Shown: positions 1-24,000 of the stretch, piece after piece
Numbering within the stretch: the first letter of the stretch is position 1
Layout: the number at the start of each line of letters is the position of its first letter
DNA from: Dyadobacter sediminis
GTDB lineage: Bacteria > Bacteroidota > Bacteroidia > Cytophagales > Spirosomataceae
Direction: 5' to 3'
DNA: 24,000 nt
Assembly: GCF_005860765.1 (NCBI RefSeq)
Contig: NZ_VCEI01000011.1
Location: 1,193,819-1,217,818 of the forward strand
Notes under the pieces: generated by a model
What the model saw: only the letters and a program-made list of their open reading frames with translations
Databases searched by the model: none
Told to the model about the DNA's origin: nothing
Made by a program: the position numbers and the translations under genes

Positions 1-257
1 TATAATCACCTGAAAAAACATTCCGTTTGATTCAGGATTTTCTGAAGATAGAAAGGCTGATCAGGATTTACACAAACTCATAAAAGCAAACAGTATAACA
101 GCCCTGCATTCTTTATAGGATAAAATAGAATTGGATACAGTTTACAACCACTTGAAATTGCGGTTAGTTTTACAAAAGGAGTTGCCTGAACATCAACCTT
201 TTTATTGGCTTTCTTAATCTCGAAGTAGTTTTTTAGCAGTTCGTTGATAATTCTTTT

Positions 258-780
258 CAGAGCAACAGCGCCGCGGTTAGTTGTAGCTCCGGAGGAGCTC
301 TCTGTTTATAGCAAATTGCATGCGGTATTTGGTATGTTCGCTCCGGAGGAGCGTCCTGCCAATTGCAAAAGGAAACCCCATCCGGAGTTAAATTCAATTT
401 TTTGGATTTCCTGTTTGCTACAAACAGCAAACCGCTCCGCGGTTATTAATAGCTCCGGAGGAACTTTCTGTTTGTAGCAAATTACATATGGTATTTGGTA
501 TGTTCGCTCCGGAGGAGCGTCCTGTCGATGACAAAAGGAAACCCCGTCCGGGGTTAAAATTCATTTTTCATGGATTCCATGTTTGCTACAAACAGGAAAC
601 CGCTCCACGGTTATTAATAGCTCCGGAGGAGCTTTCTGTTTGTAGCAAATTGCATGCGGTATTTGGTATGTTCGCTCCGGAGGAGCGTCCTGTCAATTGC
701 AAAAGGAAACCCCATCCGGGGTTTAACAATTTTTTATGTATTCCACTATCTGCTACAAACAGGAAACCGCTCTGCGGTTT
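258..780 (+). repeat. Tandem array (about 3 units, period 156-168 bp) of a multi-hairpin extragenic repeat (REP/BIME-like), locus 1
   Basis: GCTCCGGAGGAGCGTCCTG recurs at 350, 506 and 674. Each unit carries the small hairpins GCTCC-GGA-GGAGC and AAACCCC-ATCC-GGGGTTT. Each also carries a roughly 62-nt composite hairpin, for example 585-646: GCTACAAACAG...CTGTTTGTAGC enclosing AACCGC-TCC-ACGGTT and AGCTCC-GG-AGGAGCT. The array ends truncated just after AACCGCTCTGCGGTT (765-779). Track ORFs 244..477 and 488..886 are just translations of this repeat. Confidence 0.85.
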
Positions 781-814
781 CTGTCACGTAACTTTAATTA
801 AATATGATTTATAT

Positions 815-854
815 AAAAACAAAAAAATAAAGACCTTCATAGGAAAGTCTTTAT
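815..854 (-). terminator. Intrinsic terminator downstream of the sulfatase gene
   Basis: An 8-bp inverted repeat ATAAAGAC (827-834) / GTCTTTAT (847-854) has a 12-nt loop. Read on the minus strand it is followed by U7-G-U5 (complement of 815-827). It lies 21 nt after the sulfatase stop codon (875-877). The stem is AT-rich, so confidence is moderate. Confidence 0.55.
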
Positions 855-874
855 TAACGTTAAAACCAGAATAT

Positions 875-2491
875 TTACTTTATTGACGCTGCTTCGTTTT
901 TTGCTTTTTCGTAATCATAAAACCATTTGAAATCCTTGTCATAGGGTTCTGCGCCTACTCTTTTGTACCACGCTGCATACTTTCTTTCCAGCTCCTTAAC
1001 CACTTCCGGATATTTCGAAGAAAGATCGACCAGTTCGGTGCGGTCTTTATCTATGTCATACAACTGCCATTTTTCCGAGCGTTCAGCAACCAGTTTCCAT
1101 TTTCCGTCCCGGATGGCGCGGTTTCCTTCATGTTCCCAGAAAAGCGGGTTTTTCCGGTTGATCGGCTTTCCGGTAAACGCCGGCCTCAAACTGGTACCTT
1201 CCAATGGCTGAATAGGCTGGTTATTAAAAGTTTCCGGATATTCTGCACCGCCAAGATCAGCCAGCGTAGCCATGATATCAATGATGTGTGCGGGCTGTTT
1301 TTCAAATTTCCCGTTCCGGCTTGCCGGTATTCCAGCCGGCCAGGATATGATGCCCGGCGACGAAATGCCGCCTTCATGCGTATGATGCTTGTAAGCCCAG
1401 AACGGCGTACAAGCCGCCTCCGCCCATCCCTGACCGATAAACACCGAAGACTCTGCCGAGCCTGGTTTTTCTCCTTCAAACTTCCCTTCTATGCCCGGCT
1501 CGGCGTTGCCGCCGTTGTCTGAAACAAAAAGAATGACGGTATTATCAAAAACGCCTCTCTTTTTCAAACCGTTCACCAGATCTCCGATGCTCTTATCGAG
1601 CCTGTAAATCACAGCGGCATAAACTGCCATCATATGGTCGTATTTTTCCTTCTCTGCCTGGCTCAGACTTTCCCACTTCGGTACATTGGGATTCATCGGC
1701 GGCAGTTTCCACGACGGATCAATAAGGCCGAGGCGGATCTGCTTTTCATAGCGTTCCTGACGAAGTTTTTCATATCCTTTCCGATATTTTCCTCTGAATC
1801 TGGCTATGTCTTCTTCCGGAGCCTGCAAAGGAAAATGCGGTGCATTGTGCGCCAGATACAGCATAAAAGGCTTTTTGGCAGCAATTCCTTCATCGATAAA
1901 CCGCAGCCCGAAATCGGTCCAGAGATCTGTAGTATACCAGTTTTCCGGAAGCTTGTCCGAATCATTGGCAAGTTCTTCGCCATCCAGAAACAGCTTTGCT
2001 CCTTTTCCGGCGCCATAATAAAACCCGCCCGCAGGCGCATTGAGCGAACGGTCGAAGCCGCGCTTCCAAGGAACGGTTCCGTGCGGCTGCCCCACATGCC
2101 ATTTTCCGGTCATGGCCGTAAAGTAGCCAGCGTTTTTCATCACTTCGGCAATAGTCACACTTTTGTCATTCAGCTGTGCGCGGTAAGCAGGATGGTCTGC
2201 GCCTTTGTCTTCCATCATGTGGCCGATTCCGGCCTGATGACTGTATACGCCTGTCAGCAACGCCGCGCGGGTCGGGCAGCAACGTGCTGTATTGTAAAAA
2301 CTTGTAAGCCGCAACCCATTCTGCGCCAGCTTGTCCAGGTTCGGCGTCGGAATTTCACTGCCGTAGCATCCCAGATCGGCGTATCCGAGATCATCTGCAA
2401 GTATGACAATCACGTTCGGCTTTTGCTGAGCAAAAGTGGCATAAGTTGTAAAAAGCATCAACAGTAATGCTGATTTCCATTTAGTATGCAT
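875..2491 (-). CDS. Type-I (formylglycine-dependent) arylsulfatase, secreted
   Basis: 538-aa ORF. Signal peptide MHTKWKSALLLMLFTTYATFAQQ. Metal-binding start VIVILADDLGYADLGCYG. Sulfatase signature C-x-P-x-R in TARCCPTRAALLTGVY. Confidence 0.93.
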   Translation of the reverse strand: MHTKWKSALLLMLFTTYATFAQQKPNVIVILADDLGYADLGCYGSEIPTPNLDKLAQNGLRLTSFYNTARCCPTRAALLTGVYSHQAGIGHMMEDKGADHPAYRAQLNDKSVTIAEVMKNAGYFTAMTGKWHVGQPHGTVPWKRGFDRSLNAPAGGFYYGAGKGAKLFLDGEELANDSDKLPENWYTTDLWTDFGLRFIDEGIAAKKPFMLYLAHNAPHFPLQAPEEDIARFRGKYRKGYEKLRQERYEKQIRLGLIDPSWKLPPMNPNVPKWESLSQAEKEKYDHMMAVYAAVIYRLDKSIGDLVNGLKKRGVFDNTVILFVSDNGGNAEPGIEGKFEGEKPGSAESSVFIGQGWAEAACTPFWAYKHHTHEGGISSPGIISWPAGIPASRNGKFEKQPAHIIDIMATLADLGGAEYPETFNNQPIQPLEGTSLRPAFTGKPINRKNPLFWEHEGNRAIRDGKWKLVAERSEKWQLYDIDKDRTELVDLSSKYPEVVKELERKYAAWYKRVGAEPYDKDFKWFYDYEKAKNEAASIK

Positions 2492-2543
2492 GTTCCCTGC
2501 GTTTTAGTCCGTTACAACATTTATTATTTTATAAAATGATCTC

Positions 2544-4109
2544 TTATTCCCAAAGTACATTCTGCTTAAGAAGCGGATTGTTATCAAGCTCCGTTTGCGG
2601 GATCGGGTACAAATAATTTTTCTCGGTAGCATTGGTTTTACCTACTTTCTGCAGACTTTTCAGTAAAATTCCTTTACCGTCTGCGTCTTTCTCACGAATG
2701 AGGTCAAACCATCGCTGGTATTCGTATACGAGTTCCAGCCTTCTTTCAAAATAAACCGAATCACGAAACTGGTTTTTTGTTAATCCCGCCGTCAGGTTCG
2801 GGAGACCGGCTCTGGCCCGCACTCGGTTAATTGATTTATAGGCTTTTACAGTCGGGCCGTTTACTTCATTTTCAGCTTCGGCGTGGATCAGGAGCAGTTC
2901 CGCATAACGGATGATCGGCACGTTGGCTTCGGAGTTCGAAGTTACAGCCGTGTTGTTCGGGTCCCACCATTTGTTCCAGAACGGCGTCGAATCATTTGGC
3001 ACAGCGGGATTGACAAGCGGCAATGCATATTTTTTTCCATTGGCCGGACTGGTAAAACTTCTTACAAAAGTCACATCCCTGCGCTTGTCTGCAGGTTTGA
3101 AAAGTTTGTAAATACTGAAAAACTTATCTTCTCCTTCCGTGTAGTAACGAACCATATGCGCATAGTTTCCGGTCAGTCCGGGAATGGCGGAGAAAATCGC
3201 ACGGGACATTTCATTATTTCCCTGATTATAGGAATTCGCTTTCATCTGAGCAGAAAATATATGCTCCGTGCCATTTTTGAAAGCCGGCAGAAAAACTTTT
3301 GCATAATCCGCTGCCAGATCATAACCGTAAGCTCCCGTTCCGCCGTCGGACGGCGACAAGGCTTCTTCCGCTTTGGAAATGGCCTTTTGGTAATTTTCCG
3401 TCAGCTTCAAAGGAAGCGATGCCTTGATCAGATATACTTTTGCCAGCAGCGCTCTGGCAGCTCCGGAAGTTGCTCTTCCCAAATCGGGCGAACTGTAAGA
3501 GGTTGGCAAAACGGATGCAGCTTCAGTTAAATCTTTCTCAATCTGCGCATAAACGTCAGCGGACGGACTTTTTGCAATGGCATAATCAGACGGTGAAACA
3601 AAATTCTGATATTCTGTAACCAGCGGCACATCGCCGTAAAGCCGTACAAGGTTGAAGTAAAACAATGCTCTCAGAAATTTGGCTTCGCCCAGAATCCTTT
3701 CCTTGTTGCCCGGAATACTGAAACTGATTGCCGGAATTTTGTTTAAAACCACATTGGCCTTGCGGATAGCGGCATAATGCTGCTGCCAGATTTCATAAAC
3801 TCGCAGATTACTGGAAGAATGCGACTGCACCGCCAGCGACCTTACGTCCGGATTGGTTGCGCCCGGTCCCGGATCTTCGTCATCGCTGCCCATGTTCATG
3901 CCCGTGTTGAACAAGGTATTGTAAGGTGTCTGGATCCTTCCGGAATTCAGGAAAAAGTACACGGCATTAATCGCAGTATTGGCATCGGATTCTGTTTTGT
4001 AATACTGTTCTTCGGTTATTACCGAAGCAGGTTCTTCGGTCAGGAAGTCTTTGCAGGAGGCAATGAAAAGCGTGCTGAGTGCGAGAACGAGGTAAGAATA
4101 TTTTTTCAT
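2544..4109 (-). CDS. SusD/RagB-family nutrient-binding outer-membrane lipoprotein
   Basis: The ORF track gives 2544..4121. The likelier start is the second Met at 4109, giving MKKYSYLVLALSTLFIASC with a lipoprotein Cys. It sits 12-24 nt downstream of the SusC stop. Length and the TPR-like helical N-terminal half (LRALFYFNLVRLYGDVPL) are typical of SusD homologs. Confidence 0.9.
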   Translation of the reverse strand: MKKYSYLVLALSTLFIASCKDFLTEEPASVITEEQYYKTESDANTAINAVYFFLNSGRIQTPYNTLFNTGMNMGSDDEDPGPGATNPDVRSLAVQSHSSSNLRVYEIWQQHYAAIRKANVVLNKIPAISFSIPGNKERILGEAKFLRALFYFNLVRLYGDVPLVTEYQNFVSPSDYAIAKSPSADVYAQIEKDLTEAASVLPTSYSSPDLGRATSGAARALLAKVYLIKASLPLKLTENYQKAISKAEEALSPSDGGTGAYGYDLAADYAKVFLPAFKNGTEHIFSAQMKANSYNQGNNEMSRAIFSAIPGLTGNYAHMVRYYTEGEDKFFSIYKLFKPADKRRDVTFVRSFTSPANGKKYALPLVNPAVPNDSTPFWNKWWDPNNTAVTSNSEANVPIIRYAELLLIHAEAENEVNGPTVKAYKSINRVRARAGLPNLTAGLTKNQFRDSVYFERRLELVYEYQRWFDLIREKDADGKGILLKSLQKVGKTNATEKNYLYPIPQTELDNNPLLKQNVLWE

Positions 4110-4133
4110 TTCAGGAATCAATTTGAATGACTA

Positions 4134-7100
4134 TCAGAATGTCAGCGATAAACCGACCTGATAAGATTTGTTGTTCGGGTACACACTGTCGTCCACTCCT
4201 TTGTTGATCAGGCTTTGTCCGTTGGAACTCACTTCCGGATCAAAACCTGTGTATTTGGTCCAGGTAATGGCATTCTGGGCAGACACATAAATCCGCAGCG
4301 ACTGAATGCGCACTTGCGAGAGCAATGCTTTCGGCAATGAATAACCAAAGGAAATGTTTTTCAGCCTGTAATACGTGGCATCTTCAATGAAGCGGTCCGA
4401 AATGGTGATCGCAGGGTCCTGATATGCTTCTTTCACGTCCGTATCGGTGTTTGTCGGGGAATAACGGTTCAGGAGTGCACGCGACGCATTGGTGTAACCC
4501 GTTCCCAGTTCAAGGTTTGCACGGTTTACATTGTACAGTTTGCCGCCGACGGAAGTCTGGAAGAAAACGGCCAGGTCAAATCCCTTGTAATTGAACGTAT
4601 TGGTTAGTCCGGCAGTAAATCTGATCTGGTTGTCTATTACTTCCCTGTCGCCGGCCTGCGTGATTTTGCCGTCCCCGTCCAGATCTTTAAACTGCTGTCC
4701 GCCCGGTCCTTTGTTGGCCTGCGGCGTGAGTGCCGTTTCACCATCCTGAATCACACCGTCCGTTTTATACACGATGAATGAACCCAGCGGATGGCCGACT
4801 TTCGCGATGGATGGTGCCGAACTGGAAGGAATATACTGATTGACGCCTTCTCCAAGGTCCAGGATTTTGTTTGTATTGCGGGCAAAAATGAAGATCGAAT
4901 TCCACTTCAGATCGCCCGTAAGGTTCTGGGAATTAACGGCCAGTTCAAAACCTTTGTTCGAAACTGCGCCTACATTCTGGTAAATCGTGGAACCTTGCCC
5001 GGAATAGAAATCGGATAATCCTGATGTTCCCGGTACCGTTCTCGTAAGCAGCAGATCCGTGGTCTTTTTGTAGTAATAATCAGCAGTAATGTTCAGGCGG
5101 TCTTTGTACAGACCGATGTCCAGACCGGCATCCACCTGAAAAGTCTTTTCCCATCCCAGATTTTTGTTGGATACCGTACTCGGCGCATAGCCCGAAACCG
5201 TACTCGATGAAAAATTATACGGATAATAAGTCAGCTGCGCAAGCGATTGATACGGCGGAATGCTCTGGTTTCCGGTCGATCCGGCGCTCAACCGCAGTTT
5301 CAGCAGGCTTACTTTCGTAATATTTTTAAAAAATGGCTCATTGGCAATATTCCAGCCCAATGCTGCGGAAGGAAAATAACCCCATTTGTTTCCGGCTCCG
5401 AATTTGGAAGAACCGTCTGCACGAAGCGTGAACGTCACCAGATAACGGTCATCAAAAACGTAATTGATACGGCCCAGATAAGATGCCAGCGCAAAGTCGG
5501 TCGAAGATGAGCCGGGAGTTCTGTTGGTGATTCCTGTTCCAAGATTATTGTAACCAAAAGCATCGGATGAAAATCCTGCTGCCTCGGCAATGGCCCCTTT
5601 TGATTGTGACTGCTGGGCAGTAAAACCGATTACGGCATTAATCCTGTTTTTATCATTCAGCTCTTTATCGTAGCTCAATGTATTTTCATTCAGCCAGTTG
5701 GCAGTAAAAATGGAACCCACCAGCGCATTTCCGTTCAGGGCCGTGCCTTCGTAAGTCGAAATCGGCAAATAGCGGTTCTGCTTGTTATCCACGACATCCG
5801 CACCCACCAGCACTTTGGCTTTGAGGCCTTCTATTATGGTATATTCAGCCGAAATATTTCCTAAAAAACGATTGGTAATGGTTTGGTTCAGCTGATTGTA
5901 AAGCGAATTGATCGGATTTGCGTAAACGGTTTCAAACGGGCTGAACCTGACAAATTTACCGTCTTCCTGATAAATGGGCAGCGATGGCGGCGTAAGAACC
6001 AGCGCGGAAACGACCGATGCGGGAGCCACGTTGGCTTTGGTATGGCTCCCGGTGATGCTGGACGTGAACCTTAATTTATCATTGTAACTGTGATCAATGT
6101 TGAAGCGGGCCGAAAGCCTGTTAAAGTCGGTATTCTGAAGAACGCCATTCTGTTTCAGGTAATTGGCCGAAATCCCGAGCCTTGTCTTGTCCGAACCGGA
6201 AAGAATGGAAATGCTGTGACTTTGCTGCGTTGCTTTTCTGAAGGCTGCTGCCTGCCAGTCGGTCCCCGCTCCCGTTGTATCCAGCGTGAACCCGATTACA
6301 CCGGGCAGAACCGGCGTCTTACCCGAGTTAACGGCTGCATCTTTGCGGAGCTGCCACCATTCGCCTGCATTCATCAAGGGCAAAGTCCGGATCACTTCCT
6401 GCCTTCCGAAATAAGATTCATAAGTAATCGAGGATTTGTTTTTGGAACCGCCTTTTGTCGTGATAATCACAACGCCGTTGGCTCCTCTTGACCCGTAAAT
6501 TGCTGTTGCCGAAGCATCTTTCAACACATCAATGGATTCAATATCAGCCGTATTCAGGAAGGAAAGCGGATTGATTTTGGAACCGGCCGTTACACCCGCA
6601 TCACTCACACCATATTCATTATTGATCGGAAAACCGTCGATTACATACAACGGATCGCTTCCTGCAGTGATGGAATTGCTCCCTCTGATCTGGACGCTCA
6701 CGCCACCGCCCGGCTGCCCGGAGGTCTGCGTCACGGTTGCTCCCGCAATAGAGCCCTGCAGTAACCTTTCTACGGAAACAACAGGCTGCGATTTGATTTC
6801 AATGGGAACGGAAGAAACGGAGCCGGTAATGTCTTTTCTCTTTTGCTCGCCATAACCGATCACCACCACTTCATTCAGCAAATTAGCCGTTTTCAGGACC
6901 ACTTCAACAGGCTCGGCAGCCAGTTCGTAAATTTCAATTTCCTGCTGCTGGAAACCGGTGATATTGATCTGCAGAGTAAACGGAAACTCTTTGGAAGCCG
7001 CAATGCTGAATTTTCCGTCCAGGTCGGTGACGGTGTTTTTGGACATGCCTTTTTCAATGATGGTAGCGCCGGGCAAGCCCATTCCGGTTTCATCCTTTAC

Positions 7101-7187
7101 AACTCCGGTGATGATATCCTGTGCATGGGCGAAGGTAGAGGCAAAGACGATAGTGCCCAATAATGCTATCAGGTAAATGTTTTTCAT
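4134..7187 (-). CDS. SusC/RagA-family TonB-dependent outer-membrane transporter
   Basis: 1017-aa ORF. Signal peptide is followed by a carboxypeptidase-regulatory-like domain (ITGVVKDETGMGLPGATIIEKG). TonB-box/plug region VVVIGYGEQKRKDITGSVSSV. C-terminal beta-barrel ends in ...SYQVGLSLTF. There is no N-terminal STN extension. Confidence 0.95.
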   Translation of the reverse strand: MKNIYLIALLGTIVFASTFAHAQDIITGVVKDETGMGLPGATIIEKGMSKNTVTDLDGKFSIAASKEFPFTLQINITGFQQQEIEIYELAAEPVEVVLKTANLLNEVVVIGYGEQKRKDITGSVSSVPIEIKSQPVVSVERLLQGSIAGATVTQTSGQPGGGVSVQIRGSNSITAGSDPLYVIDGFPINNEYGVSDAGVTAGSKINPLSFLNTADIESIDVLKDASATAIYGSRGANGVVIITTKGGSKNKSSITYESYFGRQEVIRTLPLMNAGEWWQLRKDAAVNSGKTPVLPGVIGFTLDTTGAGTDWQAAAFRKATQQSHSISILSGSDKTRLGISANYLKQNGVLQNTDFNRLSARFNIDHSYNDKLRFTSSITGSHTKANVAPASVVSALVLTPPSLPIYQEDGKFVRFSPFETVYANPINSLYNQLNQTITNRFLGNISAEYTIIEGLKAKVLVGADVVDNKQNRYLPISTYEGTALNGNALVGSIFTANWLNENTLSYDKELNDKNRINAVIGFTAQQSQSKGAIAEAAGFSSDAFGYNNLGTGITNRTPGSSSTDFALASYLGRINYVFDDRYLVTFTLRADGSSKFGAGNKWGYFPSAALGWNIANEPFFKNITKVSLLKLRLSAGSTGNQSIPPYQSLAQLTYYPYNFSSSTVSGYAPSTVSNKNLGWEKTFQVDAGLDIGLYKDRLNITADYYYKKTTDLLLTRTVPGTSGLSDFYSGQGSTIYQNVGAVSNKGFELAVNSQNLTGDLKWNSIFIFARNTNKILDLGEGVNQYIPSSSAPSIAKVGHPLGSFIVYKTDGVIQDGETALTPQANKGPGGQQFKDLDGDGKITQAGDREVIDNQIRFTAGLTNTFNYKGFDLAVFFQTSVGGKLYNVNRANLELGTGYTNASRALLNRYSPTNTDTDVKEAYQDPAITISDRFIEDATYYRLKNISFGYSLPKALLSQVRIQSLRIYVSAQNAITWTKYTGFDPEVSSNGQSLINKGVDDSVYPNNKSYQVGLSLTF

Positions 7188-7222
7188 GATGACTTTTTTT
7201 AAAATAACTGCTCTGAACCGTT

Positions 7223-8296
7223 TCAGATGCGAATGGGTGATGGCAGGTTTTCAGGAAGTTTTTCGTTTTTGACTTCATCTCCGACCATAGGGCCGTCAGC
7301 AGCCAGTTCACTGCCGCTTTTTTTGGATTTCAGAATCGGCCACAACAATTGTGCATACCATTCTTCTTCCTTGTAATGTTTGATACCGAATGAAGTCGGG
7401 TATCTGCGGGTAATGATGCCGGTACTGAAAATGATGTCCCAGAGAAAAAACATGTTGCCGAAGTTGCCTTTGTAATAGCCTACGCCGTCGTCCGTTGTAT
7501 CCGCATGATGCGCATAATGCGTGGCAGGCGTTGAAATAAATCTTTCCAGCACCCAGCCAACCGGGCTGAGCCATTTGATCGTATAAAACGGTTTATCCCA
7601 GGGAATACTGGAATGCGCACCGGTCACAATCAGCGACTTGACCACTTTTACAAACAAAGCCGCGTAACCAAGTCCGACGTAAGTCAGTGCTACGGTAAGG
7701 TAAGTCTGGGAAAAGAAAATCGTGTAGATGATATTCTGCCGCCCGGCCATCGCCATTCCCATGTACGGAGCACTGTGATGTGTTCTGTGAAAACGCCATA
7801 ACCAGGGCAATTGATGATGCAGGCGGTGATACCAGTATTGCGTAAGGTCGTCGGCTACGGCTATGATCGCAAACGCCCACCAGAAAGGTACCCATGAAAA
7901 GTTATCCTTGATACCGGGCAGAACTTTCGGCAGCAGTTCCAGACTGAAATACGTTACAAGCGGCGCAATGATGATTTTGGGAAGCACATAGCATGCAACA
8001 TCCAGAAAGCGTTCGTTTTTGGTCCATTTGTTTTCGTAAAGACCGGCAATAAATTCAATAATGCCGAGCACCAGTACAATAACCGGAAGTCCCCACGAAC
8101 TCAGATGCGTGAAAACGCCTTCGATAAAATGAGGAACTTTGAAAGGCAGTGCGTTGCTGCCGGCCCAGGGCTTGTAATCCGTAAGATAAAACGCGGCAAA
8201 CATTAAAAATACGGGTGCCAGATATAGGAATATACTGATCAATGCATCGCGCCTGATTTTCTGCACGACCTCTTTTTCAATTTTCATGATTGACAA
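7223..8296 (-). CDS. Fatty acid hydroxylase / sterol desaturase-family membrane di-iron oxygenase
   Basis: 357-aa ORF with several hydrophobic helices and three His boxes: HRLHH, HRTHH (YWYHRLHHQLPWLWRFHRTHHSAPYM) and HYAHH. Its stop is only 35 nt upstream of the SusC start on the same strand. An alternative start lies at 8287. Confidence 0.85.
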   Translation of the reverse strand: MSIMKIEKEVVQKIRRDALISIFLYLAPVFLMFAAFYLTDYKPWAGSNALPFKVPHFIEGVFTHLSSWGLPVIVLVLGIIEFIAGLYENKWTKNERFLDVACYVLPKIIIAPLVTYFSLELLPKVLPGIKDNFSWVPFWWAFAIIAVADDLTQYWYHRLHHQLPWLWRFHRTHHSAPYMGMAMAGRQNIIYTIFFSQTYLTVALTYVGLGYAALFVKVVKSLIVTGAHSSIPWDKPFYTIKWLSPVGWVLERFISTPATHYAHHADTTDDGVGYYKGNFGNMFFLWDIIFSTGIITRRYPTSFGIKHYKEEEWYAQLLWPILKSKKSGSELAADGPMVGDEVKNEKLPENLPSPIRI

Positions 8297-8318
8297 GGAT
8301 AACTGGAGTGAAAAATGA

Positions 8319-8516
8319 TTACCGGATTATGCTATACGCAAGCCAGATTCCTCCGGCTATCAGAACAAACGGAACGATGGTGAGCAAGATACCGACTGCG
8401 ATTTTTTTGGCAAGAAGTATTACGTCAGCGAAAGTCATAACAGAAATAGCTATATTGAATATGAATACCAGAATACCCCATGGACAGTCCGCCAGTTTAC
8501 GCAAATTGACAACCAC
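8319..8516 (-). CDS. Small hydrophobic (two-TM) protein, hypothetical
   Basis: 65-aa ORF with a GTG start. Two predicted TM stretches: WGILVFIFNIAISVMTFADVILL and IAVGILLTIVPFVLIAGGIWLAY. It lies 22 nt upstream of the hydroxylase gene on the same strand. The start codon is uncertain (internal ATG at Met27) and there is no recognisable family. Confidence 0.4.
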   Translation of the reverse strand: MVVNLRKLADCPWGILVFIFNIAISVMTFADVILLAKKIAVGILLTIVPFVLIAGGIWLAYSIIR

Positions 8517-8832
8517 CGAAAATTTACCTGAATGGCGGTACTGCCAAATGGGATATTCCAGGATATAACCGAAACAAAAAGATATTACATGCTACAACAA
8601 TCCGCGCTGAATGGATTGGAATGTAAGAAAACCACCTTGTTTGTCATGACTGACAAATCAGAAGAATGTAAAATAACCGCTTTCATATGCAAATGATTTC
8701 AGGTTTACTTATAGTGCCGGGTGGTTCAGAACTATAAGTCTATAAAATTGATAGACAAAGTAATGTTAATGGATTTTAAATTGCAAGCATTTGGATATTT
8801 ATTTTTGATCCGTACCTCGGCAACACAGTTTG

Positions 8833-9894
8833 TCAATCCGGTTTCTGCCCGTTTTCAGCCTGTATTTCATTGGGTATGCCAATTTCATAAAACTTCATTG
8901 CTTCCGAAAGCTGTTCTGCAATGCGCTTGATCAGGATTCTTGGCGCCAAGATCCGGATTTTTGAACCAAAGCCTAAAAGCTCCCGTTCGAGCTCATAATT
9001 GTGAATTACCTGAATACTGAAAACAATGCCTTCTTCATCATTGCTGACGATTTTCTGTGTGGCATGCAGCGGTTTAGTAATTACATACGGCGCATCTTTA
9101 TGATTCATCCAGAAAACCACTTTCATATCCCGCTGGCCAGGCGATTTGGTAACGCCCAGAACGTCCGCATAATAATTGGAAAGATCGAGCGTCTGGTTTT
9201 CACGGTAAATTTCACAACGGTCATTTTCAAGTGTTTGAAACCTGTCCAGCGCCAGTGTCAGCAACGGCGCATGCCGCTGATGCGATTGCCCGAGTACAAA
9301 CCAGCGGTTCCTGTATTCTTTTAAAAGATACGGACTGAAACAAAAAGTGGCCGGCTGCCTGGCTTTAAAAGATTGATATGTAATACAGAGAACCGTTTTC
9401 GAAATGATGGCTTTTCGAATCCCTTCAATGAATTCCAATCCTTTGAGGTGATCATTTTTTTCGAAGTCAACAACGGGCAGACTTTGGGTTCTCTGCGCAT
9501 AAATCCGGTCTTCCAGCTTGCTGACCATTTCCGACAAGTCCGTAAAATGGCTGAACCCTTTAAACTGTTTCAACAAGCCCGAAACCTCGCCGAGCACTTT
9601 CAGGTCTTCATGGCTGAGCGGAATGTTGGTAATGCTGTAATGCCTGTCGGAGTACGTATAATATTTTTTATCCACGACAACAATCGGTGCTTCGTAACCG
9701 AGCTTGTCACTCCGCATCATTTCAATATCCGCCTGAACAGAACGCCTGCTTACGCCTTTGTCAATCCCCTCAAACTCGTAAAGTGCAGCGGAACATGCTT
9801 CAATCAGATCATCCAGCGTCCATTTGCGAAAACGGTTCTGCAGACAATTGTCAATTGTACGGTAACGAATCAGTGCGTTGCGGTTTACTGGCAT
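8833..9894 (-). CDS. HTH + WYL-domain transcriptional regulator (YafY/PafBC/BrxR/CapW-like architecture)
   Basis: 353-aa ORF. N-terminal winged-HTH-like region: NALIRYRTIDNCL...VSRRSVQADIEMMR. Central WYL-type region: LCITYQSFKARQPATFCFSPYLLKEYRNRWFVLG. C-terminal extension: VFSIQVIHNYELERELLGFGSKIRILAPRIL. Assignment is by recalled family pattern, not by a search. Confidence 0.8.
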   Translation of the reverse strand: MPVNRNALIRYRTIDNCLQNRFRKWTLDDLIEACSAALYEFEGIDKGVSRRSVQADIEMMRSDKLGYEAPIVVVDKKYYTYSDRHYSITNIPLSHEDLKVLGEVSGLLKQFKGFSHFTDLSEMVSKLEDRIYAQRTQSLPVVDFEKNDHLKGLEFIEGIRKAIISKTVLCITYQSFKARQPATFCFSPYLLKEYRNRWFVLGQSHQRHAPLLTLALDRFQTLENDRCEIYRENQTLDLSNYYADVLGVTKSPGQRDMKVVFWMNHKDAPYVITKPLHATQKIVSNDEEGIVFSIQVIHNYELERELLGFGSKIRILAPRILIKRIAEQLSEAMKFYEIGIPNEIQAENGQKPD

Positions 9895-9930
9895 AAAAAA
9901 TATTTGCGGAAAATATAAAAATAAATGCTT

Positions 9931-9951
9931 CTGCGCAAAAAGACTGCGCAG
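9931..9951. promoter_or_regulatory. Inverted repeat in the WYL/rsr divergent intergenic region (candidate operator)
   Basis: CTGCGCA (9931-9937) - 7 nt - TGCGCAG (9945-9951), a perfect 7-bp inverted repeat. It sits inside the 122-bp region between the WYL start (9894) and the rsr start (10017). A near-match to the Bacteroidota -7 box, TTGGTTTG versus TAnnTTTG, lies just downstream at 9960-9967. Confidence 0.4.
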
Positions 9952-10016
9952 TCGGGTTGTTGGTTTGCATTGTCAGAGAGAAAATGTACACAACAAATAA
10001 ACGAAAGGAGGTTACT

Positions 10017-11591
10017 ATGAAATTCAATTCCCAGAAAAGCAGCACGCGGCAGACCGAAAATCACGAAGGTGCAAAAGCATTTGTAATGAATCCTGAAATG
10101 CAGCTTTATACAGCCGTAGTAACCTGGTCGCTGAATGATACCTTTTATGAAAAAAACGACGAACGGCTTAACCGCGTTCGAACGCTGATTACTACATGCG
10201 ACCCATTGTTTGTGGCCAGACTTGCCGTATATGCCCGTCATAAAATGTACATGCGCTCTGCTCCGCTTGTACTGCTGACCGAACTGGCCCGGATTCACTC
10301 CGGCGATAACCTGATTGCCCGAACCACTGAAAAAGTAATTGCCCGCGCTGATGAAATTACGGAACTGCTCGCCTGTTATCAGCTCCTGAACGAACGTACA
10401 GGTCTGAAAAAGCTGAACCGATTGTCCAAGCAGTTACAAAAAGGACTGTCGGCTGCATTCAACCGTTTTGACGAATACCAGTTTTCGAAATACAACCGCA
10501 GTGGAGAGGTCAAACTTCGCGATGCATTGTTTCTCGTCCATCCGAAAGCCAAAGATGAAGCGCAGCAAATGCTTTTTAATAAAATGGCAGAAAACAGGCT
10601 TGAAACTGCTTATACGTGGGAAACGGAACTTTCAGCTTTGGGCCAAAACGATTTTGAAAATGAGTTTGCCCGCGCCGAAGCTTTCAAAAGCAAATGGGAA
10701 GAACTGATCGATAGTAACAAAGTCGGCTATATGGCTATGCTGCGCAATCTGCGGAATATTCTTCAGGCCGGCGTTTCGTACGGGCATTTGCAAAAGGTTT
10801 GTGAAATCATTTCATCAGCTGAAAAAGTGGCCAAAGCAAAGCAGTTTCCTTTTCGGTATCTGGCTGCCTACCGTGAATTACAAACAGGAATTCAGGTAAC
10901 GGCACCACACTTTTCGGAAAAGATCAGAAGTCTTTTGTTTGGCAATGCGGGTTATACCGGTGATTTGCTGGAAGCACTTGAAAAAGCCGCTGCGCACAGC
11001 GCAGCTTCCATGGCCGGCTTTGACCAGCATACAAGGGTTCTGCTTGCGTGTGATGTTTCGGGTTCCATGCAGATGCCGGTTTCGCCCAAATCTAAAATCC
11101 AGCTTTTCGACATCGGGCTGATGCTTGCCATGCTGCTGCGGTCACGAAGTAAAAATGTAGTTGTCGGGATGTTTGGTGACAAATGGAAAACCATTACTGT
11201 TCCTAAAAATAACATTCTGGCCAATGTGCAGGAATTTTACAAACGTACGGGTGAAGTCGGGTACGCGACGAACGGTTATCTGGTAATAAAGGATTTGCTG
11301 GAAAGAAAAGTAATCATGGATAAAGTAATGCTGTTTACCGACTGCCAGCTCTGGAACAGCAGCGGCAGCCCGGAACATATCCATGCGCTCTGGATCCGGT
11401 ATAAACGAGAAATTGCGCCTGATGCAAAATTGTACCTTTTCGATTTGAGGGGTTATGGCCAGTCGCCTTTGCAGCTTGTACAGCATGACGTGTACTTGCT
11501 TGCCGGATGGAGCGACAAAATTTTTGACATCCTGAATGCGCTTGAAAAGGGCCGTACGGCTTTGCAGGAAATCAATTCCATCATGCTTTGA
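10017..11591 (+). CDS. rsr: Ro60-related protein Rsr (TROVE domain + C-terminal vWA domain)
   Basis: The track ORF is 9957..11591. The probable start is Met21 at 10017 (MKFNSQKS...), preceded by AGGAGG at 10006-10011. N-terminal TROVE-type sequence: TENHEGAKAFVMNPEMQLYTAVVTWSLNDTFYE...FVARLAVYARHKMYMRSAP. vWA MIDAS motif DxSxS in VLLACDVSGSM. Confidence 0.9.
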   Translation: MKFNSQKSSTRQTENHEGAKAFVMNPEMQLYTAVVTWSLNDTFYEKNDERLNRVRTLITTCDPLFVARLAVYARHKMYMRSAPLVLLTELARIHSGDNLIARTTEKVIARADEITELLACYQLLNERTGLKKLNRLSKQLQKGLSAAFNRFDEYQFSKYNRSGEVKLRDALFLVHPKAKDEAQQMLFNKMAENRLETAYTWETELSALGQNDFENEFARAEAFKSKWEELIDSNKVGYMAMLRNLRNILQAGVSYGHLQKVCEIISSAEKVAKAKQFPFRYLAAYRELQTGIQVTAPHFSEKIRSLLFGNAGYTGDLLEALEKAAAHSAASMAGFDQHTRVLLACDVSGSMQMPVSPKSKIQLFDIGLMLAMLLRSRSKNVVVGMFGDKWKTITVPKNNILANVQEFYKRTGEVGYATNGYLVIKDLLERKVIMDKVMLFTDCQLWNSSGSPEHIHALWIRYKREIAPDAKLYLFDLRGYGQSPLQLVQHDVYLLAGWSDKIFDILNALEKGRTALQEINSIML

Positions 11592-11713
11592 AATGCTGAA
11601 ACCTAACAAATACGCATGCGTTCCATTTGAAAATATTTAAAAATGACATTTGGCCAACTATTAAAATATCTGACAGCTAAGAGCTAACGATCAAAAGCTG
11701 ATCAACAATCATT

Positions 11714-11833
11714 AAGGATGCCGTAGAAACAGGATACTTCGCTGCACTTACGGGGCGGGCATTATGGTGAAAGCCAGGATGGAGGTTCGAGTCCTCAAAG
11801 CGGTTCCCCGGCCTGTTTTGCCTGTCGCTCCTT
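11714..11833 (+). ncRNA. Y-RNA-like module A (long bulged terminal stem plus T-arm-containing top domain)
   Basis: Terminal stem: AAGGA (11714-18) pairs with TCCTT (11829-33), and AAACAGG (11727-33) pairs with CCTGTTT (11812-18), with a partly paired internal region. Motif ATACTTCG follows the inner helix directly. An internal stem pairs CGGGG (11751-55) with CCCCG (11806-10). T-arm GAGG-TTCGAGT-CCTC at 11782-11796. The 5' motif TGCCGTA and the stem layout are shared with modules B and C. Boundaries are approximate. Confidence 0.6.
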
Positions 11834-11840
11834 AAAAAAA

Positions 11841-11985
11841 AAAGGTGTCGTAAATGCGTGTTACTTCGATCTGTCACATCCCGGGTCGCCGGTTCGAGTC
11901 CGGCTCTGCTGTGCAAGCAGCAGATAGCTCAGTTGGTAGAGCAGGGCACCGCAAGGTGCATGTCACGCATTGTTTTTTACCCTTT
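11841..11985 (+). ncRNA. yrlA: YrlA-type Y RNA with a circularly permuted tRNA-like domain (module B)
   Basis: Order on the plus strand:
- T-arm GCCGG-TTCGAGT-CCGGC (11888-11904).
- Acceptor-like 7-bp hairpin TCTGCTG / CAGCAGA closed by a loop (11905-11924).
- TA at the U8/A9 positions.
- D-arm GCTC-AGTTGGTA-GAGC (11927-11942) with A14, G18, G19 and A21 equivalents.
- A GGG/CCC anticodon-stem remnant (11944-46 with 11880-82).
- Hairpin GCACC-GCAA-GGTGC (11946-11959).
Terminal stem: AATGCGTG (11853-60) pairs with CACGCATT (11964-71), and AAAGG (11841-45) pairs with CCTTT (11981-85). A U-rich 3' tail follows. It lies about 250 nt downstream of the rsr stop on the same strand. Confidence 0.85.
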
Positions 11986-11995
11986 TTGTTATTTG

Positions 11996-12089
11996 AAAGA
12001 TGTCGTACGAATGTGTTACTTCTTCTGGTAGAAACCGTGCAGACGGTCAGGTTCGAATCCTGTTTCACACATCCGGTTTGTTACTCTTT
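11996..12089 (+). ncRNA. Y-RNA-like module C (terminal stem plus non-permuted mini-tRNA-like top)
   Basis: Its 5' end AAAGATGTCGTACGAATGTGTTACTTC parallels module B's AAAGGTGTCGTAAATGCGTGTTACTTC. Stems: AAAGA (11996-12000) pairs with TCTTT (12085-89), and ATGTGT (12011-16) pairs with ACACAT (12067-72). The top domain has TTCT-GGT-AGAA (12023-33), CCGT-GCAG-ACGG (12035-46) and T-arm CAGG-TTCGAAT-CCTG (12048-62). Confidence 0.6.
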
Positions 12090-12160
12090 CAATTTAAATC
12101 GATTCGGTGCAGAGGCTGGATTAGTGTTTCCGGATGTTTGAAAATTGTTATACGATGCTA

Positions 12161-12210
12161 TTTATTGTCATGTATGGTTGTTTGTAGTCATTTGTAGTTA
12201 TGTATGGTCA
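12161..12210. repeat. Five helically phased 10-bp T/G-rich decamers
   Basis: The run reads TTTATTGTCA | TGTATGGTTG | TTTGTAGTCA | TTTGTAGTTA | TGTATGGTCA, starting at 12161, 12171, 12181, 12191 and 12201. TGTATGGT and TTTGTAGT each occur twice in an A-B-B-A order with exact 10-bp register. Confidence 0.5.
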
Positions 12211-12512
12211 TATCATACATTTTTGATTTTGAGTATTCATAATGGCGGTTTCCGGTTTTTCTGAATATCTGGCTGAATTGACAAAGTTCTGGAAGGAACG
12301 TTTTTCTGTTTAGTACATCATCCTGTGCTATGGCAGACAGTACTGAAAACCCGGCCCTTTTGTTTATACGCTCGCCGTTCGGAAATTTTCCAGTTTTATA
12401 AAAGCAATTTTCAGACTGAACGCATGAACCGGAATGGTGTTTTAATAAGTTAAACGGGTTTAGCTTCCTTGCCAAACTGCGCAATTTATTCCCGAAATCC
12501 CAAAAACACCCC

Positions 12513-13751
12513 ATGGATATATTGACTATTATTACATCTCTGATCATAACCAGTGCGGCATTTTCCTACCTCAACCAGCGTTTTCTCAGACTTCCGGGAA
12601 CCATCGGCGTAATGACGATTTCCATTGTGGTTTCGCTCTTTATCATACTGATCGGCAAGACAGGATTTGAAAATTCCGGACTGATCAAAACGCTGACCTA
12701 TAACATTGATTTTTCCAAAGTGCTGCTGGATGTCATGCTGGGATTTTTGCTGTTTGCCATGGCCATGCATTTTGACTATCAGGATCTTAAAAAGCTGAGA
12801 GCACCGGTGATATTGCTAAGTACCATTGGTGTTATTGTTTCCGCCGGTGTATTTGGCGGACTTTTCCATCTGGCAACCGTCCTCTTGAAAGTGGAAGTGC
12901 CGCTGATCTATTCATTTGTTTTCGGCGCACTGATTTCACCCACAGACCCGATCGCCGTTGCTTCCATTTTGAAGCAGTCCAGGATTCCTGCCCGGCTGGA
13001 AACCATTATTTCAGGTGAATCCATGTTCAATGACGCTGTGGGGCTTATCCTGTTTGTCACTTTGCTCAGCATTGCCGATCAGTCGCAGGAAAGTTTGTCG
13101 CTCATGCAATCACTGGTACTTTTTTCAGAGGAAGTCATCGGCGGTATCGTAATCGGTCTGATGGCAGGTTATGCGGGTTACCGGCTCATGAAATCAATCA
13201 GCGATTTTCAGACAATTTTTCTGATTTCAGTTGCACTTGTCTTAGGGCTTTCCGTTATAGCCGGACGTTTTCATGCCTCGGTTCCATTGTCTGCAGTTAC
13301 CGCGGGACTGATTATAGGCAATAACCGCTTCGGAAGGTCGCATCCTGCCGAAGAATCCCTGAGCATGGTGTGGAAGTTGCTGGATGAAGTTCTGAATACG
13401 ATTCTGTTTGTCATGATCGGTTTGCAGCTGATCATGCTTCCGTTTTTTAGCAATTACCTGCTCATTGGCTGTGTTTCGGTCGTTATCGTTCTTTTTGCCA
13501 GAATGATCAGCATTTCTATTCCTTCTATATTCATACTGCGCAGAATGAACCCGAGCAACCTTGCTATATTGACCTGGGCCGGACTGCGCGGCGGCATATC
13601 CGTTGCCATGGCGCTGCTGCTTCCGGCTTCTCCATACCGGGAAGCAATTCTGTCATGCTGTTATTTCATTGTGATCTTTTCAGTCATTGTCCAGGGCCTT
13701 ACCCTGAACCGTGTTGTAAACAAATTTGCAGACGACAAGGATCTGTTGTAA
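12513..13751 (+). CDS. Cation:proton antiporter (CPA1 / NhaP-type Na+/H+ exchanger)
   Basis: 412-aa polytopic membrane ORF. Na+/H+ exchanger family patterns: FGALISPTDPIAV, GESMFNDAVGLILF and TWAGLRGGISVAMAL. Confidence 0.88.
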   Translation: MDILTIITSLIITSAAFSYLNQRFLRLPGTIGVMTISIVVSLFIILIGKTGFENSGLIKTLTYNIDFSKVLLDVMLGFLLFAMAMHFDYQDLKKLRAPVILLSTIGVIVSAGVFGGLFHLATVLLKVEVPLIYSFVFGALISPTDPIAVASILKQSRIPARLETIISGESMFNDAVGLILFVTLLSIADQSQESLSLMQSLVLFSEEVIGGIVIGLMAGYAGYRLMKSISDFQTIFLISVALVLGLSVIAGRFHASVPLSAVTAGLIIGNNRFGRSHPAEESLSMVWKLLDEVLNTILFVMIGLQLIMLPFFSNYLLIGCVSVVIVLFARMISISIPSIFILRRMNPSNLAILTWAGLRGGISVAMALLLPASPYREAILSCCYFIVIFSVIVQGLTLNRVVNKFADDKDLL

Positions 13752-13881
13752 TTGTTTTTTTAAGCAAGCCGCTCATTTTGGAAACAAAAACGATTCGGTT
13801 TACAGGGTATAAAGGACATCGGGTATAATATAAGCAGATCGGGCTTTTCTGTTCTATACACCTGTAACACAGCAATCTTTT

Positions 13882-14766
13882 ATGAAATTTACAAAAATGC
13901 GGTATCCCGCGCCGGTCTGGTTTCTTGCATTGTCCGCTTTCTATTTACTGCCCGCTTCCGGCTTTTCACAAACTGCTTCAAACATCATTCCATTATGGAA
14001 AAACGGACCTCCCGGATTTGAGAAAAAGTCGGCAGAGCCGGAATCTGCCAAGGATTACTGGGTTAAAAATATCCATAATCCGTCCCTTCAGGTATTTCTT
14101 CCGCCAGCTGGAAAGGCCAATGGAACGGCAGTTGTTGTTTGTCCCGGCGGCGGTTTCCGGCTGCTGGTTTACAATGCTGAGGGCGTTGAGCCGGCAGCAT
14201 ATCTTGCCAGACTCGGCATTACGGTTTTTGTATTGAAGTACCGGCTTCCGCGCGAAGAAGGCTCACCCTACTCGCTCGACAAGCATCCGCGCGAAGATGC
14301 GCTGCGTGCGGTACGGCTGGTTCGGAGCCGTGCCAAAGAATACGATATTGATACAGCACGTGTCGGAATGCTCGGATTTTCAGCTGGCGGAGAAGTCGTT
14401 GCTGCTGTGGCATATGCTTCCGGAAAAGGCGATCCGGCTGCCGAAGACCCGATTGACAGGCTAAATGGGAAACCTGATTTCCAGATGCTTGTTTATCCCG
14501 GTCCGCTCGGGATTCCGGACGTCGTTCCTGCGGACGCGCCGCCTGCTTTTTTACTGGCCGCCAACGACGATCCGTGCTGCGGCGTCACTACGGCCAGTCT
14601 TCTGATCAAGTACAGGGAAGCCAAGCGGCCCGTTGAAGCGCATCTTTATACCAAAGGCGATCACGGGTTCAACATGGGAAACCGTTCTGAACTCCAGAGT
14701 ATCAAATCCTGGCCTCAACGAATGGCAGACTGGCTCAGCGACAGCGGTTATCTGAAGAAAAATTGA
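13882..14766 (+). CDS. Secreted alpha/beta-hydrolase (esterase, carbohydrate-esterase-like)
   Basis: 294-aa ORF. Signal peptide MKFTKMRYPAPVWFLALSAFYLLPASGFSQ. Oxyanion-hole-type VVCPGGGF. Nucleophile elbow GFSAGG (G-x-S-x-G). C-terminal GDHGF provides the candidate catalytic His. Confidence 0.85.
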   Translation: MKFTKMRYPAPVWFLALSAFYLLPASGFSQTASNIIPLWKNGPPGFEKKSAEPESAKDYWVKNIHNPSLQVFLPPAGKANGTAVVVCPGGGFRLLVYNAEGVEPAAYLARLGITVFVLKYRLPREEGSPYSLDKHPREDALRAVRLVRSRAKEYDIDTARVGMLGFSAGGEVVAAVAYASGKGDPAAEDPIDRLNGKPDFQMLVYPGPLGIPDVVPADAPPAFLLAANDDPCCGVTTASLLIKYREAKRPVEAHLYTKGDHGFNMGNRSELQSIKSWPQRMADWLSDSGYLKKN

Positions 14767-14804
14767 GATAGCTGTTGGCTTTCTGTTTTCAGTACATTAT
14801 GTGC

Positions 14805-15590
14805 GGCTAGATTTATTTTGCCCCCTAGAAGCATCCTGTCAATTAAAAAAGGGAATCCCGGCCGGGGTTTATTATTTCCAATTACACATTTCATTTCCTA
14901 GAAACAGGAAACCGCTCTGCGGTTATGCTCCGCTCCGGAAGAGCTCCCTGTTTGTAGCAAATTGCGTGAGACGTTATTTTGCTCCGCAGGAGCATCCTGT
15001 CAATTGAAAAAGGAAACCCCGGCCGGGGTTTATTATTTACAATTACACATTTCATTTCCTAGAAACAGGAAACCGCTCTGCGGTTATTAGCAGCTCCGCA
15101 GGAGCTCCCTGTTTGTAGCAAATTGCATAAGACGTTATTTTGCTCCGCAGGAGCATCCTGTCAATTGAAAAAGGAAATCCCGGTTGGGGTTTATTATTTC
15201 CAATTACACATTTCATTTTCTAGAAACAGGAAACCGCTCTGCGGTTATGCTCCGCTCCGGAGGAGCTCCCTGTTTGTAGCAAATTGCATAAGACGTTATT
15301 TTGCTCCGCAGGAGCATCCTGTCAATTGAAAAAGGGAACCCCAGCCGGGGTTTGCAATTTGCAATTTCAACTTTTTCTATAAAAAGGAAACCGCTCTGCG
15401 GTTATGCTCCACTCCGGAGGAGCTCCCTGTTTGTAGCAAATTGCATGAGACGTTGATTTTGCTCCGCAGAAGCATCCTGTCAATTGAAAAAGGGAACCCC
15501 GGCCGGGGTTAGCAATTTACAATTTCAACTTTTTCTATAAACAGGAAACCGCTCTGCGGTTATTAGCAGTTCCCGTAAAGCTGCTAGCTA
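14805..15590 (+). repeat. Tandem array (about 4.8 units, period 158-161 bp) of the same multi-hairpin extragenic repeat family, locus 2
   Basis: GCATCCTGTCAATT recurs at 14831, 14992, 15153, 15314 and 15472. Example unit:
- GCTCC-GCA-GGAGC at 14981-14993.
- Perfect 18-nt palindrome AAACCCCGGCCGGGGTTT at 15014-15031.
- Composite hairpin at 15059-15118: CTAGAAACAGG...CCTGTTTGTAG enclosing AACCGC-TCT-GCGGTT (15071-85) and AGCTCC-GCA-GGAGCT (15092-106).
Orientation and core sequences match the 258-780 array. Track ORFs 14801..15007 and 15123..15329 are repeat translations. Confidence 0.9.
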
Positions 15591-15762
15591 TAAGCCTTTA
15601 TTTACCAACTATTTAGCTAATTGCCTCTATCCAATCACTAACAACAAAAGACTAAAATGGCCAAGTTAAAGACCAGTAAAAACGAACAAAAAATGACCGA
15701 AAATCATTGATTATAACGAATAACAACCAATGACTGAAAGCCAGCAGCTAAAAGCTAACAGC

Positions 15763-18546
15763 TTATTTCAACGATTTGATAAACAATGTAACGGATTCAA
15801 TGTCGGAATCAGACAATATGCCGACGAACGAAGGCATTTCTTCATTGTAACCTTTCACGATTTTTTTGCCCGGAGTCAGAATGGATTCACGGATGTACTT
15901 TTCATCTGCAATGGCTGTTGTGCCGTCCTCAAAATGCCTTTCCGATTTGTACAGATGCTGAAAAGGCGGACCGTACATACCGTCCGTTTTCAGTCCTTCC
16001 GAATGACAGCCGGAACATGCCATTTTCTGGAACAATGCTTTTCCTCTTGCTGCCGAAACGGCCTCTTCTTTTTCTGCCTCAGCCGGCTCTTCCTGTTTTT
16101 TTACCGCAAGCAGCGCCAGATCCACATGCTGAAATCCAAAATCCTTTGCATTCAGTTCAGACATATTGTTTACAGTAAACCAGAAACTGTCGTGCATTTT
16201 CTTGCCGTCTTTGGCTTTTAGCCGGTAAGCAACGTCCATTTGCATGATTTCGGTCATATCCGGCACAAGCAGCAGTATTTTCTTGCGGTCGGCTGACAAA
16301 TAGGAGGCTGCAACCGTCATCGTCTCTTCCCCCGAACTGCCGTTTGTTTTAAAATGTCCTGATCCATACTCTTCCGTACGCTGGTAATTCCATCTTTTCA
16401 CATCAAAATTGGAAAGGTCCACAGCATTTTTGTCATCTAGTTCGGTATCAAAACCGAGAACAATTCCCTGCTTCACAGCCCGGAACTCGTTAGGCATGTA
16501 ACTTGGCTTTCCTGTATAACGTAGCCTCAGCAATGCACTGATGCCGTTGGAACTGGAACCCCAGAGATTGAAACCGGCAATATACAACTGACCATCAGCC
16601 GGATTGATTGCCCCTTTGGATGTCGGGGCCGGATAATCGGCATGAATAACAGCGACGCCGCCCTGAATCACACGGGAAGAACTGTCGATCAAAACCCTGA
16701 ACAATCCTGGCCGTCCGAATGAAAAATGGATCAGGCTGCCGTTCAGCGGCCCCATTTTATTTCCCGTAATCCACGCCTGCCCGAGACTCGAACGATCCAC
16801 ACTATGCGGAATCCAGGTCAGCGGCGGCGCAACTTCGGGATTATCCTTGCGGTGCATAGTGGGTTCCACACCATAATAATCGCCTTTTTTGATCCAGAAA
16901 ATCGGAGATGAAGGCACAAAGTTACCCTGCTGGTCGGTAGCCGTTAAAATTCCTTTTTCGGGATGTATTCCAAGGTAAGGACCCCGGAAGCCGGTTGCAA
17001 TGACTTCAAACTGCTTTCCGTCCGGCGAAATACGCAGTACGGTTCCATTCTGCTGCGAGCCTGCACGAAAGCCTTTTCCGGCCTTGTCAGTCATGCCCGG
17101 ACCGTTGTCCAGGCTACCGCCTTTGGCAATGTAAAAGCTTTTGTCAGGCGCATAAACCATATCTGCAGCCCATTCCCTCGACTCGGGCGATTGCTCCATC
17201 ACGTTGGAGAAATTCTCATAAAAATCGGCTTCACCGTCTTTGTTCAGGTCATGCAGTCGAACGATTCCTTCCCTTCCGAAAACATAGATCGTATCTCTAA
17301 TTACCTCCACGCTCATCGGCTCGTGCAGTCCGGAGGCAAACCTGCGCCATTTGATATCCTGAAGATCGCGGTTAATCCCTTCAATCGTCCACACGTCCCC
17401 TTCAAACGTTACGGCAGCGGCCCGGCCGTTACCGAAAAAAGCGATATCCGCAACCCGGACGTTTCTTTTCCAACGGTTTGGGAGCGGCAATGCAAGCTGG
17501 TCTGTTACGAATGCAGCCGTATCCGGAGCCAATTTTCCTTTCGTTACAGCAGCCTCGCCCCAATGCGCTGCTCCGCCTTTTCTGAATTCGGGCAGGTTTA
17601 TACGTGTTTTAACACACCATTTTTCAAAAGCAGCCAGCTGACTTGCGGGTCCTTTCCAGATGGCCAGGGAAGCTTCCGGTTTTTTATCCGAAGCAACGCG
17701 GACGGTCAGGTAACGATCAGCCGTCACCTCGGGTGTGAGCATGGAATGACCTTTCCCCAGAACCCCGATTGCCGTAACCGAATCTTTGCCGGAGCCGTGA
17801 TAAACGTAAGCCACGCCCCCTTTTGTCGCACCGGAATTTCCGTTCACAACCTCGGCAGCAGTCAGGTAAAGATCATTTTTCACATTACTTATGCGGAAAG
17901 CCCTCGTAAAAACCGTCTGATCTGAAAACTTTTCGCTGCCCGGCATTTCGTACACTTCCGCATTTCCGACGGTATAATGAAGTACAGCTTTGTTTCCATA
18001 AACAAAAACCCCGCTCCATCTGCCTTTTTCCGCCGGCATCGCTTTCCAGAGTGGCTGAGTTTTAGTGCCTGATGCTGCAATTCTGCCGGTAAAATCCGGC
18101 TTGCCGGTTGTCCAGCCGGGATACGAACCCGTTGCGATTGCAGGGTTGCCGGTTACAGTCGGGATCTGGTTATTTTTGTTGAAAAAATCCTTGTATGAAA
18201 TCTGCGCCATCAGAACCATCGGCAGGAACTTGCCCGTCCATGCTACAGACCATCTTAACAGATCGGTATCAAAACAGACATAAGCGCTGTCGCCCAGCGT
18301 CAATGCAAGCGTTCTGGCTGCGATGTTATCGTCCGGAAAATGCGTCCCGAGTTTTCTTGCATCCATGGAAGTCGAAATGAAAGGAAAACCGGGTTCTGAA
18401 AACGAGTTCAGTTCAAGGGTATCAGCCGCACCGAAACTGCCGTTTTTGCAACCCGTGTAACCAAACAGAAATACCGAAGCCAGAAACAGCATTCCGAGCC
18501 AGATAATACCCAGATTTTTGTAGTTGCTTTTAAAATAGGAAAACAT
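15763..18546 (-). CDS. Large exported protein with putative membrane-bound-dehydrogenase/beta-propeller-like region and C-terminal c-type cytochrome domain
   Basis: 927-aa ORF. N-terminal hydrophobic anchor or signal (LGIIWLGMLFLASVFLFGYTGC). Central motif HDLNKDGEADFYENF, as in the PVC/Bacteroidota putative dehydrogenase domain family. C-terminal heme-binding CxxCH (FQKMACSGCHSEG) with a downstream Met-Pro (EEMPSF). Confidence 0.8.
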   Translation of the reverse strand: MFSYFKSNYKNLGIIWLGMLFLASVFLFGYTGCKNGSFGAADTLELNSFSEPGFPFISTSMDARKLGTHFPDDNIAARTLALTLGDSAYVCFDTDLLRWSVAWTGKFLPMVLMAQISYKDFFNKNNQIPTVTGNPAIATGSYPGWTTGKPDFTGRIAASGTKTQPLWKAMPAEKGRWSGVFVYGNKAVLHYTVGNAEVYEMPGSEKFSDQTVFTRAFRISNVKNDLYLTAAEVVNGNSGATKGGVAYVYHGSGKDSVTAIGVLGKGHSMLTPEVTADRYLTVRVASDKKPEASLAIWKGPASQLAAFEKWCVKTRINLPEFRKGGAAHWGEAAVTKGKLAPDTAAFVTDQLALPLPNRWKRNVRVADIAFFGNGRAAAVTFEGDVWTIEGINRDLQDIKWRRFASGLHEPMSVEVIRDTIYVFGREGIVRLHDLNKDGEADFYENFSNVMEQSPESREWAADMVYAPDKSFYIAKGGSLDNGPGMTDKAGKGFRAGSQQNGTVLRISPDGKQFEVIATGFRGPYLGIHPEKGILTATDQQGNFVPSSPIFWIKKGDYYGVEPTMHRKDNPEVAPPLTWIPHSVDRSSLGQAWITGNKMGPLNGSLIHFSFGRPGLFRVLIDSSSRVIQGGVAVIHADYPAPTSKGAINPADGQLYIAGFNLWGSSSNGISALLRLRYTGKPSYMPNEFRAVKQGIVLGFDTELDDKNAVDLSNFDVKRWNYQRTEEYGSGHFKTNGSSGEETMTVAASYLSADRKKILLLVPDMTEIMQMDVAYRLKAKDGKKMHDSFWFTVNNMSELNAKDFGFQHVDLALLAVKKQEEPAEAEKEEAVSAARGKALFQKMACSGCHSEGLKTDGMYGPPFQHLYKSERHFEDGTTAIADEKYIRESILTPGKKIVKGYNEEMPSFVGILSDSDIESVTLFIKSLK

Positions 18547-18707
18547 ATTGTTATGAGGAATTTAGGAATAAGCTTAAAAGTCCGGAACGCTTTGGTTCTT
18601 ACTGGAAAGCCCTGCCAAAATACTATTTAAATAGCAAATGCCACTGCATCCGCACGGCAAAATCCGGTTCGCATCTTCAACGATTTTTAAAAACAGGCAC
18701 TAACCGG

Positions 18708-18715
18708 TATATTTG
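18708..18715 (+). promoter_or_regulatory. Bacteroidota-type -7 promoter box upstream of the purine permease
   Basis: TATATTTG is an exact match to the TAnnTTTG consensus and ends 16 nt upstream of the ATG at 18732. No clear -33 TTTG element was seen. Confidence 0.35.
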
Positions 18716-18731
18716 GAAGAAACCCGCTGCT

Positions 18732-20030
18732 ATGTTCTCCTTTTTTGAACTGAAGAAAAATAATATTTCACTTTCTACAGAAATCCTGGCGGGCGTATCG
18801 TCATTTCTGGCAACAGCTTATATCATCGTTGTCAATCCGTCCATTTTAAGTCAGACCGGCATGCCGTTTTCGGCTGTTCTTACGGCAACGGTACTGGTTT
18901 CATTTTTCAGCAGCCTGATGATGGGCATTTATGCGAACAATCCCATACTGGTTGCACCCGGAATGGGGCTCAATGCATTTTTCACTTTTACAGCGGTATT
19001 TGCTGAAAAACTGAGCTGGCAGGTTGCGCTGGGAACCGTTTTCTGGTCAGGTGTTTTCTTTCTGCTTCTGTCTGTTTTCAATATCCGGTCCTACATTGTA
19101 AAAGCCATTCCCAAGGCACTCCGGTTTGCAATAGCTGCCGGAATCGGGTTGTTTATTACACTCATCGGTTTTGCAAATGCCCGATTTATCGTTGCCAATC
19201 CGGCCACGATGATCAGCCTCGGCAACCTGAATGCTTCCACGCTTACGTTTATCGCCGGCTTGCTCCTGACCGTTGTTTTACTGATCCGAAAAGTAAAAGG
19301 CAGCATTCTGATCGGGATTGTGCTTACGAGCCTGCTCGCATGGCCGATCGGCAGATGGTGGGGCGGCCCGGAAACGGTTGTTACGATCGGTCAGATTGTT
19401 TCCAAACCGGATTTCAGCCTGTTGTTTCAGCTGGATATTGTTAATTCACTTCAATGGAGCCTGGCACCGATTATACTGGCATTTGTATTCACCGATATGT
19501 TCGACAGCCTTTCCACTTTCGTCGGACTGGCAGAAGCGGCCGATCTGCTGGATGAAAACGGAGAACCGCGCAATCTGCAGAAGTCACTGATTGTGGATGC
19601 ATTTTCCACAACCGTCGCCGGATTGGTGGGCAGCAGTCCGGGTACCGCTTACATCGAGTCCGCGGTAGGAATAGAACAAGGCGGAAAAACCGGCCTCACA
19701 GCCGTTACAGGTGCTTTTCTCTTTCTTCCGTTTCTGTTTTTATCGCCTCTGATCAGCGCGGTTCCTGCCATTGCAACGGCACCGGCTCTGGTTCTGGTCG
19801 GTGTGTTTATGATGAAACCGGTTGTCAAAATAAACTGGAACCAGTTGGAAGAAGCGTTTCCTGCTTTTATAGCCATGGTGCTTATTCCTTTTACTTATTC
19901 CATCACACAAGGCATCATATGGGGATTTCTGAGCTGGACGGCGCTGCATATTGCAACCGGAAAAATCAGGGAAATCAGCCTTGCTTTGTGGATTATTAAC
20001 GTATTTGCGGTTCTCGCACTCCTTTTTTAA
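18732..20030 (+). CDS. NCS2/AzgA-family purine (adenine/guanine/hypoxanthine) permease
   Basis: 432-aa polytopic ORF. The N-terminus FFELKKNNISLSTEILAGVSSFLATAYIIVVNPSILSQTGMPF and ...GSSPGTAYIESAVGIEQGGKTGLTA... are characteristic of AzgA/PurP-type permeases. Confidence 0.88.
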   Translation: MFSFFELKKNNISLSTEILAGVSSFLATAYIIVVNPSILSQTGMPFSAVLTATVLVSFFSSLMMGIYANNPILVAPGMGLNAFFTFTAVFAEKLSWQVALGTVFWSGVFFLLLSVFNIRSYIVKAIPKALRFAIAAGIGLFITLIGFANARFIVANPATMISLGNLNASTLTFIAGLLLTVVLLIRKVKGSILIGIVLTSLLAWPIGRWWGGPETVVTIGQIVSKPDFSLLFQLDIVNSLQWSLAPIILAFVFTDMFDSLSTFVGLAEAADLLDENGEPRNLQKSLIVDAFSTTVAGLVGSSPGTAYIESAVGIEQGGKTGLTAVTGAFLFLPFLFLSPLISAVPAIATAPALVLVGVFMMKPVVKINWNQLEEAFPAFIAMVLIPFTYSITQGIIWGFLSWTALHIATGKIREISLALWIINVFAVLALLF

Positions 20031-20037
20031 ACCAACA

Positions 20038-20844
20038 ATGAAAAAGAATTTACTGCTTGTTTTGTTTTTTATCAGCACTTCCATTCTTCACGCTCAGGAT
20101 ATTACAGGCATACTCGGTGCTTTTCCGCCTGAACTCGTTCTGCTGGAAAGTAAAATGGAACATAAAAAAGACACGCTGATCGGACAAATGCGGTTTATAA
20201 AGGGCATTTTGAACGGCAAATCCGTCGTACTCGCGCAAACCGGAATCGGGAAAGTGAATGCAGCCATTGCTACCACGCTGATGCTGGAACATTTCAGGCC
20301 GAGAGAAATTGTTTTTTCAGGCATTGCCGGCGGCATTGATCCTGCACTTTTTCCGGGAGATATCGTAATCGGAACGCAGGTTACCTACCACGACTACGGT
20401 GCGATTGAAGATGGCGGCATGCAGTACACTCCTACCCGAAATCCTTTTAATATGGAAGCCAATCCGGTTGTTTTCAGCTGTGATTCAATGCTGGTCCAAA
20501 AAGCAGTTGCTGTTTCCCGTAACCTGGTTTTCACCAAGATAAAAAGGGAGAACGGTAGTTTTTCACCGTCTGTAAAGAAAGGAGTTATTGTTACCGGCGA
20601 TGTATTTGTATCATCTGCCACAGCCACGCAGCGGTTACGGAAAGACCTGAATGCAGCAGCCACCGAGATGGAAGGCGCCGCCATCGCACAAACCTGTTTT
20701 CAGCAGCACACGCCTTTTCTGATTATCCGCAGCCTGAGCGACAATGCCAATGACAAAGCCAGAAACGATATGCAGGCGTTTTACAAGATTGCTGCTGAAA
20801 ATGCCGCTACGCTGGTGATGGCCGTCGTGGGAAATCTTAAGTAA
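20038..20844 (+). CDS. mtnN: 5'-methylthioadenosine/S-adenosylhomocysteine nucleosidase with an N-terminal signal peptide
   Basis: The track ORF 19951..20844 overlaps the permease. The real start is probably ATG at 20038 (MKKNLLLVLFFISTSILHAQ, signal peptide), 7 nt after the permease stop. PNP/UDP-1 family patterns: GILGAFPPE, VLAQTGIGKVNAA, FSGIAGG, TGDVFV and ATEMEGAAIAQ. Confidence 0.85.
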   Translation: MKKNLLLVLFFISTSILHAQDITGILGAFPPELVLLESKMEHKKDTLIGQMRFIKGILNGKSVVLAQTGIGKVNAAIATTLMLEHFRPREIVFSGIAGGIDPALFPGDIVIGTQVTYHDYGAIEDGGMQYTPTRNPFNMEANPVVFSCDSMLVQKAVAVSRNLVFTKIKRENGSFSPSVKKGVIVTGDVFVSSATATQRLRKDLNAAATEMEGAAIAQTCFQQHTPFLIIRSLSDNANDKARNDMQAFYKIAAENAATLVMAVVGNLK

Positions 20845-20852
20845 AGCTGCAC

Positions 20853-21275
20853 TCAATTGCGGTAATTATTTCTGTAAAACGTTTTGATCAGATCAATCAC
20901 AACATTCTGGTTTTGCAAATCTCCGGCATACGGGTTTTTTACAATCGGCTCAATTTCCTTAATATGGCTGAATTCCCTGGCCGTCATGGTGCTGTAACCC
21001 ATCGACCACTTTTCGAATGACCGTCTCGGTATATTTTGCATATACAACGGAATAACCTGCGTGTGCCTGCGGTCGCGGCTGATGACGTTGTAAAGGGATC
21101 TGACCTTTTCTTCGTCTCCTTCCAGCACCTGAATGATGCTTCCGTTAAAATAAAGGAGTACGCCGGTAATATTGTCCGAAGCGTTTTTAGTCCGGCTTTT
21201 TTGTAAAATCGTTAACAGTTCTTCCTGAGAAAGCAAGTCTGTTGATGAACTGAGATATACGATGCAATAATCCAT
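20853..21275 (-). CDS. Short BLUF-domain blue-light photoreceptor protein
   Basis: 140-aa ORF. BLUF pattern with the conserved Tyr (CIVYLSS), ITGVLLYFNGSIIQVLEG (conserved Gln), DRRH and FEKWSMGY (Trp/Met). Confidence 0.85.
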   Translation of the reverse strand: MDYCIVYLSSSTDLLSQEELLTILQKSRTKNASDNITGVLLYFNGSIIQVLEGDEEKVRSLYNVISRDRRHTQVIPLYMQNIPRRSFEKWSMGYSTMTAREFSHIKEIEPIVKNPYAGDLQNQNVVIDLIKTFYRNNYRN

Positions 21276-21848
21276 TATGACGACTGTTTGTTGCGAAATC
21301 CGATAAAAAAGTCAGTGCAAGCTATTAACAAATAAGTAGAAGAACTTCTAAAACCCTATTTATATTTTCGAACTGACAATCCATTCCAAAGAACAGAAAT
21401 ATACGTAACTATTATGTTGTCCGATAAAAATCAATGAATTTCGGTGACCGGAATACCGTCTTAACCTGTAATCGAACAATGATTTTGAATAAGAACGGTG
21501 AAAATAGGCCGGACATGTTCGGAACAAACTTCTAAAATAATCATGCTTGCGATTCCATTCAGCTAAATTACCTTTTTCTGATAAGGAAAATTGATTTTTC
21601 AAGGCTTATGAGATGGTTTGTACTGCAATTCTGAACTTGTTTTGGACAGCTAAAATAATTCATTTGATTACCACAATAAATCGCAAAAATTAGAAATTAA
21701 TTCTAATCAATTGTAGTATAATTAATTCTTATCAATTAAATTTCGGATGGCTTGGGTTTATTCCGTTGTTTTTCAATTCTGTGAATGATCTCTGAATGAT
21801 TGAAGGACATGGAAATGCCTGATTCATAATTTTAGGTAGTATTATATA

Positions 21849-21885
21849 AAGGAAGTTCTCCATGAGGGCTTCCTTTCTGTTTCTG
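21849..21885 (+). terminator. Orphan terminator-like or attenuator-like hairpin with a T-rich tail
   Basis: AAGGAAG (21849-55) pairs with CTTCCTT (21869-75). The stem extends through T.G wobbles and CTC/GAG to about 12 bp with a 3-nt loop, then TCTGTTTCTG follows. The wobble pairs work only in a plus-strand transcript. There is no plus-strand CDS upstream, and the next plus-strand ORF starts 83-125 nt downstream. Confidence 0.3.
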
Positions 21886-21967
21886 TCGGGAAGTACGCAC
21901 TGATGATCAGAAAAGTACAGAAGTTTTCTGTTGTTTGTAAATAAAGAGGAATGTCGCCGTAACTGGT

Positions 21968-22309
21968 ATGATTTTTCAGCAACGAACTGTAAATAGGCAC
22001 TCTTTGATTATGAATTCTGCAGAACAAAAAGATTTTGAATATGTTACACCTACCGACGAGGAAATCAACGATACGGTTGCAGCGATCAGTGAAATACTTT
22101 CCTCAACCGATACATTTCAGTCCGAAAACAAGGATTTGCACGAAGGCTACGAAGAAGCAATACGACTGCTGACTTCCCGGAAAAACAGTTATGACGAAAT
22201 CAACCCGGCCCTGGCAAGTACAAAGGGAAAAGCGGTTGCCGTACTGGCGGTCAAATACCTGAACGGCGAATGCAGCAAAGCAGTTTTAACGGGCTTGTCT
22301 GTCAAATAA
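21968..22309 (+). CDS. Hypothetical small acidic protein
   Basis: 113-aa ORF with an alternative start at 22010 (MNSAEQKDFEY...). No recognisable family. Supported only by ORF length, plausible composition and the absence of a competing gene. Confidence 0.35.
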   Translation: MIFQQRTVNRHSLIMNSAEQKDFEYVTPTDEEINDTVAAISEILSSTDTFQSENKDLHEGYEEAIRLLTSRKNSYDEINPALASTKGKAVAVLAVKYLNGECSKAVLTGLSVK

Positions 22310-22540
22310 CCGCTTGTTGCTGTCTTCTGTTTCGAATTAACCATTATGTTTCCATTGTAAAATACACTTTCATGACAGAAAGTATAAATAATTTGCTTTT
22401 ATTGAAGTGATTAATGAGCTGCATTTGGCAGTTCGGGCTGAAAACCGGCATCCGGAGTCGATCATATGGCATTGATTTGATAGCAAAATAAACCCGAAGT
22501 TAATCAGCTAATGTAAAAAGCAACCTTTATTCCATTCCAT

Positions 22541-24000
22541 ATGGACATAGAAGATCAGGGATATCAGAGGCTCAGTCAACTTTTTAACCGCTTGCCCAAT
22601 GGAGTTATTCTGTACAAAATACTCGGTAATGAATCAGGCATGCCTTATGATTTCAAAGGAATTTACGCCAACTTAAAATCCGAAGACATTTTTGGCCTGC
22701 CCGTAGATCGTATCCTGAACAGCACGCTGAGCGAACTGAACGCGGACTTTGAGCTTTTGCTCGAACATTGCCGATTGGCAGCAAACAACCGGCAATCCAT
22801 CTCCTTTTCCTGGGAGCGGAATTATGCAGCCTACAACGGCTTTTCCGCAGCCGTCCGCTGGATCGACGTACATATTGAAATGCTGGACGAAGACCTCTTT
22901 TGCTCGTTCACAGACGCTACCGCCTACAAGCAGGCCGAACTGGAAGCCCACCGGAATGCAGCGGCTTTACAGTTTGTACTTGATTCTACCCAGTCCGGGG
23001 TAATATTGTACCGGCCGGTTTATGATGGTAAAAAACGGATTACAGATTTTGAAATGCTTGCCTCCAACCAGGAAGCATCCGGCGCTTTCCTTTCAGATCA
23101 GTTTGTACAAACCCTTTTACCCATCGGAAACCGGAGCGAACTTTACCCGGTTTTCAAGGAAGTCGTTGAAACCGGCAGGTTCCAGCGTTTTGAACGGCTT
23201 TTTCAATGGCAGGAAACCGAAGTCTGGTATGAAGTTACGGCCAGCCGGACTTACGAAAAAAGTAATGCTTCCAATCTTCTGAGGCTTACTTTCATTGATA
23301 TCACCAAAAGGAAGAAAGCGGAACAGGAAAAATTCAAGAACCTGATATTACTGCAGCAGACTGAAGATCTGGCCAATGCCGGCAGCTGGGAATACAACCG
23401 TACAACGGAAACGTATACCTGGTCCCCGGGAATGTACCGGTTATTTGGACTGACACCCGGGACGGAAGTCACACCGGAAATATACATTTCCTTATCGGTT
23501 GAAGAAGACCGCGACATTGCAAACCGGATTGTGAACCAGATGCAGCACGGCCTGCATGCGTTTGAAGAAGTGCTTACCATACAGATCGGTGATTCCAGAA
23601 AAACCATCAAGGTAAAAGGTGAAACGCTCAATATGGGAAAAGACGTAATGATCTGTTCCCTGGGAGTTGATCTTGACATTACGCAGCTGATTGAAACGCA
23701 GAACAGGATTACAAGAATTGCGGACAATCTTCAGGCGGTGCTGAATTCATCTCCGGCTTTCATCGGTATGCTGAAGGCCATCCATCATCCTGACGACCAT
23801 GCGGAAATTGTGGATTTTGAACTGGTTGTGGGCAACCAAAAACTGGCGGAATTTTATCATCAGCCTTTACCGCAACTGGCTGGCATGCGTGTAAGCAATC
23901 TGGCCGGAAAACTGTGGCAGGAAAAAACGGTGGACAACTTGCGTTCGGTTTACCTTTCTAGGGAAACCATGTACCTTGAATACCAGATTATTTCCGAAGA
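22541..24000 (+). CDS. Multi-PAS-domain sensor protein (probable histidine kinase), 5' partial, continues beyond the window
   Basis: My own translation from ATG 22541 stays open to position 24000 (486 codons, no stop). That is why it is missing from the ORF track. An in-frame TAA at 22514 precedes it. The product MDIEDQGYQRLSQLFNRLPNGVILYKIL...AELEAHRNAAALQFVLDSTQSGVILYRPV...TEDLANAGSWEYNRTTETYTWSPGMYRLFGL...LQAVLNSSPAFIGMLKAI... shows at least four PAS-like modules. One includes the W-x-W-S-x-x-x-x-x-x-G pattern. Confidence 0.8.
   Translation, partial: MDIEDQGYQRLSQLFNRLPNGVILYKILGNESGMPYDFKGIYANLKSEDIFGLPVDRILNSTLSELNADFELLLEHCRLAANNRQSISFSWERNYAAYNGFSAAVRWIDVHIEMLDEDLFCSFTDATAYKQAELEAHRNAAALQFVLDSTQSGVILYRPVYDGKKRITDFEMLASNQEASGAFLSDQFVQTLLPIGNRSELYPVFKEVVETGRFQRFERLFQWQETEVWYEVTASRTYEKSNASNLLRLTFIDITKRKKAEQEKFKNLILLQQTEDLANAGSWEYNRTTETYTWSPGMYRLFGLTPGTEVTPEIYISLSVEEDRDIANRIVNQMQHGLHAFEEVLTIQIGDSRKTIKVKGETLNMGKDVMICSLGVDLDITQLIETQNRITRIADNLQAVLNSSPAFIGMLKAIHHPDDHAEIVDFELVVGNQKLAEFYHQPLPQLAGMRVSNLAGKLWQEKTVDNLRSVYLSRETMYLEYQIISE

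What the first reader, a model, noticed from the sequence alone, without database searches (positions are those of the whole stretch)
8833..12089. WYL regulator / Ro60 (TROVE-vWA) / three tandem Y-RNA-like genes: a candidate WYL-gated RNA-surveillance RNP with no RtcR/RtcB/RtcA
Seen in sequence: a 353-aa HTH-WYL protein on the minus strand is divergently arranged from a 524-aa TROVE+vWA protein (MIDAS DVSGS). They are separated by a 122-bp intergenic region. Three structured RNAs, each with a tRNA T-loop, start about 120 nt after the rsr stop on the same strand.

Established knowledge: bacterial Rsr binds Y RNAs, and YrlA-type Y RNAs mimic tRNA. The RNP tethers exoribonucleases such as PNPase for decay or maturation of structured RNA under stress. 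In Salmonella, rsr-yrlBA-rtcBA is controlled by RtcR, a CARF-domain sigma54 activator. WYL-domain regulators (PafBC, DriD, BrxR, CapW) respond to nucleic-acid-derived signals and gate DNA-damage or anti-phage responses.

Inference: this 24-kb window contains no rtcR, rtcB or rtcA, and the only adjacent regulator is WYL-type. A WYL sensor may therefore replace CARF-RtcR as the input to a Ro60/Y-RNA module. I am not aware of a described WYL-Rsr pairing, but I cannot search the literature from here.
Basis: partly seen in the sequence, partly recalled or inferred. Interest (0 to 1): 0.8.

Follow-up and report, generated by a model that had tools for sequence, protein, structure and literature searches.

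The report
WYL-controlled Ro60/Y-RNA RNA-repair module
A Dyadobacter gene for a DriD-like WYL transcription factor sits back-to-back with a Ro60 (Rsr) gene and three Y-RNA genes. They share a 21-bp palindromic control site that marks RNA-repair promoters across Bacteroidota, which suggests a regulator other than RtcR for bacterial RNA repair.

Summary
- 8833-9894(-) encodes a wHTH-WYL-WCX regulator. Its model's closest solved folds are DriD and PafBC.
- 10017-11591(+) encodes a TROVE + Ro60-vWA protein (Rsr).
- Three conserved structured RNAs follow, each with a Y-type stem and a tRNA T-arm. The middle one is YrlA-like.

The WYL-rsr pairing recurs across Bacteroidota, and no sigma54/RtcR-type activator signature occurs in 81 rsr loci. 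"No RtcB" is a local loss, though. The usual layout is WYL | rtcB ... rsr, then 1-8 Y RNAs, often followed by RlaP nucleotidyltransferases.

The main new result is a palindrome, CTGCGCA-N7-TGCGCAG (window 9931-9951).
- Its end lies exactly 12 nt before the TTTG of the -7 promoter element in 79/84 rsr promoters and 40/45 rtcB promoters.
- It also lies next to the WYL gene.
- A metagenome scan with the 21-nt pattern alone recovered mostly rsr, rtcB and WYL, plus RlaP and Hen1.
- Half-site length, spacing and position match the published DriD operator.

Best model: a DriD-like WYL factor controls an RNA-repair regulon, and this genome keeps only the Rsr/Y-RNA arm. The ligand (ssDNA or damaged RNA) and the sign of regulation are inferred.

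This is a new variant of known kinds. Comparative-genomics literature appears to have anticipated it in general terms.

The parts
8833..9894 (-). Gene for a wHTH-3HB-WYL-WCX transcription factor (DriD/PafBC-like). It is 100% identical to a Dyadobacter sediminis protein.
   Evidence: - ORF.
- Pfam WYL and WCX.
- PADLOC WYL.
- AF2 model with pLDDT 90.3.
- Foldseek: DriD 1e-14, PafBC 1e-12, BrxR 7e-9, CapW 4e-8.
- Profile against PDB: PafBC 9.6e-16, DriD about 1e-10.
- Identity to P0001.
9931..9951 (.). Candidate operator: perfect palindrome CTGCGCA-AAAAGAC-TGCGCAG (7-N7-7). It is shared by the divergent WYL and rsr promoters.
   Evidence: - It is the only site in the window at up to 2 mismatches.
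- It lies within 140 nt upstream of rsr in 73/81 loci.
- A second copy lies upstream of rtcB next to WYL.
- A metagenome scan with the pattern alone recovers rsr, rtcB and WYL.
- The geometry equals that of the DriD site ATACGAC-N7-GTCGTAT (PMC13004042).
9960..9967 (+). Bacteroidota -7 promoter element (TTGGTTTG, cf. TAnnTTTG) for rsr. The TTTG starts exactly 12 nt after the box. No -33 TTTG is present.
   Evidence: - Sequence read directly.
- The box-to-TTTG distance is 12 nt in 79/84 rsr promoters and 40/45 rtcB promoters.
- The consensus of Bacteroidota promoters is from established knowledge.
10005..10011 (+). Shine-Dalgarno-like AAGGAGG, 5 nt before the rsr ATG.
   Evidence: - Sequence read directly.
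- Present in 68/81 rsr loci, against 9/507 other genes in the same loci.
10017..11591 (+). rsr: Ro60 orthologue (TROVE ring + vWA with MIDAS DVSGS).
   Evidence: - Pfam TROVE 6.2e-27 and vWA_Ro60 1.3e-8.
- PDB TROVE protein 1.4e-26.
- 80 orthologous loci at 58-93% identity.
- The NCBIfam Rsr equivalog is far below its cut-off, 29 against 900 bits.
11714..11832 (+). Y-RNA-like gene 1 ('type 1'): Y-type stem, T-arm and two further hairpins. It is the first unit of the array in most loci.
   Evidence: - Conserved block.
- RNAalifold: 36 pairs, 6 with compensatory changes.
- CM R2 hits at the first position after rsr in most loci.
- nhmmer survey.
11842..11985 (+). Y-RNA-like gene 2: YrlA-like. 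A Y-type stem encloses a permuted tRNA-like module (T-arm, acceptor-like hairpin, D-arm).
   Evidence: - Rfam YrlA 42.4 bits, E 9e-8, below the gathering score of 69.
- Fold z-score -4.3.
- CM R3: 269 hits, 267 on the rsr strand. All units found by nhmmer on that strand, except two upstream ones (in L074 and L076), lie after rsr.
- Covariation: 95.8% paired, score 0.39 against about 0.05 in slid controls.
11995..12090 (+). Y-RNA-like gene 3 ('type 3'): Y-type stem enclosing a mini tRNA-like core (D-like arm, short hairpin, T-arm). It is the last unit of the array in most loci.
   Evidence: - RNAalifold: 30 pairs, 6 compensatory.
- CM R1: 63 hits.
- Covariation: 94% paired, score 0.349 against 0.04-0.08 in slid controls.

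Best explanation
The locus is the reduced form of a Bacteroidota RNA-repair regulon governed by a DriD-like WYL transcription factor.

Proposed steps:
1. A WYL homodimer binds the 21-bp palindrome CTGCGCA-N7-TGCGCAG through its winged HTH domains. This step is inferred.
2. The site occupies the place of the missing -33 promoter element, at a fixed 12 nt from the -7 element. The same site serves the divergent WYL gene. This anatomy is shown.
3. When the WYL domain binds a damage-derived single-stranded nucleic acid, the factor helps RNA polymerase onto these sub-optimal promoters, as DriD and PafBC do. The ligand could be ssDNA, as in all solved WYL factors, or cleaved RNA such as tRNA fragments, as for RtcR. 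This step is inferred.
4. Transcription yields Rsr and a co-transcribed precursor of three Y RNAs, which is processed. This step is inferred.
5. The Y RNAs bind Rsr through their conserved stem and use their tRNA-like modules to tether or gate partners such as exoribonucleases, for decay or repair of damaged structured RNA. This follows from established Rsr/Y-RNA biology in Deinococcus and Salmonella.

In relatives the same box also drives rtcB, RlaP and Hen1. D. sediminis has lost rtcB at this locus and keeps only the surveillance arm.
For: Gene neighbourhood:
- A WYL homologue lies upstream and divergent in all 39 of 81 rsr loci where one is within 6 kb.
- It is usually divergent from rtcB.

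The box:
- It is present upstream of rsr in 73/81 loci, with degenerate versions in more.
- It is also upstream of rtcB and next to WYL.
- The 12-nt spacing to TTTG is rigid: 79/84 rsr promoters and 40/45 rtcB promoters.
- A metagenome scan with the box alone gave 85 sites. Flanking genes were Rsr 19, RtcB 25 and WYL 31, plus RlaP (8.3e-69), Hen1_L (1.8e-59) and RtcB variants.

The protein:
- The model's best full-length structural matches are DriD and PafBC.
- DriD binds a 7-N7-7 pseudo-palindrome over an absent -35, at a fixed distance from the -10 (PMC13004042).

Links to RNA repair:
- Orthologues fused to KptA/Tpt1 exist.
- RlaP pairs follow the Y-RNA arrays.
- No sigma54-activator signature was found.

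The RNAs:
- Y-RNA arrays occur in 80/81 loci on the rsr strand, with strong covariation.
Against: - No experiment or binding data exist. The box-WYL link is by co-location and analogy only.
- Sequence similarity to DriD is low (16% identity).
- Pfam does not detect the HTH.
- The sign of regulation is open. BrxR and CapW are repressors with the same fold. An operator over the -33 region with an A/T-rich upstream stretch would also fit repression.
- The ligand is unknown. Three of five DriD ssDNA-binding residues are not conserved.
- About 20 box sites in the metagenome scan flank none of the five proteins used as queries (WYL, Rsr, RtcB, two RlaP). About 7 of those look like chance hits in GC-rich coding sequence.
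- Transcription, processing and Rsr binding of the three RNAs are untested.
- Whether D. sediminis has an rtcB elsewhere could not be settled. Its absence from the top 120 homologues is weak evidence.
Confidence: 0.55

Rival explanations
1. The parts and the operator are the same, but the WYL factor is a repressor like BrxR or CapW. It sits on the -33 region and blocks RNA polymerase until a ligand releases it.
For: - BrxR and CapW share the fold.
- The Aravind group describes WYL one-component factors as negative regulators (PMC9503650).
- The box is flanked upstream by a conserved A/T-rich, UP-like stretch, and the promoter has a good -7 element. Basal promoter strength could therefore be high without an activator.
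- A single box serves both divergent genes, which would give autorepression.
Against: - The closest full-length structural matches are the activators DriD and PafBC, not BrxR or CapW.
- DriD-type promoters have this same anatomy: the site replaces a missing -35 at a fixed distance from the -10.
- The rigid 12-nt spacing is more typical of an activator that must contact RNA polymerase than of steric repression (inference).
Confidence: 0.3
2. The palindrome is the site of another regulator, or a promoter element of an alternative sigma factor. The WYL gene is then only a neighbour, perhaps regulating itself or something else.
For: - No direct binding data exist.
- 42 of 81 rsr loci have no WYL homologue within 6 kb although they carry the box.
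- Some box sites flank genes unrelated to RNA repair.
Against: - Nearly every WYL gene with an intact 5' end has a box directly upstream.
- WYL is the commonest gene flanking boxes found by pattern alone, 31 of 85 sites.
- No other regulator recurs in the loci.
- The 7-N7-7 geometry equals that of DriD.
- The box is not sigma54-like, and no bEBP signature is present.
- In many Mucilaginibacter loci WYL-rtcB lies just at or beyond the 6-kb flank. Truncated WYL genes are seen at the locus edge in L008, L011, L027, L043 and L054.
Confidence: 0.08
3. The adjacency in this window has no function. It is a scar of an rtcB deletion, and the three RNAs are decaying tRNA-like relics.
For: - The window promoter is a hybrid of the rtcB-type promoter and the rsr leader.
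- A degenerate fourth unit fragment lies at 12137-12155.
- Unit 1 alone does not fold better than shuffled sequence, z = +0.43.
Against: - The same WYL|rsr layout is kept in D. flavalbus at 88-93% protein identity, with a perfect box, -7 element and Shine-Dalgarno sequence.
- WYL|rsr without an intervening rtcB also occurs in Pedobacter, Flavobacterium, Chitinophagaceae and Bacteroidales loci.
- All three RNAs are conserved as discrete blocks, with compensatory changes across genera.
Confidence: 0.05

Closest known systems
Salmonella/E. coli rsr-yrlBA-rtcBA RNA-repair operon under RtcR (CARF-sigma54 activator)
   Same: - Both have a Ro60 orthologue with adjacent Y RNAs, one of them YrlA-like with a tRNA-like module.
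- In relatives, both are genetically linked to the RtcB ligase.
- Both have a dedicated one-component, ligand-sensing regulator next to the operon.
   Different: - The regulator here is an HTH-WYL-WCX protein acting at a sigmaA-type Bacteroidota promoter through a palindromic box. It is not a CARF-AAA+ enhancer-binding protein at a sigma54 promoter.
- No recurrent RtcA-sized cluster was seen.
- RlaP nucleotidyltransferases often follow the array.
- rsr and rtcB have separate boxed promoters.
- There are 1-8 Y RNAs of three types in a fixed order.
- This genome lacks rtcB at the locus.
DriD (Caulobacter) and PafBC (actinobacteria): WYL transcription activators of SOS-independent DNA-damage responses
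   Same: - The domain order is the same, and the predicted fold is closest to these.
- The operator is a 7-N7-7 palindrome over the position of a missing -35/-33 element, at a fixed distance from the -10/-7 element.
- The regulator gene itself carries the site.
   Different: - Sequence identity is about 16%.
- The regulon here consists of RNA-repair and RNA-surveillance genes (rsr, Y RNAs, rtcB, RlaP, Hen1) rather than DNA-repair and cell-division genes.
- DriD ligand residues R176, R178 and R204 are not kept.
- Tyr240 and Arg288, said to disfavour RNA, align to Thr249 and Tyr300.
- The ligand is unknown.
BrxR / CapW: WYL repressors of anti-phage systems
   Same: Both share the HTH-WYL-WCX homodimer fold. 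Both are divergently placed next to the system they control and have palindromic operators.
   Different: - The structural match is weaker than to DriD or PafBC.
- The cargo is RNA repair, not BREX or CBASS.
- PADLOC gives no hit for Rsr.
Deinococcus radiodurans Rsr/Y RNA/PNPase RNP
   Same: Both have Rsr with several adjacent Y RNAs. In D. radiodurans Yrn1 and Yrn2 are made as one polycistronic precursor, and the system works without RtcB. The expected role is decay or maturation of structured RNA under stress.
   Different: - The order relative to rsr differs: the Y RNAs are upstream in Deinococcus.
- The regulator and Y-RNA sequences differ.
- Tethering of PNPase is untested here.
RtcB/Ro/Y-RNA/RlaP RNA-repair 'syntax' of Burroughs & Aravind 2016
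   Same: The component set is the same: RtcB ligase, TROVE scaffold with tRNA-like RNA, RlaP nucleotidyltransferase, and Hen1 and KptA links. By later citations, WYL sensors are included too.
   Different: I could not read that paper. As far as I could find, the operator, the promoter geometry, the structural assignment to DriD, the Y-RNA array architecture and the rtcB-less form are not described in any open paper.

Membership tests
WYL-domain transcription factors (HTH-WYL-WCX; DriD/PafBC/BrxR/CapW) | WYL domain (Sm-like beta-barrel) followed by a WCX dimerisation domain | tested here: met
   - Pfam WYL 4.5e-11 and WCX 2.3e-11, both above the curated cut-offs.
- Profile against PDB: PafBC 9.6e-16, DriD about 1e-10.
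WYL-domain transcription factors (HTH-WYL-WCX; DriD/PafBC/BrxR/CapW) | [quoted passage not shown] | tested here: met
   - Pfam does not detect it.
- The AF2 model (pLDDT 90.3) has three helices and a beta-hairpin at residues 3-81 and helices at 95-136.
- Foldseek aligns 341-357 columns to full-length DriD.
WYL-domain transcription factors (HTH-WYL-WCX; DriD/PafBC/BrxR/CapW) | Binds a palindromic operator in the promoter of an adjacent target, and of its own gene | tested here: inconclusive
   A conserved 7-N7-7 palindrome lies in the right place. Binding itself cannot be tested with these tools.
WYL-domain transcription factors (HTH-WYL-WCX; DriD/PafBC/BrxR/CapW) | The WYL domain binds a single-stranded nucleic-acid ligand that switches activity | not testable with these tools
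   Only partial conservation of DriD ligand residues was seen: Y173 and F199 are kept, and three Arg are not.
Ro60/Rsr (TROVE) proteins | TROVE HEAT-repeat ring domain | tested here: met
   Pfam TROVE 6.2e-27 against a cut-off of 23 bits. PDB TROVE protein 1.4e-26 over residues 12-517.
Ro60/Rsr (TROVE) proteins | C-terminal vWA domain with a MIDAS motif (DxSxS) | tested here: met
   Pfam vWA_Ro60 1.3e-8, 35.4 against 27.7 bits. DVSGS is present in the translation.
Ro60/Rsr (TROVE) proteins | NCBIfam equivalog 'RNA-binding protein Rsr' (NF041674) | tested here: not met
   29.4 bits against a cut-off of 900. This is a divergent Bacteroidota clade, not the enterobacterial equivalog.
Ro60/Rsr (TROVE) proteins | Binds Y RNA on the outer surface and misfolded RNA in the cavity | not testable with these tools
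   Only genomic linkage supports this: Y-like RNAs lie next to rsr in 80/81 loci.
Y RNA / YrlA (Rfam RF02553) | Match to the Rfam YrlA covariance model at the gathering score | tested here: not met
   - Unit 2 scores 42.4 bits (gathering score 69), covering only model positions 23-88, the tRNA-like module.
- L022 scores 39.4 bits over the full length.
- There were no gathering-level hits in 20 loci.
Y RNA / YrlA (Rfam RF02553) | 5' and 3' ends pair into a long stem with conserved internal loops (Ro-binding stem) | tested here: met
   - Helices 1-2 are 95-97% paired with compensatory changes in 150 sequences. The same holds for type 3.
- The conserved motifs are AAGGUGUCGUAAA...UUACUUC...UUACCCUU.
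- That this stem binds Rsr is inferred.
Y RNA / YrlA (Rfam RF02553) | tRNA-like module (T-arm, acceptor-like helix, D-arm) in YrlA-type RNAs | tested here: met
   For unit 2: T-arm, hairpin and D-arm are aligned by cmscan and covary (helices 3-5). Units 1 and 3 have only the T-arm plus other hairpins.
Y RNA / YrlA (Rfam RF02553) | Encoded within a few kb of the Ro60 gene | tested here: met
   The first unit starts 123 nt after the rsr stop in the window and 6-170 nt after it in most loci, on the same strand.
Rtc RNA-repair operon (RtcR-RtcB-RtcA) | RtcB ligase in the locus | tested here: not met
   It is absent from the 24-kb window. It is present in relatives: 33 of the 80 related loci by ORF clustering.
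Rtc RNA-repair operon (RtcR-RtcB-RtcA) | RtcR (CARF + sigma54 AAA+ activator) as regulator | tested here: not met
   No GAFTGA or ESELFGH signature occurs in any frame of 81 loci, 1.02 Mb. The promoter has a sigmaA-type -7 element.
Rtc RNA-repair operon (RtcR-RtcB-RtcA) | RtcA cyclase in the locus | not tested
   No recurrent cluster of RtcA size was seen apart from RlaP. No RtcA profile was run on all ORFs.

The most novel reading that the evidence does not exclude
This WYL factor may sense damaged RNA (for example tRNA halves or fragments with 2',3'-cyclic-phosphate or 5'-OH ends) rather than ssDNA. It would then switch on a phylum-wide 'RNA-damage SOS' regulon: rsr plus Y-RNA arrays, rtcB, RlaP, Pnkp/Hen1 and KptA.

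That would make it the first RNA-sensing WYL transcription factor and a functional analogue of RtcR, built on a DriD-type activation mechanism. The strong Shine-Dalgarno sequence on rsr, unusual for Bacteroidota, could add a translational layer tied to ribosome state.
Probability: 0.3. Interest if true: 0.8.

Novelty: new variant of a known kind. Interest (0 to 1): 0.6.

Why it matters
Bacterial Ro60/Y-RNA and RtcB repair have been studied almost only under RtcR (Enterobacteria) or in Deinococcus. What switches them on elsewhere is unknown.

This analysis gives a regulator with a predicted operator, a defined promoter geometry and a small regulon, all of which can be tested. It links the WYL family, so far tied to ssDNA sensing and to DNA-damage or phage defence, to RNA repair.

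It gives a direct way to ask what ligand a WYL domain reads when its regulon is RNA repair. It also asks whether RNA repair in Bacteroidota is part of a DNA-damage response or a separate RNA-damage response.

The rtcB-less D. sediminis locus is a natural minimal system (regulator + Rsr + 3 Y RNAs) for separating Rsr/Y-RNA function from ligation. The 1-8-member Y-RNA arrays, with a conserved first and last member, raise the question of division of labour among Y RNAs.

Tried and rejected
- **Rfam at gathering threshold.** The window and 20 loci gave no YrlA, only true tRNAs. The RNAs are therefore outside Rfam's YrlA threshold, and I built my own models.
- **Pedo-repair motif (RF01715, Weinberg 2010).** I considered it as a possible identity of the RNAs or leaders. 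There was no match in Pedobacter loci, even at E<=0.1. Rejected.
- **tRNA genes or pseudogenes.** ARAGORN found none. Rejected.
- **First AlphaFold run.** With a shallow alignment (34 sequences, at least 67% identity) it gave pLDDT 48 and was discarded. The second run, with 111 diverse sequences, was used.
- **Simple sigma70 promoter and terminator scans.** Not informative: counts matched the shuffled expectation, and Bacteroidota use other promoter motifs.
- **Sigma54 promoter reading of the box.** Rejected: there is no GG-N10-GC, the site is palindromic, a -7 TTTG element is present, and no bEBP signature was found.
- **Anti-phage defence system.** PADLOC hits only generic WYL models and gives nothing for Rsr. 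WYL homologues in phage records are only unannotated faecal contigs. No support.
- **Burroughs & Aravind 2016.** It could not be retrieved by DOI, PMC id or PubMed id.
- **Supplementary tables of Chen et al. 2014.** They are not held, so I could not check whether these Bacteroidota YrlA-like RNAs were already listed.
- **rtcB elsewhere in D. sediminis.** This could not be resolved. That is weak negative evidence.

Full report
**1. What is in the window**

The minus-strand ORF 8833-9894 (353 aa) matches Pfam WYL (4.5e-11) and WCX (2.3e-11), both above the curated cut-offs. It also matches PADLOC's WYL models (2e-22). It is 100% identical to a Dyadobacter sediminis protein annotated as a helix-turn-helix regulator, so the window is from that species or a near-identical strain.

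Pfam does not see the N-terminal HTH, even at E<=10. A first AlphaFold model from a shallow alignment was useless (pLDDT 48). A second model, from 111 diverse homologues, reached pLDDT 90.3. Its domains are:
- a winged HTH at residues 3-81;
- a helical linker at 95-136;
- a WYL barrel at 153-225;
- a WCX domain at 256-334.

Foldseek against the PDB aligns the whole chain to DriD (E 1e-14), PafBC (1e-12), BrxR (7e-9) and CapW (4e-8).

The plus-strand gene 10017-11591 (524 aa) has TROVE (6.2e-27) and the Ro60-type vWA domain (1.3e-8), with the MIDAS motif DVSGS. Its best solved relative is a TROVE protein at 1.4e-26. It is far from NCBI's enterobacterial Rsr equivalog (29 against 900 bits).

The rest of the window has no Rtc gene. 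The ORFs scanned encode a SusC/D pair, a sulfatase, a fatty-acid hydroxylase, a Na/H exchanger, an esterase and transporters.

**2. The three RNAs**

Downstream of rsr, three units share a 5' motif (AAGGAUGCCGUA / AAGGUGUCGUA / AAAGAUGUCGUA) and a T-loop, GGTTCGARTCC. In six Cytophagales loci they align as three sharply bounded conserved blocks separated by diverged spacers. RNAalifold finds compensatory pairs in each. The window coordinates are 11714-11832, 11842-11985 and 11995-12090.

ARAGORN and Rfam call no tRNA. Rfam YrlA matches only the tRNA-like core of the middle unit, below threshold (42.4 against 69 bits).

I built covariance models of the three units and searched them over the window plus 80 related loci (1.02 Mb).
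- The YrlA-like model gave 269 hits, 267 of them on the rsr strand. All units found on that strand, except two upstream ones (in L074 and L076), lie after the gene.
- For its 150 best hits the structure is 95.8% paired, with 634 doubly changed cells against about 100 in slid controls, and a covariation score of 0.39 against about 0.05.
- The last-unit model gave 63 hits, 94% paired, with a score of 0.349 against 0.04-0.08.
- These alignments are fitted to the models, so the counts lean towards the structure. The gap to the slid controls is nevertheless large.

An independent nhmmer survey finds 1-8 units after rsr in 80 of 81 loci, with a median of 5. The order is usually type 1, then one or more YrlA-like units, then type 3. 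The window has the minimal three-unit form.

The architecture is that of Y RNAs: the ends pair into a long stem with conserved internal loops, which encloses a tRNA-like module. That Rsr binds these RNAs is inferred from linkage and from the Deinococcus and Salmonella precedents (PMC4201824).

**3. Is the WYL-rsr pairing conserved?**

A genome scan with Rsr returned 80 Bacteroidota loci, from Mucilaginibacter, Pedobacter, Dyadobacter, Flavobacterium, Chitinophagaceae and Bacteroidales. A homologue of the WYL protein lies within 6 kb in 39 loci. It is always upstream of rsr and on the opposite strand.

The gap between the two genes is often 1.6 kb or more. The gene that fills it is RtcB (Pfam 1.9e-82). 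Four layouts occur:
- WYL | rtcB rsr;
- WYL | rtcB, several variable genes, then rsr;
- WYL | rsr ... rtcB;
- WYL | rsr alone (this window, D. flavalbus, two Pedobacter and some others).

In about 19 loci the Y-RNA array is followed by two RlaP 'RNA repair pathway' nucleotidyltransferases (7.6e-79 and 1.2e-20). No sigma54-activator signature exists in any frame of the 81 loci.

The pairing is therefore real, but the system normally includes RtcB. Alignment of the intergenic regions shows what happened here. The window's promoter combines the WYL-proximal, rtcB-type box and -7 region with the rsr leader and its Shine-Dalgarno sequence. That is the pattern expected after loss of rtcB (inference).

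**4. A shared operator**

Reading the WYL-proximal intergenic regions revealed a conserved palindrome, CTGCGCA-N7-TGCGCAG. In the window it is at 9931-9951. It is the only match at up to 2 mismatches.
- Across the 81 loci it lies within 140 nt upstream of the rsr ATG in 73. Degenerate copies occur in several of the rest.
- A second copy lies in front of rtcB next to WYL.
- The distance from the box end to the TTTG of the Bacteroidota -7 element is exactly 12 nt in 79/84 rsr promoters and 40/45 rtcB promoters.
- The box occupies the place of the -33 element, which is missing.

As an unbiased test I scanned the metagenome collection with the 21-nt pattern alone.
- Among 85 sites, the flanking genes were WYL (31), RtcB (25) and Rsr (19).
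- RlaP (8.3e-69), the Hen1 RNA-repair protein (1.8e-59) and divergent RtcBs were also found.
- About seven sites are evident chance hits inside GC-rich coding sequence.
- Several sites drive proteins of unknown function.

The box is thus a marker of RNA-repair promoters and of the WYL gene itself.

**5. Mechanism**

The closest structural relative, DriD, binds ATACGAC-N7-GTCGTAT. That site is also a 7-N7-7 pseudo-palindrome. It overlaps the position of an absent -35 element at a fixed distance from the -10, and it activates transcription by recruiting RNA polymerase once ssDNA has bound the WYL domain (PMC13004042). The promoter anatomy here is the same.

I therefore favour a DriD-like activator, with a BrxR/CapW-like repressor as the main rival.

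All solved WYL factors bind ssDNA (one search list; PMC9186387, PMC11804915). DNA damage also induces the Salmonella rsr-rtc operon and the Deinococcus Y RNAs (PMC9879122, PMC4201824). So ssDNA is a reasonable ligand.

Damaged RNA is the attractive alternative.
- RtcR senses tRNA fragments (PMC7790460).
- The Aravind group proposes that WYL factors sense RNAs with cyclic ends and regulate RNA repair (PMC9503650, PMC7824862).
- Some orthologues of this WYL protein are fused to KptA/Tpt1.
- In an HMM alignment, the two DriD residues said to clash with the RNA 2'-OH (Tyr240, Arg288) correspond to Thr249 and Tyr300 here. DriD Y168 and Y192 are kept as Y173 and F199, and three ligand arginines are not kept. 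This is weak, alignment-dependent evidence.

What is shown: the domain identities, the conserved RNAs, the conserved neighbourhood, and the box with its geometry.

What is inferred: that the WYL protein binds the box, the sign of regulation, the ligand, co-transcription and processing of the RNAs, and their binding to Rsr.

**6. Comparison and novelty**

Functionally this resembles the Salmonella rsr-yrlBA-rtcBA operon, but the regulator differs. RtcR (CARF, sigma54) is replaced by a DriD-type WYL factor acting at sigmaA-type promoters, and rsr and rtcB have separate boxed promoters. By fold and architecture the protein is a member of the WYL transcription-factor family. By Rfam's threshold the RNAs are not YrlA members, although unit 2 has the YrlA module.

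I found no open paper that describes a WYL-Rsr or WYL-RtcB regulon or this operator. Burroughs & Aravind 2016, which I could not read, is cited for WYL sensors in RNA-repair contexts, so the general idea probably exists.

I rate this a new variant of known kinds, with interest 0.6.

**7. Limits**

- All regulatory claims rest on comparative sequence evidence.
- The locus sets were anchored on Rsr or on the box, not on WYL.
- Start codons in the surveys are approximate.
- Covariation counts come from model-fitted alignments.
- Whether D. sediminis has rtcB elsewhere is unresolved.

Noticed in passing
window 10005-10011; rsr leaders of L001-L080: rsr carries a strong Shine-Dalgarno sequence (AAGGAGG), 5 nt before its ATG in the window. 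It is present in 68/81 Bacteroidota loci, against 9/507 other genes in the same loci. rtcB promoters lack it (5/45). Bacteroidota normally do not use Shine-Dalgarno pairing, so this hints at special translational control of Rsr.
   Followed up: partly
L076:1650-3487, L074:1451-2362, L006:4903-5143, L053:10598-10915: True tRNA gene arrays (3 to 12 genes at Rfam gathering score) lie next to rsr in several loci. In L074 the array runs directly into the rsr leader.
   Followed up: no
L017:1405-1510 and the equivalent regions of L008, L009, L013, L027, L043, L046, L054: Mucilaginibacter rtcB has a conserved leader of about 100 nt after the box (CTGTCGAAAGGCTAAACC...GCCCCTCTCC...GGGGAGAGGGGTTTTGGCCCGGAGAC), with a G+C-rich hairpin whose sequence covaries between loci. 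It has no Rfam match at E<=1.
   Followed up: partly
P0103, P0115 (L081:2762-4366); P0241, P0242; P0244-P0257: Many orthologues of the WYL factor (about 50-73% identity) carry a C-terminal extension of about 200 aa. In some it is KptA/Tpt1 RNA 2'-phosphotransferase, in two a PhyH-like Fe/2OG dioxygenase, and in others it has no Pfam hit.
   Followed up: partly
e.g. L003:5546-5896(-), L019:5546-5896(-), L108:4231-4581(-): A 116-aa protein with a C-terminal zinc-ribbon-like CxxC...CxxC motif and no Pfam hit is transcribed divergently from the rsr box in 9-12 loci. This is the same position the WYL gene occupies in the window.
   Followed up: no
window 12063-12155: A degenerate copy of a Y-unit 5' end lies at 12137-12155 (79% identical to 11992-12010). 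A 14-nt inverted repeat pairs the 3' half of unit 3 (12063-12076) with 12130-12143. It may be the remnant of a fourth unit or an alternative pairing.
   Followed up: no
L108:4696-6813, L148:4815-6215, L106:237-1472, L132:8762-9712, L118:5963-6433, L161:7910-8356: Promoter-like copies of the box (with TTTG at the right distance) drive proteins of 148-705 aa with no Pfam hit. These are candidate unknown members of the regulon.
   Followed up: partly
L077:5645-5957; L078:7623-7643; L069 and L076 intergenic regions: Some loci have two boxes. In L077 the first box precedes a small T-loop-containing RNA that lies between WYL and rsr. In L078 a box lies between rsr and the Y RNAs/rtcB.
   Followed up: no
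phage records H1-H15: TROVE homologues (<35% identity) occur in 91 phage records, including 20 Bacteroides (crAss-like) phages and many jumbo phages. In crAss001 the TROVE gene is an early gene next to a transcriptional regulator (PMC8375218).
   Followed up: no
window 20850-23250: This stretch of about 2.4 kb has only short ORFs (at most 140 aa). Its identity was not examined.
   Followed up: no

What the first reader, a model, noticed from the sequence alone, without database searches (positions are those of the whole stretch)
11714..12089. Three paralogous RNA modules share a long bulged terminal stem supported by compensatory base changes
Each module begins AA(A/G)G(A/G)-T-G(C/T)CGTA and ends in a pyrimidine-rich strand that pairs back to it. 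The shared layout, from the ends inward, is:
- A 5-bp outer helix.
- A conserved single bulged U.
- Two base pairs.
- A C.C or C.U mismatch.
- Two wobble or mismatch positions.
- An A-U pair.
- A 3-nt bulge on the 3' strand (UGC, GUU, GUU in A, B, C).
- A 6-8 bp inner helix.
- The motif (A/U)UACUUC immediately after the inner helix.

Covariation seen between modules:
- Outer helix: AAGGA/TCCTT (A), AAAGG/CCTTT (B), AAAGA/TCTTT (C).
- Middle pair: C-G in A versus U-A in B and C.
- Inner helix: GCGTG/CACGC in B versus ATGTG/CACAT in C, two double changes.

A long terminal stem with conserved bulges is where Ro60 binds eukaryotic and Deinococcus Y RNAs. All three are therefore plausible Rsr ligands. 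Three tandem Y RNAs is more than the two in Salmonella.
Basis: seen in the sequence. Interest (0 to 1): 0.7.

Follow-up and report, generated by a model that had tools for sequence, protein, structure and literature searches.

The report
Three tandem Y RNAs beside rsr
Just downstream of a bacterial Ro60 (rsr) gene lie three small structured RNA genes that share one conserved, bulged closing stem; they are almost certainly Y RNAs, the RNA partners of Ro60, so this is a well-supported new example of a known system rather than a new kind of thing.

Summary

They start 122 nt after a TROVE/Ro60-vWA gene (rsr, 9957-11591, +). The same module occurs 1-11 times downstream of rsr in 63 Bacteroidota genomes. 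Over 135 stems, 95.6% of cells pair and there are 661 double-change cells against 197 in shuffles. The "wobble" positions and the A-U pair do not covary; they are a conserved internal loop.

- Module B is a YrlA-type tRNA mimic: T arm, closed 7-bp acceptor-like stem, UA, D arm.
- Modules A and C share the docking stem and a T arm but lack the D arm.

GYCGUA is the local form of the published GNCGAA Ro60 motif, and UACUUC extends the published YUAY/UA-kink motif. Both recur in an actinophage YrlA.

Best reading: three Y RNAs, probably co-transcribed with rsr and processed. Each would dock on Rsr through the stem and present a different tRNA-like head. Rsr binding and expression are inferred, not shown. 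This is a new member of a known kind. Three is unexceptional for the phylum.

The parts
8833..9894 (-). WYL/WCX-domain transcription regulator, divergent from rsr
   Evidence: Pfam WYL and WCX; PADLOC WYL models. A homolog lies on the opposite strand upstream of rsr in 36 of 63 genome loci and is present in 30 of 120 metagenome loci. That it regulates this locus is inference.
9957..11591 (+). rsr, the Ro60 ortholog (544 aa)
   Evidence: Pfam TROVE 94.8 bits and vWA_Ro60 35.4 bits, both above cut-off. Closest solved structure is the Thermus phage Ro60, 9KOP, E 1.5e-26. 92% identical to Dyadobacter flavalbus Rsr.
11714..11833 (+). Module A (120 nt): Y RNA with docking stem and a T-arm head, no D arm
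   Evidence: 5' strand 11714-11740: outer helix 11714-18, bulged U 11719, GC 11720-21, CGUA 11722-25, inner helix 11726-33, AUACUUC 11734-40. T arm 11782-11796. 3' strand 11812-11833. R1 38.9 bits, E 2e-8. 19-member ortholog cluster. RNAalifold on a structure-blind alignment recovers the outer helix, inner helix, a GGGG/CCCC helix and the T arm, with double changes.
11841..11985 (+). Module B (145 nt): YrlA-type Y RNA with a permuted tRNA-like head
   Evidence: 5' strand 11841-11867. T arm 11888-11904. Closed 7-bp acceptor-like stem-loop 11905-11924. UA 11925-26. D arm 11927-11942. Extra hairpin 11947-11958. 3' strand 11964-11985. Rfam YrlA 42.4 bits, E 6e-8, model positions 23-88. In the 26-sequence alignment, 24 of 31 pairs show double changes. 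MFE z-score -3.64 (folded as 11842-11977, a slightly truncated range).
11996..12089 (+). Module C (94 nt): short Y RNA with docking stem, conserved GG, a hairpin and a T arm
   Evidence: 5' strand 11996-12022. GG 12027-28. Hairpin 12034-12047. T arm 12048-12062. 3' strand 12068-12089. R1 41.9 bits, E 3e-9. In the 17-member ortholog alignment, 11 of 20 pairs show double changes, and inner-helix pairs show 1-9 double changes each.
11592..11713 (+). rsr-to-array spacer (122 nt), with no terminator-like site
   Evidence: The scan found no terminator-like site and no + strand sigma-70-like promoter in 11400-12600. Bacteroidota promoters are not covered by that scan. The result is compatible with read-through from rsr but does not prove it.

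Best explanation
The region encodes three paralogous bacterial Y RNAs that belong to the adjacent rsr (Ro60) gene.

Proposed mechanism:
- Transcription: the array is probably transcribed with rsr, or just after it, as one precursor. It would then be cut in the 7-10 nt spacers into RNAs of about 120, 145 and 94 nt.
- Docking: in each RNA the 5' and 3' ends pair into the same module. This is a 5-bp helix, a bulged U, G-C and Y-R pairs, a conserved internal loop (5' CGUA against 3' GNYUKUU), an 8-bp helix, and the single-stranded UACUUC.
- Rsr contact: the Rsr ring would recognise mainly the conserved 5'-strand and loop nucleotides, as Ro60 does with GGUCCGA/GNCGAA in other Y RNAs.
- Heads: the apical parts differ. 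B is a complete YrlA-type tRNA mimic. A and C are reduced tRNA-like heads built around a T arm.
- Function: the heads would gate the Rsr cavity and tether Rsr to tRNA-shape-recognising partners such as PNPase. Three Y RNAs would give Rsr three alternative adaptors.

Shown here: the shared stem, its covariation, the YrlA architecture of B, and the genomic linkage to rsr.
Inferred: Rsr binding, co-transcription and processing, and the effector partners.
For: - Rsr identity and adjacency on the same strand.
- Motif specificity: 238 motif hits on the rsr strand and none on the opposite strand in 578 kb, against 0.07 expected. 223 of them lie within 2 kb downstream of rsr.
- Tight tandem spacing: inter-module spacers are mostly 3-25 nt.
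- Stem covariation.
- YrlA core hit for B, and the T arm / closed stem / UA / D arm consensus.
- Model R1 links A and C to B and finds exactly three modules in the window.
- R1 gives 303 hits across 63 rsr loci.
- Reciprocal test: 84 of 120 motif-selected metagenome loci carry rsr on the same strand.
- GYCGUA sits where Ignavibacteria have GCCGAAAG. Streptomyces phage BRock YrlAs have UGCGUAG...AUACUUC and UGCGAAG...UUACUUC.
- Published knowledge: Y RNAs lie within a few kb of rsr on the same strand. They carry GNCGAAN0-1G near the 5' end and a conserved YUAY. M. smegmatis YrlA and YrlB are processed from one precursor, and its YrlB also has a possible T arm (PMC4201824). The Ro60 site lies in the stem formed by the 5' and 3' ends, and the conserved UA forms a kink (bioRxiv 10.1101/312249).
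Against: - There are no expression, end-mapping or binding data.
- Rfam YrlA does not reach its gathering score: 42.4 against 69 for B, and no hit for A or C. The same shortfall is seen for phage YrlA-like RNAs.
- The motif differs from the published one at one position (GNCGUA rather than GNCGAA).
- A and C do not fold better than shuffled sequence.
- No promoter or terminator was identified.
- A few arrays appear without rsr nearby, for example L229.
- No PNPase or rtcB gene is in the window.
Confidence: 0.8

Rival explanations
1. One unprocessed multi-domain RNA. The three modules stay joined, possibly as the 3' UTR of the rsr mRNA, and act as a scaffold that loads up to three Rsr rings. 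Alternatively they stabilise or autoregulate the rsr transcript.
For: Spacers are very short, 7-10 nt here and mostly 3-25 nt in relatives. No terminator or promoter was found between rsr and the array or between modules. Arrays are always on the rsr strand.
Against: Each module closes on itself with its own covarying stem. This is the arrangement of independently released Y RNAs. M. smegmatis YrlA and YrlB are cut from one precursor (PMC4201824). In some loci modules lie upstream of rsr or more than 2 kb away, so a 3' UTR role cannot be general.
Confidence: 0.12
2. tRNA-derived remnants or tRNA-like decoys that work without Rsr. Examples would be substrates or decoys for tRNA-modifying, tRNA-cleaving or RNA-repair enzymes, or ligands sensed by the neighbouring WYL regulator.
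For: All three heads carry a canonical T loop, GGUUCGA(A/G)UCC. B has T and D arms. Genuine tRNAs sit inside or between related modules in phage csAssE-Sib and in L055. The WYL regulator is conserved next to rsr. A few arrays lack rsr nearby.
Against: ARAGORN finds no tRNA in the window. The most conserved part of all modules is not the tRNA-like head but the terminal stem, loop and UACUUC. That region corresponds to the published Ro60-binding region. The association with rsr is very strong in both directions.
Confidence: 0.06
3. Not functional RNA: a repeat or mobile element, short protein-coding ORFs on either strand, or chance similarity.
For: Mechanical ORFs overlap the region: 11677-11916 (-), 11854-12141 (+), 11874-12068 (-) and 12000-12197 (+).
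Against: Compensatory changes across 135 stems. Ortholog lengths differ by amounts that are not multiples of three. There are 238 hits on one strand and none on the other. The module types are conserved as distinct ortholog clusters across genera. The motif count is far above chance.
Confidence: 0.02

Closest known systems
YrlA (Rfam RF02553; Chen et al. 2014, PMC4201824; structure in Wang et al. 2018, bioRxiv 10.1101/312249)
   Same: - Encoded next to rsr on the same strand.
- The 5' and 3' ends form a long bulged stem carrying a GNCG(A/U)A motif.
- A conserved YUAY/UA follows the second helix.
- The head is a permuted tRNA: T arm, closed acceptor-like stem, UA, D arm (module B).
   Different: - The score is below the Rfam gathering cut-off, and only the tRNA-like core aligns.
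- The motif is GYCGUA, not GNCGAA.
- UACUUC is invariant and longer than YUAY.
- B has an extra hairpin (11947-11958) between the D arm and the stem.
- Modules A and C lack the D arm and the closed acceptor stem, so they are not YrlA.
Second Y RNAs of characterised bacteria: S. Typhimurium YrlB, M. smegmatis YrlB, D. radiodurans Yrn2
   Same: They are additional Rsr-bound RNAs encoded beside YrlA/Yrn1 and share the 5' recognition motif. M. smegmatis YrlB has a possible T arm and is processed from a common precursor with YrlA (PMC4201824). Modules A and C fit this role.
   Different: [quoted passage not shown] A and C instead have multi-helix heads (hairpin plus T arm). Here there are two such extra RNAs, and up to ten in relatives.
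Metazoan Y RNAs and D. radiodurans Yrn1
   Same: A terminal stem made from the 5' and 3' ends carries a conserved bulged Ro60 site. Ro60 reads mainly the 5' strand. The apical module recruits effectors.
   Different: There is no sequence similarity to GGUCCGA beyond G..CG.A. No Rfam Y_RNA hit was found. These would be bacterial operon-linked transcripts rather than Pol III genes.
Tandem (dimeric) tRNA genes
   Same: A T arm followed by a D arm gives YrlA-like partial matches. The minus-strand partial R1 hits (model 20-119) in L060, L062 and L063 look like this false-positive type (inferred), a class also noted by Chen 2014.
   Different: ARAGORN finds no tRNA in the window. The window modules match the full model including the terminal stem.
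Ro60-linked units of crAss-like phage csAssE-Sib (OR575929.1)
   Same: Three units lie just upstream of the phage Ro60 gene. They have the same stem layout (5 bp, bulged U, 2 bp, loop, 8-10 bp helix, WUACUUC) and give R1 hits of 74.7, 32.6 and 24.6 bits.
   Different: The loop motif is UGGUGA, not UGYCGUA. Units 2 and 3 enclose ordinary-order tRNA-Tyr and tRNA-Lys that begin right after UACUUC.

Membership tests
Bacterial Y RNA (Rsr ligand, broad sense) | Encoded within a few kb of rsr on the same strand | tested here: met
   Modules start 122 nt after rsr on the + strand. This holds in 223 of 238 motif hits across 63 loci and in 84 of 120 motif-selected metagenome loci.
Bacterial Y RNA (Rsr ligand, broad sense) | 5' and 3' ends pair into a long stem that holds the Ro60 site | tested here: met
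   Outer helix, 2 bp and inner helix are supported by covariation: 661 double-change cells against 197 in shuffles. Structure-blind alignments agree.
Bacterial Y RNA (Rsr ligand, broad sense) | Conserved 5'-strand motif GNCGAAN0-1G | tested here: inconclusive
   The window has GCCGUAG, GUCGUAA and GUCGUAC, which is GNCGUA (5 of 6 fixed positions). This variant is present in all 238 regex-defined hits (the search pattern required GYCGTA). At the same position an Ignavibacteria module has the canonical GCCGAAAG, Chitinophaga has GUCGUU, and a Streptomyces phage has both CGUAG and CGAAG. It is homologous in position but not identical as written.
Bacterial Y RNA (Rsr ligand, broad sense) | Bound by Rsr and dependent on Rsr for accumulation | not testable with these tools
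   Needs RIP, EMSA or Northern blots in a delta-rsr strain.
YrlA (RF02553) | Score at or above the Rfam gathering cut-off (69 bits) | tested here: not met
   No hit at gathering level in the window or in 15 related loci. B scores 42.4 bits over model positions 23-88. A Streptomyces phage and a crAss-like phage also score only 28-33 bits, so the cut-off is strict outside the seed clades.
YrlA (RF02553) | tRNA-like head in the order T arm, closed acceptor-like stem-loop, UA, D arm | tested here: met
   Met for module B only. T arm 11888-11904, acceptor-like stem 11905-11924, UA 11925-26, D arm 11927-11942. Covariation is seen in 26 orthologs. Not met for A and C, which have a T arm only.
YrlA (RF02553) | Conserved YUAY (UA kink) after the stem helix | tested here: met
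   UUAC in B and C, AUAC in A. U22 and A23 were required by the search pattern, so their constancy across the stems is by construction. Independently, UACUUC is retained in modules found by R1 without the regex (Chitinophaga, Ignavibacteria, phages). The motif is described in PMC4201824 and bioRxiv 10.1101/312249.
tRNA | Cloverleaf with open acceptor stem and anticodon loop, detectable by ARAGORN or Rfam tRNA | tested here: not met
   ARAGORN finds no genes in the window. There is no Rfam tRNA hit.

The most novel reading that the evidence does not exclude
Bacteroidota, and some of their phages, may use Rsr with a whole cassette array of Y RNAs. In this reading one invariant docking stem (GYCGUA loop plus UACUUC) carries interchangeable tRNA-derived heads. 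The heads seen here are full YrlA mimics, reduced T-arm heads, plain hairpins and, in a crAss-like phage, complete tRNAs that begin right after UACUUC. Arrays reach 11 members, and the locus often has a conserved WYL regulator. That would make Ro60 a multi-adaptor platform. It would also suggest that Y RNAs arise by capture of tRNA genes between the two arms of the stem. Apart from the YrlA-type members, I found no description of this organisation in the literature I could search.
Probability: 0.3. Interest if true: 0.65.

Novelty: new member of a known kind. Interest (0 to 1): 0.42.

Why it matters
Ro60 and its Y RNAs form a conserved RNA quality-control system. It has been studied in only three bacteria, each with two Y RNAs.

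This locus adds a cleanly defined three-member set from a different phylum. The comparative data give a sharp, testable definition of the Rsr-docking module: which nucleotides are invariant and which only need to pair.

If the different heads recruit different partners, these arrays offer a natural experiment on how one Ro60 ring is re-targeted.

Practically, two of the three module classes (A and C) have no Rfam model. The third (B) falls below the YrlA cut-off. Such loci are therefore left unannotated at present.

Tried and rejected
- Rfam at gathering thresholds found nothing in the window. In 15 related loci it found only tRNA and Flavo-1.
- ARAGORN found no tRNA or tmRNA in the window.
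- The sigma-70 promoter and intrinsic terminator scan found nothing useful. Bacteroidota promoters are not covered by it.
- Single-sequence MFE for A and C is no better than shuffles. My first fold of B used a slightly truncated range.
- NCBIfam's Rsr equivalog model scores only 29.6 against a cut-off of 900, and PADLOC has no hit for Rsr. The Rsr call rests on Pfam.
- The viral-contig scan with a 14-base motif was dominated by chance matches. Perfect-stem rate was 4 of 124, the same as the control. Only L099, L134 and L153 look real.
- crAss001 gives only a weak partial R1 hit, 18.4 bits, downstream of its TROVE gene.
- An alternative mapping, in which UACUUC corresponds to the AUGCU of the Rfam consensus, was suggested by the cmscan alignment. 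I rejected it in favour of GYCGUA = GNCGAA and UUAC = YUAY, based on the Ignavibacteria and Streptomyces-phage variants and the published motif order.
- The three Wolin-lab reviews (PMC6047535, PMC10870794, PMC6542706) and the supplementary tables of Chen 2014 are not held. I could not check whether Bacteroidetes arrays are already tabulated there.
- Coding, repeat-element and chance explanations were rejected.

Full report
WHAT IS THERE

The finding covers 11714-12089 on the + strand. Reading the sequence shows three units: 11714-11833 (A), 11841-11985 (B) and 11996-12089 (C). Each begins with five purine-rich bases, then U, G(C/U), CGUA, eight variable bases and (A/U)UACUUC. Each ends in a pyrimidine-rich strand complementary to its own 5' strand.

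The pattern TGYCGTA-N8-WTACTTC occurs three times exactly. With up to two mismatches there are four matches in the window, against 0.25 expected from shuffles.

Directly upstream, on the same strand, is a 544-aa ORF (9957-11591) with Pfam TROVE and Ro60-vWA domains. This is an rsr/Ro60 ortholog. Divergent from it is a WYL/WCX regulator (8833-9894, -). The rest of the 24 kb encodes unrelated functions:
- a SusC/SusD pair and a sulfatase;
- a fatty-acid hydroxylase;
- a Na/H exchanger and a hydrolase;
- a cytochrome c protein, a permease, a phosphorylase and a BLUF sensor.

There is no rtcB or PNPase gene in the window. The Rsr protein is 92% identical to that of Dyadobacter flavalbus.

IS THE SHARED STEM REAL?

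Three paralogs alone are weak evidence, so I fetched 63 rsr loci from Bacteroidota genomes.

The 5' motif (GYCGTA, 7-10 nt, TACTTC) occurs 238 times on the rsr strand and never on the other strand in 578 kb. About 0.07 hits are expected by chance. Of the 238 hits, 223 lie within 2 kb downstream of rsr. Gaps between consecutive modules are mostly 3-25 nt.

For each 5' strand I searched downstream for a complementary 3' strand. Of 239 modules, 167 have a perfect 13-of-13 match. With shuffled helices the figure is 17 of 717.

- Cells paired: 95.6%, against 69.9% in shuffles and 41-63% when the 3' partner is slid.
- Double-change cells: 661 against 197.
- Covariation score: 0.773 against 0.245. 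No shuffle in 500 reached the observed value.

Two inner-helix pairs (13-37 and 14-36) were not used to locate the 3' strand. They show 54 and 42 double changes, with only 5 and 8 unpaired cells.

Alignments made without any structural information (MAFFT plus RNAalifold) of the orthologs of C (17 sequences), A (19) and B (26) independently recover the outer helix, the two-pair step and the inner helix.

G10.U43 is essentially invariant. U11 opposite K42 is unpaired in 53 of 135 stems. A12-U41 pairs in 115 of 135 without any covariation. These positions form a conserved asymmetric internal loop (5' CGUA against 3' GNYUKUU), not demonstrated pairs.

WHAT THE THREE MODULES ARE

Clustering of 218 modules by blastn puts B in a 74-member group, A in a 19-member group and C in a 17-member group.

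Module B:
- Its core matches Rfam YrlA at 42.4 bits (E 6e-8) over model positions 23-88, the tRNA-like part. This is below the gathering score of 69.
- The B-group consensus is the terminal stem, a T arm (GCSGGUUCGANUCCSGC), a closed 7-bp stem with heavy covariation, UA, and a D arm (GCUCAG..GGUAGAGC).
- This is the published YrlA architecture (PMC4201824).

Module C:
- After UACUUC it has a conserved GG, a covarying hairpin and a T arm.

Module A:
- It has a GGGG/CCCC helix enclosing a hairpin and a T arm.
- Neither A nor C has a D arm or a closed acceptor-like stem.

A covariance model built only from B-type modules (R1) finds exactly three hits in the window, all on the + strand and over the full model length: B at 122.5 bits, C at 41.9 (E 3e-9) and A at 38.9 (E 2e-8). 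A and C are therefore homologous to B through the shared stem.

RELATION TO KNOWN Y RNA FEATURES

Chen et al. 2014 describe two conserved motifs: GNCGAAN0-1G near the 5' end, thought to be the Rsr recognition site, and YUAY. Wang et al. 2018 show that the conserved UA forms a kink, and that the Ro60 site lies in the stem made by the 5' and 3' ends. The Rfam YrlA consensus reads acGGCGAAUGCUuggGgaaCUAcgcc.

The window modules have GYCGUA, then an 8-bp helix, then (U/A)UACUUC. This is the same two motifs in the same order.

That GYCGUA is the homolog of GNCGAA is supported by modules found with R1:
- an Ignavibacteria module has GCCGAAAG at that exact position;
- Chitinophaga modules have GUCGUU.

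Two YrlA-like RNAs upstream of the Ro60 gene of Streptomyces phage BRock match R1 at 80 and 60 bits. They read UGCGUAG...AUACUUC and UGCGAAG...UUACUUC. Both motifs are therefore family-wide features, not a Bacteroidota peculiarity.

LINKAGE TO RSR

R1 gives 303 hits at E <= 1e-3 in the 63 loci. Nearly all are full-length, on the rsr strand and downstream of rsr. The few minus-strand partial hits (model positions 20-119) look like tandem tRNA genes (inferred), a false-positive type already noted by Chen 2014.

Copy number ranges from 1 to 11. Mucilaginibacter pedocola (L063) has eleven modules between 5746 and 7451.

As a reciprocal test I scanned metagenome contigs with an RNA-only pattern. 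Of 120 loci, 84 contain an rsr homolog, always on the module strand. Most of the rest are contigs that end close to the array. At least one (L229) is a four-module array with no rsr within about 4 kb on either side.

HOW IT MOST LIKELY WORKS

The shown parts are the stem, its covariation, the tRNA-like heads and the genomic linkage.

From established knowledge of Ro60 and Y RNA complexes I infer three things:
- Each module is released as a separate RNA.
- It docks on Rsr through the conserved 5'-strand and loop nucleotides.
- It presents a head that gates the Rsr cavity or tethers a partner. In D. radiodurans and Salmonella that partner is PNPase.

Two observations make co-transcription with rsr followed by processing the simplest model: the short spacers, and the absence of a detectable terminator between rsr and the array. 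The M. smegmatis Y RNAs are processed this way.

I put 0.8 on this overall reading. The main alternative (0.12) is that the array works unprocessed, as a multi-Rsr scaffold or as an rsr 3' UTR element. Rsr-independent tRNA-mimic roles (0.06) and non-RNA explanations (0.02) are unlikely.

NOVELTY

Y RNAs next to rsr are known, including tRNA-like YrlA plus a second Y RNA. YrlA-like sequences were reported in more than 250 species of at least 10 phyla, and B-type modules would have been detectable by that search.

The window is therefore a new member of a known kind. Three copies is ordinary for its phylum.

I could not find the following described in the searchable literature:
- the non-YrlA head classes that share the docking stem;
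- arrays of up to eleven modules;
- the conserved WYL neighbour.

The relevant reviews and supplementary tables were not available, so I rate the chance that this is really new at about 0.3.

Noticed in passing
L184 2513-2928 (phage csAssE-Sib OR575929.1, upstream of its Ro60 gene at 3016-4650): Three units have the same stem layout and the WUACUUC motif, with R1 hits of 74.7, 24.6 and 32.6 bits. Unit 1 is YrlA-like. Units 2 and 3 enclose ARAGORN-called tRNA-Tyr (2681-2753) and tRNA-Lys (2826-2899), which begin immediately after UACUUC. The loop motif is UGGUGA instead of UGYCGUA.
   Followed up: partly
window 8833-9894 (-), and L-loci upstream of rsr: A WYL/WCX-domain regulator lies divergent from rsr. 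It is conserved in that position in 36 of 63 genome loci and present in 30 of 120 metagenome loci. It may play the role that RtcR plays for the Salmonella rsr operon.
   Followed up: partly
L063 5746-7451 (Mucilaginibacter pedocola): Eleven tandem modules lie downstream of rsr. Several other loci (L006, L009, L010, L038, L046, L055, L060) have 7-8.
   Followed up: yes
L055 6287-6358 (+): An Rfam tRNA hit (45.7 bits) sits between two modules of the array (6210-6277 and 6380-6510), on the same strand.
   Followed up: no
L229 4368-4960 (metagenome contig Ga0189286_100646): A four-module array has no rsr homolog within about 4.3 kb upstream or 3.4 kb downstream. The next ORF is a subtilase-like protease. 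Orphan arrays therefore exist.
   Followed up: partly
L185 2501-2639 and 2855-2982 (Streptomyces phage BRock): Two YrlA-like RNAs lie between a tRNA cluster and the phage Ro60 gene. They match the Bacteroidota-derived model over its full length (80 and 60 bits), including CGUAG/CGAAG and UACUUC, but reach only about 32 bits against Rfam YrlA.
   Followed up: partly
L099 2152-2373, L153 115-692, L134 3884-4013 (IMG/VR contigs): Modules occur on contigs classed as viral. L099 and L153 also carry rsr homologs (44% and 54% identity), with the modules upstream of rsr rather than downstream.
   Followed up: partly
L186 4754-5660 (Bacteroides phage crAss001): A 906-nt unannotated gap follows the TROVE gene. 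It contains only a weak partial R1 hit (5104-5258, 18.4 bits), possibly a divergent Y RNA.
   Followed up: no
L063 3065-3131 (-) and 7597-7663 (-): Two Flavo-1 RNA motifs (Rfam RF01705, 45 bits) flank the rsr/Y RNA locus on the opposite strand.
   Followed up: no
window 12140-12215: Just after module C there is an AT-rich stretch with short direct repeats (ATGTATGGT and TTTGTAGT, each twice). It overlaps the end of an unannotated 119-aa ORF (12188-12547, -) that has no family match.
   Followed up: no

What the first reader, a model, noticed from the sequence alone, without database searches (positions are those of the whole stretch)
11841..11985. Module B is a near-perfect circularly permuted tRNA (T-arm, closed acceptor hairpin, D-arm), the YrlA hallmark
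Directly readable on the plus strand:
- Variable-loop-like GGGTC.
- T-arm GCCGG-TTCGAGT-CCGGC.
- A 7-bp acceptor-like stem TCTGCTG/CAGCAGA, capped by a loop instead of free ends.
- TA at the U8/A9 positions.
- D-arm GCTC-AGTTGGTA-GAGC with all conserved tertiary-interaction nucleotides (A14, G18, G19, A21, T54, T55, C56, A58 equivalents).
The anticodon-arm position opens into a helix (ACATCCC with GGG...ATGT) that carries an inserted GCAA-tetraloop hairpin. That helix stacks on a basal stem formed by the 5' and 3' ends. A 15-nt 5' bulge, TTACTTCGATCTGTC, lies between them.

The order T-arm, acceptor, D-arm cannot be a normal tRNA gene. It matches the published topology of YrlA tRNA-like domains.
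Basis: partly seen in the sequence, partly recalled or inferred. Interest (0 to 1): 0.65.

Follow-up and report, generated by a model that had tools for sequence, protein, structure and literature searches.

The report
YrlA-type tRNA-mimic Y RNA beside Ro60
This roughly 145-base stretch is a small non-coding RNA of the known YrlA class, a "tRNA turned inside out" on a stem that docks the Ro60 protein encoded just upstream; it is a sound call but an ordinary member of a published RNA family.

Summary
Window 11841-11985 (+) holds, in order:
- a 5-nt variable loop
- a canonical T-arm
- a closed 7-8 bp acceptor hairpin
- U8/A9
- a canonical D-arm.

All of this sits inside two nested stems.

It lies 250 nt downstream of, and on the same strand as, a Ro60/Rsr gene (TROVE plus vWA).

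Rfam's YrlA model hits the tRNA-like core at 42.4 bits (E = 5e-8). That is below the gathering score of 69.

A model built here found 80 strong homologues, on the rsr strand and nearly all just 3' of rsr, in Bacteroidota loci:
- 95% of base-pair cells are paired, against 37-46% when partners are slid.
- 836 cells carry compensatory changes.
- The Levitt pair covaries.

Within the genus, the RNA occurs only in genomes that carry rsr.

- An extra terminal helix with a bulged U closes the RNA.
- The Ro motif is GYCGUA rather than GNCGAA.
- The ACAT/ATGT helix is only moderately supported.

Verdict: a new member of a known kind, in a Bacteroidota subfamily that Rfam's threshold misses. Expression, Rsr binding and function are inferred, not shown. 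The scan has flagged YrlA-like RNAs many times on other DNA.

The parts
9957..11591 (+). rsr (Ro60 ortholog, 544 aa), the presumed protein partner. Context, not part of the RNA.
   Evidence: Pfam TROVE 94.8 bits and vWA_Ro60 35.4 bits.
11839..11987 (+). Whole YrlA-type Y RNA (module B). The approximate ends are set by where the covarying terminal helix stops.
   Evidence: CM R1 182 bits at 11841-11985. The helix extension is paired in 90%, 66% and 60% of homologues for 1-3 further pairs, then falls to about 35% background.
11841..11848 (+). Terminal helix P1, 5' strand: AAAGG, bulged U (11846), GU.
   Evidence: Pairs with 11979-11985. 97.7% of cells are paired and 6 of 7 pairs show compensatory changes. 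Five of the seven pairs (1:232, 2:231, 3:230, 4:229, 8:226) involve columns unpaired or otherwise paired in the model that made the alignment.
11847..11852 (+). GUCGUA, the candidate Rsr-binding motif. It is a variant of the published GNCGAA(N)G.
   Evidence: G[TC]CGTA is present in nearly all of the 80 homologues. The published motif is from Chen 2014.
11853..11860 (+). Basal stem P2, 5' strand (AATGCGTG).
   Evidence: Pairs with 11964-11971. 97.2% paired; all 8 pairs show compensatory changes.
11861..11875 (+). 15-nt 5' bulge. Its first 8 nt, UUACUUCG, are conserved, and UUAC corresponds to the published YUAY.
   Evidence: [TA]TACTTCG in 61 of 80 homologues; bulge length 13-15 nt in 61 of 80. 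YUAY and the UA kink are described.
11876..11882 (+). P3 (ACAU) and P4 (CCC), 5' strands. P4 takes the place of the 3' strand of the tRNA anticodon stem.
   Evidence: P4 is 86% paired with many compensatory changes. P3 is 77% paired and gapped in about half of the homologues.
11883..11887 (+). Variable loop GGGUC (G46, C48).
   Evidence: 5-nt loops ending in C or U. The Levitt pair 15:48 is G:C in 71, A:U in 8 and A:C in 1 of 80.
11888..11904 (+). T-arm GCCGG-UUCGAGU-CCGGC.
   Evidence: 98.5% paired; the loop is UUCRANY in nearly all homologues. Matched by Rfam YrlA and by the tmRNA T-arm.
11905..11924 (+). Closed acceptor-like hairpin: 7 bp plus a U.G pair, with a GCAA loop.
   Evidence: 95.2% paired; all 8 pairs are compensatory. 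Alignment-free check: at least 4 end-anchored pairs in 63 of 80 homologues, against a shuffled mean of 1.7.
11925..11926 (+). U8/A9 equivalents.
   Evidence: TA in 77 of 80 homologues.
11927..11942 (+). D-arm GCUC-AGUUGGUA-GAGC.
   Evidence: 98.8% paired; GCTC/GAGC in 67 of 80.
11943..11946 (+). A26, then P4 3' strand GGG (the equivalent of the 5' strand of the anticodon stem).
   Evidence: Position 26 is A in 72 and G in 8 of 80. P4 covaries.
11947..11958 (+). Inserted hairpin CACC-GCAA-GGUG, a lineage-specific extra.
   Evidence: An insert of 12 nt or more (long enough for the hairpin) occurs in 20 of 80 homologues. Where it is present it is 97% paired, with AU:13 and GC:11 at one pair, and the loops are GNRA.
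11960..11971 (+). 3' strands of P3 (AUGU) and P2 (CACGCAUU).
11972..11985 (+). 3' internal-loop strand GUUUUUU, then P1 3' strand ACCCUUU.
   Evidence: The family consensus is G-Y-Y-U-K-U-U followed by R-C-C.

Best explanation
Module B is a gene for a YrlA-class bacterial Y RNA of about 145-150 nt.

**Shown here**
- It has the family's two-module architecture.
- The first module is a terminal "handle": 5 bp, a bulged U, 2 bp, an internal loop carrying GUCGUA, then an 8-bp stem.
- The second module is a tRNA-like domain wired as V-loop, T-arm, closed acceptor hairpin, U8/A9, D-arm.
- Both are conserved with compensatory changes beside rsr across Bacteroidota.
- Within its genus, the RNA is present only where rsr is present.

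**Inferred from work on Deinococcus, Salmonella and M. smegmatis**
- The RNA is transcribed with or just after rsr, then trimmed to the terminal helix.
- The handle binds the outer face of the Rsr ring through the 5'-strand motif.
- The L-shaped tRNA mimic is modified by tRNA enzymes (TruB for Psi55, Dus).
- It serves as the effector-binding end, tethering Rsr to a partner. PNPase is the only partner known in other bacteria.
- The result is a ribonucleoprotein that degrades or handles structured or damaged RNA under stress.
For: - **Sequence.** All canonical tRNA core nucleotides are present in permuted order.
- **Rfam.** YrlA RF02553 matches model positions 23-88 at 42.4 bits, E = 5.3e-8. ARAGORN finds no tRNA.
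- **Partner gene.** rsr (TROVE plus vWA_Ro60) ends 250 nt upstream on the same strand.
- **Homologues.** CM R1 finds 184 matches in 64 loci and the window (57 of the loci anchored on rsr, 7 found by DNA similarity to the window). Almost all lie on the rsr strand just 3' of the gene, and 80 have E <= 1e-9.
- **Covariation.**
  - 95.2% of cells are paired, against 36.5-45.9% when partners are slid.
  - 836 cells are compensatory, against 72-145.
  - No shuffle out of 500 reaches the observed values.
  - Five of the seven terminal-helix pairs (columns 1-4 with 229-232, and 8 with 226) were not pairs in the aligning model, so they are not circular evidence.
- **Alignment-free check.** The acceptor hairpin test is positive.
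- **Tertiary and sequence signatures.** The Levitt pair covaries (G:C 71, A:U 8) and U8/A9 is TA in 77 of 80.
- **Co-occurrence in the genus.** 8 full-length matches in 62 genomes. All 8 are in TROVE-positive genomes and lie about 1 kb downstream on the same strand.
- **Literature.** The published description of YrlA matches.
Against: - The Rfam score is below the curated gathering threshold (42.4 against 69). The match covers only the tRNA-like core.
- The 5' motif is GUCGUA, not the published GNCGAA.
- There is no transcript, end-mapping, Rsr-binding or modification evidence.
- No sigma-70-type promoter or intrinsic terminator was detected around it. That scan does not cover Bacteroidota promoters.
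- The effector is unknown. Even in Deinococcus, deleting the T-arm did not change PNPase complex assembly.
Confidence: 0.87

Rival explanations
1. Two-piece variant. Because its acceptor stem has the tRNA length of 7 bp, module B is cut by RNase P in the hairpin loop (predicted between G11917 and C11918). The 5' half is then trimmed and given CCA, as in M. smegmatis YrlA, so the active RNA would be a nicked, CCA-tailed and possibly aminoacylatable tRNA mimic.
For: - Chen 2014 attributes RNase P cleavage of M. smegmatis YrlA to its 7-bp acceptor stem, which they found in that species alone.
- Module B has 7 Watson-Crick pairs stacked on a 5-bp T-stem.
Against: - In the 80 homologues the stem varies from 3 to 11 bp and the loops from 3 to about 20 nt, so a 7-bp stem is not selected for.
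- Here an extra U.G pair and a tight GCAA tetraloop extend the stem to 8 bp and leave no single-stranded leader.
- No cleavage was seen for Salmonella YrlA or for Yrn1.
Confidence: 0.1
2. Decoy function. The RNA still binds Rsr, but the role of the tRNA-like domain is to soak up or inhibit tRNA-targeting enzymes such as anticodon nucleases or toxins, rather than to recruit PNPase.
For: - Hughes 2020 proposes that YrlA could be a competitive inhibitor of the anticodon nuclease, because it is not cleaved itself.
- The domain has no anticodon loop.
- In about 10 related rsr loci, the Y modules are interleaved with same-strand tRNA gene arrays (Lys-UUU, Gln-UUG, Arg-ACG, Phe, Tyr, Pro and others).
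Against: - There is no direct evidence in any organism.
- This window has no tRNA array and no recognisable nuclease or toxin gene next to the locus.
Confidence: 0.15
3. It is not a trans-acting RNA but a structured 3'-UTR element of the rsr mRNA, acting as an exonuclease block or terminator substitute. Its tRNA likeness would serve only for stability.
For: - It lies downstream of rsr on the same strand, with no detected promoter or terminator between them.
- Chen 2014 themselves consider nuclease protection as one role of the tRNA fold.
Against: - Three to seven such modules follow one another in many loci, each closed by its own covarying terminal helix. That fits separately excised RNAs.
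- In the one relative whose rsr frame carries an in-frame TGA (G014; read as broken, not examined further), the RNA is still kept at 163 bits.
- In characterised species the homologous RNAs are discrete, Rsr-bound species.
Confidence: 0.05
4. It is the junction of two tandem tRNA genes or pseudogenes (T-arm and acceptor 3' strand of copy 1, spacer, acceptor 5' strand and D-arm of copy 2), or a permuted tRNA gene that is re-joined into a working tRNA.
For: - Tandem identical tRNA genes do give this arm order.
- The only R1 hit in an rsr-free genome of the genus (G058, 39.9 bits, model positions 31-123) turned out to be exactly that: a tandem tRNA-Asp array.
Against: - There is no anticodon stem-loop on either side, and ARAGORN finds no tRNA in the window.
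- The "spacer" is a 4-nt tetraloop.
- The anticodon position opens into the covarying Ro handle.
- No host tRNA is notably close. The best match scores 31 of 47 and is shared by Phe and Ala, with His at 30 and Val at 29.
Confidence: 0.02

Closest known systems
YrlA (Y RNA-like A; Rfam RF02553), as described in Salmonella Typhimurium, M. smegmatis and mycobacteriophages (Chen et al. 2014, PMC4201824; Wang et al. 2018, bioRxiv 10.1101/312249, PDB 6CU1)
   Same: - It is encoded within 4 kb of, and on the same strand as, Ro60/Rsr.
- A 5' Ro motif is followed by a stem.
- YUAY follows directly after that stem.
- The order is V-loop, T-arm, closed acceptor stem, U8/A9, D-arm.
- The tRNA tertiary nucleotides are present, including a covarying Levitt pair.
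- There is no anticodon loop and no free CCA end.
   Different: - It scores 42.4 bits against the gathering score of 69. None of 15 Bacteroidota rsr loci gives a YrlA hit at Rfam's threshold.
- The motif is GYCGUA rather than GNCGAA.
- Both strands of a terminal bulged-U helix are conserved and covary. In Salmonella and M. smegmatis only the 5' strand is recognisable.
- The conserved YUAY is extended to UUACUUCG.
- A GNRA-capped hairpin is inserted in the anticodon-position helix.
- The neighbours are a divergent WYL/WCX regulator gene. No RtcR, RtcB or RtcA homologue was among the neighbouring ORFs scanned.
Deinococcus radiodurans Yrn1/Yrn2 and metazoan Y RNAs
   Same: - Both strands of the Ro-binding helix are conserved, with a bulged pyrimidine.
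- Several Y RNAs are encoded in tandem next to rsr. In Deinococcus they are co-transcribed with a tRNA.
- Related Bacteroidota loci interleave Y modules with tRNA genes.
   Different: - Yrn1 has the T and D elements in the other orientation and lacks a full D-arm.
- Metazoan Y RNAs have no tRNA-like domain.
tmRNA tRNA-like domain and viral TLS
   Same: A T-arm with a UUCGA loop and a D/T elbow. The tmRNA model matches the T-arm at 12 bits.
   Different: Those RNAs have a free, aminoacylatable CCA end and act on the ribosome. Here the acceptor is a closed hairpin.

Membership tests
YrlA (bacterial Y RNA with tRNA-like domain) | Encoded within about 4 kb of a Ro60/TROVE gene, on the same strand | tested here: met
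   rsr is at 9957-11591 (+) and the RNA at 11841-11985 (+). The same arrangement holds for 80 homologues. In the genus, the RNA occurs only in TROVE-positive genomes.
YrlA (bacterial Y RNA with tRNA-like domain) | T stem-loop, then a closed AS stem-loop, then a D stem-loop, with conserved tRNA nucleotides | tested here: met
   T-arm 98.5% paired, acceptor stem 95.2%, D-arm 98.8%.
YrlA (bacterial Y RNA with tRNA-like domain) | Levitt pair 15:48 kept by compensatory change (G:C or A:U) | tested here: met
   G:C in 71, A:U in 8 and A:C in 1 of 80. The window has G11932:C11887.
YrlA (bacterial Y RNA with tRNA-like domain) | GNCGAAN0-1G motif near the 5' end | tested here: inconclusive
   The window has GUCGUAAAUG at the expected distance from the 5' end. 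GNCG is met, but the fifth base is U rather than A in nearly all Bacteroidota copies. This looks like a clade variant of the motif rather than the motif itself.
YrlA (bacterial Y RNA with tRNA-like domain) | Conserved YUAY after the Ro-binding stem | tested here: met
   UUAC at 11861-11864. [TAC]TAC begins the bulge in nearly all of the 80 homologues. The published position is nt 22-25; here it is nt 21-24.
YrlA (bacterial Y RNA with tRNA-like domain) | Score at or above the Rfam RF02553 gathering threshold (69 bits) | tested here: not met
   42.4 bits, E = 5.3e-8, model positions 23-88 only. There was no hit at the gathering threshold.
YrlA (bacterial Y RNA with tRNA-like domain) | Stable RNA bound by Rsr and modified by TruB/DusA | not testable with these tools
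This needs a Northern blot, RIP, and CMC primer extension.
Canonical or permuted tRNA gene | Anticodon stem-loop and a free acceptor end after processing | tested here: not met
   ARAGORN finds none. The anticodon position opens into the handle, and the acceptor is closed by GCAA.

The most novel reading that the evidence does not exclude
The Bacteroidota RNAs may form a distinct YrlA subfamily with three features:
- a handle of their own: a terminal helix conserved and covarying on both strands, with a bulged U, GYCGUA and UUACUUCG
- deployment as tandem sets of two to seven modules 3' of rsr, in some lineages interleaved with tRNA gene arrays
- control by a divergent WYL-domain regulator instead of RtcR.

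Together these would amount to a Ro60/Y-RNA stress module that senses and answers RNA or tRNA damage independently of the RtcBA repair operon.
Probability: 0.3. Interest if true: 0.5.

Novelty: new member of a known kind. Interest (0 to 1): 0.3.

Why it matters
- **Annotation.** It extends a well-characterised class of tRNA mimic to a clade where the curated Rfam model stays under threshold. Pipelines that rely on Rfam's gathering threshold would therefore leave these RNAs unannotated.
- **A clean comparative data set.** Eighty covarying homologues pin down:
  - the secondary structure
  - the likely mature ends
  - a two-stranded Ro-binding helix closer to the Deinococcus and animal type
  - an invariant single-stranded UUACUUCG that is a candidate protein contact.
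- **Experimental options.** Bacteroidota include genetically tractable laboratory strains, and Bacteroides thetaiotaomicron carries a TROVE gene. The still-open question of what the tRNA-like domain binds could be addressed there.
- **Scope.** None of this changes the general picture of Ro/Y RNA biology.

Tried and rejected
- **Rfam at gathering threshold on the whole window:** no hit. The YrlA match only appears with E-value reporting on the local region.
- **MFE fold:** it gives a different pairing of the bulge with the V-loop. This was rejected because it is paired no more often than shuffles (64.7% against 65.3%).
- **My first register for the terminal helix** (G4-C141 and so on, as used in CM R1): rejected in favour of the bulged-U register, which rises from 82.5% to 97.7% paired.
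- **A regex-based parse of the arms:** it mis-assigned the UUCGAUC of the bulge as a T-loop. It was replaced by column-based extraction.
- **Specific host tRNA as recent ancestor:** none stands out.
- **Partial CM hit in an rsr-free relative (G058):** this is a tandem tRNA-Asp array, hence a false positive.
- **Supplementary species tables of Chen 2014:** not held. I could not check whether Bacteroidota YrlAs were already in their list of 254 species.
- **Burroughs & Aravind 2016:** not held.
- **sigma-70 promoter and terminator scan:** uninformative.

Full report
**1. What is in the sequence**

Reading 11841-11985 on the plus strand gives, in order:

| Coordinates | Element |
|---|---|
| 11841-45 | AAAGG |
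| 11846 | U |
| 11847-52 | GUCGUA |
| 11853-60 | AAUGCGUG |
| 11861-75 | UUACUUCGAUCUGUC |
| 11876-82 | ACAU-CCC |
| 11883-87 | GGGUC |
| 11888-904 | T-arm GCCGG-UUCGAGU-CCGGC |
| 11905-24 | hairpin UCUGCUG(U)-GCAA-(G)CAGCAGA |
| 11925-26 | UA |
| 11927-42 | D-arm GCUC-AGUUGGUA-GAGC |
| 11943 | A |
| 11944-46 | GGG |
| 11947-58 | hairpin CACC-GCAA-GGUG |
| 11959 | C |
| 11960-63 | AUGU |
| 11964-71 | CACGCAUU |
| 11972-78 | GUUUUUU |
| 11979-85 | ACCCUUU |

In tRNA numbering the domain carries U8, A9, A14, G15, G18, G19, A21, G46, C48, U54, U55, C56 and A58. The three base triples seen in tRNA-Phe and in the YrlA crystal structure can all form: U8-A14-A21, C13-G22-G46 and A9-U12-A23. ARAGORN calls no tRNA anywhere in the window.

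**2. Is it more than chance?**

- Rfam has no hit at gathering thresholds.
- With E-value reporting on 11550-12250, the YrlA family (RF02553) matches 11880-11949 at 42.4 bits, E = 5.3e-8. The match covers model positions 23-88, which is exactly the tRNA-like core. The curated cut-off is 69.
- The stretch folds better than shuffles (z = -3.8).

**3. Context**

- The ORF at 9957-11591 (+) is a Ro60/Rsr ortholog, with TROVE at 94.8 bits and vWA_Ro60 at 35.4 bits.
- A WYL/WCX regulator is divergent from it at 8833-9894 (-).
- The RNA begins 250 nt after the rsr stop codon, on the same strand.
- The sigma-70 and terminator scan of 11450-12550, which covers the rsr 3' end, all three modules and about 460 nt downstream, found no intrinsic terminator and one minus-strand promoter-like site after module C. 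The scan does not model Bacteroidota promoters.

**4. Homologues**

*Close relatives.* A DNA search of 41 genomes (G000 and 40 relatives) found the three-module region in four genomes of the same genus. It found the tRNA-like module alone in two other families of the order. In all of them the order T-arm, hairpin, U-A, D-arm is kept, while the hairpin sequence changes.

*Wider sampling.* A scan with the Rsr protein returned 57 rsr loci from across Bacteroidota, plus one Ignavibacteria MAG and one MAG labelled Akkermansia.

It found 184 matches at E <= 1 in these loci, almost all on the rsr strand and immediately 3' of the gene. There are often three to seven matches per locus. Eighty matches have E <= 1e-9.

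**5. Covariation**

| Measure | Structure | Partners slid 1-3 columns |
|---|---|---|
| Cells forming a standard pair | 92.6% | 39-47% |
| Cells with changes on both sides | 705 | 69-141 |

No shuffle out of 500 reached the observed values.

*A new terminal helix.* Inspecting the ends showed that the five outermost bases on each side covary (AAAGG/CCUUU, ACAAG/CUUGU, GCAGG/CCUGC and so on). It also showed that position 8 (U or C) covaries with the A or G of the 3' UUACC/UUGCC.

Re-counting with this bulged-U terminal helix gives 97.7% pairing for the helix, with six of seven pairs compensatory. The whole structure rises to 95.2% paired with 836 compensatory cells. Five of these seven pairs (1:232, 2:231, 3:230, 4:229 and 8:226) involve columns that were unpaired, or paired otherwise, in R1. 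This part of the evidence is therefore not biased by the aligning model.

The helix continues for one to three more pairs (90%, 66% and 60% paired) and then drops to about 35% background. That places the ends in this window near 11839 and 11987.

*Per-helix support*:

| Helix | Cells paired |
|---|---|
| P2 (basal stem) | 97.2% |
| T-arm | 98.5% |
| Acceptor hairpin | 95.2% (all 8 pairs compensatory) |
| D-arm | 98.8% |
| P4 | 86% |
| P3 | 77% (gapped in about half) |
| Inserted hairpin | 97% where present (an insert of 12 nt or more in 20 of 80) |

*Rejected alternative.* The MFE-alternative helix is paired in 64.7% of cells, against 65.3% in shuffles. It is rejected.

*Alignment-free control.* The segment between the T-arm and U8/A9 has at least four end-anchored consecutive pairs in 63 of 80 sequences, of which 72 are distinct. 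Shuffles give a mean of 1.7 and a maximum of 9.

**6. Sequence signatures across the 80 homologues**

- U8/A9 is UA in 77.
- The D-stem is GCUC/GAGC in 67.
- The Levitt pair is G:C in 71, A:U in 8 and A:C in 1. This is the compensatory pattern Chen 2014 reported.
- Position 26 is A in 72 and G in 8.
- The 5' motif is G[UC]CGUA almost universally.
- The bulge starts with [UA]UACUUCG in 61.
- Acceptor stems run from 3 to 11 bp, with loops from 3 to about 20 nt.

**7. Co-occurrence**

In the 62 genomes of the genus, TROVE is found in 10. One of these is a 119-aa remnant and one sits on a short contig. R1 finds eight full-length matches. All eight are in TROVE-positive genomes, and all lie about 1 kb downstream on the same strand.

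The single match in a TROVE-negative genome (G058, 39.9 bits, model positions 31-123) is the junction of tandem tRNA-Asp genes. It is a false positive. It does show that tandem tRNAs naturally give the permuted arm order.

**8. Comparison with the literature**

Chen 2014 defines YrlA by:
- proximity and shared strand with Ro60
- a GNCGAAN0-1G motif
- a conserved YUAY
- T, AS and D stem-loops with tRNA tertiary nucleotides.

Wang 2018 solved the tRNA-like domain.

Differences found here:
- The motif is GYCGUA, with U instead of A at the fifth base.
- Both strands of the terminal helix are conserved, with a bulged U. Chen 2014 describes that for Deinococcus and animal Y RNAs, but not for Salmonella or M. 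smegmatis.
- YUAY is extended to an invariant UUACUUCG.
- A GNRA hairpin is inserted in some lineages.
- The Rfam model does not reach its threshold in any of 15 Bacteroidota rsr loci tested.

I could not check whether Bacteroidota were among the 254 species of Chen 2014, because the supplements are not held. A full-text search for YrlA together with Bacteroid* found nothing specific.

**9. Mechanism**

*Shown:* the architecture, its conservation, and its linkage to rsr.

*Inferred from other bacteria:*
- binding of Rsr through the handle
- modification by TruB and Dus
- tethering of Rsr to an effector such as PNPase.

[quoted passage not shown] However, stem length is not conserved in the family, and here the stem is extended by a U.G pair under a GCAA tetraloop. 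I rate this at about 10%.

*Decoy role.* A role against tRNA-targeting nucleases has been proposed by Hughes 2020. It is compatible with the tRNA arrays seen in related loci, but it is untested.

**10. Limits**

- The 80-sequence alignment was fitted to the model, apart from the terminal-helix columns and the alignment-free test.
- The homologues are related to one another, so the shuffle counts are not probabilities.

**11. Verdict**

This is a new member of a known kind, in a Bacteroidota subfamily that falls under Rfam's threshold. The scan has already flagged YrlA-like RNAs many times on other DNA.

Noticed in passing
window 11714-11833 and 11996-12089: Modules A and C flank module B and carry the same handle (G[TC]CGTA, stem, [AT]TACTTC, then TTG..GTTAC/GCTCC at the 3' end). 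Each has only a T-arm plus reduced elements. Module C matches CM R1 at 32.8 bits. Module A itself does not match at E <= 1, but its ortholog in L003 scores 25.4 bits. They look like further Y RNAs (YrlB-like) in a tandem set.
   Followed up: partly
L007, L008, L023, L024, L032, L035, L042, L047, L059, L061: In about 10 of the related rsr loci, the Y-like modules are interleaved with same-strand tRNA gene arrays of up to 12 genes. The anticodons recur: Lys-UUU, Gln-UUG, Arg-ACG, Phe-GAA, Tyr-GUA, Pro-UGG and Ile-UAU. This suggests co-transcription and shared processing, and perhaps a link to tRNA damage.
   Followed up: partly
window 8833-9894 (-) and L018-L060 upstream of rsr: A homologue of the WYL/WCX regulator (46-70% identity in the full-length matches) lies upstream of rsr on the opposite strand in about 28 of the 57 rsr loci, within the 4-kb flank. 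None of the neighbouring ORFs scanned here is RtcR, RtcB or RtcA.
   Followed up: partly
G014:C1:2251287-2252037 (locus L003): In this same-genus relative, the TROVE match is split and contains an in-frame TGA, so rsr may be a pseudogene. Its module B is nonetheless conserved at 163 bits.
   Followed up: no
L005 1547-1701 (-): The module-B ortholog carries a 15-nt duplication (CGCCGGGCGCCGGGC) at the V-loop/T-arm border. It could form a long variable arm.
   Followed up: no
L066 (G058:C1) 2400-2800: This is a tandem array of tRNA-Asp genes. Some copies carry GC-rich insertions (for example CCCGGGCCGCGTAGGCTG) in the anticodon and T regions. It is the source of a false-positive CM hit.
   Followed up: no
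L009, L013, L017, L058, L062, L065, L049: Several Bacteroidota genomes carry two to four full YrlA-type paralogues (each with a complete T/AS/D domain) in one array. This window has only one.
   Followed up: no
L062 3700-3766; L065 3065-3131 and 7597-7663: Flavo-1 RNA (RF01705) matches just above threshold near two Mucilaginibacter rsr loci.
   Followed up: no
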